Source of the DNA: Anaeromyxobacteraceae bacterium
GTDB lineage: Bacteria; Myxococcota; Myxococcia; Myxococcales; Anaeromyxobacteraceae
Direction: 5' to 3'
NCBI GenBank assembly: GCA_047602405.1
Contig: JASGHJ010000002.1
Coordinates: 3,552,001-3,616,000, forward strand
DNA: 64,000 nucleotides
The notes under the pieces are model-generated. The model searched no databases and was not told the origin of the DNA. It saw only the letters and a list, made by a program, of their open reading frames with translations. Of this stretch, positions 1-64,000 are shown in pieces (within the stretch, counting starts at the first letter, position 1; every line of letters begins with the position of its first letter). The translations under genes and the position numbers were made by a program.

Positions 1-1230
1 CTCGTGGAGGAGGGCCGGCCCGCCGCGCGCGCGGCGCAGCGGCTGCGCGCGCAGCCCGAGGCGTTCCTCGCGACCGTCCAGATCGGCATCACGGTCGTGG
101 GCGCGACGGCGGCGGCCTTCGGCGGCGCGTCGCTCGCGAGGCGCCTCGAGCCCCTCATCGCCGCGGTGCCCGCCGCCGCTCCGTACGCGGGCGAGCTCGC
201 GCTCGGGCTCGTGGTCGCGCTCGTCTCCTACCTCACGCTCGTGCTCGGCGAGCTCGTCCCGAAGTCGCTCGGCCTGCGCGCCTCCGAGCGGTACGCGCTC
301 CTCGCCGCGCGGCCGCTCCTCGCGCTCTCGACGCTGGCGCGGCCGCTCGTGTGGCTCCTCACCGCGTCCTCCAACCTGGTGCTCCGGCCCTTCGGCGACC
401 GCACCACCTTCACCGAGGCGCGGCTCTCGGTCGAGGAGATCGAGCAGCTCGTCGACGAGGCGGGCCGCGCCGGCACGCTCGACGCGCCCACCGCGGAGAT
501 CACCGCCCGCGCCCTCGCCTTCCGCGACCTCACCGCGCAGGACGTGATGGTGCCTCGCGCGCGCATCGTGGGCCTGCCGAGGGACGCCTCCCAGGACGAG
601 CTCCGCCGGCGGCTCCTCGAGGAGGGGCGCTCGCGGATGCCGGTGTACGGCGAGACGCTCGACGACGTGGTCGGCTACGTCCTCGCGAAGGACCTCGCCG
701 CGATGGCGTACGAGAAGCACCTCATCGTGCTCGCCGACCTCGTCCGCCCGGTGCACTTCGTGCCCGCCTCCGCGAAGGCCGCCAACGTCCTCCGCGAGCT
801 GCAGCGGCGGCACACCCAGCTCGCGATCGTGGTCGACGAGCACGGCGGCGTGGCCGGGATCGTCACGCTCGAGGATCTCGTCGAGGAGCTCGTGGGCGAG
901 ATCGTCGGGGAGGCGGAGGAGCACGAGCCCCTGCTCCGCCGGGAGCCCGGTGGCACCGCGCTCGTGCGCGGCGACGCGCCCATCCGCGAGGTGAACCGCG
1001 AGCTCGGGACCGACCTGCCGGAGGGCGAGGGCTACACCACCGTGGCCGGCCTGTGCATCTCGCTCGCCGGCGCCGTCCCCGAGCGCGGCCAGCGGCTCAA
1101 GGCCCCGGAGGGCACCGAGATCGAGGTGGTCGAGGCGACGCCGCGCCTCGTGCGCCTGCTGCGGCTGCGCCCGCCCACGGCGGAGTCCGCCCTCTCCACC
1201 AGCGGGGGAGAGGGCACCCCGAGTGAATGA
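1..1230 (+). CDS. Hemolysin/CNNM (DUF21-CBS-CorC_HlyC) family membrane protein, 5' truncated by window edge
   Basis: FLATVQIGIT, GELVPKSL, DVMVPR, VDEHGGVAGIVTLEDLVEELVGEI and YTTVAG motifs. Confidence 0.9.
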   Translation, partial: LVEEGRPAARAAQRLRAQPEAFLATVQIGITVVGATAAAFGGASLARRLEPLIAAVPAAAPYAGELALGLVVALVSYLTLVLGELVPKSLGLRASERYALLAARPLLALSTLARPLVWLLTASSNLVLRPFGDRTTFTEARLSVEEIEQLVDEAGRAGTLDAPTAEITARALAFRDLTAQDVMVPRARIVGLPRDASQDELRRRLLEEGRSRMPVYGETLDDVVGYVLAKDLAAMAYEKHLIVLADLVRPVHFVPASAKAANVLRELQRRHTQLAIVVDEHGGVAGIVTLEDLVEELVGEIVGEAEEHEPLLRREPGGTALVRGDAPIREVNRELGTDLPEGEGYTTVAGLCISLAGAVPERGQRLKAPEGTEIEVVEATPRLVRLLRLRPPTAESALSTSGGEGTPSE

Positions 1231-1260
1231 GGTCGCCGCGGAGAGGGGGCCGTCACCCGC

Positions 1261-2277
1261 TCACCCCAGCCTCCCCCGCGCCCTGAAGTCCTCGAGCGTG
1301 TCGCGCAGGATCTCGTCGAGCGGCCGGATCCGGTACCCGAGCTCCCGCTCGGCCTTCGCGGACGACACGAACGTGTAGAGCGCGGCGGCCCGCGCGAGGT
1401 CCCGGGTCATCGCCGCCCGCCGGCCGCCGAGCTTCGCCCCGAGCTCCTGCAGGCCGGCCGCGGCCCACGCGACCGGGAACGGCACGCGCGGCGGCGGCTT
1501 CACGCCGGCGAGCGCGCACACGCGCGGCACGAACTCCGACATGCGCAGGTTGTGACCGCCGAGGAGGTACGCCTCGCCGGGCCGACCGCGCACGAGCGCC
1601 TCGGCGTGCGCCGCGGCGACGTCGCGCACGTCGCAGAAGGAGGCGCCGCCCTCCACCCAGGCCGGGATGCGGCGACGCGCGAAGGCGAGCACGGTCGAGG
1701 CCGACGAGCCGTGCACGTCGCCCGGGCCGAGCACGTAGGCGGGGCGGAGCGCCACCACCTCGAGCCCGCGCGCGCCGAAGGCGAGCGCCGCCCGCTCGCC
1801 GTGGAGCTTGGAGGTGAAGTACGGGATCCCGAGCGCCTCGGCGTTGCCCGGCGCGGCCTCGTCGCGGACCGCGGGCGTCGAGGTGCCGCCCATCGCCGCG
1901 GTGGACGAGGTCACGACCGCGCGCCGGACCCCGACGCGCACCGCGGCGCCGAGCACCGCCTCGACCCCGGCGACGTTCGTCGCGTCGAGCTCGGCCGCGC
2001 CGTGCTGGCCGATGGTCGCGATGCCGGCGACGTGCACGACGGCGACGCAGCCGCGCAGCGCGGCGTCGAGCGCGACGGCGTCGGCGAGCTCGCCGCGATG
2101 GACCGCGGCCCCGGGCGGCAGGCGCGAGACGTCGGAGGAGGCGCGGGCGAACACGCGCAGCGCCCAGCCGCGGGCGGCGAGCTCGCGCGCGACCGCGCCG
2201 CCGACGAGGCCGGTCGCGCCGGTGACGAGGACGGGGCCGCCGGAGAGGACCGTGCTGCTCGGGAGGCTTTCGGGCAC
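1261..2277 (-). CDS. NAD-dependent epimerase/dehydratase (HpnA/dihydroflavonol reductase-like)
   Basis: VLVTGATGLVG Rossmann motif, YxxxK (YFTSK), SSAKAERELGY. Confidence 0.85.
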   Translation of the reverse strand: MPESLPSSTVLSGGPVLVTGATGLVGGAVARELAARGWALRVFARASSDVSRLPPGAAVHRGELADAVALDAALRGCVAVVHVAGIATIGQHGAAELDATNVAGVEAVLGAAVRVGVRRAVVTSSTAAMGGTSTPAVRDEAAPGNAEALGIPYFTSKLHGERAALAFGARGLEVVALRPAYVLGPGDVHGSSASTVLAFARRRIPAWVEGGASFCDVRDVAAAHAEALVRGRPGEAYLLGGHNLRMSEFVPRVCALAGVKPPPRVPFPVAWAAAGLQELGAKLGGRRAAMTRDLARAAALYTFVSSAKAERELGYRIRPLDEILRDTLEDFRARGRLG

Positions 2278-2361
2278 GGACCCGTTGTAGCGGATCCGAC
2301 GACCCCTCGTCTCCGGGCCGCTGGCGCGGCCCTACGCTCGGGGCTGACGGAGCACGAGGAG

Positions 2362-2730
2362 CTACAGGTCGAGCACGAGCGCCGGGTCCACGGCCGCCCG
2401 CGCGCGGGCTGCGCCGGTGGCGCCCGGGTGACCCGGCGGGAACCGCTCCGCGCGCTGGTGGACCGGCGGGTGGCCCTCGGGGAGGTCGGCGCCCTCGTCG
2501 GCGCCGTACCCGGGCACCGGCGGATGGCCCGGTGGCAGCTGGAAGGCGTGGCCCTGCGGCGCGGCGCCCTCGCGCTCCTCGAGGTACGGGCACTCCGCGC
2601 CGGAGGCCGCCGGCTCCGCGACGAACCAGGCGTGCCGCGCCGGCGTCGCGTGGGACGGGCGGGAGGCCAGGCCGGCGAGCGTCAGCGCGGACAGCACGAA
2701 GAAGGCGGCGACGATGGGGACGCGAATCAT
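2362..2730 (-). CDS. Small secreted/membrane-anchored hypothetical protein with three (L/F)PxGHP repeats
   Basis: GGAGG RBS before ATG 2730; hydrophobic N-terminus; LPPGHPPV, LPEGHPPV, FPPGHPGA. Confidence 0.6.
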   Translation of the reverse strand: MIRVPIVAAFFVLSALTLAGLASRPSHATPARHAWFVAEPAASGAECPYLEEREGAAPQGHAFQLPPGHPPVPGYGADEGADLPEGHPPVHQRAERFPPGHPGATGAARARAAVDPALVLDL

Positions 2731-2827
2731 GCGGGCCTCCGGGGCGGCGCCGAGGCCGCTCACGAAGATCGATGTAAGCGCGGCCTCGCCACCGCGCCTG
2801 CCCGCCCTGCCGTTCTCCGTGCCCCCT

Positions 2828-4775
2828 TCAGGGTCGAAAGCGCCGCTCGATCCGATCGCGCAGGAGCTCGAGGAGCTCCTCGGACCCTGGCGAGCCGGTC
2901 GATTCGACCCGGAGAATCGTCGCGGCCGGCCAGGCGGGTCCCGGGGCCGAGGGGCCCGTCCTCACCGGAGATGGCCACGTCGGCCGGAGCGAGCCCGAGC
3001 TCGTACGGCCCGAGGTACAGCTCCGCGAACCGGCGGCGCAGCTCGGCGGCGGTGAGCGCCTCCTCCTCGGCGGGCGTCATCCCGAAGCCGATGGAGGTCC
3101 CGGCGAGCTCGGCGGTGACCTCCGCCACGAGCCCGAGCCGCAGCGCGTGCGGGAAGAGCGCCTCCTGGCCGTCGACCTCGCCGTAGCGCCAGTAGCTCCG
3201 GAGCACGTGCCCGCACGCGGCGCAGGCGAGCCCGTGCCGCTCGTCGAGGCCGCGGGTGCGGTAGAGGTGGAGCGCGGGGCCGCGCGCCCGGCACGCGGGG
3301 CACGCCTGCTCGGGGCCGAGCGCGGCGAGCACGTCGCGCGCGATCGCCGCGACCGCCTCACCCTCGAGCGCGATCCGCACGCCCGCCCCGAGCTCCGCGT
3401 CGGCGAGCTGCACGCCCGCGAGGACGCCGTCGCCCTGCACGCGCGCGCCGACCTCGAGCCCCTGCGGCAGCCGCCCGAGCGCGCGGGCGAGGTCGGGGGC
3501 GCCCGGCCACGCTGCGCGGAGCCGCTCCCAGGTCGCCGCCCACGCCGCGGCCGTCGCGAGCGCCTCGGGCGGGCGGCCCCCGGCCTCCTCCGCGAAGAAG
3601 GCGAGCAGCGCGAGCGCCGCCTCCCAGGGCGCCGCGGCGGCCCGGTCCTCGAGCCGCCGCGCGAGCTCGCGCGCCGCCGCCGTCGCCCGCCGCCGCTCGA
3701 GCCGCGCCGCGCCCGCCCGGACGAGCTCGTCCTCCCGGAGCGGGTCGAACGCCCGCCGCGCCCCGGTGGGTCCCCGCCTCGTGATGTCCGCCATGGCCGC
3801 CGTCCTCGCGCGCGCCACCTCGCGCGCCGCCTTGTCGAGCCGCCCGAGCCGCGCGAGCGCGTCGGCCCACGCGGCGGCGATCTCCTCCTCGAGCTCCTCG
3901 CGCGTCGCGGCGAAGAGGTCGCCCCCCGCCTCCGCGCGGCGCCGCGCCTCCTCACGGAGGCGGAACGTGTCGCTCCGGCGCAGCCGGTCGCGCTCGCGCG
4001 CCAGCGACGCGGCGAACCGCGCCATCGCCGCGATGCGCCGCTCGAGGTGCTGGAGCCTCGCCTCCGGCGAGACGTCGCCGGGCGACTCGCCCGCGCCCAG
4101 CCGCTCGGCCATCACCTCGAGCGCGGTGAGGTCCCGCCGCGCCCACGCGGCGTTCACCTTCGCCATGAGCTCGCCCAGCCGCGCGCGCTCGGCGTCGTCG
4201 CCGGCGAGGTCCGGGTGCAGGAGCCGAGCGAGGCGGCGGTAGACGCGCTTCGCGCGGACCTCGAGCGGCTCGACCGCGGGGACCTCCCCGGCCGGCTCCG
4301 CCGCGGGCGCCGCCGGCCGCGCAGGTCCCGCCCCGCGGCGCCAGCCCCCGGCGCCTCGAGGTGCGCCAGCACCGAAGCCGGCGGGCTTGCCCCCGGCGCC
4401 CTGAGGTGCGCCAGGCTTGCCCCTCCTCGCCGCCGCGGCCGCCGGACCACGCCGCGCGCCGCGCGCCGGCCGGGGCGCGGGCTCGCCCGCCTGGATCCGC
4501 CGCGCGAGCGCCTGGAGCGCCTCCTCGAGCCGGCGCAGGCGCGAGACGACGCGCTCGGCCCCGGTGAGCTCGGCGTGGAGGTCGCCGACCGCGCGCTCGT
4601 AGCGGCGGGCGAAGTCGGCGAGCTCGGCGGAGAGCGCCTCGACCTCGAGGTCGAGCGCCGTCACCTCCTCCACCGCGGCGCGGAGGCGTGCCTCGGCCTC
4701 CACGGCAGGGTCCGCCCCGCCGGCCGGGCCAGGCCCGCGCACGAGGGCGCGGCGCGCGCTGAGCTCCTTCGACAT
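2828..4775 (-). CDS. J-domain (DnaJ-like) coiled-coil protein with C-terminal CxxC..CxxC; +1 frameshift near 2901-2918
   Basis: KRVYRRLARLLHPD J-domain; CPAC and CAAC; removing one base at GAATC 2914-2918 gives ...EELLELLRDRIERRFRP* ending at TGA 2828-2830 with host-like codons. Confidence 0.7.
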
Positions 4776-4819
4776 CCGCCCGGTTCTACCACCGGGTCCG
4801 CTGACACCCTAGGCAGGGG

Positions 4820-4931
4820 CGTGCTGCCAGGGGTGGGGTCGGTCCGTTCATCCCGAGCGTAGGCCCGCGAAGCGGGCCGGAGTCGAGGGACGAGCGCCCC
4901 CTGAAACACAGCCCCCACCCCTGGCAGCACG
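4820..4931. repeat. Nested inverted-repeat (REP/MITE-like) element
   Basis: Perfect 19 bp IR 4820-4838/4913-4931, inner imperfect IR 4845-4854/4887-4896 and GGCCCGC-GAA-GCGGGCC hairpin 4862-4878. Confidence 0.8.
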
Positions 4932-5027
4932 GGCCTCGCTGCCCCAGCGACGGTGCGCCTCGCCCCGTCCGGCACCATCCCGCGCGGACAGCGGGGTGCG
5001 CACGATCGACCCCCGGAGGACCGAACC

Positions 5028-6137
5028 ATGACCGCGCTCCACGAGGCGCTTCGCTCCCTCGCCGTGCTGGACCCCGGGGCGGTGGTCGAGGCCATCGAGC
5101 CGCTCGCCGACGCCACCGGCGCCACCTCCGAGAAGGCGATGGGCTACGGCGAGCCGCTGAAGGTCGTGCTGCGCGAGCCGGGCGGCGGGAAGCGCACGCT
5201 CGTGTTCCACACGCTCTCGCGGAACGAGTTCGGCCACGACCGCCGCGCCGACCGCCTCGACGGCGCGCTGCTCGCGTACGACACCTTCTCGCAGCTGCCG
5301 CGCCACGTGCGGCCGGTGGACGTGGGCACCGTGACGGCGGACGGGCGCCTGCACTCGCTCCGCGAGGCCGGCGAGGCCTACCTCGTCACCGAGTGGGCCG
5401 AGGGCGACCTCTACGTCGAGGACCTCCGCCGCGTCGCCCGCGAGGGCGAGGTGCAGGCGCAGGACCACGCCCGCGTCGACGCGCTCGCCCGCTACCTCGC
5501 GCAGCTCCACCTCGGGAAGCTCGACGACCGGGTGGCGTGGCGGCGCGCGGTGCGCGACCTCGTGGGCCATGGCGAGGGCGTCTTCGGGATCGTGGACGCC
5601 TGGCCCGACGACTTCGCGGGCGTCGACCCCGCGCGGCTGCGGCGGATCGAGGAGCGCTGCCTCGCGTTCCGCTGGCGCCTCCGGCCGCTCGACCGCAGGC
5701 TCTCGCGCACGCACGGCGACTTCCACCCGTTCAACGTCGTCTTCCTCCCCTGCCGTCCGGGCGAGGAGCACACCCACTTCGCGCTGCTCGACGCCTCGCG
5801 GGGCGGCCGCGGCGACCCCGCCGACGACGTGACGGCGCTGTCGGTGAACTTCCCGTTCCTGGCGGTCGCGGCCGGGGCGCCCGGTGCGTGGCGCGCGCTC
5901 GGCGGGCTCTGGCACCGCTTCTGGGACCGCTACCTCGCCATGAGCAACGACCGCGAGGTGCTCGAGGTGGCGCCGCCGTTCTGGGCCTGGCGCTGCCTCG
6001 TCGTCGCGACCCCGCGCTTCTACCCGAACCTCCCGCCGGGCGCGCGCGAGGTGATGATCCGGCTCGCGGAGGCCGCGCTGGAGGCGGGCCGGCTCGAGCT
6101 CGACCTCCCGGATCGCGTGCTCGGGTCGCGCGCGTGA
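5028..6137 (+). CDS. Aminoglycoside phosphotransferase-like (APH/kinase-fold) protein
   Basis: HGDFHPFNV catalytic loop, LLDASRG..GDPADDV; GGAGG RBS. Confidence 0.8.
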   Translation: MTALHEALRSLAVLDPGAVVEAIEPLADATGATSEKAMGYGEPLKVVLREPGGGKRTLVFHTLSRNEFGHDRRADRLDGALLAYDTFSQLPRHVRPVDVGTVTADGRLHSLREAGEAYLVTEWAEGDLYVEDLRRVAREGEVQAQDHARVDALARYLAQLHLGKLDDRVAWRRAVRDLVGHGEGVFGIVDAWPDDFAGVDPARLRRIEERCLAFRWRLRPLDRRLSRTHGDFHPFNVVFLPCRPGEEHTHFALLDASRGGRGDPADDVTALSVNFPFLAVAAGAPGAWRALGGLWHRFWDRYLAMSNDREVLEVAPPFWAWRCLVVATPRFYPNLPPGAREVMIRLAEAALEAGRLELDLPDRVLGSRA

Positions 6138-6652
6138 CCGCCGGGGCGGTGGTCTGGGTCACCGGGCTCCCGTCGTCGGGCAAGTCGACGTTCGCGCGCG
6201 CCCTGCACGACCGCCTGCGACGCCTGGGCACGCCGGCGCTCGTGCTCGACGGCGACGAGGTGCGCGCAGCGCTCTCGCCGACGCCGGGGTACGACGAGGA
6301 GGCCCGCGCCGCGTTCTACGCGACGCTCGCCGACCTCGCCGCGCTGCTCGCGGGCCAGGGCCTCGTCGCCATCGTGGCCGCGACCGCGAGCCGCCGCGCC
6401 TTCCGCGCGCGGGCGCGGGCGCGCGCACACCGGTTCGTGGAGGTCTTCGTGGACGTCCCCGCCGAGGTCTGCGCCGCGCGGGATCCCAAGGGCCTCTGGT
6501 CGGCCGCGCGCGCGGGCCACGCGCCGGACCTCCCCGGCGCCGGCGCGCGCTACGAGCGCCCCGAGCACGCCGACGTGGTCGCGCGCGGCGGCGAGGACGC
6601 CGAGGCGCTCGCGGCGGCCCTGGTGCTCGCCACCGGCGCGACCGCCCGCTAG
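6134..6652 (+). CDS. Adenylyl-sulfate kinase-like P-loop kinase
   Basis: VVWVTGLPSSGKST, LDGDEVR, RDPKGL, YERP; GTGA overlap with the upstream gene. Confidence 0.8.
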   Translation: MTAGAVVWVTGLPSSGKSTFARALHDRLRRLGTPALVLDGDEVRAALSPTPGYDEEARAAFYATLADLAALLAGQGLVAIVAATASRRAFRARARARAHRFVEVFVDVPAEVCAARDPKGLWSAARAGHAPDLPGAGARYERPEHADVVARGGEDAEALAAALVLATGATAR

Positions 6653-7221
6653 TGGAAGGACGGTCCGGGCGCCTGCTCGGTCGACGCCGCCGCCTGGTGC
6701 GCGGACGACCGCGCCTCGAGGTGCCGGAGGATCGCCGCGGAGAAGGCCTCGAGGTCGCCCGGATTCCGGGAGGTGATGACGTTGCCGTCCTCGACCACCT
6801 CGCGGTCGACCCAGCGGGCGCCCGCGTTCACGAGGTCCGTCCGGAGCGACGGCCACGAGGTCACCGTGCGGCCGTCGATCGCCTCCGCCTCGACGAGCAG
6901 CCACGGGCCGTGGCAGACGGCGGCCACCGGCCTGCCGGCCTGGTAGACGTGCCGGGTGACGCGGACGACGTCGAGGCTCGTCCGCAGGTGGTCGGGCGAG
7001 TAGCCGCCCGGGATGACGAGCGCGTCGAGCTCGTCGCCCGTCACGTCGGAGGCGGCGCGCTCGGCGCGCACGTGCTCCTTGCCCTTCTTGCCGTGGAGCT
7101 CCTTCCCCTGCTGGAGGCCGATGACGATGGCCTCGTGGCCGGCCGCCTTCACGCGGTCGTAGGGGATGCGGAACTCGGAGTCCTCGAAGTCGGAGTCGAG
7201 CAGGAAGCCGATGCGCGCCAT
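6649..7221 (-). CDS. PfpI/DJ-1 family (type 1 glutamine amidotransferase-like) protein
   Basis: FEDSEF, LVIPGGYSPD, AAVCHGPW, VITSRNPGDL. Confidence 0.9.
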   Translation of the reverse strand: MARIGFLLDSDFEDSEFRIPYDRVKAAGHEAIVIGLQQGKELHGKKGKEHVRAERAASDVTGDELDALVIPGGYSPDHLRTSLDVVRVTRHVYQAGRPVAAVCHGPWLLVEAEAIDGRTVTSWPSLRTDLVNAGARWVDREVVEDGNVITSRNPGDLEAFSAAILRHLEARSSAHQAAASTEQAPGPSFH

Positions 7222-7291
7222 GCCCTCGATGTTCGGCACGGGCCGGCGGGGTGGGGAGGTCTCGGCGGGGTGCCCCGGCGAAGGGGGCGGG

Positions 7292-8140
7292 CTACCGCAG
7301 CGCGACGCGGGCGCGGTCGCGGAAGAGGAAGCCCTGCACGAAGTCGAAGCCGAGGTCGCGGGCGAGCACGAACTCGGCCGTCGTCTCGACGCCCTCCATG
7401 ACCGAGCGGGCGCCCGTCTCGGTGCACATCCGGACGAGCGCCTGGACGAGCGCGCGGGAGCGCGGGTGGCCCATGCGCGGGAGGAGCGAGCGGTCGAACT
7501 TCAGGACCTCGGCGTCGGCGATGGCGTCGAAGGAGAGGAGCCCGTTCGCGGCGCCGACGTCGTCGAGCGCGACGGCGATCTGCCGGCCGCGCAGCGCGCT
7601 GATCATCGTCTGCGAGCGCACGGCGTCGGCGGTGGCCATCGCCTCGGTCACCTCGACGACGATCTTCTTGGACGACGAGGAGAAGAGCGCGAGGAACGGG
7701 TTGCGGTGGCGGTCGCCCGCGCGCGACCAGCTGTCGGGGTCGAGGTTGACGAACAGCGCCGCGTTGGGCGCGTGCTCGACCTGGTGGAGCTTCAGGGTCA
7801 GCTCGGCGCGCAGGAGGAGCGCCGGGTCGGCGTGCAGCACCGAGAAGACCCTCGACGGCGCGATCTCGCGGCCGTCGCGGCGGCGGAAGCGCGCGAGCGC
7901 CTCGAACGCGGCGGTGCGGCCGGTGCGGGCGTGCACGAGCGCCTGGTACTCGGTGAAGAAGCGGCCCTGGTCGAGGATGGCGCGCGCCTCGGCGAGGTCG
8001 AGCCGGCCGCCCTGGCGCTGCGGCGCCTCGCCGAAGGGATCCGCGGGCGGTGCCGGCGCGTCGGCGGGCGCGATGGCCGGGACGATGGCGAGCCTGCGGG
8101 GCAGGGTCGCCCGCCGCTCTCCGAAGCCTTCGTCGCTCAC
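7292..8140 (-). CDS. Stand-alone EAL domain protein (c-di-GMP phosphodiesterase-like); start uncertain
   Basis: EYQAL, FEALARF, LFVNL, VEVTE, ALDDVG, KFDRS, EGVET, QGFLF. Confidence 0.85.
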   Translation of the reverse strand: MSDEGFGERRATLPRRLAIVPAIAPADAPAPPADPFGEAPQRQGGRLDLAEARAILDQGRFFTEYQALVHARTGRTAAFEALARFRRRDGREIAPSRVFSVLHADPALLLRAELTLKLHQVEHAPNAALFVNLDPDSWSRAGDRHRNPFLALFSSSSKKIVVEVTEAMATADAVRSQTMISALRGRQIAVALDDVGAANGLLSFDAIADAEVLKFDRSLLPRMGHPRSRALVQALVRMCTETGARSVMEGVETTAEFVLARDLGFDFVQGFLFRDRARVALR

Positions 8141-8443
8141 GCCCACGCGGCCCACCCCACCCGTCTCGATGTCGAGACCCGCACCCCGGCGGAACGGCGA
8201 CGCGCGCCGACCGCCTGCCTGCCTCCCTGACGACCTTTCCCCACACTCTGCCACCGGGTCAGCGATACCGCCAGTCAGCGATGACGCGGATTCTCCTGGT
8301 GGATCGGCCGGTACGGTCACTCCATGGAGGTGACTCTAACGCGGGTATACCTCGCGGTCGGGCAGGCGGCCAGAAACACGCCTCCCGGGACCATCGGTCC
8401 CGGGGCTGAAGACGGGCGGCCGGCGCGCCGGGCGGCAGCCAGC

Positions 8444-8569
8444 CTACCGGGCCCAGATCCCGACGAGCGTCGCGAGCGCGAAGCCGGCCCAGAGCACCCC
8501 GAGCAGCGGGAGCAGCGGGACGGCCGGGCGGGCGACGGCGCGGGCGTGGGGCGGACGGACGAAGTGCAT
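8444..8569 (-). CDS. Putative 41-aa single-pass membrane protein (absent from ORF track)
   Basis: MHFVRPPHARAVARPAVPLLPLLGVLWAGFALATLVGIWAR*; host-like codons, hydrophobic C-terminal helix. Confidence 0.4.
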   Translation of the reverse strand: MHFVRPPHARAVARPAVPLLPLLGVLWAGFALATLVGIWAR

Positions 8570-8619
8570 GAAGGGGCCGTAACGGCCGGCCGCCCGGCCC
8601 GCAACCCGCTCCGGAGTCC

Positions 8620-9963
8620 TCACCCGTTCATGTCGGCGAACCCGTTCTCACGGTACGCCCGGGCGAGGATGGAGATGGGGTGGAGCGGCTTCTTGCCGGC
8701 GTGCTGCTGGAACTGGAGCGCCGCGAGCGGGCAGTCGGTGGCCCAGACCTGCGCCTCGGCCGCCTTCATCCCCTCGAAGGCCTTCCTCCCGATGCGCGCC
8801 GAGGGCTCGAAGCCCTCCACCTTCATCGCGTAGGTGCCGTCGTGGCCGGAGCACTCGATGACGCTCGCCGCGATGGTGGTGTCGGGGATCTTGCGGAGGA
8901 GGTCGCGGCCCTTGAAGCCGATGCCCTGCGCGCGCAGGTGGCAGGGCGCGTGGTACGCGATCTTGCCGCCCGGGATCTTCGACTTGAAGTCGGTCGAGAA
9001 GCGCGGCTCGTTCCGGAGCGAGAAGATGTACTCGGAGACGTCGTTGACCGCGGCGGCGAGCTTCGCGGCGCGCTCGCGGTCCGGGCCCTCGAGGAGGTGA
9101 GGCCACTCGCGGCGCATCATCATCGAGCAGGTCGGGTTGACGACCAGGATCTTCGCGCCCTTCTCGACGTACGGCATGAGGAGGTCGAGGTCCTGGTGCG
9201 CCTGGCGGCGGAGCTGGCCGAGGTTGCCCGCCTCCCACGCCGGCATGCCGCAGCAGGCGAGCCCCTTCACCACCCGCACGTCGACGCCGCACTTCTGGAG
9301 GACGAAGAGCGCGTCCTTGCCGATGTCGACCTCGTTGTGCTGCACGAAGCAGGTCTGGAAGAGCACCGCCTCGCCGCCGGGCTCCGGCTTGACGTAGCCC
9401 GCGCCGTCGGCCCAGTCGTCGAAGGCCTGCATGGAGAAGTCCGGCAGGAGCTTCTCGCGGTGCACGCCGAGGGTCTTCTCCATCAGGACCCGCAGCGGCT
9501 TCGAGCGGTTGGCGACGTTCGCCATGCCGAGCGACAGGCGGGCCATCTTGCCGGCCCGGTCCGGGTCGTTGAGGACGCGCATCTGGAGGGTGGGCGCCCG
9601 GTCCTTGCGCTCGACGGCGTTGTAGCGGTGCACGAGCGCGGGGAAGTCGAGCATGTACTCGTGCTTGTCGCGCGGGGTGTACGGGCACTGCACCTCGCAC
9701 AGCTTGCACTGGAAGCACGCGTCCATCACCTGGCGCGTCTCGGCGCGGGTGAGCTTCGTGACGTCGCCCTCGTGGCGGTCGTCGATGAACGAGAAGAGCT
9801 TCGGGAAGCTGTCGCAGTACTTGAAGCACATGCGGCAGCCGTGACAGATCTCGAAGGCCCGTGTGACCTCGCCGTCGACCGCCGCCTGCTCCCAGTACCG
9901 CGGCTCGGCCGGATCGTAGGAGAGGCCGGGGGTCGGCTTGTAGCTGATGTTCTTCTCGCTCAT
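8620..9963 (-). CDS. GlpC/HdrD-like Fe-S oxidoreductase (2x 4Fe-4S plus CCG domains)
   Basis: CHGCRMCFKYC, CFQCKLCEVQCP, CCGMP, YHAPCH, CSGHDG, TDCPLA. Confidence 0.9.
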   Translation of the reverse strand: MSEKNISYKPTPGLSYDPAEPRYWEQAAVDGEVTRAFEICHGCRMCFKYCDSFPKLFSFIDDRHEGDVTKLTRAETRQVMDACFQCKLCEVQCPYTPRDKHEYMLDFPALVHRYNAVERKDRAPTLQMRVLNDPDRAGKMARLSLGMANVANRSKPLRVLMEKTLGVHREKLLPDFSMQAFDDWADGAGYVKPEPGGEAVLFQTCFVQHNEVDIGKDALFVLQKCGVDVRVVKGLACCGMPAWEAGNLGQLRRQAHQDLDLLMPYVEKGAKILVVNPTCSMMMRREWPHLLEGPDRERAAKLAAAVNDVSEYIFSLRNEPRFSTDFKSKIPGGKIAYHAPCHLRAQGIGFKGRDLLRKIPDTTIAASVIECSGHDGTYAMKVEGFEPSARIGRKAFEGMKAAEAQVWATDCPLAALQFQQHAGKKPLHPISILARAYRENGFADMNG

Positions 9964-10094
9964 GTCGGCTCACCTTTAGACAGCGTCTAAACCCGGCGCA
10001 ACCGAAACATCGTGCCCCCGCACGGCCGCCCGGGTGGAGGGCTCTGTCGGGTACCGGGGTGCGCGCCCGCGCGCGGGTGTCCACGGTGGGTGAC

Positions 10095-10403
10095 ATGGCG
10101 ACGAAACGTGACGACCCGCGGCCCACCCACCACGACCCGCAGCGCGACCGGGAGCTCGAGCACCGCCGGGAGAACGAGGCGAAGGACCTGGCGGTCGAGG
10201 GCGACCACACCGAGCGCCCGCTGGAGGGGCTGTCGGGCGCCCACACCACCTGGACCGAGGAGCAGGACGACCGGCAGGCTGGCCAGGTGCACGGGCACGA
10301 CGAGGCGCGGTCGCGGCGGGCCTCCGAGGAGCAGATCCCCGGGCGCGCCCCGCAGGACCCCGACCCGCCGCTCCCGCACACCGACGCGGGCGAGGACGGG
10401 TAG
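10095..10403 (+). CDS. Small acidic hydrophilic hypothetical protein
   Basis: Host-like codon usage; MATKRDDPRP...; no family recognised. Confidence 0.6.
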   Translation: MATKRDDPRPTHHDPQRDRELEHRRENEAKDLAVEGDHTERPLEGLSGAHTTWTEEQDDRQAGQVHGHDEARSRRASEEQIPGRAPQDPDPPLPHTDAGEDG

Positions 10404-10493
10404 CACCGCGGGGCGCGCATCGTTCCGCCGGCGCACCGGCGTTTTGCGCCGGCCGCGCCTCGACGCCCGGCGTGGCCGCGTTACGTTCGCCGC

Positions 10494-11087
10494 ATGACCG
10501 CAGCCGCGCGCCGCAGCCCGGGCCACGAGATCGATCCCCTCTTCCACGAGCGCTGGTCGCCCCGCGCCTTCTCCGACGCCGAGATCCCCGTGGCGACGCT
10601 CCGCGGCCTCTTCGAGGCGGCCCGCTGGGCGCCCTCCGCCATGAACGCGCAGCCGTGGCGGTTCGTGTGGGCGCGGCGCGGGACCCCCGCGTTCGACCGG
10701 CTGCTCGCCACGCTCGCGCCCGCGAACCAGGCCTGGGCGCGCCGCGCCGCGGCGCTCGTCGCGCTCGCCTCCGCCGAGACGCTCACGGTGGCCGGCCAGG
10801 GCGCCGTCCCCTCCGCGAGCCACGCCTTCGACGCCGGCGCGGCGTGGGCGCAGCTCGCCCTGCAGGCCCACCTGTGGGGCTGGGGCACGCACGCCATCGG
10901 CGGGTTCGATCGCGCCGCGGCCGCGGAGGCGATCGGCCTGCCGGCGGCGCACCGGCTGGAGGTCGTGATCGCGATCGGGAAGCGGGGCGATCCCGGCACG
11001 CTGCCGGAGTGGGCGAAGGCGCGGGAACGGCCGAACGACAGGAAGGCCGTGGAGGAGATCGCGTTCGAGGGGACGTTTGGGGTGGCC

Positions 11088-11111
<24 letters not shown>
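10494..11111 (+). CDS. Nitroreductase family protein
   Basis: RWSPRAF, AARWAPSAMNAQPWRF, THAIGGFD. Confidence 0.9.
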
Positions 11112-11217
<106 letters not shown>

Positions 11218-11253
11218 CAGAATCCCTCCCCACATCCAGCGCCGTCCCGAGGA

Positions 11254-11511
11254 CGCCTCGCGGGGGCTCTCCGCACCGCAGGGCCCACGGCTGGCCCGCC
11301 CAAGATCGGACCGCGATCTGCACCAAGTGTGACGTGCGAGGCGGCCAGTACGCTCGCCTGCGCCAGCGCCTTGCGCCCGTCACGACGCTTCCCGCCTCGC
11401 ATGGCACACGTGGTGGTGCCGCGGCGTTCCCATTCGCGGCGACGTCTCCAGGATCCCAGACGCGGCGGGACGTTGCCTTGGGCCCGAGGAGCGGAGAGCC
11501 CCCGCGAGGCG
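11254..11511. repeat. ~260 nt quasi-palindromic intergenic element (MITE-like or structured RNA)
   Basis: Perfect 21 bp IR 11254-11274/11491-11511, imperfect continuation inward, and 24 bp inner IR 11321-11344/11392-11415 with 3 differences. Confidence 0.8.
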
Positions 11512-11549
11512 GCCCATCGAGAAACGTCACAGGAGACGGAAGAAGGGGT

Positions 11550-12167
11550 TCAGCGCGCCCGGCCGGCCGCGGCGCAGGAGACGCCGAGGCAGAGCGCGGA
11601 GCACGCGACGCCGGCCTGCGCGCGGGCGCCGAGGGCGAGCGCGACGAAGCCGGCGATCCCGGCGCCGACGAGGACGACGTCGCGGGTCCGGGAAGCGCCG
11701 GCCTTCCAGGGCAGCAGCCCGGCCGCGAGCGCCGCGACGCCGGCGCCGAGCGCGGCGACGGGCGCCGAGCGGAGGGCCGCGACGACCTCGTCCGGCCGGG
11801 ACCCGAGGAGCGCGAGCGCGACGAGGACCGCGCCGGCGGCGCCGGCGAGGACCGCCCCGGCCGCAGCGTCCTTCGCCCGGCGGGCGCCCTCGGACGGGCC
11901 GGGCGAGGCGAGGTCGACCGCGTGCTCGATCGCGGTGTTCGCCGCCTCGAGCGCGACCACCAGGGCGACGCAGAGGAGGAGGAGCGCGCGCTCGAAGGGC
12001 GTGAGCGGCGCGAGGGCCGCGACCGCGCCCGCGAGCACGCCCGCCGCGAGGTGGACCCGCAGGTTGCGGTCGCGCAGCGCACCCTCGACGAGGCCGGTCC
12101 AGGCCCAGCCGAAGCTCGCGGCGAAGGCGGCGAGGCCGCCGGCCGGGCGAGGCGCCGGGCCGCTCAC
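11550..12167 (-). CDS. Diacylglycerol/undecaprenol kinase (DgkA family) with C-terminal membrane extension
   Basis: SFGWAWTGL, DRNLRVH, LEAANTAIEHAVDL, AKDAAAGAVL. Confidence 0.8.
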   Translation of the reverse strand: MSGPAPRPAGGLAAFAASFGWAWTGLVEGALRDRNLRVHLAAGVLAGAVAALAPLTPFERALLLLCVALVVALEAANTAIEHAVDLASPGPSEGARRAKDAAAGAVLAGAAGAVLVALALLGSRPDEVVAALRSAPVAALGAGVAALAAGLLPWKAGASRTRDVVLVGAGIAGFVALALGARAQAGVACSALCLGVSCAAAGRAR

Positions 12168-13150
12168 ACGTTCTGCGAGAGGATGAGGTGCACGTACTGG
12201 GCGCGCTCGAACGCGCCCGGATCGCTCACGGCCTTCTGCGAGAGCGTGCCGCGGACCTCCTCGAGCGTCGAGGCGCCGCGCCGGTCGAGCCACTCCTCCA
12301 TCCCGGTGATGATCTTCCCGAGGTGGGGGATGCCGTTCTTCATGAGCGCCGAGGCGAGCTGGACCACCTGCGCGCCCGCCAGGAGCTGCTTCAGCACGCC
12401 CTGGGCGTCGTAGACCCCGGTGGTCGCCGCGAGGTGCGCCTTCACGCGGCCGTGGAGGATGCCGATCCAGCGGAGCGGCACGAGCGCCTCCGCGGAGGAC
12501 GAGAGGGTCATCGCCGCGTGCGCCGACATCTTCTCGAGGGAGATGTCCGGCTGCAGGAAGCGGTTGAAGAGCACGAGCGCGTTCACGCCCTGCCGGTCGA
12601 GCTGGGCGGCGAAGTGCCCGAGCGAGGTGAAGTACGGCGAGAGCTTCACCGCGACGGGGATCTTCAGGCCGGCGCGGATCGCGCCGACGATCTCGAGGTA
12701 GCGGGCCTCGACCTCGGCGGCGGAGCGCTCCATGTCCGCCTCGACCGCGTAGAGGTTCACCTCGAGCGCGTCGGCGCCGGCCTGCTCGATCTCCTTCGCG
12801 TAGCCGGTCCAGCTGCCCGGCTCGGAGCAGTTGAGCGACGCGATGACGGGGATGGAGAGCGCGCGCTTGGCCTTCTCGACGAGCGAGAGGTAGTCGTGCG
12901 GGCCGACCCGCTGCGGCGGGAAGTAGGTGCGGGCCTCGGGGTTCTGGTCGGCGCCGCGGGCGAGCTCCTCCTCGAGGGCGGTGTTCTCGCTCTCGAGCTG
13001 CTCCTCGAAGAGCGACCGCAGCACGACCGCGCCGGCCCCGTGGGCCTCGGCGAGCTCGAGGTTCTCGATGCGGTTGGACAGCGCGGAGCTCGCGAGCACC
13101 AGCGGGCTCGGAAGCGCGAGGCCCATGTACTCCGTCACCATGTCCGCCAT
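12164..13150 (-). CDS. Dihydroorotate dehydrogenase-like flavoprotein
   Basis: YMGLALPSPLVLAS, GAGAVVLRSLFEEQ, PVAVKLSPYF, LFNRFLQPDI. Confidence 0.85.
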   Translation of the reverse strand: MADMVTEYMGLALPSPLVLASSALSNRIENLELAEAHGAGAVVLRSLFEEQLESENTALEEELARGADQNPEARTYFPPQRVGPHDYLSLVEKAKRALSIPVIASLNCSEPGSWTGYAKEIEQAGADALEVNLYAVEADMERSAAEVEARYLEIVGAIRAGLKIPVAVKLSPYFTSLGHFAAQLDRQGVNALVLFNRFLQPDISLEKMSAHAAMTLSSSAEALVPLRWIGILHGRVKAHLAATTGVYDAQGVLKQLLAGAQVVQLASALMKNGIPHLGKIITGMEEWLDRRGASTLEEVRGTLSQKAVSDPGAFERAQYVHLILSQNV

Positions 13151-13241
13151 GTAGGTCGCCTCCCCGTCGTTGGCTGAGCCGTCATACCCAACCCGCGCGG
13201 GGCTCGCCACTTCAAACGCGCCTCCTATGCTCCCGGTCGCC

Positions 13242-13727
13242 ATGCCCGAACGACACCTGCTCGAGCGCGTCCAGCTCATCCCGAGACCCCGTCGCGAGGT
13301 GTTCCCGTTCTTCGCCGACGCCCGCAACCTGGAGCGGATCACCCCGCCGTGGCTGCGGTTTCGCATCGTGACCGACGGCGACATCCCGATGGCCCCGGGC
13401 ACCCTCATCGACTACCGGCTCTCGCTCCACGGCCTCCCCTTCTCCTGGCGGACGCGCATCGAGCGGTTCGAGCCGGGGGTCGCCTTCGTCGACCGCCAGG
13501 TGCGCGGGCCGTATCGGCTGTGGCACCACACCCACGCCTTCGAGGACGCGCCCGGCGGCGCGACCCGCATGACGGACCGCGTCGAGTACGAGCTGCCCAT
13601 GGGGCCGCTCGGCTCGGTCGCCCACGCGGCCTTCGTGCGCCGCGCGCTCGCGCGGATCTTCGACTACCGCCGCGACGCGGTGGCTCGGGCGCTCGCGCCG
13701 GAGGTCACCGCGGCGGCCGCACCGTGA
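13242..13727 (+). CDS. SRPBCC family protein
   Basis: VFPFFADARNLERITPPWL, FVDRQVRGPYRLWHHTHAF, IFDYRR. Confidence 0.85.
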   Translation: MPERHLLERVQLIPRPRREVFPFFADARNLERITPPWLRFRIVTDGDIPMAPGTLIDYRLSLHGLPFSWRTRIERFEPGVAFVDRQVRGPYRLWHHTHAFEDAPGGATRMTDRVEYELPMGPLGSVAHAAFVRRALARIFDYRRDAVARALAPEVTAAAAP

Positions 13728-14161
13728 GCACCGCGCACGGCGCCCGGCGCACGACGCGCTCCGCGACCGAGCCGAGGAGCGCGTGCTCGAGGAGGCCGGA
13801 GCGCCCGTGCGTGCCGAGGACGAGGAGGTCCACGCCGTTCGCCTTCGCGTGCGCGACGATCTCGTGCGCGGGCTCGCCGACGGCGGTGACGCCGCGCACG
13901 CCCGCGGCGCCGAGCCCCTCGGCGTCCTTCCTCCAGGCCTCGAGGTGGCGGGTCGCGCCCTCGGCGAGCTCCTGCATCATCGCGGGGCTCGCGACGACCG
14001 AGCCGTCGGGGAACGTGTAGCCCGGCACCGGGTAGGCGTGGAGCACGGTGAGCTCCGCGCCGCGCTCTCGGGCGAGGTCGGCCGCGACCTCCAGCGCGGC
14101 CCGCGAGGCGTCGGAGAAGTCCACGCAGCAGCAGAATCCGCTTCCAGTTCGCGGCGGCCAT
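13705..14161 (-). CDS. Universal stress protein (UspA family); +1 frameshift at ~14136
   Basis: Corrected MAAANWKRICCCVDFSDASR; DLLVLGTHGRSG, LLGSVAERVVRRAPCAVLTVR. Confidence 0.85.
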
Positions 14162-14251
14162 GCCCCGATTCTAGGCCCGCGGGGCGCCGGTGGGCCTCCC
14201 GTCAGGGGGCGCACCCGCGCACAGGCCCATCGGAGTTAGGATGCCCGGCCC

Positions 14252-15166
14252 GTGTCCTCATCCCCCCGTCCTCCCGCCGCGCGGCCCGGCGCAGGCCTCC
14301 TCTACGCGGTCGTGGCCTACGGTCTCTGGGGCCTGCTCCCCCTCTACTTCCACGCCATGCCGCGCGTGGGGGCGCTCGAGATCCTCGCGCACCGGATCGT
14401 GAACTCGGCGGTGCTGCTCGCGCTCGTGCTCGCGGTGACGCGCGGCCGGGAGGGCTTCCGCCGGCTCCGCGGGATGCCGCCGCGCGCGCTCGCGGCGACG
14501 ACCGTGCTCATCGCCGTGAACTGGGGGCTCTACATCTGGGCGGTGCAGGCGGGGCGCACGCTGGAGGCGAGCCTCGGCTACTTCGTGAACCCGCTCGTCA
14601 ACGTGGCGCTCGGCGTCGGGCTCCTCGGCGAGCGGCTCCGGCCCCGCCAGCGGGCGGCGTTCGCGGTCGCGACCGTGGGCGTCCTGGTGCTGGTCGTCGC
14701 GACGCGGACGGTGCCGTGGATCGCGCTCGCGCTCGCGGGCTCGTTCGGCCTGTACGGCCTCATCCGCAAGCAGGCGGACGTCGAGCCGATGGGCGGGCTG
14801 TTCGCCGAGACGGCGCTCCTCGCCCCGCCCGCGCTCGCCCTCCTCGGCTGGCTCGCCGCGCACGGCGAGGGGGCCCTGGGCCGCGACGCGAGGGAGACCG
14901 GGCTCCTGCTCCTCGCGGGCGTCATCACCTCGGTGCCGCTGCTCGCGTTCGGCGCCGCGGTCCGCCTCCTGCGCCTGTCGACCCTCGGCGTCCTGCAGTA
15001 CCTCGCGCCCACCGGCCAGTTCCTGGTGGCGGTGTTCGTGTTCGGGGAGCCCTTCGGCGCCGCGCGCGCGGTCGCCTTCGGCTTCATCTGGACCGCGCTC
15101 GGGCTCTACACCTGGGACGCAATCGTTGCCGCCCGCCCCGCGGTTCCCGCCGTCGCGGCGGAATGA
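14252..15166 (+). CDS. rarD: RarD EamA-family transporter
   Basis: AYGLWGLLPLYF, EILAHRI, EASLGYFVNPL, LGVLQYLAPT. Confidence 0.9.
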   Translation: MSSSPRPPAARPGAGLLYAVVAYGLWGLLPLYFHAMPRVGALEILAHRIVNSAVLLALVLAVTRGREGFRRLRGMPPRALAATTVLIAVNWGLYIWAVQAGRTLEASLGYFVNPLVNVALGVGLLGERLRPRQRAAFAVATVGVLVLVVATRTVPWIALALAGSFGLYGLIRKQADVEPMGGLFAETALLAPPALALLGWLAAHGEGALGRDARETGLLLLAGVITSVPLLAFGAAVRLLRLSTLGVLQYLAPTGQFLVAVFVFGEPFGAARAVAFGFIWTALGLYTWDAIVAARPAVPAVAAE

Positions 15167-15270
15167 CGCGCGAGCCTTGCGCGCACCCGCGGTCGCGCGA
15201 AAGAGGCGTTGACCGCGAGGGAATGACCATCGCCCGTGGGGGTTGAACCGCGGGGGCTCGACCGACTACG

Positions 15271-16374
15271 GTGCGCCCGCTGGAGCGAACCGTGCCACCG
15301 AACGCCGTGCCCTCGAGCAGCCCGCTGAACGTCGTCCAGGATCCACCCGGACCCTCCGTGAAGCCGTCCCCCGCGCCCGTGCGCGAGGGGCTCGCGCCGG
15401 GGATGGGCCGCGTCCGCCTGGCGGTGCAGGCCGCCTACGCCGCCTTCCTCGTGCTCGTCGGGCTCGAGTTCGCGCGCTTCGTGTCGCAGGCGGTCGCCGA
15501 GGGCCCCCTCACCGCGCCGCGGCCGCCGGCGGTCGAGGCGTTCCTGCCCATCGCCGCGCTGCTCGGCCTGAAGCGCTTCCTCCTCACGCGCTACTGGGAC
15601 GAGATCCACCCCGCCGGCCTCACCATCCTCGTCGCGGCGCTCCTCACCGCGTTCGTGGCGCGCAAGGCGTTCTGCTCCTGGGTCTGCCCGGTGGGGCTCG
15701 CCTCGCGCGCGCTCGAGTGGGTGGGCAAGAAGACGCTCTGGCGCCGCCGCTGGCCCGCGCCGCCGGCCTGGATCGACCTCCCGCTCACCGCGACGAAGTA
15801 CGTGCTCCTCGGCTTCTTCGCCTGGACCGTCGCGACGATGCCGCTCGAGGGCATCATCGGGTTCCTGCAGGCGCCCTACAACATCGCCGCCGACGCGAAG
15901 ATGCTCGACCTCTTCCGCGCGCCGTCGACCACCACGCTCGTCGTGCTCGCCGTCCTCGCCGCCCTGTCGCTGCTCGTGAAGAGCGCCTGGTGCCGCTGGC
16001 TCTGCCCGTACGGCGCGCTCCTCGGGCTCGCGAGCCTCGCCTCGCCGCTCGCCGTGCGGCGCGACCCCGACGTCTGCAACGACTGCCGGGCCTGCACGCG
16101 CGCCTGCCCGTCGGGCATCGTGGTGCACGAGAAGCGGCGCGTCTGGTCGCCCGAGTGCACGGGCTGCCTCTCCTGCGTCCAGGCCTGCACGACGAAGGAC
16201 GCCATCGGCCTCTCCCTGCCCGGCCGCCGCCGCGTGTCGCCGTGGGTGCTGCCCGCGGCCGCGCTGTCGGTCATGGTCGGCGCCTGGGCGGTCGCGCGCG
16301 CCACGGGCTTCTGGGAGACCGCGCTCCCCGCCGAGGCGTTTCGGATGGCCTACCGGATCCTGGGCGTCGGGTAG
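15271..16374 (+). CDS. NapH/YccM-like membrane 4Fe-4S binding protein; start uncertain
   Basis: VEAFLPI, FCSWVCPVG, WCRWLCPYG, CNDCRACTRACP, CTGCLSCVQAC. Confidence 0.85.
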   Translation: MRPLERTVPPNAVPSSSPLNVVQDPPGPSVKPSPAPVREGLAPGMGRVRLAVQAAYAAFLVLVGLEFARFVSQAVAEGPLTAPRPPAVEAFLPIAALLGLKRFLLTRYWDEIHPAGLTILVAALLTAFVARKAFCSWVCPVGLASRALEWVGKKTLWRRRWPAPPAWIDLPLTATKYVLLGFFAWTVATMPLEGIIGFLQAPYNIAADAKMLDLFRAPSTTTLVVLAVLAALSLLVKSAWCRWLCPYGALLGLASLASPLAVRRDPDVCNDCRACTRACPSGIVVHEKRRVWSPECTGCLSCVQACTTKDAIGLSLPGRRRVSPWVLPAAALSVMVGAWAVARATGFWETALPAEAFRMAYRILGVG

Positions 16375-16514
16375 CCAGCGGGACCTCGCCCGAGCCCCCC
16401 GCGGGTTCGGCCCGGGGGATGCGCCCGGCCGGCACGCCCCGGATTCGCCGTCGCGCGGCCCCTTGCGGTCCGGCGCGCGCGGACCTTCGATGGGGACGTT
16501 CCCCGGAGGCGCCC

Positions 16515-16985
16515 ATGATCCCCGACCGCATCGACCGGTACCTGCGCGACCGCGAGCTGCCCTACGTCCACTCCGTCCACATGCGCGCCGTGGCGGCGCA
16601 GCGGCTGGCGCACGCGGAGCACGTCACCGGCGACCGGATCGCGAAGCCGGTGGTGGTGAGCCTCGACGGCCGGCTCGCGCTCGCGGTGGTGAGCGCCTCG
16701 CAGCACGTGGACGTCGAGGCGCTGCGGCGGGTGACCGGCGCCCGCGTCGCCCGGCTCGCGCCGGAGGACGCCTTCGTCGGGCGGTTCGACCCGTGCGAGG
16801 CCGGCGCCGAGCCGGCGCTCGGCCTCTTCGGGCTGCCGCTCTTCGTCGACGGCGAGCTCGCGCGCGAGCCGTGGCTCGTGATGCGCGCGGGCACGCACGA
16901 GGACGCCATCACGGTGGACACCGCCGCCTGGATCTCGGCCGAGGCGCCGACCCCGGTGGACGGCCTGGGCCGATCGCTCAACTGA
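16515..16985 (+). CDS. YbaK/EbsC aminoacyl-tRNA deacylase family protein
   Basis: GGAGG RBS; AKPVVV, CEAGAEPALG, AGTHEDAI. Confidence 0.8.
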   Translation: MIPDRIDRYLRDRELPYVHSVHMRAVAAQRLAHAEHVTGDRIAKPVVVSLDGRLALAVVSASQHVDVEALRRVTGARVARLAPEDAFVGRFDPCEAGAEPALGLFGLPLFVDGELAREPWLVMRAGTHEDAITVDTAAWISAEAPTPVDGLGRSLN

Positions 16986-18297
16986 ACAGGAGCTCGCGCA
17001 CCGGCCGCGCGCCGCGCTCGGCGATGTCGCCGGCGAGCGTCGCCGCCGCGAGCCGGCACCCGCAGGACGTCACGAACGCGAGGTCGACCGCGTGCGCCGG
17101 GCCGCGGCCGAGCGAGGTCGCGGCGACCGGGAGCGCCGCCAGCACCGCGCCCGAGGCCGCCGTGGCGGCCCCCCACGCGAGCCCGCCCGCCATCGAGAAG
17201 GCCGCGAGGTAGTACGGCCGGCCGCGTCGCGGGGAGACCGCGAGCGGGGCCGCGAACGCGGCGAGCCCGTGGCCGCTCCAGGCGATGCCCCCGAGCGGCG
17301 CGTCGATGAAGAGCGGCCACAGCCGGTCCGGGCCGACGAGGAGCCACCCGAGGGGCAGCAGGCCGAGCGCGACCGAGCACGTGAGGAGGACCGGCCGCGC
17401 GCCCAGGCGGTCGATGGCCCGGCCCCAGAGCGGCGCCGCGAGCACCCGCGCCGAGGCCGCCCCGGCGCCGTGCAGCGCCACCACCGTGAAGCCCGCGCCG
17501 ACGTTCTTCACGAGGTGCCAGGTGAAGCACGCCGCCGAGAGCCCCACCGCGCCGTTCCAGGCCACCTGGTAGACGAGGAGCCCGCGCGCGTCGGGGTCGG
17601 AGAGCGGCCGGAGCGCGGCGCCGAGCGTGGTCTCCCCGGGCCCGGCGCCGCCGGGATCGCGCTGCCGGGCGAGCAGGAGGACGGTCGCCGCGCCGAAGGC
17701 CGAGGCGGCGAGCGTGAGCAGGGAGAGCGCGAGCTCCGAGCGCCCGCGCGACGCCGCGCCGTCGAGCGCGAGACCCACCGCGAGCCCCGCGGCGGTGGCG
17801 CAGCCGGTGAGCGCCGCGGTGCGCAGGCCGAAGTACCGGCCGCGCAGCCGGGCGGGGACGAGCTCGCCCATCCAGGCGGTCCAGGCGTTCCCCCCGGCGA
17901 CCCCGAGCACGGCGGAGCTGCCCGCGACCGCGACGAGGAGCGCGCGGGCGGCCTCCGGGCCGAGCCCGAGGCCGGGGACGAGGAGCAGCGGGAGCACCGC
18001 CTGGCGCGAGAGCCCGAGCGTCACGAGCGCGACCCGCCGGCGCCCGAAGCGGGCGGAGAGCCACGCGGCGGGGAGCTGGGCGCAGGTCGCGAACTGCGGG
18101 AGCGCCGTGACGAGCGCGACCACGAAGGCGGAGGCGCCGAGGTGGAGCGCCCAGGCGGTGAGCACGGTCGGGCCGGCGCACGCGGAGAAGAGCTCGGCGA
18201 CGACGCCCTCGGCGGTGGATGCGGCGAGGGAGCCCCGCACCGAGGTGAAGCGCCGCGCCGGGTGCGTGCCCGCCGGCCGCGGCGAGGCCGAGGACAT
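16978..18297 (-). CDS. MFS transporter
   Basis: Many transmembrane helices; WMGELVPARLRGRYFG, WGRAIDRLGARPVL. Confidence 0.8.
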   Translation of the reverse strand: MSSASPRPAGTHPARRFTSVRGSLAASTAEGVVAELFSACAGPTVLTAWALHLGASAFVVALVTALPQFATCAQLPAAWLSARFGRRRVALVTLGLSRQAVLPLLLVPGLGLGPEAARALLVAVAGSSAVLGVAGGNAWTAWMGELVPARLRGRYFGLRTAALTGCATAAGLAVGLALDGAASRGRSELALSLLTLAASAFGAATVLLLARQRDPGGAGPGETTLGAALRPLSDPDARGLLVYQVAWNGAVGLSAACFTWHLVKNVGAGFTVVALHGAGAASARVLAAPLWGRAIDRLGARPVLLTCSVALGLLPLGWLLVGPDRLWPLFIDAPLGGIAWSGHGLAAFAAPLAVSPRRGRPYYLAAFSMAGGLAWGAATAASGAVLAALPVAATSLGRGPAHAVDLAFVTSCGCRLAAATLAGDIAERGARPVRELLFS

Positions 18298-18369
18298 GCC
18301 GCGGACCCTCTCACGCGGCGTGAGGAGGAGTCGAGGCGCGCCGGACCTACCCCGTCGCTCGACGGTGCG

Positions 18370-18849
18370 TCACGGCCGCCGCTTCTCGTAGGTGCCGTGC
18401 ATCCGCGCCTCGGCGAGCACGTGGCCCTCCATCGCCGCGAGGAGCGCGGCCTTGGTCGGCCGGCCCAGGTCGCCGAGCGGCGCGTCGAGCGCGAAGAGCT
18501 TGAACCAGTAGCGGTGCCGGCCGATCGGCGGGCACGGGCCGCCGTAGCGGGTCCGGTGGAAGTCGTTCGTGCCCTCGCGCGCGCCGGCGGGCAGCGCCGC
18601 GGGGTCGACGCCCTCGGCGAGCCCGGCGCAGTCGGACGGCAGGTCGTAGACGAGCCAGTGCACCCAGGTCATCTTCGGCGCGGCGGGGTCCGGCGCGTCG
18701 GGATCGTCAACCACGAGCGCGAGGCTGCGCGTGCCGGCCGGCGCGCCCTCGAAGGCGAGCGCCGGGGACCGGTCGCCGCCCTGGCAGGTGTGGGCGCGCG
18801 GGATCTCGGCGCCGTCGGCGAACGCGGTCGAGCGGATGGCGAAGCCCAT
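18370..18849 (-). CDS. YbhB/YbcL (PEBP, Raf kinase inhibitor-like) protein
   Basis: DDPDAPDP, WVHW, YGGPCPPIGRHRY. Confidence 0.9.
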   Translation of the reverse strand: MGFAIRSTAFADGAEIPRAHTCQGGDRSPALAFEGAPAGTRSLALVVDDPDAPDPAAPKMTWVHWLVYDLPSDCAGLAEGVDPAALPAGAREGTNDFHRTRYGGPCPPIGRHRYWFKLFALDAPLGDLGRPTKAALLAAMEGHVLAEARMHGTYEKRRP

Positions 18850-18941
18850 GGGTACCCCTCTCCGGTTCGCAGCCCGGCGGGAGTGTAGCGCCGCGCGCCG
18901 CCGGTTGGCGGTCCGGAGGGGGTACCGCTACACTCCGCCGC

Positions 18942-19704
18942 GTGCGCGTCCTGCTCTCGAACGACGATGGGGTCCACGCCGCGGGGATCCGCGCCCTCTC
19001 CGAGGCGTTCGAGGGCGACGAGATCTCGGATCGTCGCACCGGACCGCGAGCAGTCGGCCTCGTCCCACGCGATCTCGCTCCACCGGCCGCTGCGGATGCA
19101 GGAGCTCGGCCCGCGGACGTTCGCGGTCGACGGCACGCCCACCGACGCGGTCTACATGGGGCTCAACCACGTCCTGCGCGGCCGGCGCCCCGACGTGGTC
19201 GTCTCGGGCGTGAACCACGGGCCGAACCTCGCGAACGACGTCCTCTACTCGGGGACCGTCGCCGCGGCCATGGAGGGGGCGCTCCTCGGCGTGAACGCGG
19301 TCGCGGTCTCGCTCGCGTCCCCGCCCCCGCACGACTTCCGGGAGGCGGCCCGCTTCGCCGCGGCGCTCGCCCGCGCGCTCGTCGCCGCCGCGCCGCCGGC
19401 CTCGCTGCTCCTCAACGTGAACGTCCCGCCCGGCCCGGTGCGCGGCTACCGCTTCACGCCGCTCGGCCGGCGCACCTACGGCAGCGAGGTCATCGTGAAG
19501 CACGACCCGCGCGGCCGGCCGTACTACTGGATCGGCGGCGAGGGCGGCCCGGTGAACGAGGACATCCCGGGCTCCGACTGCAACACGGTGGCGGAGGGGC
19601 TCGTCGCCGTGTCGCCGCTCCACCTCGACTCGACCCACCACGCGGTGCTCGAGGGGCTGCGCAGCCTGGCGGTGCCGGGCTACGCGAAGGAGCCCCGCCC
19701 TTGA
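18942..19704 (+). CDS. surE: 5'/3'-nucleotidase SurE; +1 frameshift at ~19027
   Basis: MRVLLSNDDG in one frame, then IVAPDREQSASSH, GTPTD, SGVNHGPN, YSGTVAAAMEG in the next. Confidence 0.9.
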
Positions 19705-19751
19705 GGCTGCCGGGGGTGGGGCCCGGTGGGGCCGGGCTCCACGGGGCGGGG

Positions 19752-20666
19752 GTGCGCCGAGCACCCCCGGGCAGGCGAGTCGCCGCCGCCGCGGCGGCGC
19801 TCGCGCTCCTCGCCGGGTGCCCGGCCCCGCGCACCGCGGTGCGCCCGTCCCCGTCCGAGCTGCCGGTGGAGGTCCGCGGCGGCGAGAAGCCCGTCCGCGG
19901 CGTGGTGCACGTGGTGAGGAAGGGCGAGACGCTCTACCGGATTGCGAAGACCTACGGGATCACCCCCGGCGATCTCATGGAGACGAACGGGATAGCGGAC
20001 CCGCGCCAGGTCCCGGCCGGCATGGAGCTCTTCGTGCCGGGCGCGGCGCGGGTGCTCGAGGTGCCCGCCCTCGCCACCGCGGACGACCCCACCCCCGCCC
20101 CCGCTCCCACTCCCACGCGCACTCCCAATCCCGCTCGCAATCCCGTACCTGCAGCAGCACCAGGATCAGGACCAGGATCAGGATCGGTAGCAGGACCAGG
20201 ATCAGGATCAGGATCGGCACCAGCTTCAGCCAGAGCTGCTCCTGCTCCTATTCCTGCACCTGCACCTGCTCCCGTTACTGCACCTGTTCCTGCTCCTGGC
20301 TCCAAGCTCGCCTGGCCGCTCCAGGGCGACCTCGTGGCTCGCTTCGGCGTCCGCGACGGCGAACGCCACGACGGCATCGACGTCGCCGCCGCCGCGGGCA
20401 GCCCGGTCCTCGCGGCCGCCGACGGCGTCGTGCTCTGGGTCGGCGCCCAGGCCGGCTACGGCCAGCTCGTCATCGTCCGGCACGCGAGCGGCCTCCTCAC
20501 GCTCTACGCCCACGTCCAGGACATCTCGGCGAGGGACGGCGAGCGCGTGCGCCGCGGCGAGCCGATCGCGAAGGTCGGGCGCGGCGAGGGCACCGGCGCG
20601 CCCCAGCTGCACTTCGAGGTGCGCGAGGGCACCCGCCCGCGGAATCCGCTCCTTTACCTCCCCTGA
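19752..20666 (+). CDS. LysM + M23 peptidase-domain lipoprotein (NlpD-like); alternative start TTG 19701
   Basis: Lipobox LAGC, HVVRKGETLYRIA LysM, HDGIDV, YAH, LHFEVR; follows surE. Confidence 0.85.
   Translation: MRRAPPGRRVAAAAAALALLAGCPAPRTAVRPSPSELPVEVRGGEKPVRGVVHVVRKGETLYRIAKTYGITPGDLMETNGIADPRQVPAGMELFVPGAARVLEVPALATADDPTPAPAPTPTRTPNPARNPVPAAAPGSGPGSGSVAGPGSGSGSAPASARAAPAPIPAPAPAPVTAPVPAPGSKLAWPLQGDLVARFGVRDGERHDGIDVAAAAGSPVLAAADGVVLWVGAQAGYGQLVIVRHASGLLTLYAHVQDISARDGERVRRGEPIAKVGRGEGTGAPQLHFEVREGTRPRNPLLYLP
20090..20302. repeat. Hexamer repeat array encoding the Pro/Gly/Ser/Ala linker of the NlpD-like protein
   Basis: (CAGGAT/CAGGAC)n followed by (CCTGCT/CCTGCA)n; A/T-ending codons unlike the flanks. 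Confidence 0.8.
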
Positions 20667-20687
20667 CCTCGTGCTAGGTTCGCCCGC

Positions 20688-21203
20688 ATGGATGCCGTCC
20701 GCGCCGCAATCCGGGACGTCCCGGACTTCCCGAAGCCGGGGATCGTCTTCAAGGACATCACCCCGGTGCTCTCCGACGCGAAGCTCTTCAGGCACGTGAT
20801 CGACACCCTCGCCGCGCACTGGAAGGACGCGCGGATCTCGAAGGTGATCGGCATCGAGTCGCGCGGGTTCCTGTTCGCCGCGCCGCTCGCCTACGCGCTC
20901 GGCGCGGGGCTCACCATCGCGCGCAAGCCCGGGAAGCTCCCCTGGAACGTCATCCGCGAGACCTACGCGCTCGAGTACGGCGAGAACTCGCTCGAGCTCC
21001 ACGTGGACGCGGTCGGCCCCGGCGAGCGCGTGCTCATCGTCGACGACGTGCTCGCGACCGGCGGCACGGCCGACGCGGTCGGGCGGCTCGTCGCGCGGCA
21101 GGGCGCCGAGGTCGTGGCCTTCTCGTTCCTCGTGGAGCTGTCGTTCCTGCACGGGGCGCGGAAGATCGGCCCGAACCGGGTGCACGCCCTCCTCACGTAT
21201 TAA
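20688..21203 (+). CDS. apt: Adenine phosphoribosyltransferase
   Basis: [37 protein letters not shown]. Confidence 0.95.
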
Positions 21204-21213
21204 GACTCCGGGC

Positions 21214-22038
21214 GTGGACGCGCCCGCCACCCTCAAGTTCCTCGGCACCGCCGGCGCGCGGTTCGCCGTGTCGACCCAGTCGCGGCACTCGGGCGGGCTC
21301 GTCTACGCGCTCGCCGGCGCGACGATGTGGGTCGACCCGGGCCCCGGCGCGCTCGTCCGCGCGCTCTCGGCGCGGCCGAAGGTCGACCCCGCGAAGGTCG
21401 ACGCGCTCGTCCTCACGCACCGCCACCTCGATCACGTCGGCGACGCGACCGCGGTCGTGGAGGCCATGACGAAGGGCGGCTTCGGGCGCCGCGGCCTCCT
21501 CGTCGCGCCGCGGGACGCCCTCGACGCGGAGGACCCCGTGGTCTTCCGCTACGCCCAGGGCTTCGTCGCGCGGCGCGAGACGCTCGCCGCCGGCAGCCGC
21601 CACGAGCTCGCACCGGGCGTCGCGCTCGAGGGCGTGCTCGCGCACGACCACGGCGTCGAGACCTACGGCTACCGGGTGCGGGCGCCGGGGCTCGTGGTGG
21701 CGCACGTCGTCGACACGTTCTGGCTCGACGCCCTGCCCGCCGCGTACGCCGGCGCCGACCTCCTCCTCGTCAACACCACCCGCCTCGAGGGCGGCGATCG
21801 CCGCTACCTGCACCTCGGCGCCGACGACGCCGAGCGGCTCGTGGCCGCGGTGCGGCCGCGCCTCGCGGTGCTCACCCATCTCGGCATGCAGCTCCCGCCC
21901 GCGCGGGCCGACGAGGCCGCCGCGGCCATCGCGGCGCGCACGGGCGTGCCGACCGTGGCGGCGCGCGACGGCTGGCTCCTCGACCTCGCCGACCTCGAGG
22001 GCGCGGGCGCGCGGCGGGCCCGCGGGGTGCGCGCGTGA
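21214..22038 (+). CDS. MBL-fold metallo-hydrolase
   Basis: FLGTAGAR, VDPGPG, THRHLDH, LTHLG. Confidence 0.85.
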   Translation: MDAPATLKFLGTAGARFAVSTQSRHSGGLVYALAGATMWVDPGPGALVRALSARPKVDPAKVDALVLTHRHLDHVGDATAVVEAMTKGGFGRRGLLVAPRDALDAEDPVVFRYAQGFVARRETLAAGSRHELAPGVALEGVLAHDHGVETYGYRVRAPGLVVAHVVDTFWLDALPAAYAGADLLLVNTTRLEGGDRRYLHLGADDAERLVAAVRPRLAVLTHLGMQLPPARADEAAAAIAARTGVPTVAARDGWLLDLADLEGAGARRARGVRA

Positions 22039-22739
22039 CCGGCCCCGCCGTCCTGCACGAGGTCCCGGTCCTCGACGCGTGGGACGAGACCGCGGCGCTC
22101 CGCGCGCTGCGGCTCGCCTTCCCGCCGGCCCTCGCCCGCGCGCACGAGCGGGTCGGCCAGGTCGTGAAGATCGGCACCGAGGAGGGCGAGGCCTTCTTCG
22201 CGCTCGCGAGCGCGCCCGGCGAGGCCGAGGCCGAGCTGCTCGTGAAGCGCGGTGGGCGGGTGGCGGACTCCGTCGTCGCGCGCGCCCGGGCGGGGCGCGC
22301 GCTCGCCTGCACCGCGCCGTTCGGCCAGGGCTTCCCGCTCCCCGAGGCGGCCGGGCGCGACGTGCTCCTCTTCGCGGCGGGCTCCGGCATCGCGCCCATC
22401 CGGGCGGTCGTGCAGGCCATCCGGCGCGAGCGGGCGCGCTACGCGCGGGTGATCCTCTTCCACGGCCAGCGCCGGCACGACGACTTCGCCTACCGCCGGG
22501 AGCACCCGGCCTGGGAGGCCGACGGCGTGAAGGTCGTGCTCTGCCCGAGCGCCGAGGACGACCCGTGGACCGGCGTGCGCGGGCGGGTGCAGGAGGTCGC
22601 CGCCGCGACCGGCCTCGGCGGGGCGCGCCCGACCGAGGCGATCGCGTTCGTGGCCGGGATGACCGCGATGGTGGAGGATGTCCGCAGGACGCTCGCCGGG
22701 GCGGGGGTGCCGCCCGGGCGGGTGCACGCCAACTTCTGA
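22035..22739 (+). CDS. FNR-like FAD/NAD(P)-binding oxidoreductase
   Basis: PFGQGF, FAAGSGIAPIR, GRVQ, AGMTAM, terminal NF; GTGA overlap with the upstream gene. Confidence 0.8.
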   Translation: MTGPAVLHEVPVLDAWDETAALRALRLAFPPALARAHERVGQVVKIGTEEGEAFFALASAPGEAEAELLVKRGGRVADSVVARARAGRALACTAPFGQGFPLPEAAGRDVLLFAAGSGIAPIRAVVQAIRRERARYARVILFHGQRRHDDFAYRREHPAWEADGVKVVLCPSAEDDPWTGVRGRVQEVAAATGLGGARPTEAIAFVAGMTAMVEDVRRTLAGAGVPPGRVHANF

Positions 22740-22764
22740 GGCCAGCACCGAGGAAGAAGAGCCC

Positions 22765-23862
22765 GTGACCTCCCGCCACGCCCCGCGCCTCATCGTCGCC
22801 CTGCTGCTCGCCGCGCTCGCGCTCACCGGCGCGATCCTCCTGCCGTTCTGGGTGGCGATCTTCTTCGCCGCGGTGCTCACCGCGGCGTTCCGCCCCTGGA
22901 TGGAGTGGCTGACCGCGAAGCTGCGCGGGCGGAGGGAGGCGGCCGCCGCGATCCTCACCGTCGCGCTCGTCGTCGTGGTGGTCGCGCCCATCGCGACCTT
23001 CGGCACCATGGCGGTGCGCGGCGCCCTCGACGGCCTCACCTGGCTGCGCGAGGCGCTCGACTCGGAGGGCATCGGCGGCCTCCTCGCGCGCCTGCCCGGG
23101 CCGCTCGAGCAGCTGGCCCGCAAGCTCGTCGCCGCGATCCCGCAGCCGCAGGCGCAGCTCCAGAAGCTCGCCGGCGAGCAGGGCGGCCAGGCCGCCGCGG
23201 CGGTGGGCGGCGTGCTCGCCGCGACGGGCTCGTTCCTCTTCCAGGCGACGATGATGCTCGTCGCGTTCTTCTTCCTGCTCGTCGACGGCGCGCGCCTCGT
23301 CGCGTGGCTCGACCGCCACGTGCCGCTCGGCCCCGGCCAGTTCCGCCAGCTCCTCACCGAGTTCCGCCAGACGAGCGTCTCGGTGCTGTTCGCGACGGTG
23401 GCGACCGCCGGCATCCAGACCGTCACCGCCTTCGTCGGCTACCTCGTCTTCGGCGCGCCGCGCATCGCCTTCCTCACCGCCGCGACCTTCGTCGTGGCGA
23501 TGATCCCCGCGGCGGGCGGTGCCTTCATGGTGGTCTTCGCCGGCATCCTCATGATCGCCGGCGGCGACACGATCTCCGGCGCCCTGCTCATCGGCTGGGG
23601 CGTGGTGGTCGTGTCGATCATGGACAACGTCGCCCGCCCGTTCCTCCTGAAGGGCGGGATGGAGCTGCACGGCGGGGTGGTCTTCTTCGCGCTCCTCGGC
23701 GGGCTCGCGGTGTTCGGCGCCATCGGGCTCGTGATCGGCCCGCTCGCGGTCACCTTCCTCGTGTCGGTGATGCGGATGTACGAGCGCGAGTTCTCGCCGG
23801 CGGGCGAGCTCGTCGTGCCGCCGCTCCGCGAGGAGGGCGACGCGCGGGAGCCGCCGCGGTAG
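22765..23862 (+). CDS. AI-2E family transporter
   Basis: FFFLLVDG, DNVARP, FFALLGGLAVFGAIGLVIGP. Confidence 0.9.
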   Translation: MTSRHAPRLIVALLLAALALTGAILLPFWVAIFFAAVLTAAFRPWMEWLTAKLRGRREAAAAILTVALVVVVVAPIATFGTMAVRGALDGLTWLREALDSEGIGGLLARLPGPLEQLARKLVAAIPQPQAQLQKLAGEQGGQAAAAVGGVLAATGSFLFQATMMLVAFFFLLVDGARLVAWLDRHVPLGPGQFRQLLTEFRQTSVSVLFATVATAGIQTVTAFVGYLVFGAPRIAFLTAATFVVAMIPAAGGAFMVVFAGILMIAGGDTISGALLIGWGVVVVSIMDNVARPFLLKGGMELHGGVVFFALLGGLAVFGAIGLVIGPLAVTFLVSVMRMYEREFSPAGELVVPPLREEGDAREPPR

Positions 23863-23865
23863 GGG

Positions 23866-24417
23866 CTACCCCCTCCGCGCCCGCCACTCCTCGGCGGTGA
23901 GCTCCCAGACCTCGGCGAGCATCTTGCCGCCCACGAAGGTGCGCTCCTCGGTGCCGACGACGCGCATGCCCTCGGTCACGGTGATGCGGCGGGAGTACTC
24001 GTTCGTGATGGCCTTCCCCACCCGCAGCACCGGGAAGCCCAGCACCTCGAACCAGAACTCGAGGACCGCCTCGCACGCCTCGGCCGCGTAGCCGCGCCCC
24101 TGCCAGGGCTGGCCGATCCAGAAGCCGCGGTTCTCGCGGTGGCCGCGGACGAGGTTGATGGAGCCGATGAGCTGGTCGGGCGCGTCCTTGAGCCGGATCG
24201 ACCAGTGCCACTGCTCGCCGCGCTCCATCGCCGGGATCGCGACGTCCCGGTAGAACGTGAGCGCGCCGTCGGGCGGGTACGGCCACGGCACCCTCGCGTC
24301 GAGGTACTGCACGATCTCCCAGCGGGGGAACAGCGCCTGGACCTGCGGCGCGTCGCCGAGGCAGATCGGGCGCAGGACGAGCCTGCGCGTCTCGAGCGTG
24401 GGCACGGGGGGCGCCAT
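23866..24417 (-). CDS. GNAT N-acetyltransferase (RimJ/RimL-like)
   Basis: PTLETRRLVLRP, GFWIGQPWQGRGYA, NEYSRRI. Confidence 0.85.
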   Translation of the reverse strand: MAPPVPTLETRRLVLRPICLGDAPQVQALFPRWEIVQYLDARVPWPYPPDGALTFYRDVAIPAMERGEQWHWSIRLKDAPDQLIGSINLVRGHRENRGFWIGQPWQGRGYAAEACEAVLEFWFEVLGFPVLRVGKAITNEYSRRITVTEGMRVVGTEERTFVGGKMLAEVWELTAEEWRARRG

Positions 24418-24698
24418 GGACACCCGAGCGTTCCATGGAAGCGCGCGGCCGCGCAACGTGAGGCCCGCTTCGGGGCCGCCGGTCGGGTGGACGGAACGGG
24501 TCACGCCACGATTGACCGTGGGTGCACTTCGTCCACGTGGCGGGTACCTCGGAGGTGACCCGCCGGCCACCCCGAGGAGGCACCCCGGAATCCGTAAGGT
24601 CATTCTCCGGTGATGTCCCTGCAGGGACGCCGGGGCTTTCGATCCACCTCGAGCAGCGCTCGAGGCGGTGCGCTACCGGCGGGCGCTCACGCCCTCTA

Positions 24699-24947
24699 CT
24701 ACCCCGCCGGCTTGAAGGCCCGGAACGCGAGGTGCGTGACGGTGTCGCGGATGCCGGCGACCTTCTGCAGGCGATCGGGGATGAGATCGCCGAAGGCGTC
24801 GTAGTCCTCCGCGTAGAGCTTCACGAGGAGATCGTGCTCTCCGGTGATCGAGTGCACCTCCGAGACGCCCTCGAGCTCCATGATCGCGTTCGCGACCTCC
24901 TCGATGCGCCCGAGCTCGCACTTCACCAGCACGAAGGCTGCCTTCAT
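24699..24947 (-). CDS. Stand-alone Lrp/AsnC ligand-binding (RAM) domain protein
   Basis: AFVLVK, VSEVHSITGEHDLLVK, GIRDTVT; no HTH; ATGA overlap. Confidence 0.85.
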   Translation of the reverse strand: MKAAFVLVKCELGRIEEVANAIMELEGVSEVHSITGEHDLLVKLYAEDYDAFGDLIPDRLQKVAGIRDTVTHLAFRAFKPAG

Positions 24948-25930
24948 GTCCCGCCCTCCTTCTTCGCCTCGGCCGGCTCCCCGGCCTCCGCCGGGGCCGG
25001 CGGCCAGGTGGGGGCCTCGCCGTGCCAGTCGGCGGTGACCTCGAGCCACATCGCGAGGCCGGCCCAGGTCCCGTAGGGTGCGTACCACGACCGGAGCGCG
25101 CGGTCGCTCGGGACCTTGCGCCGCCCGCGCAGCCCGGTGAGCTTGCCCCGGATCCAGGAGTCGAGCGCGAGGTGGTCGAAGCGGCCGAGGAGCTTCAGGA
25201 GGTGCTCGGTCGCGTACGGGCCGAAGCCGTCGAGCGCGCCGATGCGCTCCGCGAGCGCGTCGGTCGGCTGCGCCGCCGAACGCATCGCCTCGAGGTCGAG
25301 GCGGCCGGCGGCGACCTCGCGCGCGAACGTGCGCAGGAACGGCGCGCGGTAGCCGGCGCGGATCTTCTCCCGGTAGAAGCGCTCGGGCTTCGCCGCCATC
25401 GCGGCGGGCGTCGGGAAGCAGCGCGCGCCGCCGGGCGCCTCCTCACCGAGCCGCTCGCAGAGGTTCGTCACCATCACGCGGGTGAGCCCCCACGAGCAGT
25501 TCGTCGTGCAGAGCGTCTTCACCGCGTCCTCCCAGACGGTCGGCGAGCGCAGCAGGCGGCCCGCGCCGCGGGCGAGCGCCCAGCGCAGGTCGGGGAGGTG
25601 GCGGCGGCGGCCGGCGGCGCGCTCGGCCTCGAGCGCGGCCGCGAGGGCCTGGAACGCCCCGAGGTCGTGGTCGAGGGAGAGGCAGGTGCGGAGCTGATCG
25701 GCCGCCTCGCGCGACTCGGCGCCGGTGGGGCGGCCCTGCGCGAGGACGCGCAGGACGAGGTCCTGGCCCGGCTCCGGCTGGACGGCCTCCAGGAACACGG
25801 CGCGGCCGGTGGAGAGGAGGAGCGGCCGCGCGAGCACGCGGCGCGCCTCGTCCCAGCTCCACGGCGCGAGGTCGTACCACCCGTGGCTCCGCACCACGAG
25901 GGCGAGGTCGAAGCCGGGCGGGACGTGCAT
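24944..25930 (-). CDS. HhH-GPD DNA glycosylase family protein (AlkA/Ogg-like)
   Basis: GRLLRSPTVWEDAVKT, FPTP, GYRA, LDGFGPYA, DSWI. Confidence 0.8.
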   Translation of the reverse strand: MHVPPGFDLALVVRSHGWYDLAPWSWDEARRVLARPLLLSTGRAVFLEAVQPEPGQDLVLRVLAQGRPTGAESREAADQLRTCLSLDHDLGAFQALAAALEAERAAGRRRHLPDLRWALARGAGRLLRSPTVWEDAVKTLCTTNCSWGLTRVMVTNLCERLGEEAPGGARCFPTPAAMAAKPERFYREKIRAGYRAPFLRTFAREVAAGRLDLEAMRSAAQPTDALAERIGALDGFGPYATEHLLKLLGRFDHLALDSWIRGKLTGLRGRRKVPSDRALRSWYAPYGTWAGLAMWLEVTADWHGEAPTWPPAPAEAGEPAEAKKEGGT

Positions 25931-25939
25931 GGTTCCGAC

Positions 25940-25976
25940 CTCCGCTCGTCCTTCGACAGGCTCAGGACGAGCGGAG
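25940..25976. repeat. REP-like hairpin downstream of secA
   Basis: Perfect 13 bp stem CTCCGCTCGTCCT/AGGACGAGCGGAG with loop TCGACAGGCTC. Confidence 0.8.
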
Positions 25977-25981
25977 CATGA

Positions 25982-28828
<2,847 letters not shown>

Positions 28829-29015
28829 GGTCGCGTCGTTTCTCTCTCGGTGGCCGGCTCGTGTTCCCGGGCCTCACGAGCTCCCGGTTCCTTCAAGAAA
28901 ACCGGGCAGCTTGCGCATGCTTCCAGCGCTGGCGGGGGCCCCGTCTTACCCTGTCAGGTAACACCGCGCCAGATGAAGTCAAAGGACCTGTGGGTCCACG
29001 GGGTTGGCCCTCCTT

Positions 29016-29043
29016 TTGACTCCCACGGGGGGGCTCGTATTCT
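29016..29043 (+). promoter_or_regulatory. Putative sigma70 promoter of the NlpC/P60 gene (leaderless)
   Basis: TTGACT-16 nt (including a G7 run)-TATTCT, 6 nt before GTG 29050. Confidence 0.55.
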
Positions 29044-29049
29044 CGTACC

Positions 29050-29700
29050 GTGAGGCGCGCGCTCCCCCTCGTCTTCCTGCTCCTCGCGGCCTGCGCCGGG
29101 CCCCGGGCCGCCCGCCTCGCGCCCGCCCCGCACGACGCGTTCGGAGACCGGCTGGTGGAGCGCGCGGAGACCTGGCTCGGCGAGGACGGGCCTTTCGTGG
29201 TGGGCGACGCGCGCTACGGCGCGGACTGCTCCGGCTTCGTGCAGGCGGTCTTCGCCGCCGAGGGCATCGAGCTGCGCCGCCTCGCCGGGCGCTCCGCCCC
29301 GCGGGAGACGAGCGGCGCGGCCGCGATCCACCGCGCCGCCCGCGACTACGGCGTCGTGTTCGGCGGCGGCGGCGAGTGGCCGCGCCCGGGCGACCTCGTC
29401 TTCTGGAGCGGGACCTACGACCGCGACGGCCACGGCGACGACCGGTTCACGCACGTCGGCCTCGTCCAGTACGTCGCCGACGGCGGGACGGTCGTGTTCA
29501 TCCACCGCGGATCGAAGGGCGTGGTGCGCGGCGCGATGAACCTCGCGCGGCCGGACGAGAAGGCGGAGGGGGACCTCCTCCTCAACTCGATCCTGCGCGC
29601 GAAGCGGGGCTCCCGGCCGAGCGCGTTCGCGGGCGAGCTCTTCGCCGGCTACGGGCGGATCGATCCGAGGAAGGTCCCGCGGGATCTCGCGCGGCGGTAG
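29050..29700 (+). CDS. NlpC/P60 (CHAP-like) lipoprotein
   Basis: Lipobox LAAC, DCSGFV, PGDLVFW, THVGLV. Confidence 0.85.
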   Translation: MRRALPLVFLLLAACAGPRAARLAPAPHDAFGDRLVERAETWLGEDGPFVVGDARYGADCSGFVQAVFAAEGIELRRLAGRSAPRETSGAAAIHRAARDYGVVFGGGGEWPRPGDLVFWSGTYDRDGHGDDRFTHVGLVQYVADGGTVVFIHRGSKGVVRGAMNLARPDEKAEGDLLLNSILRAKRGSRPSAFAGELFAGYGRIDPRKVPRDLARR

Positions 29701-29751
29701 CGCTGCGGATCGACGGAGCGTGAGCGTGTCGGCTGCGCGCGCCGGTCGCGA

Positions 29752-31011
29752 TCAGGCCGCCGCCGCGTACGGTGGCGCGGCAGGCGGGGCGGTGCCGTAC
29801 GCGGCCACGGATTCCCCCGCGACCGGAGCGGTTGGTGCGAGGTCGCCGAGCTCGCCGTGCTCATCGGACGCACCACCCCCACGCCGCGCCGCCCGCTCTT
29901 CACGCGCCTCCGCGATCTTCCGCAGCATGAACTCCGGCCCGAACTTGAGGAACGCCGCGTAGAGGTTGTGCGGGAAGCAGTACGTGAGGAGTTCGTCGAC
30001 GGTGGACGACCCCGTCACGAGCGCCCCATCCTTGTGCTCCATCGTCAGGTTCTCGGTGGCCTCGCAGCGATGCCCCTCCTTCTCCCCGAACCTGCACCGG
30101 TACCCATCTCGCTCGAGCACCGCGCGCCGCACCCCCGCCGCGACCGGCTGGCGGATCCCCGGCGTCGCTTCCTTCGTCGGCGCCGGCTTCCGCGCGCGGG
30201 TGGGCTTCAGCAACCCCCGCTTCCGCTTCTGCGCCTCGAGCGAGTCGCGCACCATGATCGCGAGGAGCCTCGCCGGCGCGCGGTCGGGCACGACGTTCGC
30301 GAGCAGGCCCGCGAGCTCGTCGAAGAGCCGCTTCGTCTCGCCGTCCATGTGCGCCCGGAGCTGGAAATCGTCCTCCGCGACGGGCTCGATGGAGCCGCGG
30401 TCGGGAAGGCGAGGAGCGGCGACGGGGGCCGTGAGCGAGAAGGGCACCGTGGGAGCAGCCGCTGCTGGCGTCGCGAGATGCGCCACGAGCGCGAGCGCCT
30501 CAGCGTCCATCACGTCTGGACGTGATGGATTCACCTGAACGGGTACAGCCGCGACGGTGCTCGTCGCCGCGTTGGCAGACACCGGCCGAGGCAGCCTCCG
30601 GACCCCGTCGGCCGGCACGGCCCGCGGCTGGTACCGGACCGCGAGCTCCTTCGTCTTCTCCTTGGTGAGCCCCGCCGCCGCCGAGACGAGCTCCTCGAAG
30701 TTCGCCGGGGTGATCACAGGACCGAGCACAAGGAGCTGCGTGGGATTCAGCCGCCCGCTCTCGAGCTCCGCCTCGAGCCGAGGGAACCGCCGCATGAGCC
30801 GCATGGACGAGACCCGCCCCGCCGCCGTCCCCTCGCACAGGTGGAGCTGCTTCGTCAGGTACTCGAACGCCGAGCCGCAGTTGAACTCGCAGAAGGCCCG
30901 CTCCAGGTCCATCACGTCGAGGCGCCTGAGGAACGCGACAAGCCCGCGACGCTCGTCGGCCACCATCGCCCTCAACTCCGCATCGAGCCTCTTGATTGCC
31001 GCGATCTCCAT
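29752..31011 (-). CDS. DUF222-like / HNH endonuclease-like protein with diverged HNH domain
   Basis: N-terminal ERRGLVAFL..SAFEYL..RRFP..GRLN region; C-terminal VRRAVLERDGYRC..C..EH..C..HN; GAGGTG RBS; less GC-biased codons. Confidence 0.7.
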   Translation of the reverse strand: MEIAAIKRLDAELRAMVADERRGLVAFLRRLDVMDLERAFCEFNCGSAFEYLTKQLHLCEGTAAGRVSSMRLMRRFPRLEAELESGRLNPTQLLVLGPVITPANFEELVSAAAGLTKEKTKELAVRYQPRAVPADGVRRLPRPVSANAATSTVAAVPVQVNPSRPDVMDAEALALVAHLATPAAAAPTVPFSLTAPVAAPRLPDRGSIEPVAEDDFQLRAHMDGETKRLFDELAGLLANVVPDRAPARLLAIMVRDSLEAQKRKRGLLKPTRARKPAPTKEATPGIRQPVAAGVRRAVLERDGYRCRFGEKEGHRCEATENLTMEHKDGALVTGSSTVDELLTYCFPHNLYAAFLKFGPEFMLRKIAEAREERAARRGGGASDEHGELGDLAPTAPVAGESVAAYGTAPPAAPPYAAAA

Positions 31012-31022
31012 ATTCACCTCAC

Positions 31023-31065
31023 TTGAACATGCGTGCAGCATATCCACGTAAGGTGAAGCTGTCCA
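31023..31065 (-). promoter_or_regulatory. Sigma70 promoter with overlapping Myxococcus-type LexA box
   Basis: TGGACA(31065-31060)-17 nt-TATGCT(31042-31037); CTGCACGCATGTTCAA (31038-31023) resembles CTRHAMRYBYGTTCAG. Confidence 0.65.
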
Positions 31066-31196
31066 TGAGCCCTGATGGGTTCACGTTGGGTCACCGATCG
31101 CCCGCGCGCCGCCGCCCGCGCGCGAGACCATCCGCCCGCGCCCCTCACCGCTACCTCTCCACGGCTCGGATGAGCGGACTCACCCTCTCGGCGACC

Positions 31197-32381
31197 TCAG
31201 CCCGCCGGCACCGTCGCCGGCGCGGTGACCGTCCCGTCGTCGGACACCTCCACCGCGGTCGCGCCGAAGTCCGCCCTCGAGAGGTCGCGCACGGCGCGGA
31301 TCACCTCGCCGGTGGGGTCGAGCCTCGGGCCGCCCGGGCGCTCCTGGCGGCCGGGGTGGATCGTGGCGCCGAGGAACCGGCCGTCCTTCGCGAGGCGCAC
31401 CTCGAGCACGAGCGTGAGGCCGTTCGGGCCGGTGAGGTTCATGCCGCCGTAGGTGCAGAAGTTCCCGAGGGAGTAGGCGACGAGGCGGCCGTCGACGACC
31501 TCCATGCCGCGCACGACGTGCGGACCGTGGCCGATCACGAGGTCGGCGCCGGCGGCGATGACCGTCCGGGCAAAGGCGCGGAGGTCGCCGCGGTCCTCGC
31601 CGAGGAACTCCTCCTTGCCGGGGGGCACGTGCTGGTAGCCGGCGCCCTCGGCGCCGCCGTGCATCGACACGATGACGACGTCGGCCGTCGCGGCGGCCTC
31701 CTTCACGATGCGCTCCGCCTCGGGGAGATCGCGCAGATCGTTCTGGCCGCCGGAGGTCGAGAACGCGACGAGCGCGACCCGCCTGCCGCGGAGGTCGAAG
31801 CGCGCGACCTCGCCGGGCGCGCCGGAGTAGCGGATGCCCCTCGTGTCGAGCGCGGCGCGGGTGGAGGCGCGGCCGGCCTCGCCGAAGTCGGAGGCGTGGT
31901 TGTTCGCGAGCGAGACCACGTTCACGCCGGCCTCGGTGAGGTTCGCGACGAAGCGCGGCGGGGTCCGGAAGGCGTAGCAGCGGCCGGGCTTCGACTTCGC
32001 GCACTTCTCGGAGGTGCCGCCGTCGACGAGCGGGCCCTCGAGGTTCACGAAGGCGACGTCGGCGGCGTGGAAGAGGGGCGCGACCTCGGCGAGGAGCGCG
32101 GCGCCGTCGTCGGGCGGGAGCCCCCCGCCGGTCTCGTCCGGGAAGGTGGTGCCCATCATCACGTCGCCGCCGGCGGCGATGACGAGCGGGAGGTCGGGCG
32201 CGGGCGGGAGCGGCGCGGCGGGCTCCGGCGAGGAGGCCTGCGCCGGCGCCGCGGCGGCGGCGGGGATTGGGGCGGCGGCGGGTGCCGCGACCGCGGACGG
32301 AGCGGGGCCGGGCGCGGGCCGGCCGGCGTGCGCGCACGCGACGAGCGCGAGCGCGACGGGCGCGAGGAGACGAGCCTTCAT
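31197..32381 (-). CDS. CapA family (poly-gamma-glutamate synthesis-like metallophosphoesterase) lipoprotein
   Basis: LVAC lipobox, GDVMMG, NLEG, SLANNH, HGGAE, GHGPHV, YSLGNF. Confidence 0.9.
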   Translation of the reverse strand: MKARLLAPVALALVACAHAGRPAPGPAPSAVAAPAAAPIPAAAAAPAQASSPEPAAPLPPAPDLPLVIAAGGDVMMGTTFPDETGGGLPPDDGAALLAEVAPLFHAADVAFVNLEGPLVDGGTSEKCAKSKPGRCYAFRTPPRFVANLTEAGVNVVSLANNHASDFGEAGRASTRAALDTRGIRYSGAPGEVARFDLRGRRVALVAFSTSGGQNDLRDLPEAERIVKEAAATADVVIVSMHGGAEGAGYQHVPPGKEEFLGEDRGDLRAFARTVIAAGADLVIGHGPHVVRGMEVVDGRLVAYSLGNFCTYGGMNLTGPNGLTLVLEVRLAKDGRFLGATIHPGRQERPGGPRLDPTGEVIRAVRDLSRADFGATAVEVSDDGTVTAPATVPAG

Positions 32382-32398
32382 GTCGGGGAGGATAACCG

Positions 32399-33323
32399 CT
32401 ACTCGAGGATGAACTTCCGCGGGTTCTCGGGGATCCCGTTCACGCGCACCTCGTAGTGCAGGTGCGGGCCGGTCGAGCGCCCGGTGTTGCCGACCGCGGC
32501 GACCTTCCCGCCGCGGGCCACGTGATCGCCCTGCTTCACGAAGATCTCGGACAGGTGCCCGTACCGGGTCTTCACGCCGTAGCCGTGGTCGATGACGAGG
32601 ACCTTGCCGTAGCCGCCCTCGGTGCCGGCGAACACGACCGTGCCGTCGGAGGGCGAGAAGACCGGCTGCCCGTGCGGGGTGGCGATGTCGAGCCCCTCGT
32701 GCATCTTCCGCTCGGCCGTGTACGGGTCCATGCGGGTGCCGAAGTCGGACGTGACCCAGCCGCGGGACGGCCAGATCGACGGCGTCGAGGCGAGCAGCGA
32801 GCGCTGGTCGTCGAAGTACTCCTGCAGCTCGCGCAGGCTCTGCTCCTGCCGGGACGCCTCCGACTCGAGCGAGGAGACCTTGCCGGGGAGCGCCGCGAGG
32901 CTGTTCTCGGCCGCGGGGGCCGGGCCGGGGATCGCCGCGGCCGGGTCGCCCGCGCCGTTCCCGACGGGGCCGATCGCGAGGTTGCGCTCGGGATCCTGGA
33001 GCTGGGTGACCGCGGTGCGGAGCTTCGCGTCGAACCGCTCGACCCGGTCGAGGGTCGCGGAGATGTGGGCGACCTTCTCCTGGACGAGGAGGATTCTGCG
33101 AGCGGAGCTGCGCGTTCTCCTCCTTGAGGACCGAGTTCTCGGACGAGGCGGAGAGCAGCGTGAAGTAGTGCCCCACGACGAGCAGGGCGACGAAGGCCAC
33201 CCCGGCCGCGATGTAGGCGATCTGCCGGAGCGACCGGCGAGGCACGCGGAACTTGCGGACCGCCTGCGAGTGATCGCTGACGACGATCACCGTGAAGACC
33301 TGGCTCTTGGGCGGTGCGGCCAT
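32399..33323 (-). CDS. M23 family metallopeptidase with N-terminal TM and coiled coil; +1 frameshift at ~33094
   Basis: Corrected ...QLRSQILLVQEK...; PSIWP, HEGLDIA, YGH, TGPHLHYEV. Confidence 0.9.
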
Positions 33324-33557
33324 TCCGGGGGTCTGTCTCCAGGCCCCAGCGCACGGGGCCGCCTGAAAGCTAGCGCGCGGTGCCGGGGTCGTGAACGCTC
33401 GTCCCGGGATTCGGGGACGAGAACCGTTCAACCGGTAGCAGGGCTGCCAGGCGCCTGTCAACAATGGTCTTTCCACACAGGCACTTACGCGATACCGCGT
33501 CGCCTACAGGACCTTCGGTCCGCGCGGGCCCGCGAGCGCGAGTCCGGCCGCCCGGCC

Positions 33558-34382
33558 TCAGCCCGGGGGCGCCATCCCGGGGGAGGTCCCGCCCACCTTC
33601 GGCGGAGTCTCCCGCACCTTCACGATCACGACGGAGATGTTGTCGTCCCCGCCGCGCTCGTTCGCGAGGTCCACGAGGTGGCCCGGCGCGTCCTCGAGGC
33701 CGTCCTTCTCGACGATGTCGAGGATCTCGGGGTCCTCGACCAGGTTCGAGAGGCCGTCGCAGCAGATCACGAGGGCGTCGCCGTCGGCGAGGTCGAGGCC
33801 GAGGAGGTCGACCTGCACCTCCTCCTCGAAGCCGACCGAGCGGGTGATGATGTTCCGGAACCGGCTCTTCTTGGCCTCGTCGGCGCTGATGGCGCCCGCC
33901 TTCAGCTGCTCGTTGACGAGGGAGTGGTCCTCGGAGACCTGATAGATGCGCTTCTCGCGGATGAGGTAGCAGCGGCTGTCGCCCACGTGGGCGACGAAGG
34001 CGCAGCGGCCGTCGACGGCGGCCGCGGTGACGGTCGTGCCCATCCCCGCGAGCTCGGGGTCGCCCTTCGCCGCGGCGAAGATGACCCGGCAGGCCTCCTC
34101 GACCGCGCCGCGGAGGACCTCCGGCAGCGGGCTGTCCTCGATGGTGTGCTTGCCGTCGAAGAGCTCGGGCTTCTTCGCGCGGGCCTCGGCGAGCGCCTTC
34201 TGGATCGTCTCGACCGCCAGGCGGGAGGCCGTGCCGCCGCCCGCGTGGCCGCCCATGCCGTCGGCCACGACGTACAGGCGCAAGGCGTCGTCGACGAGGA
34301 GGGAGTCCTCGTTGTGGTCGCGCCGCTGGCCGACGTCCGTCTGGCCGCGTGCGCGGATCTCGAGCTCGGGCGAGTCCGCCAC
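33558..34382 (-). CDS. PP2C-type Ser/Thr phosphatase (Stp1/PrpC-like)
   Basis: DVGQRRDHNED, VADGMGGH, HVGDSR, CDGL, GGDDNI. Confidence 0.95.
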   Translation of the reverse strand: MADSPELEIRARGQTDVGQRRDHNEDSLLVDDALRLYVVADGMGGHAGGGTASRLAVETIQKALAEARAKKPELFDGKHTIEDSPLPEVLRGAVEEACRVIFAAAKGDPELAGMGTTVTAAAVDGRCAFVAHVGDSRCYLIREKRIYQVSEDHSLVNEQLKAGAISADEAKKSRFRNIITRSVGFEEEVQVDLLGLDLADGDALVICCDGLSNLVEDPEILDIVEKDGLEDAPGHLVDLANERGGDDNISVVIVKVRETPPKVGGTSPGMAPPG

Positions 34383-34415
34383 GCGCGGGAGACTAGCATC
34401 GGAGGCTCCTGCCGC

Positions 34416-36398
34416 CTACCCCGCGTCCGCTCCCACATCCACCTCACGTGACCCGCGCTCCGTTTTTGACGGCAGGGGGGGCACGGAACGGGCCGCCGAC
34501 CGCGGTCCCACCCTCCGTCCGCGCGCCGGGCCGGATCGGGAGGTGCCGCCGGTCGACGCCGGCGGCTTGCGGGCCTCGGCGATGAGCGCCCCGGCGTGCT
34601 CGAGCGCCGAACCGGTGATGGTGGAGCCGGCGAGGAGCCGGGCCACCTCCCCCCGGCGCTCCTCCTCACCCTCGAGGAGCGAGACGACCGTGTGCGTCCG
34701 GCCGCCGGACACCTTCTTCTCCACCCGGTGGTGGCGGTCCGCGAAGGCGGCCACCTGCGGGAGGTGCGTGATGCAGACCACCTGCCCGTCGCGGGCGACC
34801 TCGGCGAGGACCCGGCCCATGGCCTCGGCCACGGCGCCGCCGATGCCGGTGTCCACCTCGTCGAAGACGTGGGTGGCCGCCGGGCCCCGGCGGGCGAGGG
34901 TCCGCTTCACGGCGAGGAGGAGCCGGGAGAGCTCGCCGCCGGACGCGATGCGCGCGAGCGGCCGCGGGGGCTCGCCCGGGTTCGGGGCGATGAGGAGCTC
35001 GGCGCGCTCCGCGCCGCGCGGGCCCAGCCGGCGCGCCTGGCTCGAGCCCGCGGCGGTCGTGCCGGGCAGCTCGAGGCCGTCCTCCGGCGGCAGGAGCGCC
35101 ACCTCGAGCCGACAGCGCTCCATCGCGAGCCCGGCGAGCTCCCGGCGGACGCCGTCCGCGAAGGCCTTCGCCGCCTTCTGCCGGCGGCCCGTGAGCTCGG
35201 CGGCGATCGCGAGGGCGGACTTCCACGCGGCCTCGATCTCACCCGCGAGCGCGCGCAGCCGCTCGCCACCGCCGGACACGCGGGCGAGCTCCTCGCGCAT
35301 CTGGGCGCGGCGCGCGATGGCGGCCTCCAGCGTGCCGCCGTGCTTGCGGACGAGCGCGCGCAGGACGTCGAGCCGCTCTTCCACCTCGCGCAGCCGCTCG
35401 GGGTCGCCGCCGAGCGCGTGCGCGTACCGGCCGAGCTCGCGGCCGGCCTCCTCGAGCTCCACCGCGGCCGAGCGGAGCAGCGCGAGCGGCGCCTCGAGCC
35501 GGCGGTCGAGCAGCGCGGCCTCGGCGAGCGCGCGCGCGGCCTGCCCGACCCGCACCGACGCCGAGCCGTCCTCGCCGTACACGAGCGCCTCCGCGGCGCG
35601 GGCGGCCTCGCGCAGCTTCTCGGCCGAGGCGAGCACGCGCCGCTGGTCCTCCTGCGCCTCGAGCTCGCCCGGCTTCGGATCGGCGGCGTCGAGTTCCTTC
35701 AGCTGGAAGGCGAGGTAGTCGGACCGCCGCGCCCGCTCACCCTCGTCCGCGGCGAGCGAGTCCCGCTCGCGGACGAGGGCGGCGAGCGCCGCGTGGGCGG
35801 CGCGCATCCGGAGGAGGAGCTCCGGGGGCGCGTCGCCCGGTCCAGCCTCCGCACCCTGGCTGACGGTGGCGGGCAGGGCGGGAGCGGAGGACGGACCGTC
35901 CGTGTGAAGGTCAAGCGTGTGAAGGTGAAGCCCTGCGAAGGCGTCGAGGAGCTCGAGGTGCGTCACGGGATCGAGGAGCGACACGTGCTCGTGCTGCCCG
36001 GAGATGTCGACGAGCCCGCGCAGCGCGGTCTCGAGCATGCCGACGGTGCAGAGCGCACCGTTCACGAAGGCGCGCCCGCGGCCGCCGCGGGCGGCGACGC
36101 GGCGGACGAGAAGCTCGACCGTCTCCTGGCGACCCGGCAGCTCGGGCAGCACCGCCCCGAGCTTCTCCAGCACCGGGTGGCCCGCGGGCAGCTCGAAGAG
36201 CGCCTCGACCACGGCCTCCTCCGCGCCCTCGCGCAGCACCTCCGCGCTCATGCGCCCACCCAGCACGAGGTGCAGCGCGTTCACCAGGATCGACTTCCCC
36301 GCCCCCGTCTCGCCGGTGAGGACGTTCAGCCCGGGCCCGAACCGGACCTCCACCGCGTCGACGATGGCGAACCCCGAGATTCGCAGTGTCGTCAGCAT
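34416..36398 (-). CDS. recN: DNA repair protein RecN
   Basis: TGETGAGKS, GQHEH, ASGGELSR, FDEVDTGIGG, ITHLPQVA. Confidence 0.95.
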   Translation of the reverse strand: MLTTLRISGFAIVDAVEVRFGPGLNVLTGETGAGKSILVNALHLVLGGRMSAEVLREGAEEAVVEALFELPAGHPVLEKLGAVLPELPGRQETVELLVRRVAARGGRGRAFVNGALCTVGMLETALRGLVDISGQHEHVSLLDPVTHLELLDAFAGLHLHTLDLHTDGPSSAPALPATVSQGAEAGPGDAPPELLLRMRAAHAALAALVRERDSLAADEGERARRSDYLAFQLKELDAADPKPGELEAQEDQRRVLASAEKLREAARAAEALVYGEDGSASVRVGQAARALAEAALLDRRLEAPLALLRSAAVELEEAGRELGRYAHALGGDPERLREVEERLDVLRALVRKHGGTLEAAIARRAQMREELARVSGGGERLRALAGEIEAAWKSALAIAAELTGRRQKAAKAFADGVRRELAGLAMERCRLEVALLPPEDGLELPGTTAAGSSQARRLGPRGAERAELLIAPNPGEPPRPLARIASGGELSRLLLAVKRTLARRGPAATHVFDEVDTGIGGAVAEAMGRVLAEVARDGQVVCITHLPQVAAFADRHHRVEKKVSGGRTHTVVSLLEGEEERRGEVARLLAGSTITGSALEHAGALIAEARKPPASTGGTSRSGPARGRRVGPRSAARSVPPLPSKTERGSREVDVGADAG

Positions 36399-36424
36399 GA
36401 GGCCGATCTAGCCCCGACCTCTGA

Positions 36425-36444
36425 CACTGGGCAAATTTTCAGTG
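36425..36444 (-). promoter_or_regulatory. Putative LexA box overlapping the recN -35 region
   Basis: CTGAAAATTTGCCCAG (36442-36427), 14/16 match to CTRHAMRYBYGTTCAG; contains TTGCCC, with TAGATC 6 nt before the ATG. Confidence 0.6.
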
Positions 36445-36488
36445 GTGCATCCGTTCGGGGTGGCCTCCCTCGACGGGCGAGGCTGTAC

Positions 36489-37571
36489 CTACAGCCCCTC
36501 CCGCTCCCCGAAGCGCCAGAGCACGATCCGCCCGTCGGCGCTCGCGGTCGCGAGCCGGCGCCCGTCGGGAGAGAAGGCCACCCCGCGCACGTCGTCCCGG
36601 TTCGCGGAGAGGATCGCGCCGAGCTTCCCGTCGGAGGCCCGCCAGACCCGCACGTTCTTGCCCCGGCCCGGGGACCGCCGCGCGCCGAGGAGCGCGCGCG
36701 CGGCGCTGCCGAGCGCCGTGCGGTCCCGTCCGCCCGCGGCGAGCCAGCGGCCGTCGGGCGACGCCGCGAGCGCGTACACCGGCTCGGCCCCGCCGTGCGC
36801 CGCGCCCATGGGCGTGCCGTCCGCCACGGCGAAGCGCCGCACCGTCGCGTCGTCGCCGCCCGTCGCGAGCGAGCCGCCGTCCGGGAAGAACGCGAGCGCC
36901 GCCACGGCCTGGCCGGCTGCGGGGATGGTGCGCACGAGCGTCGCGTCCCTCAGGCGCCAGAGCTTCACGTCGCCGTCGAGGCTCCCGCTCGCCAGCAGCA
37001 GCCCGTCCGGCGAGAACGCGAGCGCGTCGACCCGCCGCCCGTGGCTGCGGAGCGTGGCCGCCGCGGCGCCGTCGGCGGTGCGCCAGATCCGGATGACGCC
37101 GTCCTCGCCCCCGGTCGCGAGCCACCGCCCGTCCGGCGAGGCCGCCACCGCGTCGACGCCGCCCTCGTGGCCGCGCAGCACCGCCGTGAGGGTCCGGTCC
37201 TCGAGCCGCCAGCGGCGCGCGCCGCCGTCGCGATCGCCGGTCACGAGCGTGCGCCCGTCCGGCGAGAACGCGAGCGCGAGCACCGGCCCCGGGTGCTCGA
37301 GCGCGCCGACGTCGAGGCCGGTGTCGGCGTCCCAGAGCCGCGCCACGCCGTCGGCGCCGGCGCTCGCGAGCGTGCGGCCGTCGGGCGAGAAGGCGATCGC
37401 GTTGACGCCGCCGGCGCCCGCCTCGACCGCGCGCTCGGCGAGCACCTCGAGCCGCGCGTCGTAGGCGATCTGGGGGTCCTCGCCGTGCATCGCGAGGAAG
37501 GTCAGGAACGCGAGGACCGAGAGCGCGGCCGCGGCGAGCACGCCGAGGAAGGTCCACTGGGCCCGGTTCAT
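36489..37571 (-). CDS. WD40-repeat protein with N-terminal TM anchor
   Basis: About seven AFSPDG..LA(S/T)G..D..W repeats. Confidence 0.9.
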   Translation of the reverse strand: MNRAQWTFLGVLAAAALSVLAFLTFLAMHGEDPQIAYDARLEVLAERAVEAGAGGVNAIAFSPDGRTLASAGADGVARLWDADTGLDVGALEHPGPVLALAFSPDGRTLVTGDRDGGARRWRLEDRTLTAVLRGHEGGVDAVAASPDGRWLATGGEDGVIRIWRTADGAAAATLRSHGRRVDALAFSPDGLLLASGSLDGDVKLWRLRDATLVRTIPAAGQAVAALAFFPDGGSLATGGDDATVRRFAVADGTPMGAAHGGAEPVYALAASPDGRWLAAGGRDRTALGSAARALLGARRSPGRGKNVRVWRASDGKLGAILSANRDDVRGVAFSPDGRRLATASADGRIVLWRFGEREGL

Positions 37572-37647
37572 GAGCACGCCGGCATGGTGCACCGGGGGGC
37601 GGCGTGAAAGCCAGCGCGCCACCTCGCAGCCTTGGCCGCCTCGACGC

Positions 37648-38865
37648 TCAGCGCCGCAGGTGCGTGCGCAGCACCTCGGGCGGGACCGGGACCTCGAGCG
37701 CGTCGGGCCCGTCCGGCGGGCCGTCGGGGCCGGGCGCGGGGCGCAGCGCCGCCGCGACGCGGTCGAGCGCGGCGTCGGCCGCGGCGCTGCCGGTGGTGCC
37801 GGCGCGCGACACGGCGGGCGGCGCACCGGGCGCGAAGCCGATCCTCAGGTGCACCGCCTGGCGCGGGAGATCGGCCTCGGCGAGCCGCACCCCGACCCGG
37901 AACCGGAGCGTGACCTCGCGGGCCAGCGCCTGCGCGCGCTCCTCCCGCGGCGAGCCGGGCTCGCGGTCGACGAGCGCGGCCTCCCCGGCGAGCCCCTCGT
38001 CGAGCGCGACGCACTCGAAGGCCTCCCCGGCGAGCTCCTCGCGCCGGGCCCGGTGCCAGCGCTCCCGCCACGCCGCGCGCCCCGCGGCGTCGGCGGCGAG
38101 GCGCCGCTCCAGCCCGAGCCGCGCGAGCACGAGGGTGGCCTCGCTGAAGCCGCTCGTCACCGGCGTGGTCTGCGCCGACATGATGGAGGCGACCGCGCAC
38201 TCGTGGACGGCGCCGAGCGTGTGCCCGAGCTCGTGGAGGAAGGCGACGTCCTCGAGGTGCTCCCGGGCCGCGGCCCGCACCGCCTCGCGCTCGGCGGTGG
38301 TCAGCTGGTCGAGCGCGACGTTCACCGCCTGCACGTCCTCGGCGTCCTCCGGGGCGGTCACGAGCATGTGGCGGGAGAAGAGCGGCGCGAGGCCGGTCGG
38401 GTCGAGGAAGCCGCCGCTCCGCTGCCGGCCGACGTACCCGATCACCCAGTCCGCGCCGTCCCCGGGATCGTCGAGCACGAGCTCGTCGACCGCGGCCCGG
38501 AGCCCGGCCTTGAGCGCGACCCGCTCCCACGGCTCGATCGAGGCGAGCTCGAGCCGCACGCCGAGGTCGGGGCCGAGGAGCGCGTTCACCCGCTCGAGCT
38601 GCGCCGGGATCCGCTCGCGCCAGGCCTTCACCTGGGCGCGGTAGTCGGCGTCCACGTGCACGCGGACCCGGTACGCCCGCGCGGGCGCGCCGGGGGCGCT
38701 CCGGGCGCGCAGCCCGGCCGGGCGCGTCGCCTCCACGGCCTCGCGCTGGCGCGAGGTGCGGCTCCAGGAGCAGCCCGCGGCGAGCGCGAGGACCGTGCTC
38801 CCCGCGAGCGCGGAGGCGGTGCTCCCGGCGAGGAGGAGCGCGGCGGCGAGGCGCCTCGGGGCCAT
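37648..38865 (-). CDS. Putative zinc metalloprotease (metzincin motif) lipoprotein
   Basis: HELGHTLGAVH (HExxHxxGxxH) followed by SIMS Met-turn; AAGC lipobox. Confidence 0.7.
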   Translation of the reverse strand: MAPRRLAAALLLAGSTASALAGSTVLALAAGCSWSRTSRQREAVEATRPAGLRARSAPGAPARAYRVRVHVDADYRAQVKAWRERIPAQLERVNALLGPDLGVRLELASIEPWERVALKAGLRAAVDELVLDDPGDGADWVIGYVGRQRSGGFLDPTGLAPLFSRHMLVTAPEDAEDVQAVNVALDQLTTAEREAVRAAAREHLEDVAFLHELGHTLGAVHECAVASIMSAQTTPVTSGFSEATLVLARLGLERRLAADAAGRAAWRERWHRARREELAGEAFECVALDEGLAGEAALVDREPGSPREERAQALAREVTLRFRVGVRLAEADLPRQAVHLRIGFAPGAPPAVSRAGTTGSAAADAALDRVAAALRPAPGPDGPPDGPDALEVPVPPEVLRTHLRR

Positions 38866-38939
38866 GAGCGTCCATGGACGCCCGGAGCGCACCCGGCGTC
38901 AAGCCCCTCCCGGCCGGGCCGGCCGTGCGCCCGGCCGGA

Positions 38940-40499
38940 TCACACCCCGTACTTCTCGCGGAGCCGCCGCGAGGCCGCGACGGCCTGGGCGAGCTTCGCG
39001 GTGGCGAGCCGCGCGGAGGCGATGGGGTTGTCGGCGAAGGTGGCGAACCCGCAGTCGGGGTTGAGGAGCACGCGCTCCGGGCCGAGCACCCGGATGGCGC
39101 GCTCGGCACGCTCCACGATCACCTCGGCGGGCTCGACCTCCTCCTTCTTCTGGTTCACGACGCCCACGCCGACCCGCACCTCGCGCGGCAGCCCGGCGAG
39201 GACCTCGACGTCGCCCGCGCGCGGCGTCGCGAGCTCGAGGAAGAGCGTGCCCACCGGCGCGCGCGACAGGAGTCCGAGGAGCGGCCGGTAGTCGCCCGAG
39301 AGCGCGACCGACTCGTCGGGCGTCCAGTTGCCGCGGCACATGTGGAGCGCGAGCCGCTCCCGCGGGAAGCCGGCCGCGACCTCCGCCAGGAGCCCCTCCG
39401 CGAACGCGAGCTCGACGTCCGCGTCGCCCTTCGCGTCGAGCACGCCGCACATGAAGGTGCGGTTGCCGGTGACGCTGCCGCCGAAGACCACCTCGGAGAG
39501 GATGGGCTCGTCGAGCTGCACGAGGGCCGCGCCGCCGGCGAGGAGGTCCTGGATCTCCTCGCGGAGCACGCGGACGAGGTCCTTCGCGAGCGCCGCGCGG
39601 TCCGCGTAGAAGCGGTCGGAGATGCACTCCATCCACATGGTGCGCGCGAGGAGGTAGGGGCCGGGGAGCGCGACCTTCACCGGGCGGTCGGTCTCGGTCC
39701 GGACGAAGGCGAGCTCGTGGGCGGCGAGCGGGCGGGCGCGGCGGAGCGGGCCCATCACCGCCGGGTGGCGGACCTTCGCGGCGGGGACGTCGAGGCTCCT
39801 GAGCTCCCGCTCGAACTCGACCGGATCGTCGACGTAGGCGAGGAGGTCGGTGAGCGGGACGAGCTGGCAGTTCTCGAGCCGGGCGCCGACGAAGGAGGCG
39901 TAGTTGTCGCGGCGCTGCTCGCCGTCGGTGACGACGTCGACGCCGGCGTCGAGCTGGCCCTTCAGCGCGAGCCGGACGGCGTCGTCGGCGGACTCCTCGA
40001 AGGCGGGTTCGGGGAGCCTGTTCTCGAGGCGGGCGTGGAGGGCGTCGAGGAGCCAGCGCGGGCGGGGCCAGGAGCCGACGCCGAGGACGGACAGGGGACG
40101 GACGGGGGGGACGGAGCCGGAGAAGGGGACGGAGACGGAGGCGGAGACGGAGGCGGAGGCCGATCCGGATCCGACTCCGACTCCGACTCCGGATCCGACT
40201 CCGACTCCGATTCCGCCTCGGAGCCCTCCCTTCGCCACCAGGAACCTGTACCTCCCCTCCCCCCTGCTCTCCGAGACGAGCTCGTTCCCGGTCATCCGGC
40301 ACCACGCCGGGAGGTCCTCGCAGACCGACGACTCCGACGAGCGGATCTCGAGGAGCTGGCCCGGGTCGAGCGGGTCGATGTGCTGCCGGATGAGCAGGAG
40401 CAGTCCGCTCCCGCAGTCGAGCGTCCCGCCGTCGAAGCTGGCGGCGGGGCGAGCGGGGGCCTCGCCCCCGGCCAGCGGGTGCTTCGTCCCGGAGGTCAT
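38940..40499 (-). CDS. Fusion of a TusA/SirA-like domain and a cobalamin-independent methionine synthase II (MetE catalytic-like) domain
   Basis: FDGGTLDCGSG..DLPAWCRMTGN N-terminal domain; GSWPRP, TDGEQRR, QLDEP, HMCRGN, NPDCGF. Confidence 0.85.
   Translation of the reverse strand: MTSGTKHPLAGGEAPARPAASFDGGTLDCGSGLLLLIRQHIDPLDPGQLLEIRSSESSVCEDLPAWCRMTGNELVSESRGEGRYRFLVAKGGLRGGIGVGVGSGVGVGVGSGSASASVSASVSVPFSGSVPPVRPLSVLGVGSWPRPRWLLDALHARLENRLPEPAFEESADDAVRLALKGQLDAGVDVVTDGEQRRDNYASFVGARLENCQLVPLTDLLAYVDDPVEFERELRSLDVPAAKVRHPAVMGPLRRARPLAAHELAFVRTETDRPVKVALPGPYLLARTMWMECISDRFYADRAALAKDLVRVLREEIQDLLAGGAALVQLDEPILSEVVFGGSVTGNRTFMCGVLDAKGDADVELAFAEGLLAEVAAGFPRERLALHMCRGNWTPDESVALSGDYRPLLGLLSRAPVGTLFLELATPRAGDVEVLAGLPREVRVGVGVVNQKKEEVEPAEVIVERAERAIRVLGPERVLLNPDCGFATFADNPIASARLATAKLAQAVAASRRLREKYGV
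40127..40220. repeat. Hexamer repeat array encoding the interdomain linker (GVGVGSG..SASVSASV)
   Basis: (CGGAGR)n followed by (ACTCCG/GATCCG)n. Confidence 0.8.
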
Positions 40500-40511
40500 G
40501 TCGCGCGCGCC

Positions 40512-40871
40512 CTAGTACGAGATGCTGGTCGCGCCGGACGCGAGGAACTCGACCACCTTCGCGCCGCCCACGATCGTCGCCCCTTCGACGAGCTTCGCCT
40601 CGTCGAGCTTGCGCTTCTTGTAGCAGGGCGAGCAGACGAGGATCTTGCCGCCCGCCTTCGCGAAGTTGGTCATGAGCTCCACGAGCGGCGCGAAGCCCTC
40701 CTCGTGGATCTGCTCGGCGTAGCCCTTCTCGGCGAGGCGGGCGGCCTCGGTGGAGAGGAACACGACCGTCTCCTGCGCCGAGGCGACGGAGGCGTTCGCG
40801 ACCACGAAGCCGACGGTGGCCTTGTCGGGGTCGTTCTTCGCGTGGGTGATGGAGACGAGGATCTTGGCCAT
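40512..40871 (-). CDS. DsrE family protein
   Basis: DKATVGFVVA, VFLSTEA, VCSPC, IVGGA. Confidence 0.85.
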   Translation of the reverse strand: MAKILVSITHAKNDPDKATVGFVVANASVASAQETVVFLSTEAARLAEKGYAEQIHEEGFAPLVELMTNFAKAGGKILVCSPCYKKRKLDEAKLVEGATIVGGAKVVEFLASGATSISY

Positions 40872-40891
40872 GGCGACGTCCTTCCCGATGC

Positions 40892-41122
40892 TCAGGATTT
40901 CCTGCGGATGAAGTAGTGGGGTGGCTCCGCGCGGACGAGCGCGTTGCCGGTGAGGCGGCACCAGGCGGGGATGTCGTGGGGGGCGCCCGCGTCGCGGGTG
41001 GTGAGCTGGAAGACCTGCCCCGGCGCGAGGGCGCGCAGCTTCATCATGAGCTCGAAGACGAGCTCACCGCAGCCCATGTCGCCCGCGTCCCAGCTGCCCG
41101 CGGGCGTCGATTCCTCGGCCAT
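40892..41122 (-). CDS. TusA/SirA family sulfur carrier (CG-type motif)
   Basis: WDAGDMGCGELV, DAGAPHDIPAWCRLTGN, YFIRRK. Confidence 0.85.
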   Translation of the reverse strand: MAEESTPAGSWDAGDMGCGELVFELMMKLRALAPGQVFQLTTRDAGAPHDIPAWCRLTGNALVRAEPPHYFIRRKS

Positions 41123-41307
41123 CTGCCGGCTCCACCATCCGTGCGCGGGCGTTCACCCGCGCGTCCGACGACCCATCCCCGCTGCTCGTTGGGAGGCGCA
41201 CGGCCCCCCGGCCTAGCGGCCGGCGGGCTCGAGGGGGGATCGGGACTGGATGGTCTTTTCGGGCAGCACGGCGAGCATCGGCAGACAGCCTACACGAGGT
41301 CGCCGGG

Positions 41308-41517
41308 CTATTCCTTGACCACGAGCACGTGGATCGCCTTCACCACGAGCTTCACCGAGTCGCCCGGCTTCAGCGCGAGGTCCTCGGCGGACTCGACCGT
41401 CATGACCGACGCCATCCTCGCGGGCGCCGAGACGTCGAGCTTCACCTCGCACATGATGCTGCCCTTCTTCACCTCGGTGACCTTCGCCGTGAGCTGGTTG
41501 CGCGCGCCGTACTTCAT
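41308..41517 (-). CDS. Molbindin/TOBE (Mop) molybdate/tungstate-binding protein
   Basis: MKYGARNQL..VTEVKKG..SVMTVES..LKPGD..VKA; GGAGG RBS. Confidence 0.9.
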   Translation of the reverse strand: MKYGARNQLTAKVTEVKKGSIMCEVKLDVSAPARMASVMTVESAEDLALKPGDSVKLVVKAIHVLVVKE

Positions 41518-41563
41518 GGATGGCCTCCATTCGACAGCGGGGTGGATCCGCGAAGCATAAGCG

Positions 41564-42445
41564 TCATCCGTCGAGGATGCGCTCCTTTCCGGCGTAGACG
41601 TTCATCCCGGTCCCCCGGACGAAGGCCGCGAGCGTGAGGCCCGACTGGGTGGCGAGCTCCACCGCGAGCGACGTCGGCGCCGACACCGTGGCGACCACCG
41701 GGATCCGGGCCTTCGCGGCCTTCTGGACGATCTCGACGCCGGCGCGGGAGGAGACGGTGAGCATTCCCGGCTGCGGCACCGGCTGGCCCGCCCGCCGCGC
41801 CTCGAGCTGGGCGACGAGCAGCGCGCCCACCACCTTGTCGACCGCGTTGTGGCGGCCCACGTCCTCGTGGGCCGCGAGGAGCGCGCCGTCCCTCCCCCAC
41901 AGCGCCGCGACGTGCGCGCCGCCGGTGCGCTCGAAGACCGGCTGGTTCTCGCGCAGCCGGTCGATCCGCGCGGTGAGCTCGGAGGCCGCGACGGTGAAGC
42001 CCGGCTCCGGGCGCGGGAGATCGCAGAGGAGATCGGACACCGCCTGGCGTCCACAGACGCCGCACGCGGAGGAGGCCGCGAAGGGGCGGCGCGCGCCGTC
42101 GAGCCGGGAGAGGTCGAGCTTCGGCGAGGAGGACGGCGCCACCTCGACGAGGTTGCCGTAGCCCTCGTCGTCGGGCCGGCCGCAGTGGTAGACGGCGGCG
42201 ACGTCGTCGGCCGAGGCGATGATCCCCTCGGCGAACAGGAACCCGAGCGCGAGCTTCTCGTCGTCGCCCGGGGTCCGCATCAGCACGCCGACGGTCTCGC
42301 CTCCGACGCGGATCTCGAGCGGCTCCTCGACGGCCACGAGGTCGCGCGCGGCGCCCGGCGCGCGCCCCGGCGCGGCGCGGCCGCGGCGGAGCACGTCGAC
42401 CTCGGCGAGCCTCGCGCGCGGCGACGGCAGCCGCTCATCCGACAC
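41564..42445 (-). CDS. fdhD: Formate dehydrogenase accessory sulfurtransferase FdhD
   Basis: EEPLEI, MRTPGDD, SSACGVCG, TGGAH, EDVGRHNAVDK, SAPTSLA. Confidence 0.95.
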   Translation of the reverse strand: MSDERLPSPRARLAEVDVLRRGRAAPGRAPGAARDLVAVEEPLEIRVGGETVGVLMRTPGDDEKLALGFLFAEGIIASADDVAAVYHCGRPDDEGYGNLVEVAPSSSPKLDLSRLDGARRPFAASSACGVCGRQAVSDLLCDLPRPEPGFTVAASELTARIDRLRENQPVFERTGGAHVAALWGRDGALLAAHEDVGRHNAVDKVVGALLVAQLEARRAGQPVPQPGMLTVSSRAGVEIVQKAAKARIPVVATVSAPTSLAVELATQSGLTLAAFVRGTGMNVYAGKERILDG

Positions 42446-44429
42446 GGCGCGGACCTCCCGGGCCGGGCACGACGGCCCCGGAGTCCGGCCCGCCCGCGTC
42501 CGGCGTGCGCTTCACGGCGACCTGGTCGGTCACGACCTCGAACGCGCCGATCACGTGGCCGGCGGGGTCGCGCAGCGGCACCGCGGTGTAGAGCACGTGC
42601 AGGTCCAGCCCCTCGGGGTGGGCGTCGGTCTCGCTGTTGACCTCGCGGTCCTGGCGCATGGCCCGCGCGGCGGCGCAGCCGGCGGAGCGGCAGTCGCCCA
42701 TCCGGAACCCGTCGTAGCAGCGGGTCCCCACGAGCTCCGCCTGGGAGCGGCCGAGCAGCGTGGCCCCGGTCTGGTTCATGTAGCGGATGGTGAAGTCGGG
42801 CCCGATGATCATCGCCGGCGCCGGCATGACGTCCAGGTGGTGCACGAGCGTCTCGAGCGTGGCGTTCACGCCCTCGAGGGCCGCGCGGTACGCCCCCTGG
42901 AACGCCTCGGGCTTCGCGCGCTCGGAGAGCCGGCCCTCGACCGCGGCGTGGGCCAGGCGGTCCATCTCGGCGACGAGCCGGGTGAGCTCGCCCTTCGCGT
43001 CCTGGAAGCTGTGGGTGAGCTCGTCGTGCTCGCCGCGGGGCGCGACGTCCACCGAGAGCTCGCCCTTCGCGATGGCGTCCGCGCCGCGGGCGACGTCGTG
43101 CAGGTACGCGATGGTGCCGCGGAAGGCCTCGGCGAGCCGGCCAATCTCGTCCTTCGAGCGGAAGGTGACCTCCTGGCGGAGGTCGCCCTGGGAGATGCGC
43201 TCGGCCGCGAGCGCCATGTCCTCGAGCGGCGCGGCGAGCTTCCTCGCGCCGCCCCGCGCCGCCCAGATCGTCCCGAGGAGGAGCGCGAAGCCGATGGCCG
43301 CGACGAGGAGGAACGCGCCCGCGAGCGACGCCTGCATGCGGCGCAGCGCGCCGAGCGACTCCTCGTGGTCGAGCTCCGCCACGATCACCCAGTCCCAGGG
43401 CTGGAAGTCGATCGCCGCCGCGATGCGCTCGTGGGGCGGCCCCTTCTCGGCGGGCCGCGTGAACCGCACCTCCACCGTGCGATCGCGGGCGGCGATCGCC
43501 TTCTCGACGAGGTCCTTCACGTACGGCGTGCCCGAGGCGTCCCGCGCACCCCAGCCGTCGGTGCCGGCGACGACCCCGGCCGGCGGGATGAGGAACTTGC
43601 CGCGCTGGTTGCCGGTGCCGCCGAGGACGAACATCTCGCCGCTCGCGCCGAACCGGGAGTTCACCACGCCGCTCCGGATGCCCTCGAGCGCGTCCTGGCG
43701 GAGGCCCACGAACAGCATGCCGACCACCCGGCCGGTCGCGTCGCGCACCGGCTCGTAGCCGGAGAGGTGCCAGTTGTCGACCACGCGGGCGCGGCCGCGG
43801 TACGTCTCGCCGCGGAGCACGGTCGACACCACCGGGTTGGGCTCGCCGTCGGGGTCGACCGCGGGGATGTAGGTGGCGACGGCGCGGCCGCCCTCCCGCG
43901 GGTCGGGGACCGTGGTCGCGACGCGGAGCATGTCGCCCCGGTCGTTCATGCGCTGGAAGAGGGTCGACTCGGCGCCGACGAGCTCCTTCACGCGGTCGAC
44001 GAGCGGGCTCGGGCGGGCGAAGTCCTTGTTGACGGGGAGCGGCGTGCCGCCGAGGAGCACCCGGGGGAGCGAGACCTCGACGACCGAGCGGTCGAGCTGG
44101 TTCGTGGCCCGCCAGGTCACCTGCTCGGTGCGGGAGAACCCGAAGCCGCCGAGCTGGTCCACCTGGTCGTGCATGACGCGCAGGCTGCGGGGCACCTGAT
44201 CCCAGAGGCCCTGGTGCGTCGCCTCGCAGAGGGTGCGCACGTCGCGGGCCGCGCGCGCGACGCCGTCGCGGGCGAGCGCGCCCATCCCCTCCTCGACCAT
44301 CGACTCCATCCGGCCGCGCTGCGTCGCGAAGACCGCGAGCACCGCCGCCACGAGCAGCGCCGTGGGGGCGAGCGCCACGACCAGGATCTTCTGGCGGAGC
44401 GGCATGTCCTTCGCGAACTGTCTCGGCAC
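42435..44429 (-). CDS. Cache-HAMP-PAS membrane sensor (chemoreceptor-like) lacking an output domain
   Basis: TM, TLFQRMNDRGDMLRVATT..GRA..YEP Cache region, TM, HAMP (DEIGRLA), PAS; ends shortly after the PAS domain. Confidence 0.75.
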   Translation of the reverse strand: MPRQFAKDMPLRQKILVVALAPTALLVAAVLAVFATQRGRMESMVEEGMGALARDGVARAARDVRTLCEATHQGLWDQVPRSLRVMHDQVDQLGGFGFSRTEQVTWRATNQLDRSVVEVSLPRVLLGGTPLPVNKDFARPSPLVDRVKELVGAESTLFQRMNDRGDMLRVATTVPDPREGGRAVATYIPAVDPDGEPNPVVSTVLRGETYRGRARVVDNWHLSGYEPVRDATGRVVGMLFVGLRQDALEGIRSGVVNSRFGASGEMFVLGGTGNQRGKFLIPPAGVVAGTDGWGARDASGTPYVKDLVEKAIAARDRTVEVRFTRPAEKGPPHERIAAAIDFQPWDWVIVAELDHEESLGALRRMQASLAGAFLLVAAIGFALLLGTIWAARGGARKLAAPLEDMALAAERISQGDLRQEVTFRSKDEIGRLAEAFRGTIAYLHDVARGADAIAKGELSVDVAPRGEHDELTHSFQDAKGELTRLVAEMDRLAHAAVEGRLSERAKPEAFQGAYRAALEGVNATLETLVHHLDVMPAPAMIIGPDFTIRYMNQTGATLLGRSQAELVGTRCYDGFRMGDCRSAGCAAARAMRQDREVNSETDAHPEGLDLHVLYTAVPLRDPAGHVIGAFEVVTDQVAVKRTPDAGGPDSGAVVPGPGGPRRVG

Positions 44430-44511
44430 GGGGCGCACCTCCGGACACGCCCGGTATACCTCAGCGCTCGGGCCTTGAGCACCCCGGCCCTCCCCGGTGT
44501 AACCTCCGGCC

Positions 44512-46503
44512 GTGATCTCCGCTTCCCCCACCGCGACGCTCCGCCGGCGGCTGGACGTCGTGTGGGAGCGGTTCGTCGCGAGCGGGGAGATCGAGGGGGC
44601 GCGGCCGGAGATCGCCCGCTCCTGGCGCCGGGTGCGGGAGCTCGAGCTCGACGACGGCCTGCCCCGGGCGCCGTCGGTGGCGGCTCCGGAGCTCGCGCGC
44701 CGCACCGCGCTCGACGAGGTGCTGTGGGTCGCCCGCCCGGTCCTCGGCGAGGCCGCCGAGCGGCTCCGGCAGAAGGGCTCGCTCGTCGGCTGGGCGGATC
44801 CGGAGGGCTGCGTCCTGTGGCTCGACGGCGACCCCGACGCGCTCGACGCGGCGAGAGAGATCAACCTCGGGCCCGGCGGGACCTGGGGAGAGGCGATCGC
44901 GGGCACGAACGGGATCGGCACCGCCATCGCGGACCGCGCGCCGGTCGAGGTGGTCGCCTCCGAGCACCTCGTGCGCGCCTGGCAGCGCTGGCGCACCGCC
45001 GGGGCGCCGGTGCTCACGCCGTCGGTCGCCGGCCCGGTGGGCGTCGTGGTCGTCGCGGGCGGGTGGGACGCGCCGGAGCCGCAGGGCGCCCCGCTCGCCG
45101 CCGCGCTCGCCGCCGCGATCTCCGAGCGCCTCCGCACCCGGGCCGCCGTGCGCGACGCGCTGGTGCGGCACGCGCTCCGGGCCGCCCGCGACACCGGCGA
45201 CGCGCTCGTGGTGCTCGACGCGCGCGGGGCGGTGCTCCACCAGAACGAGGCCGCCCGCGAGGCCCTGCCGCTCGAGCGGGGCGAGACCCCGCGCGGCGTG
45301 CGCGAGCGGCTCGTCGCGGCGCTGTCGGGGCCGGGGCAGCCGGCCGACGAGCTCGTGCTCGACTGGCCCGCGGGGTCCGGCGAGGAGAAGCACCGCGTGC
45401 TCGCCTCGATCGAGGCGCTCGACGGCCGGCCGCTCGCCGCGTTCGTGCGCGTGCCCCGCCGCGCGAGCGGGGCCGCCGTCGCGCCGGCGCCCGCCGCCGG
45501 CGCCGCCCGCCAGCGCCCGGTCGCGCGCTACGCCTTCGGCAACCTCGCCGGCCGGTCCGACCGGCTGCGCGCCGCCATCACGCTCGCCGAGGGCGCGGCC
45601 CACAACGACCTCCCGGTCGTGCTGCAGGGCGAGTCCGGCACCGGCAAGGAGCTCTTCGCCCACGGCATCCACGCCGCGAGCGACCGCGCCGCGGCGCCGT
45701 TCGTGGCCGTGAACTGCGGGGCCATCCCCGCGCCGCTCGTCGAGGCGGAGCTCTTCGGCTACGAGCCCGGCACCTTCACCGGCGGCCAGAAGGAGGGCCG
45801 CGCCGGGAAGCTCGAGGAGGCGCACGGCGGCACGCTCTTCCTCGACGAGGTGACGGAGCTGCCCCTCCCCGCGCAGACCGCGCTCCTCCGCGTGCTGCAG
45901 GAGGGCGAGGTCACCCGCCTCGGCGGCAGCCGCCCGCGCCGGGTCGAGGTGCGCATCGTGGCCGCGACGAACCGCGACCTCGCCGGCGAGGTCGCCGCGG
46001 GCCGGTTCCGCCAGGACCTCTTCTTCCGGCTCTCGGTGCTCCACCTCGACGTGCCGCCGCTCCGCGAGCGCGCCGGCGACGTCTCGTTCCTCGCGACCGT
46101 CTTCCTCGACGAGGCGGCCCGCCGCGTCGGCCGCGGCCCGCTCAGCCTCTCGCCCGCCGCGCTCGAGAAGCTCGAGGCGCACGGCTGGCCCGGCAACGTC
46201 CGCGAGCTCAAGAACGCCGTCATGCGCGCCGCCGCCGTCGCGGCGAGCGAGGTGATCGGGCCGGACGACCTCCGGCTCGTGGACCTCAGGCCGTCGCGCC
46301 CGTCCGTGGCGGCCCCCGCGTCGCCGGCCTCCCCGCTGCCCGCCGACGGCCCCGCCGCGGACCCCGAGGGCGGCCCGGGCAAGGACGAGCTCGTCGCCGC
46401 GCTCGAGGCCTGCGGCTGGAACATCGCCCGCACCGCGACGACGCTCGGCGTGTCGCGGATGACGCTGTACCGGCGGCTCCGGCGGTTCGGGATCACGCGG
46501 TAG
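44512..46503 (+). CDS. Sigma54-dependent activator, GAF-PAS-AAA+-Fis (AcoR-like)
   Basis: SWRR, GTNGIGTA GAF; GESGTGKE, GTFTGG, WPGNVREL, LGVSRMTLYRRL. Confidence 0.92.
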   Translation: MISASPTATLRRRLDVVWERFVASGEIEGARPEIARSWRRVRELELDDGLPRAPSVAAPELARRTALDEVLWVARPVLGEAAERLRQKGSLVGWADPEGCVLWLDGDPDALDAAREINLGPGGTWGEAIAGTNGIGTAIADRAPVEVVASEHLVRAWQRWRTAGAPVLTPSVAGPVGVVVVAGGWDAPEPQGAPLAAALAAAISERLRTRAAVRDALVRHALRAARDTGDALVVLDARGAVLHQNEAAREALPLERGETPRGVRERLVAALSGPGQPADELVLDWPAGSGEEKHRVLASIEALDGRPLAAFVRVPRRASGAAVAPAPAAGAARQRPVARYAFGNLAGRSDRLRAAITLAEGAAHNDLPVVLQGESGTGKELFAHGIHAASDRAAAPFVAVNCGAIPAPLVEAELFGYEPGTFTGGQKEGRAGKLEEAHGGTLFLDEVTELPLPAQTALLRVLQEGEVTRLGGSRPRRVEVRIVAATNRDLAGEVAAGRFRQDLFFRLSVLHLDVPPLRERAGDVSFLATVFLDEAARRVGRGPLSLSPAALEKLEAHGWPGNVRELKNAVMRAAAVAASEVIGPDDLRLVDLRPSRPSVAAPASPASPLPADGPAADPEGGPGKDELVAALEACGWNIARTATTLGVSRMTLYRRLRRFGITR

Positions 46504-46688
46504 GCGCGGGCCCCGGAGATCACCCGTTGACCTCCGCGCGGGGCCTGCCCCGCCGCGTACACCCACGGACCTCGGCGGGTCCGGCCCCGAAAAGGCTGGC
46601 CGGCGCCGAGATCACCCTGCGTGGAACGTGGTCGGATGTGGGGACTCCCTGCTCCCTCGCCCCGGGAAGCAGCGGGAGGGAGGCCGAC

Positions 46689-48674
46689 ATGGCCCGGTCC
46701 ACGCTCCTCGCCGCGAGCTTCGCCGCGGTGTTCGCCGTCGCGCTCTCCGCGTGCGACGCCCCCGCCACCTCGAGCGAGGCCGCCAGCGCCCAGCCGCCCG
46801 GGCCGTCCTTGCTCCTGCCGCCCGGCTGCCCCGCGCCGACGAACGACGTCACGCTCGACATGGAGCTCGGCGTGCCGCTCCTCTACCCGGAGCTGAAGCT
46901 CTTCAACGTGTTCTGGGGAGAGCACTGGGACGACAACCCGGCCAACTTCAAGCGCGCCGACGTGGACCAGGCGCTGCGCGACGTGGTCGCCTCGCCGTAC
47001 TTCGACCGGCTCTGCCAGTACGGCGTGCCGCAGCCGAGCTTCGAGGGCAGCTCCGACACCGACGGCCTCATCTACCCCTGCGCGCGCAGCCCGGGCGCCA
47101 CCACCTCGACGCCGGCGATCTTCGGCTACATGAGCTGCGCGGAGTACTCGACCATCGCGACCGGCGTGCCGCTCGCGATCGGCGCGCCCAACCCGGGCTG
47201 CATCGCCTGCAGCGGGCTCCCCGTCGACTGCGCGAACCCGGTGACCCTGCCCGCCGAGCCCTTCTGCCTCGCGACGCCGAACCCGACCGGCAACCGCGTC
47301 TACGTGGTGCTCCTGCCGAAGGGGACGATCATCGACGACTTCGGCTCGCGCTCCTGCACGAACTACGGCGCGTACCACTTCCAGATCCCCTCGCGCGCGG
47401 TGTTCCAGCCCTTCCCGCCGTTCGTGATCCCGGGCACCCAGGGGCGGCCGCTGAACCTCGCCGTCATCCCGACCGAGTGCTACCCGACGCTCGCCGACCT
47501 CGTCACCGCCATCACGCACGAGGTGGTCGAGGCGGCGACCGATCCGCTGCCGCTCGCGCACTGGCTCGACACCTCGAGCGCGAGCCCGGGCGGGGTGTTC
47601 GACATCACGCACATCGGCTCGCTCTTCACGGACGGCGAGGCCGCCGACATCTGCCAGAACCAGGGCTTCACCCAGACGCCGCTCACCGGCTCGACCGGGC
47701 TCGCGATCGGCGTCGCGCCCTACTGGTCGAACGCGGACAACGCGTGCGTCTCGATCGACGCGACGCCGCCCGTCACCGTCGCGAGCGCAGCCCCGCCGCC
47801 GACGCTCTCCGGCTGGAACGCGGGCGACGTGACGGTGACGCTCACCGCCACCGACCCGGGCACGCCGGCCTCCGGGGTGAAGGAGATCGTGCACGCGGCG
47901 ACCGGCGCGCAGCCGATCCCGGCGACGGTGGTGCCGGGCGCCGTGGACGCGGTGACCTTCACGGCCGAGGGGTCGAGCCACCTCACCTTCCACGCGGTGG
48001 ACCAGGCCGGGAACGTCGAGGCGGAGCACGGCCTCGACGTGCGGATCGACCGGACGCCGCCGGTGGTGGCCTGGACCGGCAACGCCGGCACCTACACGGC
48101 GGACGCGACCGTCGCGCTCGGCTGCAGCGCCACCGACGCGCTCTCGGGGGTCGCGAGCACGACCTGCGTGAACGTCTCCGCCCCCGCCTGGACGTTCGGC
48201 CCCGGGCCGCACACCGTGACCGCCTCGGCGAGCGACCGCGCCGGCAACACGGCGAGCGCGAGCGCCACCTTCACGGTCGCGGCGACCGCGACCTCGCTGT
48301 GCACGCTCGCGAAGGCGCTCTCGAGCGAACCGAGGACCGCCGACCGCCTCTGCTGCCTCCTCGCGCGCATCGACCGCGCGCGGTGCTGCCGCCAGCAGGC
48401 CCACGCGGTGGAGATGGTGCGCGAGGAGCTGTGCGAGGAGGCGGGCGACGCGTTCACCGAGGCGGAGGCCGCCGCCCTCGACGCGTTCGCGGCGACGCTC
48501 GCGCCCGCGAGCTGCTCGGAGAAGCCGCGGCCCAACGGCGACGACGAGCACGGCGACGACGCGCAGGCCGGCGGGGACAAGGACTCCTGCGGGCGGGCCC
48601 GCGGTCAGGGCTTCGCGCTCGCGTCCGGCCAGGGCGGCGAGCACCGCGACCGCTGCCAGCCCGGGCACCCGTAG
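46689..48674 (+). CDS. Secreted Cys-rich lipoprotein with Phi-1/EXORDIUM-like domain and Ig-like repeats
   Basis: GGAGG RBS, LSAC lipobox; GAYH, HEVVEAATDP, GEAADIC, WSN; D.AGN and ID.TPP beta-sandwich repeats. Confidence 0.65.
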   Translation: MARSTLLAASFAAVFAVALSACDAPATSSEAASAQPPGPSLLLPPGCPAPTNDVTLDMELGVPLLYPELKLFNVFWGEHWDDNPANFKRADVDQALRDVVASPYFDRLCQYGVPQPSFEGSSDTDGLIYPCARSPGATTSTPAIFGYMSCAEYSTIATGVPLAIGAPNPGCIACSGLPVDCANPVTLPAEPFCLATPNPTGNRVYVVLLPKGTIIDDFGSRSCTNYGAYHFQIPSRAVFQPFPPFVIPGTQGRPLNLAVIPTECYPTLADLVTAITHEVVEAATDPLPLAHWLDTSSASPGGVFDITHIGSLFTDGEAADICQNQGFTQTPLTGSTGLAIGVAPYWSNADNACVSIDATPPVTVASAAPPPTLSGWNAGDVTVTLTATDPGTPASGVKEIVHAATGAQPIPATVVPGAVDAVTFTAEGSSHLTFHAVDQAGNVEAEHGLDVRIDRTPPVVAWTGNAGTYTADATVALGCSATDALSGVASTTCVNVSAPAWTFGPGPHTVTASASDRAGNTASASATFTVAATATSLCTLAKALSSEPRTADRLCCLLARIDRARCCRQQAHAVEMVREELCEEAGDAFTEAEAAALDAFAATLAPASCSEKPRPNGDDEHGDDAQAGGDKDSCGRARGQGFALASGQGGEHRDRCQPGHP

Positions 48675-48675
48675 C

Positions 48676-48733
48676 GGCTGTCACACCCCGACGGCTGGGA
48701 CATGTCACAGGGCTCCTGTGACACGTGACAGCC
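48676..48733. promoter_or_regulatory. Array of TGTCACA/TGTGACA repeats, candidate activator-binding site
   Basis: Five TGTCACA/TGKGACA-like units, palindromically arranged, ~120-170 nt upstream of the sigma54 promoter. Confidence 0.55.
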
Positions 48734-48847
48734 GTCGGGCCGACGCGCACTGCGTCGTGCGCATCCGCTGCGCGACCTCGGACCAGCTTCCGACCCCCGC
48801 GCACGTTCCGCGGCTGCCCTCACAGGTCCACTTCTGGTGATCGGCCG

Positions 48848-48863
48848 GGGCAGGCTTCTTGCT
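48848..48863 (+). promoter_or_regulatory. Sigma54 (-24/-12) promoter of the fdh operon
   Basis: gGGCAGGCTTCTTGCT, GG-N10-GC with TTGC. Confidence 0.65.
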
Positions 48864-48978
48864 CAAGGGCCCGGCGCTGCGATCCGCATCATCGCAAGGA
48901 TCCACAGGGTTGATCGAGGTCAACCGCCGGACGCGCAGGGCGCCGGCGGTCCATTCGCCGAAGCACAGGAGGAGTCGC

Positions 48979-51900
48979 ATGACGGTCGGAAGGCGAAGCT
49001 GGTTCAAGAATCACGGCGGCGGGAGGCGCCGGGCTCGCGTTGACCGAGCTCGGGCTCAAGCCGGCCGAGGTGCAGGCCGCGACGAAGCGCTCGAAGCTCG
49101 TGGGGGTCCAGGAGTTCACGACCGCCTGCAACTTCTGCTCGTGCGGTTGCGGCATGGTCGCCCACGTGAAGGACGGCAAGCTCGTCAACCTCGAGGGCGA
49201 CCCCGACCACATCATCAACGAGGGCTCGCTCTGCTCGAAGGGCGCCGCGATGAAGGCGACCCACGAGAACCCGATGCGGCTCCAGAAGCCGCGCTACCGC
49301 GCGCCGGGCGCCACCTCCTGGACCGAGATCACCTGGGACGAGGCGTTCGAGAAGATCGCGAAGAAGATGAAGCAGGTCCGCGACACGAACTGGATCGCGA
49401 CCGAGAAGGACAAGGACGCGGACGGCAACGAGGTCGAGTACCCGGTGAACCGCACCGAGGCGATGGGCTTCCTCGGCGGCGCGCAGAACACCAACGAGGA
49501 GTGCTACCTCATCGCCAAGATGGGCCGGCTGCTGGGCACGCCGCTCATCGAGCACCAGGCTCGACTTTGACACAGCCCCACCGTCCCCAGTCTGGGGGCA
49601 TCGTTCGGCCGTGGCGCGATGACGAACCACTGGCTCGATCTGCAGCACTCGAAGGTCTTCCTGATCGCCGGATCCAACGCCGCCGAGAACCACGTGATGG
49701 CGATGAAGTGGGTCCAGAAGGCGCGCGCCAAGGGCGCGAAGATCATCCACGTCGATCCCCGCTTCACCCGCACGAGCGCGATGGCCGACGTCTACGCGCG
49801 CATCCGTCCGGGCACGGACATCGCCTACCTCGGCGCGATGATCTCGTACCTCATCGAGAAGAAGCTCTATGACGAGGCGTACGTCTCCGAGAACACCAAC
49901 GCGCTCTTCCTGACGAAGGACGAGTACAAGTTCGAGGACGGCCTCTTCTCCGGCTTCAACGGCGAGACGCACAAGTACGACAACGCGTCCTGGGGCTACG
50001 ACCTCGATCCGAAGACGCACCTGCCGAAGAAGGCCGCGTCGCTCGACGATCCGAAGTGCGTCCTCCAGCGCGTCCGGCAGCACTTCTCCCGCTACACGTT
50101 CGACACGGCGAGCGAGAATCTTCCGGCATCCCGGCCGACCAGATCAAGCTCATCGCCGACACGATGGCGGCGAACAAGCCGGGCACGATCATGTACGCGC
50201 TCGGCATGACCCAGCACACCACCGGCGTGCAGGGCATCCGCTGCTACCCGATCATCCAGCTGCTCCTCGGCAACATCGGCGTCGTCGGCGGCGGCGTGAA
50301 CGCGCTCCGCGGCGAGCCGAACGTGCAGGGCGCCTGCGACATGTCCGTGCTGTACGACTACTTCACGGGCTACGTCGCGGCTCCGAACCACGACCTGCCG
50401 ACGCTCGAGGCCTTCACGAAGAAGTACGGCACGTTCCGCGCGAAGTTCGTCGTGAACGCGCTCAAGGCCTGGTTCGGCGACGCGGCGACGCCCGAGAACG
50501 ACTTCATGTACGGGTCGCTGCTCAAGAAGAGCGGGAAGAAGAACTACTCGGTCTTCCGCATGCTCGAGACGGCGTACGAGGGGAAGATGAAGCTCCTCTA
50601 CGTCATGGGCCAGAACCCGATGGTCACGAACCCGAACCTGAAGCTGGTCGGGCAGTCGCTGGCCAAGCTCGAGATGCTGGTGGTCCAGGATCTCTGGGAG
50701 ACGGAGACCGCCGCGTTCTGGCAGGCCCCGGGCCTCGACCCGAAGGCCATCCAGACCGAGGTGATCGCGCTCCCGGCCGCCTACTTCATGGAGAAGGAAG
50801 GCACCATCTCCGGCTCCGGCCGCCTGGTGCAGTGGCGGTACGAGGCGGTGAAGCCGCCGGGAGAGGCGAAGAACGACCTCGAGATCATCGACACGCTCTT
50901 CAAGAAGGTCCGGGCCCTCTACCAGGACTCGACCGACCCGAAGGACGCGGTGATCAAGCAGGCCGTGTGGGCCTACTCCGAGAAGTCCCGCGCCGAGGAC
51001 GTGCTCCGCGAGATCAGCGGGCGCGTCTGGAAGGAGGTCACCCTCCCCGACGGCAAGGTGCTCAAGGCCGGCGACATGATCGGCGGCATCGGCCAGCTCC
51101 AGGGCGACGGCTCGACCTCGTCGGGCTCCTGGATCTACGCCGGCATCTTCGGCGGCGGGAAGAACCTCTCGAAGCGCCGTGACAACAAGACCGACCCGTC
51201 GAAGCTGGGCATCTACCCCGGCTTCGCCTGGACCTGGCCGGGCAACATGCACGTCCTCTACAACCGCGCGTCCTGCGGCGTGGACGGCAAGCCGCGCCCC
51301 GGCGTCATCCCGGTCGTGTGGTGGGACGAGAAGGACAAGAAGTGGAAGGGCCATGACACGCCCGACGTGCCGGTGCCCACCGACGGCCCCGACACCGAGA
51401 ACGGCCAGCGCCCGTTCCGCATGACCGCGGAGGCGGTCGGCCGGCTCTTCGCCGCGCCGTACAAGCACCCGGACATGAAGCTCCTCAAGGAGAAGAAGAA
51501 GGAGCTGCCCCGCGACTCGTCGAGCGTCCTCGGCGACGGCCCGCTGCCGGAGTTCTACGAGCCGGTGGAGAGCCCCTGCGAGAACGTGCTGCACCCGAAG
51601 GTCGCGTCCAACCCGGTGCTGAAGTACCCGCGCATCCCGGCGCTGCAGCCCATCGGCAAGAAGAGCGACTTCCCCTACGTGCTCTCGACGGCCTCGATGA
51701 CCGAGCACTGGTGCGCGGGCTCCACGACGCGCAACGTGCCCTGGCTCAACGAGCTCGCGCCCGAGCCGTGGGTGGAGCTGCCCGAGAAGCTCGCCCAGGA
51801 GAAGCAGATCAAGACGGGCGACAAGGTGAAGGTGTGGTCGGCGCGCGGCGAGGTGACGGTGAAGGCCCGCGTGACGAAGCGCATGGAGGTGCTGCGGATC

Positions 51901-52074
51901 CACGGCAAGGAGCAGGTCGTCGTGTGGATGCCCTACAACTGGGGCTTCAAGGGCCTGTCGACGGGCCCGAGCACGAACCACCTGACCATCGACGTGGGTG
52001 ATCCCAACACCTGGTGCCAGGAGACGAAGGCGTGCCTGGTCAACCTCGCCAAGGCTGAAGACCGCATCGCCTAG
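48979..52074 (+). CDS. fdnG: Selenocysteine-containing formate dehydrogenase alpha subunit (Mo/W-bisPGD, Tat-exported); insertions at ~49010 (+1) and ~50118 (+2)
   Basis: AGGAGG RBS; corrected Tat signal GRRSWFKITAAG; CNFCSCGC..GSLCSKG; HQARL-TGA(49568-49570)-HSPTV..FGRGAMTNHW; RGEPNVQG; TEHW. Confidence 0.92.
49571..49602 (+). promoter_or_regulatory. Putative SECIS hairpin
   Basis: GTCCCC-AGTCT-GGGGGC stem-loop ~12 nt after the in-frame TGA. Confidence 0.7.
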
Positions 52075-52085
52075 GGAGACCGACC

Positions 52086-54293
52086 ATGACCACGCACACC
52101 GAGAAGACCCCGCTGAACGAGCAGCACGGCTACCTGATCGACACCACCAAGTGCATCGGGTGCCGCTCCTGCCAGGTCTCCTGCAAGCAGTGGAACGAGC
52201 TGGAGGCCGAGAAGACGCAGATCGACGACAAGAAGGCCGGGCTGCAGATGCCCACCACGATGTCGGCGAAGACCTTCACGGTCATCACCTACAACGAGGT
52301 GGAGAATCCGCGGGCCCCCGGCGGCCTGTCGTACGTGATGGCGAAGCGGATGTGCATGCACTGCAACGAGCCTGCGTGCGCCTCCGCCTGCCCGGTCACC
52401 GCCCTCCACAAGACGGCGGAGGGGCCGGTCGTCTATGACGCCGACAAGTGCATCGGCTGCCGCTACTGCATGTGGGCCTGCCCCTGGGGCGTGCCCACGG
52501 CGGAGTGGGACTCGCTCGCGCCGAAGATCCAGAAGTGCACGATGTGCTACGACCGCAACGGCCAGTCCTGCCCGGACAGCCGCAACGGCACGGCGTACGG
52601 CGAGGCGGAGAAGGCCTCGGGTACGAAGGCCTACGGCCAGCCCATCTGCACGAAGGCCTGCCCGCCGGGCGCGCTGAAGTTCGGCAAGCGCGGCGAGCTG
52701 CTCGAGGAGGCCCGGGCCCGCATCAAGGCGGATCCGGCCCGGTACCACGACGGCATCTACGGTGAGCACGAGGCGGGCGGCACGAACGTCCTCTACCTCT
52801 CCCCGGTGCCGTTCGAGCAGATCGGCCTGCCCCGCATCCAGCACCAGAGCTACACGGCGACCGCCGCCGTGGCGCTCGGCGCGGTGCCCGCCGCCGTCCT
52901 CGGCGTCGGCGCCGCCCTCGGGGCGACGTACGCGGTGAAGAAGCGCGCCGACGAGGTGAAGGCGGCGGAGGCGAAGGACGTGAAGGCGGTCGAGCACCAC
53001 CACCCCACGTTCGAGCCGATCTCGAAGCCGCTGTGGACGGGCTTCAACAAGCTCATGGCGGCGCTGATGGCGTTCGGCGGCATCTCGATGCTCGCCCGCT
53101 TCGCCCTCGGCCTCGGCGGCTCCACCGGCCTCAACGACACGTACGCGTGGGGCCTCTGGATCGTCTTCGACCTCGTGTGGATCGCGGTCGCCGCGGGCGC
53201 GTTCGCCACGGCCGGCCTCATCTACGTGTTCCGGCGTGAGGACCTCTACAGCATCGGCAGATCCGCGGTGCTGATGGGCCTCCTCTCCTACTCGTTCGTC
53301 ACCGTGACGCTCCTCGCCGACCTCGGCCTGCCGTGGCACTTCTGGCAGCTCGGCCTCCAGGCCCCGGAGCACTCGGCGATGTTCGAGGTCTCCTGGTGCG
53401 TCGGCCTCTACGTCACCGTCCTCGCCGCCGAGTTCCTGCCCGTGCTGTTCGAGGGCATCGGCCTCAAGGCGGGCATGGAGACGTGGAAGAAGTGGGCGCC
53501 GATCTACGTCGTCTTCGCGATGACCCTGTTCGTGTACCTGATGTCCCGCAACCTCGTGTACGCGGCGGGCGCCGCGGCGGTGTTCGGCATCATGGCCTAC
53601 GCGTACAGGACCCGCCCCGGTGAGAAGCCGGTCCCTGTGATGCTCGCCATCGCCGCGGTCACCCTGTCGTCCATGCACCAGAGCTCGCTCGGCTCGCTGT
53701 TCCTCCTCATGCCCGACAAGCTCAACCACCTCTGGTGGTCGCCGGTCATGCCGGTCTACTTCTTCCTCTCCTCCATCGCGGCCGGCACGGCGCTCATGGT
53801 GGTGATCGAGATGTGGGTCGCGAAGGCGTACTCCCGCCCGCTCCGCACGAAGCAGCTCGCGGCGATGGGCAAGGTCGCCCTCGGTGCCATGGCGGTCTAC
53901 CTCGCGTTCCGCCTGGGCGACGTCGCCCTGCGCGGGCAGCTCGGCGCGGCCTTCTCCGGCCCGAAGGGCATGATGTTCCTCGCCGAGATCGTGGTGGGCG
54001 GGCTCGTCCCGGTCGTCATGCTCGCCTCGGCGGCGAACCGCGAGAACCCGCGGACGCTGTTCGCGGCGTCGCTGCTCGGCACGCTGGGCATCGTGTTCAA
54101 CCGCATCAACGTGGTCGTCGGCGCGATGACGCTCCCGGGCGCCGCCCCGGGCAACCTGCCGCTCTCGTACACGCCGTCGGTGTTCGAGTGGGGCATCTCC
54201 ATCGGCCTCATCGCCGCCACGATCTTCCTCTACGGCGTCGCGGTCAGGCGCCTGCCGGTGCTGCCGAAGGCCGACGAGGCGAGCTCGCACTAG
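52086..54293 (+). CDS. Fused FdnH/HybA-type 4x[4Fe-4S] subunit and HybB/NrfD-type membrane subunit
   Basis: CIGCRSCQVSC, CMHCNEPACASACP, CIGCRYCMWACP, KCTMC; then GLG..TGLNDTYAWGLW, DLGLPW, FEVSWC, MHQSSLG, NRIN in one frame. Confidence 0.9.
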   Translation: MTTHTEKTPLNEQHGYLIDTTKCIGCRSCQVSCKQWNELEAEKTQIDDKKAGLQMPTTMSAKTFTVITYNEVENPRAPGGLSYVMAKRMCMHCNEPACASACPVTALHKTAEGPVVYDADKCIGCRYCMWACPWGVPTAEWDSLAPKIQKCTMCYDRNGQSCPDSRNGTAYGEAEKASGTKAYGQPICTKACPPGALKFGKRGELLEEARARIKADPARYHDGIYGEHEAGGTNVLYLSPVPFEQIGLPRIQHQSYTATAAVALGAVPAAVLGVGAALGATYAVKKRADEVKAAEAKDVKAVEHHHPTFEPISKPLWTGFNKLMAALMAFGGISMLARFALGLGGSTGLNDTYAWGLWIVFDLVWIAVAAGAFATAGLIYVFRREDLYSIGRSAVLMGLLSYSFVTVTLLADLGLPWHFWQLGLQAPEHSAMFEVSWCVGLYVTVLAAEFLPVLFEGIGLKAGMETWKKWAPIYVVFAMTLFVYLMSRNLVYAAGAAAVFGIMAYAYRTRPGEKPVPVMLAIAAVTLSSMHQSSLGSLFLLMPDKLNHLWWSPVMPVYFFLSSIAAGTALMVVIEMWVAKAYSRPLRTKQLAAMGKVALGAMAVYLAFRLGDVALRGQLGAAFSGPKGMMFLAEIVVGGLVPVVMLASAANRENPRTLFAASLLGTLGIVFNRINVVVGAMTLPGAAPGNLPLSYTPSVFEWGISIGLIAATIFLYGVAVRRLPVLPKADEASSH

Positions 54294-54392
54294 AGCGTTG
54301 ATGTTGGGTTAGTCTTGGCGCCCCCGGTCCGGAGCAATGGACCGGGGGCGTCTCTCTGTCGTGACCCCCGTTTCTCCCTGGAGCGCCGCCGC

Positions 54393-55220
54393 ATGGACGA
54401 GACCTCCCGCCGCTGGATCGCGCAGCACCCCTTCCTGGAGGGCGTCGCCGCCTTCCACGACGCCGTCGAGGCGGCCGTCGCGAAGGCCGCCCTCCCCGCC
54501 GTGGCGCCGCCCTCCGGCGACGGCTGGAAGGAGGACCTCGCCCGCGGCCTGCCGCTCCTCCTCTCCGAGAAGGCCGGCCTCGCCACCTCGCCCGCGCTCG
54601 CCGAGGCCGTCGCGAAGCTCGCGTTCGAGCTCGCGCGCTCGCCGCTGCCCGAGGCGCTGAAGGAGAAGGCCGCCACCCTGAAGGATCACCTGGCGCAGCC
54701 CGCCACCCGCGCCGCGCTCGTCGCCGCGCTCATCGGCGACGGCGAGCCGCCCACCGACGTCGACCCCGGCTTCGCCCGCTTCGTCGCCTGGACCGCGATG
54801 GCCCACGCGCTCGCGCCGGCCCTGCGCGCCCTCGAGGGCGTGCGCGACGATGACGCCTGGAACGCCGGCTCCTGCCCCACCTGCGGCAGCGGCCCGGCCA
54901 TGAGCCAGCTCGTGCCGAACGAGGTCGGCCGGAAGCGGGTCCTCGGCTGCGGCCAGTGCCGCACCCGCTGGACCTACCGCCGCATCGCCTGCGCCCACTG
55001 CGGCAACCACGACGCGACGAAGCTCGCCGTGATGGAGCTCGAGGGCGAGCCCGCGCTCCGGCTCGACGTCTGCGAGGAGTGCAAGGGCTACGTGAAGACG
55101 TACACCGAGGTCGGCGAGGAGCCGCTGATGCTCGCGGACTGGTCGAGCCTGCACCTCGACGTGCTCGCGAAGGAGAAGGGCTACGTGAGGAAGGGCGCGA
55201 GCCTGTACGAGCTGGAGTAG
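54393..55220 (+). CDS. fdhE: Formate dehydrogenase maturation protein FdhE
   Basis: CPTCGSGP, CGQCRTRW, CAHCGN, CEECKGYVK, LHLD. Confidence 0.9.
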   Translation: MDETSRRWIAQHPFLEGVAAFHDAVEAAVAKAALPAVAPPSGDGWKEDLARGLPLLLSEKAGLATSPALAEAVAKLAFELARSPLPEALKEKAATLKDHLAQPATRAALVAALIGDGEPPTDVDPGFARFVAWTAMAHALAPALRALEGVRDDDAWNAGSCPTCGSGPAMSQLVPNEVGRKRVLGCGQCRTRWTYRRIACAHCGNHDATKLAVMELEGEPALRLDVCEECKGYVKTYTEVGEEPLMLADWSSLHLDVLAKEKGYVRKGASLYELE

Positions 55221-55223
55221 GCG

Positions 55224-55449
55224 TCAACGGGCCAGGTAGGCGTCGAGCGCGTCCCGATCGTCGACGTACGCCGAGAGGCCACCGAGATCGAACACGGGCA
55301 GCGGCGGAAGCTCCGGCTTCCTCGCCACGCCGGCGAGGAGTGCCCGGAGCGCCTCGTTCACGAGGTCGGGGACCGAACGGCCTTCCTCCGCGGCCCGGGC
55401 CTCGAGCGCGTGCAACACCCGGTCGTCGATTCTCGACTTCGAGCTTCAT
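55224..55449 (-). CDS. Ribbon-helix-helix (VapB/CopG-like) antitoxin-like protein; +1 frameshift at ~55430
   Basis: Corrected MKLEVEIDDRVLHALEARAAEEGRSVPDLVNEALRALL..LPPLPVF..DDRDAL. Confidence 0.65.
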
Positions 55450-55620
55450 GCGGCACCCATACGATTCGTGCGGGTCCACCGTCAAGCAGCGGCCGGAGGG
55501 TGCGAAGCAGCCAGGCCCGGAGGGTCACGGACCGAGAGCATGCCCTGTACCCATTCGAGTCATCCGCGCGGATGGCTCTGACGGGGCGTGGCCGCACGCT
55601 GGGTGCTGTACACTCCACGT

Positions 55621-56554
55621 ATGGGCCGCTCCCTTCCGTGGCTGCTCCTCGCCGTCAGCCTGGTCCTGAACGCGTACCTCTTCTTCCGCGGAGGCGTGCG
55701 GCCGGGGGGACCGGGGGCCGAGCCGGTCGCGACGGGCGGCTCGGATTCGGTGCCCGCCGTGGGCGCGCTCGGGGCAGCCCCGCCGACGAGCGGCCCCGGC
55801 GGCGTGTCGCGCGCCACCGGCCCACCGCCCGCGACGCCGGAGGCTGCCCGTGCGGCGCTGCTCGAGGCGAAGGTCGCGTGGCTGGAGCGCGAGCTCTTCG
55901 CGCACCTCCCGGCCCACGAGCGCTTCGAGCGAAGCGCCGGGAAGGCGCCCGGTCCGGCGGTGCCGAAGTTCCGCCCCGAGGTGGAGCGCGTGCTGAAGGG
56001 CTCAGATGCGGACTCGTGGGAGGTCGAGTGCCGCGCAGACATCTGCCGGATCCAGATTCCTCGCCGAGAAGGGGAAGACGGGCTGGGAGCAGAAGCTCCA
56101 GTTCGACGAGGCCGTGCGGAACTGGGTGAACGGCGCGACGTTCGAAGGGGGCCAGCCGAAGACGGATCCCGTCTCGGGCAAGACCTACTGGGAGCACGAC
56201 GTGTTCTACGACACGCGGAACGAGCCCGACACGATCTCCCCGGAGTTCTGGCGACTGGTGCACGTGTTCCGGACGTCCTCGGCGCTGTCCGACTGCACGC
56301 GCGGGTTCGCGGAGCGCGGGACCTACGCGGCTCGCGTGGGCCTGCATCCTCCGGAGATCGAGGTGCTGTCCGCCGGCACGCTCGCGCCGGAGGTCACCCG
56401 GTGCCTGGACGCGCGGCTCCGCCAGGCGGTGGCGCCCGCCCTGCAGGAGACGAGGACAGGCACGTTCCCCGGCGCGGTCGCCTACGTGGAGCTCGTGTCG
56501 CCCCCCGCCGACGCCCGCCCCCGGCCTACGCCGCCGCCTGCTCGGCCGGGGTGA
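55621..56554 (+). CDS. Hypothetical membrane-anchored protein; +1 frameshift at ~56057
   Basis: N-terminal TM ([15 protein letters not shown]); corrected ..[22 protein letters not shown].. joins two ORFs. Confidence 0.6.
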
Positions 56555-59500
56555 CCGGGCCGGCCGGGAGGCTCTTCCCCTTCCAGAGCATGTAGACCGC
56601 CGGGTAGACGAGGAGCTCGAGGGCGAAGCTCGTCACGAGGCCGCCGATCATCGGCGCGGCGATGCGCTTCATCACGTCGGCGCCGGTGCCGGTGGACCAC
56701 ATGATGGGGAGGAGGCCCAGCATCGCGGCCGCCACCGTCATCGCCTTCGGGCGCACGCGCTTCACGGCGCCGTGCACGATGGCCTCGACGAGGTCGGAGC
56801 GGGTGCGGAGCAGGCCCTTCTTCTCGGCCTCGTCGTGCGAGAGGTCGAGGAAGAGGCAGCATGAACACGCCGGTCTCGGCGTCGAGCCCCATGAGCGCGA
56901 TCATCCCGACCCACACCGCGATCGAGACGTTGTAGCCGAGCGCCCACAGGAGCCACACCGCGCCGATGGCGCTGAACGGCACCGCCGCCATCACGAGGAG
57001 CGCCTTCGCCGACGACCTCGTGTTCATGTAGAGGAGGCCGAAGATGAGCACGATCGTGAGCGGGATGATGACCTGCAGCCGCTCACGCACGCGCAGCATG
57101 TTCTCGTACTGGCCGCTCCAGCTCATCTGGTAGCCGGTCGGGAGCGACACCTTCGAGGCCACCGCCGCCTTCGCGCGGTCGACGTAGCCGCCGATGTCGA
57201 CCTTGGAGGTGTCGAAGTCGACGTAGACGTAGCCGGCGAGCAGGCCGTTCTCGTTGCGGATCATCGACGGGCCCTGCGCGAGCACCACGTCGGCGATCTC
57301 GGCCATGGGGATCTGGCCCTTGCCCGACGGGAGCGGCAGGAGCACGCGGCGGAGCGCGTCGAGGTCCTCGCGGTAGTCGCGGGCGTAGCGCACGTTGATG
57401 CCGTACCGCTCCCGCCCCTCCACCGTGGTCGACTGCACGTCGCCGCCGACGGCGGTCATCACCATCATGTTCGCGTCGTCGACGGTGAGGCCGTAGCGGG
57501 CGAGCTGCTCGCGCTTCAGCACGAAGTCGAGGAAGAACCCGCCCGCCACGCGCTCGGCGTAGACGGAGCGCGTGCCGGGGACCTCCTGCACCGCCGCCTC
57601 GACCTCCTTCGCGGTCTTCTCGATGACCGAGAGGTCGGCGCCGGAGATCTTGATGCCGATGGGCGTGCGGATGCCGGTCGAGAGCATGTCGAGCCGGCCC
57701 TTGATCGGCATCGTCCAGGCGTTCGAGATGCCGGGCAGCTGCAGCCGCTCGTTCATCTCGTTCTCGAGGTCCTCCTGCGTGATGCGGTCGCGCCAGAACG
57801 GGCGCAGCATCGACTTCAGGAACCCCGGCGCCCACGACGAGTACCAGCGTGGCACCTCACGCCACTCCGCCTCGGGCTTGAGGAGGATGGTGGTCTCCAT
57901 CATCGTGAACGGCGCCGGATCGGTGGAGGTGTTGGCGCGGCCGGCCTTCCCGAACACGCGCTCCACCTCGGGGAAGGTGTGGAGCAGGCGGTCCTGCACC
58001 TGCAGCGCCTTCTCGGCCTCGGCGACCGACATGCCCGGCTCGACCGCCGAGGGCATGTAGAGGATGGTGCCCTCGCGCAGCGGCGGCATGAACTCCGAGC
58101 CGAGGTGCAGGTAGACCGGGAGGGTGGAGGCGACGAGGAGCACGCTCGCGGCGATGACGGCTCGCGGGTGCTTCAGCACGAACCGGCAGGGTGGCTCGTA
58201 GATGCGGTGGAGGAACGCCGAGATCGGGTGCTTCTCCTCGGAGTGGTAGGTGCCGACGAGCGCGCCGGTCGCGAGCTTCGCGAGCCAGCGCGGGCGGAAG
58301 GTGAACGGGTCGATCCGCGCGAAGAGCATGCGGAGCGCGGGGTCGAGCGTGATCGCGAGGATCGCCGCGATCGCCATGGCCAGGTTCTTCGAGTAGGCGA
58401 GCGGCCGGAAGAGGCGGCCCTCTTGGTCGACGAGCGTGAACACCGGCATGAAGGCGACCGCGATCACGAGGAGCGAGAAGAAGACGCCGGGCCCCACCTC
58501 GAGGAGCGCCTCGAGCCGGACCTTGTGGAAGTCGCCCTTCTTCCCGCCCGCGATCCAGTGGTGGATCTTGTTGTAGGCGTTCTCGACCTCGACGATCGCC
58601 CCGTCCACCAGCACGCCGATCGAGATCGCGATGCCGGCGAGCGACATCAGGTTCGCGTTGAGGCCCATGAGGTACATGGGGATGAACGCGAGCGCGACCG
58701 AGACCGGGATCGTGATGATGGGGATGATCGAGCTCGGGATGTGCCACAGGAACACGAGGATGATGATCGAGACGATGATGATCTCCTCGACCAGCTTCTC
58801 CCGGACCGTGTGGATCGCGCCCTCGATGAGCTCGGAGCGATCGTAGGTCGTGATGATCTCCGAGCCCTTCGGGAGCGAGGGCTTCAGCTCGGCGAGCTTC
58901 GCCTCGATGCGCTGGATGACCTGGAGCGCGTTCTCGCCCGAGCGCATCACCACGATGCCGCCCACCACGTCGCCCTCGCCATCGAGGTCGGCGACGCCCC
59001 GGCGGAGCTCCGGGCCGAGGGTGACGGTCGCGACGTCCTTCACGAGCACCGGCGTGCCGCCCGACGAGCGCAGCACGAGGTTCTCGAGGTCCCCGATGCC
59101 CTTCACGTAGCCGCGGCCCCGCACCATGTACTCGCGGCCGGAGAGCTCGACGAGCCGCCCGCCCACGTCGTTGTTGCCGGTGCGCACCGCCTTGATGACC
59201 GCCTCGAGCGGCAGCCCGTAGGCGGCGAGCGCGTTCGGGTTCACCTGCACCTGGTACTGGCGCACGTGGCCGCCGACCGTGGCGACCTCGGAGACCCCCG
59301 GCACCGCCTGGATGGCGTAGCGGAGGTTCCAGTCCTGGTAGCTGCGCAGCTCGTCGGACGAGTGCTGGCCGGTCCGGTCGACGAGCGCGTACTGGTACAC
59401 CCAGCCGACGCTGGAGGCGTCGGGCCCGAGCTCGACCGCCACCTGAGCCGGCAGCTGCGGGGTGATCTTCGAGAGGTACTCGAGCACGCGGGTGCGGGCC

Positions 59501-59811
59501 CAGTACGGATCGGTGCCGTCCTCGAAGATGACGTAGACGTAGCTGAAGCCGAAGTCGGAGAAGCCGCGGATCGCCTTCACCTTCGGCGCGCCGAGGAGCG
59601 CGGAGGTGATGGGGTACGTCACCTGGTCCTCGAGGATGTCCGGGCTGCGGTCCCAGCGCGAGTAGACGATGACCTGCGTGTCCGAGAGGTCGGGCAGCGC
59701 GTCGAGCGGGATGTTCCGCATCGTCCAGTACGCGCCCACGAGCGCGGCGGCGGTCGCCGCGAGGACGAGGAGCCGGTTCTCGGCCGAGAAGCGGATGATG
59801 GCCTTCAGCAC
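56526..59811 (-). CDS. cusA: CusA/CzcA heavy-metal RND efflux permease; +1 frameshift at ~56857
   Basis: [37 protein letters not shown]-terminal [23 protein letters not shown] in the shifted frame. Confidence 0.92.
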
Positions 59812-59814
59812 GGG

Positions 59815-61371
59815 CTACTCCTTCCCGCCGTGGCCGGCGTGGCCCGAGGGGGCCGCCGCGGGGGCCCCGGGCGCTCCGCCGGCCGGCGCGCTCGTCAGCG
59901 CCGCGAGCGAGGCGCGCAGGCGCGACTCGGAGTCCACGAGGAAGTTCGCGCGCACGATGACGCCGTCGCCCGCCTCGAGCCCCGAGACCACCTCCACCTT
60001 CTCCTGGTCGCGCTCGCCGACCTTCACCTCGCGCGGCACGAACTTGCCGCCGCCGAGCGCCACGAAGACGACGTCGAACGTGCCGGAGTGGACGATCGCG
60101 TCCGCCGGCACGCGCAGGGCCTCGCGCGGCGCGCCCTGGATGACGACCTCGCCGAACATCTCCGGCTTGAGCTCGCCGGTGGGGTTCGCGAACTCGACGC
60201 GGACCTTCGCGGTGCGGGTGGACGGATCGAGGAGCGGGTCGATGAAGGCGACGCGCCCGTGGAAGGTCTGGTTGGGGAGCGCGCGGAGCGACAGCGTCGC
60301 CGGCTGCCCGACCTTCACGCGGCGGAGGTCGGTCTCGTACGCATCGGCGAGCACCCAGACGCGGCTGAGGTCGACGATCTCGAACGGCATCTCGCCCGCA
60401 TTCACGCGCATGCCCGGCACGACGTCCTTCTTCGTGATGACGCCCGAGGCCGGGGAGCGGAAGCCCACGGTGCGGGCCGGTTCGCGGGTGCGCTCGAGGC
60501 GCTGCAGCTCCTCCGCCGGGACGTCCCAGAGCTCGAGCTTCCGCCGAGCGGCCCTCACGAGGTCCGCGCCGTCGCCGGCGAGGCCGCCCTTGCCGAGCTT
60601 CTCCTGCGTGCGGAGCGCGAGCAGGTACTCCTCCTGCGCCGCGAGGAGCTCGGGCGAGTAGATCGTGAAGAGGAGCTCGCCCTTCTTGATCGGCCGGCCC
60701 ACGAAGTCGCCGTGGACGTGCTCCATGAACCCGGAGAACTTCACGTTCACGTGGTGCACGCGGGTCTCGTCGATGGCGACGCGGCCGGTGGTGCGCCAGG
60801 TGCCGCCGACCGGGCCGTTCTCGGCGTGCGCGATCTCGAGGCCGATGAGCTGCTGGCGGGCCGGATCGATGGTCACCGCGGCGAGGCCCTCGGGGGTCTT
60901 CTCCTCGCCGACGGTCACGGCCGCGGGCGCCTTCGCCTCGACGAGCTTCATGCCGCAGATCGGGCACCGGTCCTTCGGGTTCTCCGAGACCACGTCCGGG
61001 TGCATCGGGCAGACGTACTTCTTCGGGCCCTGGGCGGCGGGCGCGGCCGCGGCTCCGGCCGCCGCCGCGGACGCGGGCGCCGAGGTGGCCGAGGACGGCG
61101 CCGCGACCTTCACGAGCTTCATGCCGCAGATGGGGCAGTTGTCCGGATGGTCGGAGGTGATGGTCGGGTGCATCGGGCACTGCCAGAGCTCCTTCGCAGG
61201 GGCCGCGGGCTTCGCCGCCGCCGTCGCGCCGCCCGCCGGGCCGCCCTCGCTCTCGTGGTCGTGCGCGTGCGGCCGCACCGCCCACCACGTGCCGCCCGCC
61301 GCGAGGCCCGCCGCCGCCACCGCGGCCGCCGCCAGCGTCCCCACCCCGAACCGCTTGCCGTTCTCGCTCAT
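59815..61371 (-). CDS. cusB: CusB-type RND periplasmic adaptor with two heavy-metal-binding domains
   Basis: 2x CPMHP..CPICGMKL, IYSPELLAAQEEY, ANFLVDSESRL, GHAGH tail. Confidence 0.9.
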   Translation of the reverse strand: MSENGKRFGVGTLAAAAVAAAGLAAGGTWWAVRPHAHDHESEGGPAGGATAAAKPAAPAKELWQCPMHPTITSDHPDNCPICGMKLVKVAAPSSATSAPASAAAAGAAAAPAAQGPKKYVCPMHPDVVSENPKDRCPICGMKLVEAKAPAAVTVGEEKTPEGLAAVTIDPARQQLIGLEIAHAENGPVGGTWRTTGRVAIDETRVHHVNVKFSGFMEHVHGDFVGRPIKKGELLFTIYSPELLAAQEEYLLALRTQEKLGKGGLAGDGADLVRAARRKLELWDVPAEELQRLERTREPARTVGFRSPASGVITKKDVVPGMRVNAGEMPFEIVDLSRVWVLADAYETDLRRVKVGQPATLSLRALPNQTFHGRVAFIDPLLDPSTRTAKVRVEFANPTGELKPEMFGEVVIQGAPREALRVPADAIVHSGTFDVVFVALGGGKFVPREVKVGERDQEKVEVVSGLEAGDGVIVRANFLVDSESRLRASLAALTSAPAGGAPGAPAAAPSGHAGHGGKE

Positions 61372-61435
61372 CTCGTCACGCCTCGCCTTTTGACGCTCGA
61401 TCAGGCCCGAAGCCCGTTCGCTCGAATCCGTGGAG

Positions 61436-62923
61436 CTACATCCCGCCCGAGGACATCCCCGCGCCGCCGGCCGCGGCACCGCCGCCCGCCGCCGCCTTCG
61501 CCGCGCCCCCGCCGGAGGGCGCCGCCACCGCGCCCGCGCCCGGCACACCGCCCCCACCCATCGCACCGCCGCCGCTCGAGCCCACCGGGTCGAGCGACAC
61601 CTCGCCCGCCTGGATGGCGACGCGGAGGGCGTCCGCCACCGCGCCGAGGTGGCCCTCCTCGTCCGCGACGTACCCGGCGGACGCCTCCAGCACCGACGCG
61701 AACGTCACGCGCCCCACCGCGTACTGCGCGAGCGTCGAGTCGAGCGTCGCGCGCGAGAGCACGAGGAGCCCGTCGCGGTAGAGCCGCGCCGACTCGCCGA
61801 GCGACCGGAGCACGGCGTCGCGCTCCACCGCGCGGAGCCGCACGACCTCCTCGACCGCCTTCAGGCTCCCGTCCTCCGCCTGCGCGCGGGCCGCGCTCTC
61901 CTTCACGGCCGCGCCCTGCTTGCGGCCGCTCCAGACCGGCAGCGGCACCGAGAGCCCGGCCTGCCACATCGGTCCGAGCGCGCCGCGGCCCATGTAGCCC
62001 GCCTGCACCGAGACGTCCGGCCAGCGGTCGCGCTCGGCGAGCCGCACCGAGGCGTGGGCGCGCTCGGCGCCGGTGCGCGCGCGGGCGAGCTCCGGGCTGC
62101 GGCGAAGGGCGTCGTCGACCGCGGCCTGGAGCGCCGGGGCCGACGGGATGGGCGCGTCCGCGAGGGACGCCGTGGTCTCCACCGGCGCGTCGAGCGGCTT
62201 CCCGCGCAGGCGGTTGAGCCGCTCCCGGGCGGTGCGCTCGTCCGCCTCGAGCGCCCAGCGGCGCTGCTTGAGGCGGTGCTGCTCGAGCTGGGCGCGGAGC
62301 TGGTCGGACTGCGCGCCCTCGCCGGTCTGGTAGCGCGCGCGGGCGAGGTCGGCCGACTTCGCCCAGACCGCCTCGAGCCTGCCGAGGAGCGCGAGCCGGT
62401 CGCGCGCGACGAGGAGCTCGAGGTACGCCCGCCGCACGTCGGCCTCCGCCGCGAGCCGCGCGCGGGAGACCGAGGCGCCGGCCTCGTCGGCCGCGAGGCG
62501 GGCGACGTCGTTGCGGAGGTCGCGCTTCCCGAACCAGGGCAGGCCCTGCGAGAGCATCACCTGCCAGTAGCTCGTCTCCATCTTGCCGATCATGATCTCG
62601 TCGAACCCGTCGTTCTGGATCCCGAGCGAGAGCACCGGGTCGGGCAGCGCGCCCGCCTGCGGGACGCGCTCGCGCTCGGCGCGCGCGCCGGCCTCGGCCG
62701 CGGCGAGCTCCGGCCGCGCCGCGAGGCTCTCCTCGACGAGGCGGGCGAGCACCGGGTCCCCGGGCAGCACCGGGCTCGAGGGCGAGGCCGCGGGCGCCGC
62801 CGGCTCGGCCGCCGTCGCTGACGCGAAGAGCGCCGCCGCCGCGAGCGCGAAGGCCGCACGGAGCCGACCGAGCATCCGGTTCGGCGCCTCGCCTGGGGTT
62901 CGGATCGCGTGGTAGCGTCTCAT
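61436..62923 (-). CDS. TolC-family outer membrane factor (CusC-like); start uncertain
   Basis: AGALPDP, SQGLPWFGKR, ARYQTG, Met/Gly-rich tail; first gene of the RND operon. Confidence 0.85.
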   Translation of the reverse strand: MRRYHAIRTPGEAPNRMLGRLRAAFALAAAALFASATAAEPAAPAASPSSPVLPGDPVLARLVEESLAARPELAAAEAGARAERERVPQAGALPDPVLSLGIQNDGFDEIMIGKMETSYWQVMLSQGLPWFGKRDLRNDVARLAADEAGASVSRARLAAEADVRRAYLELLVARDRLALLGRLEAVWAKSADLARARYQTGEGAQSDQLRAQLEQHRLKQRRWALEADERTARERLNRLRGKPLDAPVETTASLADAPIPSAPALQAAVDDALRRSPELARARTGAERAHASVRLAERDRWPDVSVQAGYMGRGALGPMWQAGLSVPLPVWSGRKQGAAVKESAARAQAEDGSLKAVEEVVRLRAVERDAVLRSLGESARLYRDGLLVLSRATLDSTLAQYAVGRVTFASVLEASAGYVADEEGHLGAVADALRVAIQAGEVSLDPVGSSGGGAMGGGGVPGAGAVAAPSGGGAAKAAAGGGAAAGGAGMSSGGM

Positions 62924-62982
62924 GCGCGCGTGCACCTCTGGAGAACCGTCTCGGCGCCGTGCCGGAGCGGCACCCCCGAGTT

Positions 62983-62998
62983 AGCACCTCTCGTGCCA
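62983..62998 (-). promoter_or_regulatory. Sigma54 (-24/-12) promoter of the cus operon
   Basis: TGGCACGAGAGGTGCT on the minus strand. Confidence 0.75.
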
Positions 62999-63152
62999 TG
63001 GAGAACAAGCCTGCCAGGGGCGTTTTGGGCGTGAACCGGGGTCCGGCGGCCGCCGTGACCGGCCGGACCGCGACGGGATCGGCCACACCGTGACCCCCGC
63101 GGTTACCCCAGCTGCGTCGGCTGCCCAGGAGGCGGCGGCGGACGCGCAGGGA

Positions 63153-64000
63153 ATGCGCTCCCCCACGGGCACCGCCCGGAGGCTGTTCCTCGCCTTCGCG
63201 CTCCTCGTCTCCCTGTTCGCGCTCGCGTCCCTGCTGACGCTCGTCCAGCTCCGGGACATCCGGCACGGCCTCGCCGACATGAAGCAGCACGAGGAGGGCG
63301 TCCGCATCGCGCTCGAGCTCGCGAGCGCGGTCCGCGACCAGTACGCCCACCAGGCGCACACGATCATCCTCGGCAACGCGAGCCACCTGCACCTCTACGA
63401 GGAGGCCGAGGACCGGGTGAAGATCCTCACCGGTCAGGTGCGCGCGCACGCGACGCGCCCGGACGAGCGGGGCTGGGTCGAGGACATCGCCCGCTCGACC
63501 GACGAGCTCGACGGCATCTTCCGCAACCGGATCGTCCCCGCGGTGCTGCGCCGCGACCTCGAGGGCGTGCAGGCCGAGCACGACCAGGCCCAGCTCGTCG
63601 TGACCCGCATCCAGGACCGCGCCGACCGGCTCGCCCAGCGCTTCGAGGCCGCCATCGCCGCCTTCCGCGACGAGGTCGCCGCCGCGCAGGCCTCCGCGTT
63701 CCGGCAGGCGCTCTTCTTCCTCGTCGGCGCGCCGCTGCTGGCCGCGCTCGTGGGCGCCTACGTGCTCCGCTCCGTCGCGCGCCCGGTCGAGCGCCTGCGC
63801 GCCGGCGCGGAGCGGCTCGCGCGCGGCGACCTCGACACGCGCATCGACCTCGACACGCCCGACGAGTTCGGGGCGCTCGCCCGGCAGATGAACGCGATGA
63901 CGGCGTCGCTGAGGGAGCACCAGGACCGGCTCGTGCAGTCGGAGAAGCTCGCGGGCATCGGTCGGCTCGCCGCCGGCGTCGCGCACGAGATCAACAACCC
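63153..64000 (+). CDS. HAMP sensor histidine kinase with His-rich periplasmic domain, 3' truncated (absent from ORF track)
   Basis: MRSPTGTARRL..TM..RDQYAHQAHTII..SHLH..TM..HAMP..LVQSEKLAGIGRLAAGVAHEINN. Confidence 0.9.
   Translation, partial: MRSPTGTARRLFLAFALLVSLFALASLLTLVQLRDIRHGLADMKQHEEGVRIALELASAVRDQYAHQAHTIILGNASHLHLYEEAEDRVKILTGQVRAHATRPDERGWVEDIARSTDELDGIFRNRIVPAVLRRDLEGVQAEHDQAQLVVTRIQDRADRLAQRFEAAIAAFRDEVAAAQASAFRQALFFLVGAPLLAALVGAYVLRSVARPVERLRAGAERLARGDLDTRIDLDTPDEFGALARQMNAMTASLREHQDRLVQSEKLAGIGRLAAGVAHEINN

Follow-up and report, generated by a model that had tools for sequence, protein, structure and literature searches.

What do a TusA-like carrier, a DsrE-family protein and a fusion of a second TusA-like domain to a single-barrel MetE-like domain accomplish when they are encoded side by side? 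This question is raised by a locus of an Anaeromyxobacteraceae bacterium, which we studied within a 64,000-nt window (assembly GCA_047602405.1, contig JASGHJ010000002.1, positions 3,552,001 to 3,616,000 of the forward strand). The original prediction proposed a relay in which protein carriers deliver sulfur, or perhaps selenium, to a zinc enzyme that alkylates or dealkylates it, possibly in connection with Mo/W cofactor maturation. It also took the system to be a candidate for an undescribed one, and a search of the open-access literature indeed returned no paper describing it.

The five open reading frames at the locus were confirmed to be real genes arranged as earlier described (Table 1), with GC3 values of 0.94 to 0.99, the range expected for real genes. 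The fdhD and mop genes lie directly upstream of the triad on the same strand; 185 nt separate mop from the first tusA, and the three triad genes are tightly spaced and cooriented, with gaps of 20 and 12 nt. Pfam calls over cut-off and the expected motifs bear out the free TusA-like protein, the DsrE protein with its VCSPC sequence and the in-frame fusion. As had been noted, the fusion contains no N-terminal MetE domain recognized by Pfam, and its barrel carries the likely Zn-ligand motifs HMC, E422 and DCG (residue numbers of the fusion refer to the 519-amino-acid window protein). A sigma-70 scan gave no promoter-like site and a single terminator at chance level, and an Rfam search of the window gave no match.

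Table 1. Genes, domains and key codon of the locus (positions within the window)
Feature	Position	Strand	Remarks
fdhD	41564-42445	-	TIGR00129 and Pfam FdhD over cut-off; neighbor only, not part of the conserved module
mop (molbindin)	41308-41517	-	TIGR00638 and Pfam TOBE over cut-off; neighbor only, not part of the conserved module
TusA1 (free TusA-like carrier)	40892-41122	-	76 aa; Pfam TusA 36.9 bits (cut-off 28.6); Cys18-Gly, second Cys55
DsrE-family protein	40512-40871	-	119 aa; Pfam DsrE over cut-off; CSPC motif (Cys80, Cys83)
TusA::MetE-barrel fusion (whole gene)	38940-40499	-	519 aa; Pfam TusA and Meth_synt_2
TusA2 (N-terminal TusA-like domain of fusion)	40224-40499	-	Pfam TusA at residues 34-90; Cys29-Gly, Cys67
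Low-complexity flexible linker of fusion	40110-40223	-	Gly/Val/Ser in window, Pro-rich in relatives; pLDDT <50 at residues 95-123
Single-barrel MetE-like domain	38940-40109	-	Pfam Meth_synt_2
Cys351 codon (FMC motif)	39447-39449	-	Family-specific residue; TGC in window, in-frame UGA in some relatives

The three genes constitute a conserved accessory module that recurs in several bacterial phyla, in line with the expectation that fusion and triad would be met elsewhere. Among 80 related loci, the TusA domain is fused in frame to the barrel in 79, DsrE is encoded in 75 (in four of the five exceptions, the barrel starts within approximately 540 bases of the locus edge) and the free TusA1 is found in 68. 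In a second clade, a TusA-like domain is fused to OsmC rather than to the barrel. The family was detected in 1 of 115 Acidimicrobiia-level genomes, a group chosen for its low SelD content. The adjoining molybdenum-related genes do not share this conservation. An fdhD gene adjoins the module at 1 of the 80 loci, that of the closest relative, and mop at 2; the corresponding numbers for 44 further loci are 0 and 2, and none of fdhD, mop and the moa/moe genes was consistently linked to the module at the loci compared. On these counts, the suggested Mo/W link was rejected. That the module supplies sulfur for maturation of the Mo/W cofactor or of formate dehydrogenase is therefore highly improbable, even though fdhD and mop precede it here, 6.6 kb separate fdhD from a formate dehydrogenase gene whose codon 177 is an in-frame UGA, and mop follows the fusion at two other loci (L007 and L266); the 185-nt gap before tusA speaks against it as well.

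The cysteines of the carrier proteins are conserved nearly throughout the aligned loci: C18 (138/138) and C55 (136/139) in TusA1, C80 (149/149) and C83 (148/149) in DsrE, and C29 (149/149) and C67 (141/149) in TusA2. The predicted replacement of the CPxP motif by CG (GCGE in one TusA-like domain, DCGSG in the other) proved invariant, in 138/138 loci for TusA1 and 149/149 for TusA2. A second cysteine, in the PAWC sequence, is present as reported, but it is not an unusual feature and was rejected as such, since it occupies the same column as the second cysteine of E. coli TusA. Against the NCBIfam TusA equivalog, the carriers, with CG and not CPxP, score 26 to 31 bits (cut-off, 78), although they reach the Pfam superfamily level.

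By both sequence and fold, the best solved match of the barrel is MesD (PDB 3RPD). The predicted Zn ligands are conserved (H386 and C388, 148/148 each; E422, 147/147; C483, 147/149), and in an alignment to 3RPD the homocysteine-pocket residues S143, E194 and D330 are each present in 149/149 loci. All seven residues by which Price et al. (2021; PMC7857596) defined working core methionine synthases are kept. The scores fall below the curated family cut-offs (at best 150.5 versus 406 bits, for PRK04326, and 103.7 versus 392 bits for PRK09121). Two further invariant residues, Arg286 and the extra Cys351 within an FMC sequence, had been overlooked in the first reading of the locus. The structure model has a mean pLDDT of 74, with values of <50 around Cys351, where it is unreliable. 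The conserved residues are compatible with the predicted relay, in which cysteine carriers would exchange persulfides and supply a Zn-dependent thiol-alkyl enzyme.

Position 351 is a cysteine in 143 of 148 loci; in the other 5 it is a UGA codon, with the reading frame continuing past it. These five belong to the 20 split-type loci and represent two lineages, and SelA is present in 5/5 of their genomes. Hairpins 12 to 17 nt downstream of the UGA are lineage specific, and the Cys versions fold too. Proteins from Tissierellia stop or read W at this position and may represent a third UGA lineage. Judging from the sequences, the in-frame UGA is likely to encode selenocysteine, and Cys/UGA351 likely marks a catalytic residue. 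Its presence in an enzyme would be evidence of redox or nucleophile chemistry and does not imply that the substrate contains selenium. In the passages available from a 2026 review covering >110 prokaryotic selenoprotein families, no MetE-fold enzyme with such a Cys or Sec residue is listed; the barrel would thus add a selenoprotein family and a new chemistry for this fold.

The possible connection to selenium raised by the original prediction found support in this UGA codon and in the distribution of SelD, whereas the neighboring formate dehydrogenase, on which it had been based, gives none. In 281 genomes of Planctomycetota, SelD was found in 40/43 module carriers and 163/238 noncarriers (odds ratio, 6.1; P = 0.0007, with kin that are not independent), and the three carriers lacking SelD all have SelA. 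In 301 Burkholderiaceae-level genomes, the numbers were 16/16 and 245/285 (P = 0.14). SelD is widespread in both genome sets (72% and 87%, respectively), the second comparison is not significant, and the enrichment could be explained by kinship or lifestyle. Among 50 carrier genomes, SelA was matched in 41 and SelD was found in 6 others, the remaining 3 falling outside the SelD test; the genome of the window has SelA, SelB, SelD and tRNA-Sec. Genes for selenium metabolism are rarely adjacent to the module: of 101 loci, L081 has selA/selB/selC, L058 has selC, L065 has selD and L003 encodes a TIGR04553 binding protein, and none of selA to selD was present in 44 further, partly overlapping loci. 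Previous work provides precedents for the chemistry: SdmABC demethylates methyl-selenides in methanococci, where TusAD is induced under selenium starvation (PMC11097638), the SirA-DsrE protein YedF is tied to SelD (PMC5322559), and model compounds show selenide release from zinc-bound RSSe- (PMC12811648).

At 23 of the 80 loci, the operon includes an ABC importer. Its binding protein matches HtxB much better (E value, 1e-82) than PtxB or PhnD (approximately 1e-20) and has a hybrid HtxB/PtxB pocket, in which the HtxB cap residues W52, R178 and D206 are kept. The HtxB residues N128 and F158, which remove a third-oxygen site, are replaced by S and H in 44 of 47 aligned binding proteins, including all triad-linked ones. 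This S/H pocket fits the description of the "hybrid" class in PMC5700983 and, by analogy with the work in PMC5700983 and PMC6629693, would suit a small pyramidal oxyanion. HtxB itself showed no binding of phosphate or methylphosphonate, which are four-substituent analogues. No importer is encoded at the locus in the window, the genome concerned contains no hybrid binding protein (best match, 26%), and such proteins were found in 2/401 genomes of a phylum-wide sample. Other loci instead have porin-like and exported transglutaminase-like genes, or a membrane protein that contains a CxxC within a hydrophobic segment and has no family match, together with an exported protein, for which the ESM Atlas gave subthreshold leads only.

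An HtxA-like dioxygenase precedes the importer in 6 of 82 binding-protein loci, which form a single lineage, as well as on a Ciceribacter plasmid. This dioxygenase is 46 to 48% identical to the htxA product of an htxA-htxB-ptxD operon, and a decayed dsrE gene sits between it and the importer. At these loci, if not elsewhere, the compound transported by the importer clade is therefore likely to contain a P-H bond. The dioxygenase-linked binding proteins nest within the triad-linked clade; an origin of HtxB itself inside this clade is kept as a suggestion only, because of long-branch warnings for its position in the tree. A crude scan with a Pho-box consensus, in which one locus (L033) was mis-windowed, found no site with ≤2 mismatches before 121 triad starts and a site before 1 of 32 operon starts; with ≤3 mismatches, sites preceded 5/6 dioxygenase operons and hardly any triad. 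This pattern suggests that the importer took on a different function upon recruitment.

Our tentative preference is that the module scavenges selenium from a pyramidal oxyanion and relays it to SelD. In this scheme, the imported compound would probably be methylseleninate, or failing that selenite, and its reduction would load selenium onto Cys351. A methyl group, where there is one, would be transferred to homocysteine bound at the zinc, and the cysteines of TusA and DsrE would then carry the liberated selenium to SelD; the DsrE CxxC, and the OsmC domain in the second clade, would serve as reductant. Methyl transfer as such is doubtful; in the remaining versions of the selenium proposal, the zinc site would only release selenide from a Cys-S-Se adduct. 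Considerable doubt also attaches to the complete chain, a bacterial pathway dedicated to selenium scavenging. Here, a high-affinity importer would supply methylseleninate or selenite to a demethylase of the MetE fold armed with Cys/Sec, the methyl group would be stored as methionine, selenium would pass via TusA-DsrE to SelD, and HtxB would have evolved out of the importer family once an HtxA dioxygenase had captured it. A thiolate would normally attack the selenium, and not the methyl carbon, of a methyl-selenenylsulfide. Against selenium also weigh the lack of an importer and hybrid binding protein in the window's genome and the metB-like, metX and metW neighbors, which suit sulfur equally well.

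A sulfur counterpart is unlikely; here, TusA/DsrE persulfides would bring sulfur, possibly along with a methyl group, into the homocysteine/methionine pool, the source being sulfite, methanesulfinate or a species of the thiosulfate type. These met genes recur as neighbors, in Binatia with metB-like genes accompanied by metX at five loci and metW at four, and with metB-like genes also in Anaeromyxobacteraceae and at one Planctomycetota locus; cysteine desulfurase-like genes (L051, L081 and L129), a class V aminotransferase gene (L213) and an upstream tauD (L223) occur as well. Sulfite and sulfinates are likewise pyramidal, the homocysteine pocket is intact, and homologues of TusA and DsrE pass thiosulfate from one cysteine to another (PMC4175335). 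Nonetheless, the clustered neighbors include no conserved sulfur-starvation regulator or sulfonate genes, and the SelD enrichment would be left unexplained. Furthermore, sulfinates resist reduction by thiols and seleninates do not, which counts against sulfur. Unlikely, too, is oxygen-independent oxidation of hypophosphite or phosphite, with the P-H compound attacking a Cys351 disulfide or selenenylsulfide, the Zn site hydrolyzing the adduct and TusA/DsrE/OsmC reoxidizing the enzyme. The closeness of the binding protein to HtxB, the nesting of dioxygenase-linked members in the triad-linked clade and the decayed dsrE, which would fit a like-for-like replacement, favor this possibility. It is lowered by the pocket residues, the near absence of Pho-box-like sites before triads and the lack of a PtxD orthologue in 36 carrier genomes (a single 39% match); PhnJ was found in 6 of the 36, the importer is restricted to a minority of loci, and neither the homocysteine pocket nor the SelD enrichment would be accounted for.

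The retained Price et al. residues, the similarity to MesD, the adjacent met genes of some clades and the fact that the window's genome yielded no MetE-like sequence besides the barrel might suggest a fifth core methionine synthase family, whose methyl donor, unrelated to selenium, would be delivered on carrier cysteines. This is quite unlikely: MetH is present in 50/50 carrier genomes, compared with 75% for MesD (PMC7857596), and the module is therefore probably not a stand-in methionine synthase. All NCBIfam scores are below cut-off, five genomes gave no match to MesX (DUF1852; the control also lacked any match) and none over cut-off to the Wood-Ljungdahl corrinoid protein CdhD, and importers and Cys/Sec351 would be unexplained. 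Handling of organometals or organometalloids such as methylarsenicals or organomercurials, with Cys/Sec351 and the two-cysteine carriers binding the metal(loid) and the methyl group going to homocysteine, is improbable. The CxxC membrane neighbor presumably resembles MerT-type transporters, stand-alone members of the binding-protein family adjoin radical-SAM and TIGR04282/DUF2064 glycosyltransferase genes, and arsenite methyltransferase is listed as a selenoprotein in the 2026 review. However, no ars or mer genes were found among the conserved neighbors, high-affinity import argues against detoxification, and so does the failure of HtxB to bind four-substituent analogues against such substrates.

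According to two papers (PMC9312934, PMC11097638), no transporter is known that is dedicated to selenium or takes it up with high affinity. The module offers a specific candidate, whose binding protein can be purified and which occurs in cultured, nonpathogenic hosts. If the phosphorus explanation were true instead, it would be the first oxygen-independent route for hypophosphite oxidation, for which no anaerobic pathway is known according to a 2026 preprint.

Several known systems resemble parts of this module. The epoxyalkane:coenzyme M transferase XecA/EtnE is likewise a single-barrel Zn thiol alkyltransferase, and coenzyme M biosynthesis (ComA) is an expected genome feature for it; the barrel differs in keeping the homocysteine pocket, and ComA was found in 0/5 genomes (control matched in 3). 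With the MesA-MesD synthases, and MesD in particular (3RPD; PMC7857596), the barrel shares the single-barrel form, the Zn residues and the three homocysteine-binding residues. It differs from them in its approximately 22% identity, the extra Cys/Sec351 loop, the invariant R286 and its subthreshold NCBIfam scores, and the module differs in its tethered or adjacent TusA, its DsrE partner, the presence of MetH in all 50 carriers tested and the lack of MesX (control silent) and CdhD in five genomes. HtxABCDE (PMC5700983, PMC6629693) includes the closest PDB relative of the linked importer, HtxB, which shares 7 of 9 pocket positions examined; the module departs from it in the S/H substitutions, in having the triad and not HtxA as the enzyme, and in the missing PtxD and Pho-box-like sites. 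In SdmABC (PMC11097638), a methyltransferase is proposed to free selenium from a methylated source under selenium starvation, and the annotation of its enzymes is UroD-like; the barrel model matches this fold weakly as well. SdmABC, however, uses a corrinoid protein and coenzyme M, whereas the module has no corrinoid partner among its conserved neighbors and, as stated, ComA was absent from the five genomes tested. The DsrE3A-TusA relay of Metallosphaera (PMC4175335) is a dsrE-tusA cluster passing chalcogen species between cysteines, but it serves a heterodisulfide reductase-like complex in dissimilatory sulfur oxidation; no genes for such a complex are among the module's conserved neighbors, and its TusA motif is CG. 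Unlike YedF, a single fused protein with CPxP and CGxC motifs and no MetE barrel, the module consists of separate genes with CG and CSPC motifs; full-length TIGR03527 (YedF) was found in neither the 50 carrier genomes nor that of the window, all of the matches covering the DsrE part only (no baseline available), and the triad is not among the matches of the window's genome. What the module has in common with the YedE/YedF system (PMC5322559) is the combination of SirA/TusA-like and DsrE-like domains with a CxxC, the co-occurrence with SelD and a membrane transporter.

The five genes fdhD, mop, tusA, dsrE, and the TusA-barrel fusion were located on the minus strand as originally predicted, and all motifs listed for them are present in their sequences. 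For the 519-aa fusion, Pfam reports TusA and Meth_synt_2 but no N-terminal MetE domain, and it assigns DsrE, TusA, TOBE, and FdhD to the remaining four genes. The triad genes are spaced by 20 and 12 nt, mop lies 185 nt upstream, and the GC3 of the genes is 0.94 to 0.99. Of the two peculiarities ascribed to the TusA domains, only the CG motif is unusual, since E. coli TusA also has a second Cys, with which the one in PAWC aligns. The barrel is the sole MetE-like sequence detected in the window genome, which also encodes MetH as well as SelA, SelB, SelD, and tRNA-Sec. The sensor open reading frame next to fdhD overlaps the fdhD start by 11 nt, and no output domain was found in it; since the sensor of the closest relative (locus L001) ends at the same point, we consider it truncated rather than misassembled.

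Coordinates of the module, its neighbors, and related loci
Location	Strand	Feature	Remarks
window 38940-40499	-	TusA::MetE-like barrel fusion	
window 40512-40871	-	dsrE	
window 40892-41122	-	free tusA	
window 41308-41517	-	mop	
window 41564-42445	-	fdhD	
window 42435-45194	-	Cache-HAMP-PAS sensor	
window 49040-52074	+	Formate dehydrogenase alpha-like gene	UGA within the reading frame (codon 177); the frame also shifts near 50,080, through a genuine mutation or faulty assembly
L055:6593-7222		Free TusA of some Planctomycetota	CxxC pairs in an added N-terminal segment, which may be a metal-binding domain
L136:3866-5008; L138:11171-12577		Exported transglutaminase-like and porin-like genes	Conserved next to the module in Planctomycetota
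L225:3717-4256; L022:4844-6913; L081:9859-11943		Small CxxC membrane protein and 500-aa exported, C-terminally anchored protein	Inside the operon; one invariant Cys in the 500-aa protein; no Pfam family
L151:18770-22593; L160:4803-8551; L161:4776-8644		HtxA-like dioxygenase, decayed dsrE, hybrid binding protein, PhnE, PhnC	Pho-box-like site upstream
L165:2200-5563		Stand-alone hybrid importer	Shortly 3' of an SBP56 (selenium-binding protein) gene
L153:14031-20991; L179:11-6873		Same binding-protein group	Triad absent; adjacent genes for radical-SAM and TIGR04282/DUF2064 glycosyltransferase proteins

The best 120 protein matches listed show 62 to 100% identity, with >90% of the query covered. 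A search of GTDB contigs yielded at least 585 relatives among at least 600 pattern matches, and the best 80 loci were retained; their record titles point to Anaeromyxobacteraceae, Planctomycetota, Burkholderiales, Rokubacteria/Methylomirabilota, Binatia, and Actinomycetota, and the module is also present on Paracoccus plasmids. Lack of conservation elsewhere had been named as one condition that would refute the original prediction; it does not apply, with the in-frame fusion found in 79, DsrE in 75, and free TusA in 68 of the best 80 loci. A second clade, at 42 to 50% identity, combines a free barrel with a TusA::OsmC fusion within one operon. The distribution is patchy: the module occurs in 14/71 genomes of the window's own family, 16/301 genomes of a Burkholderiaceae-level sample, 43/281 Planctomycetota genomes, and 1/115 Acidimicrobiia-level genomes. 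Nonpathogenic carriers include Duganella, Massilia, Paracoccus ferrooxidans, and Anaeromyxobacter oryzae. The counts for the 80 loci and the 50 genomes cover two unpublished genomes, G019 (locus L025) and G050 (L079); the former also contributes to the Burkholderiaceae-level, PtxD/PhnJ, and binding-protein sets. None of our conclusions rests on these two alone. Two contigs labeled Bifidobacterium (L043, L078) have neighbor genes in common with Polynucleobacter/Burkholderiales loci (L027, L028, L039) and are probably misbinned.

Among solved structures, MesD (3RPD; about 22% identity) matches the barrel best in sequence as well as in fold, and the barrel falls under the cutoff of all NCBIfam models. 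According to Price et al. (PMC7857596), core synthases are defined by four Zn-binding and three homocysteine-binding residues. Conservation was counted over 151 partly redundant loci (best matches above identity thresholds of 40 to 50%): the homocysteine-pocket residues S143, E194, and D330 are each present in 149/149 loci, as is an additional R286, and the predicted Zn ligands are retained in 148/148 (H386 and C388), 147/147 (E422), and 147/149 (C483) loci. Position 351, within an FMC motif, is Cys in 143/148 loci and an in-frame stop in 5/148; the window's own copy has Cys. All five stops are UGA, they fall into two lineages, and their genomes all have SelA. Hairpins located 12 to 17 nt 3' of these codons are suggestive only as Sec signals. 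A protein cluster of 23 members contains two length classes: those of 220 aa (a Tissierellia name is given for one; P0392 and P0399 are annotated as truncated hypothetical proteins) stop right before position 351, and those of 395 aa (P0264, P0394) have W there. Judging from these protein sequences, the Tissierellia-type relatives are likely an unannotated selenoprotein and a third UGA case. Cys residues exchanged for Sec are usually catalytic, and because Cys351 is probably swapped in this way, the barrel likely performs redox or nucleophilic chemistry that is foreign to MetE. In the AlphaFold model, the pLDDT around Cys351 is <50, and the position of this residue is not reliable. In the accessible text of a 2026 review of prokaryotic selenoproteins (PMC13188914), "MetE" gives 0 matches, and no "methionine" passage names a MetE-like family.

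In 23 of the best 80 loci, from Burkholderiales and Rokubacteria/Methylomirabilota, genes for an ABC system of the PhnD/PhnE/PhnC type separate dsrE from the fusion or sit just upstream. Its binding protein matches HtxB with an E value of 1e-82, versus about 1e-20 for PtxB or PhnD; one such triad-linked protein is encoded at L040:4498-5385 (Duganella alba). HtxB is described in two papers (PMC5700983, PMC6629693) as picking the two-oxygen hypophosphite via W52, N128, F158, and an R178-D206 wall. Among 47 aligned binding proteins, 44 retain W52, R178, and D206, with S at 128 and H at 158; the others are two true HtxB proteins and one outgroup. S and H at these positions bind the third oxygen in PtxB, and by its residues the triad-linked protein fits the "hybrid" class described by Bisson et al. 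(PMC5700983). The predicted ligand would be a small pyramidal oxyanion with an H or lone pair toward the wall, candidates being hypophosphite, phosphite, selenite, sulfite, methylseleninate, and methanesulfinate. Other carriers have an exported transglutaminase-like protein and a porin-like gene (transglutaminase gene beside the module in 16/101 loci and in 12/44 of a further set) or a CxxC membrane protein, which we take to resemble MerT-type transporters, and an exported anchored protein; both sets are likely uptake genes. All three types of import genes are absent from the window locus, and the window genome lacks the hybrid binding protein; away from the module, it encodes a protein 74% identical to a TIGR04553 "putative selenate" binding protein.

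Ciceribacter selenitireducens has a plasmid-borne relative of the triad-linked binding protein (77% identity), encoded behind a PhyH-family dioxygenase. This dioxygenase shares 46 to 48% identity with the 286-aa gene preceding WP_059414254 in a ptxD-containing operon; Bisson et al. (PMC5700983) list WP_059414254 as an HtxB. Among the 82 partly redundant loci (80 metagenome, 2 genome) that best match the Ciceribacter protein, DsrE is matched in 30, the barrel in 18, and the dioxygenase in 6; 45 have none of the three, some being on short contigs. All six dioxygenase loci (L151, L156, and L158 to L161) contain a decayed 3' fragment of dsrE (E values of 1e-16 to 3e-4) between the dioxygenase and binding-protein genes, and their binding proteins nest among triad-linked ones in the tree. 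On these two grounds, we conclude that the importer was taken from a triad operon by an HtxA-like gene. It can likely carry the dioxygenase's substrate, from which it does not follow that the triad has the same substrate. Pho-box-like sites, for which we presumed a generally known consensus, lie upstream of 5/6 dioxygenase operons (<=3 mismatches); at <=2 mismatches, they precede 0/121 triad starts and 1/32 operon starts, with a background of 16/2680 windows.

SelD co-occurrence, for which baselines are high and related genomes not independent, was seen in Planctomycetota in 40/43 carriers versus 163/238 noncarriers (P = 0.0007), in the fused clade alone in 16/17 carriers (P = 0.048), and in the Burkholderiaceae-level sample in 16/16 carriers versus 245/285 others (P = 0.14). 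The three SelD-negative Planctomycetota carriers all have SelA. In a set of 50 carriers drawn from these 80 loci, SelA was matched in 41 and SelD in 6 more, the remaining 3 being outside the SelD test. Physical linkage to sel genes is weak: selA, selC, or selD is close to the module in 3/101 loci and a TIGR04553 protein in 1/101, and no selA, selB, selC, or selD was found near it in 44 further loci.

We tentatively favor a role in selenium scavenging. A pyramidal Se oxyanion would be imported, as the pocket and operon suggest, and the DsrE CxxC or the OsmC domain would act as thiol reductant to give a Cys351-S-Se-R adduct. If R is methyl, it could be passed to Zn-bound homocysteine in the intact pocket, which is chemically the weakest step. 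Selenium might then move to the tethered TusA, free TusA, DsrE, and finally SelD, as knowledge of these families would suggest. A sulfur analogue of this relay, for which sulfite or methanesulfinate would be the ligand, is rather unlikely and would not account for the SelD enrichment. Oxidation of hypophosphite or phosphite would suit the HtxB-like importer; no PtxD orthologue was found among 36 carrier genomes, 6 of which have PhnJ, and we regard this role as unlikely.

A new methionine synthase would be consistent with the conserved homocysteine pocket and with methionine-pathway genes, which also recur as neighbors. MetH was matched in 50/50 carrier genomes (44 above the cutoff), compared with 75% reported for MesD (PMC7857596). 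ComA and CdhD were not found above the cutoff (5 genomes each), nor was MesX in 5 genomes, where its control was likewise silent. Such a synthase seems quite unlikely. Organometal(loid) handling, to which the CxxC membrane protein of some carriers could point, is improbable. The original proposal of Mo/W cofactor maturation came from the fdhD and mop neighbors in the window; these lie beside the module in just 1/80 and 2/80 of the best loci, respectively, and this link therefore fails and is highly improbable.

No publication on the module was found in the open-access literature; subscription papers or supplements, such as selenoprotein family tables, might contain it. Compared with known systems, it falls outside MesA-D on score and partners and likewise outside YedF, HtxABCDE, and XecA. 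Its predicted activity works like that of a MetE-fold Zn thiol alkyltransferase coupled to a TusA/DsrE relay.
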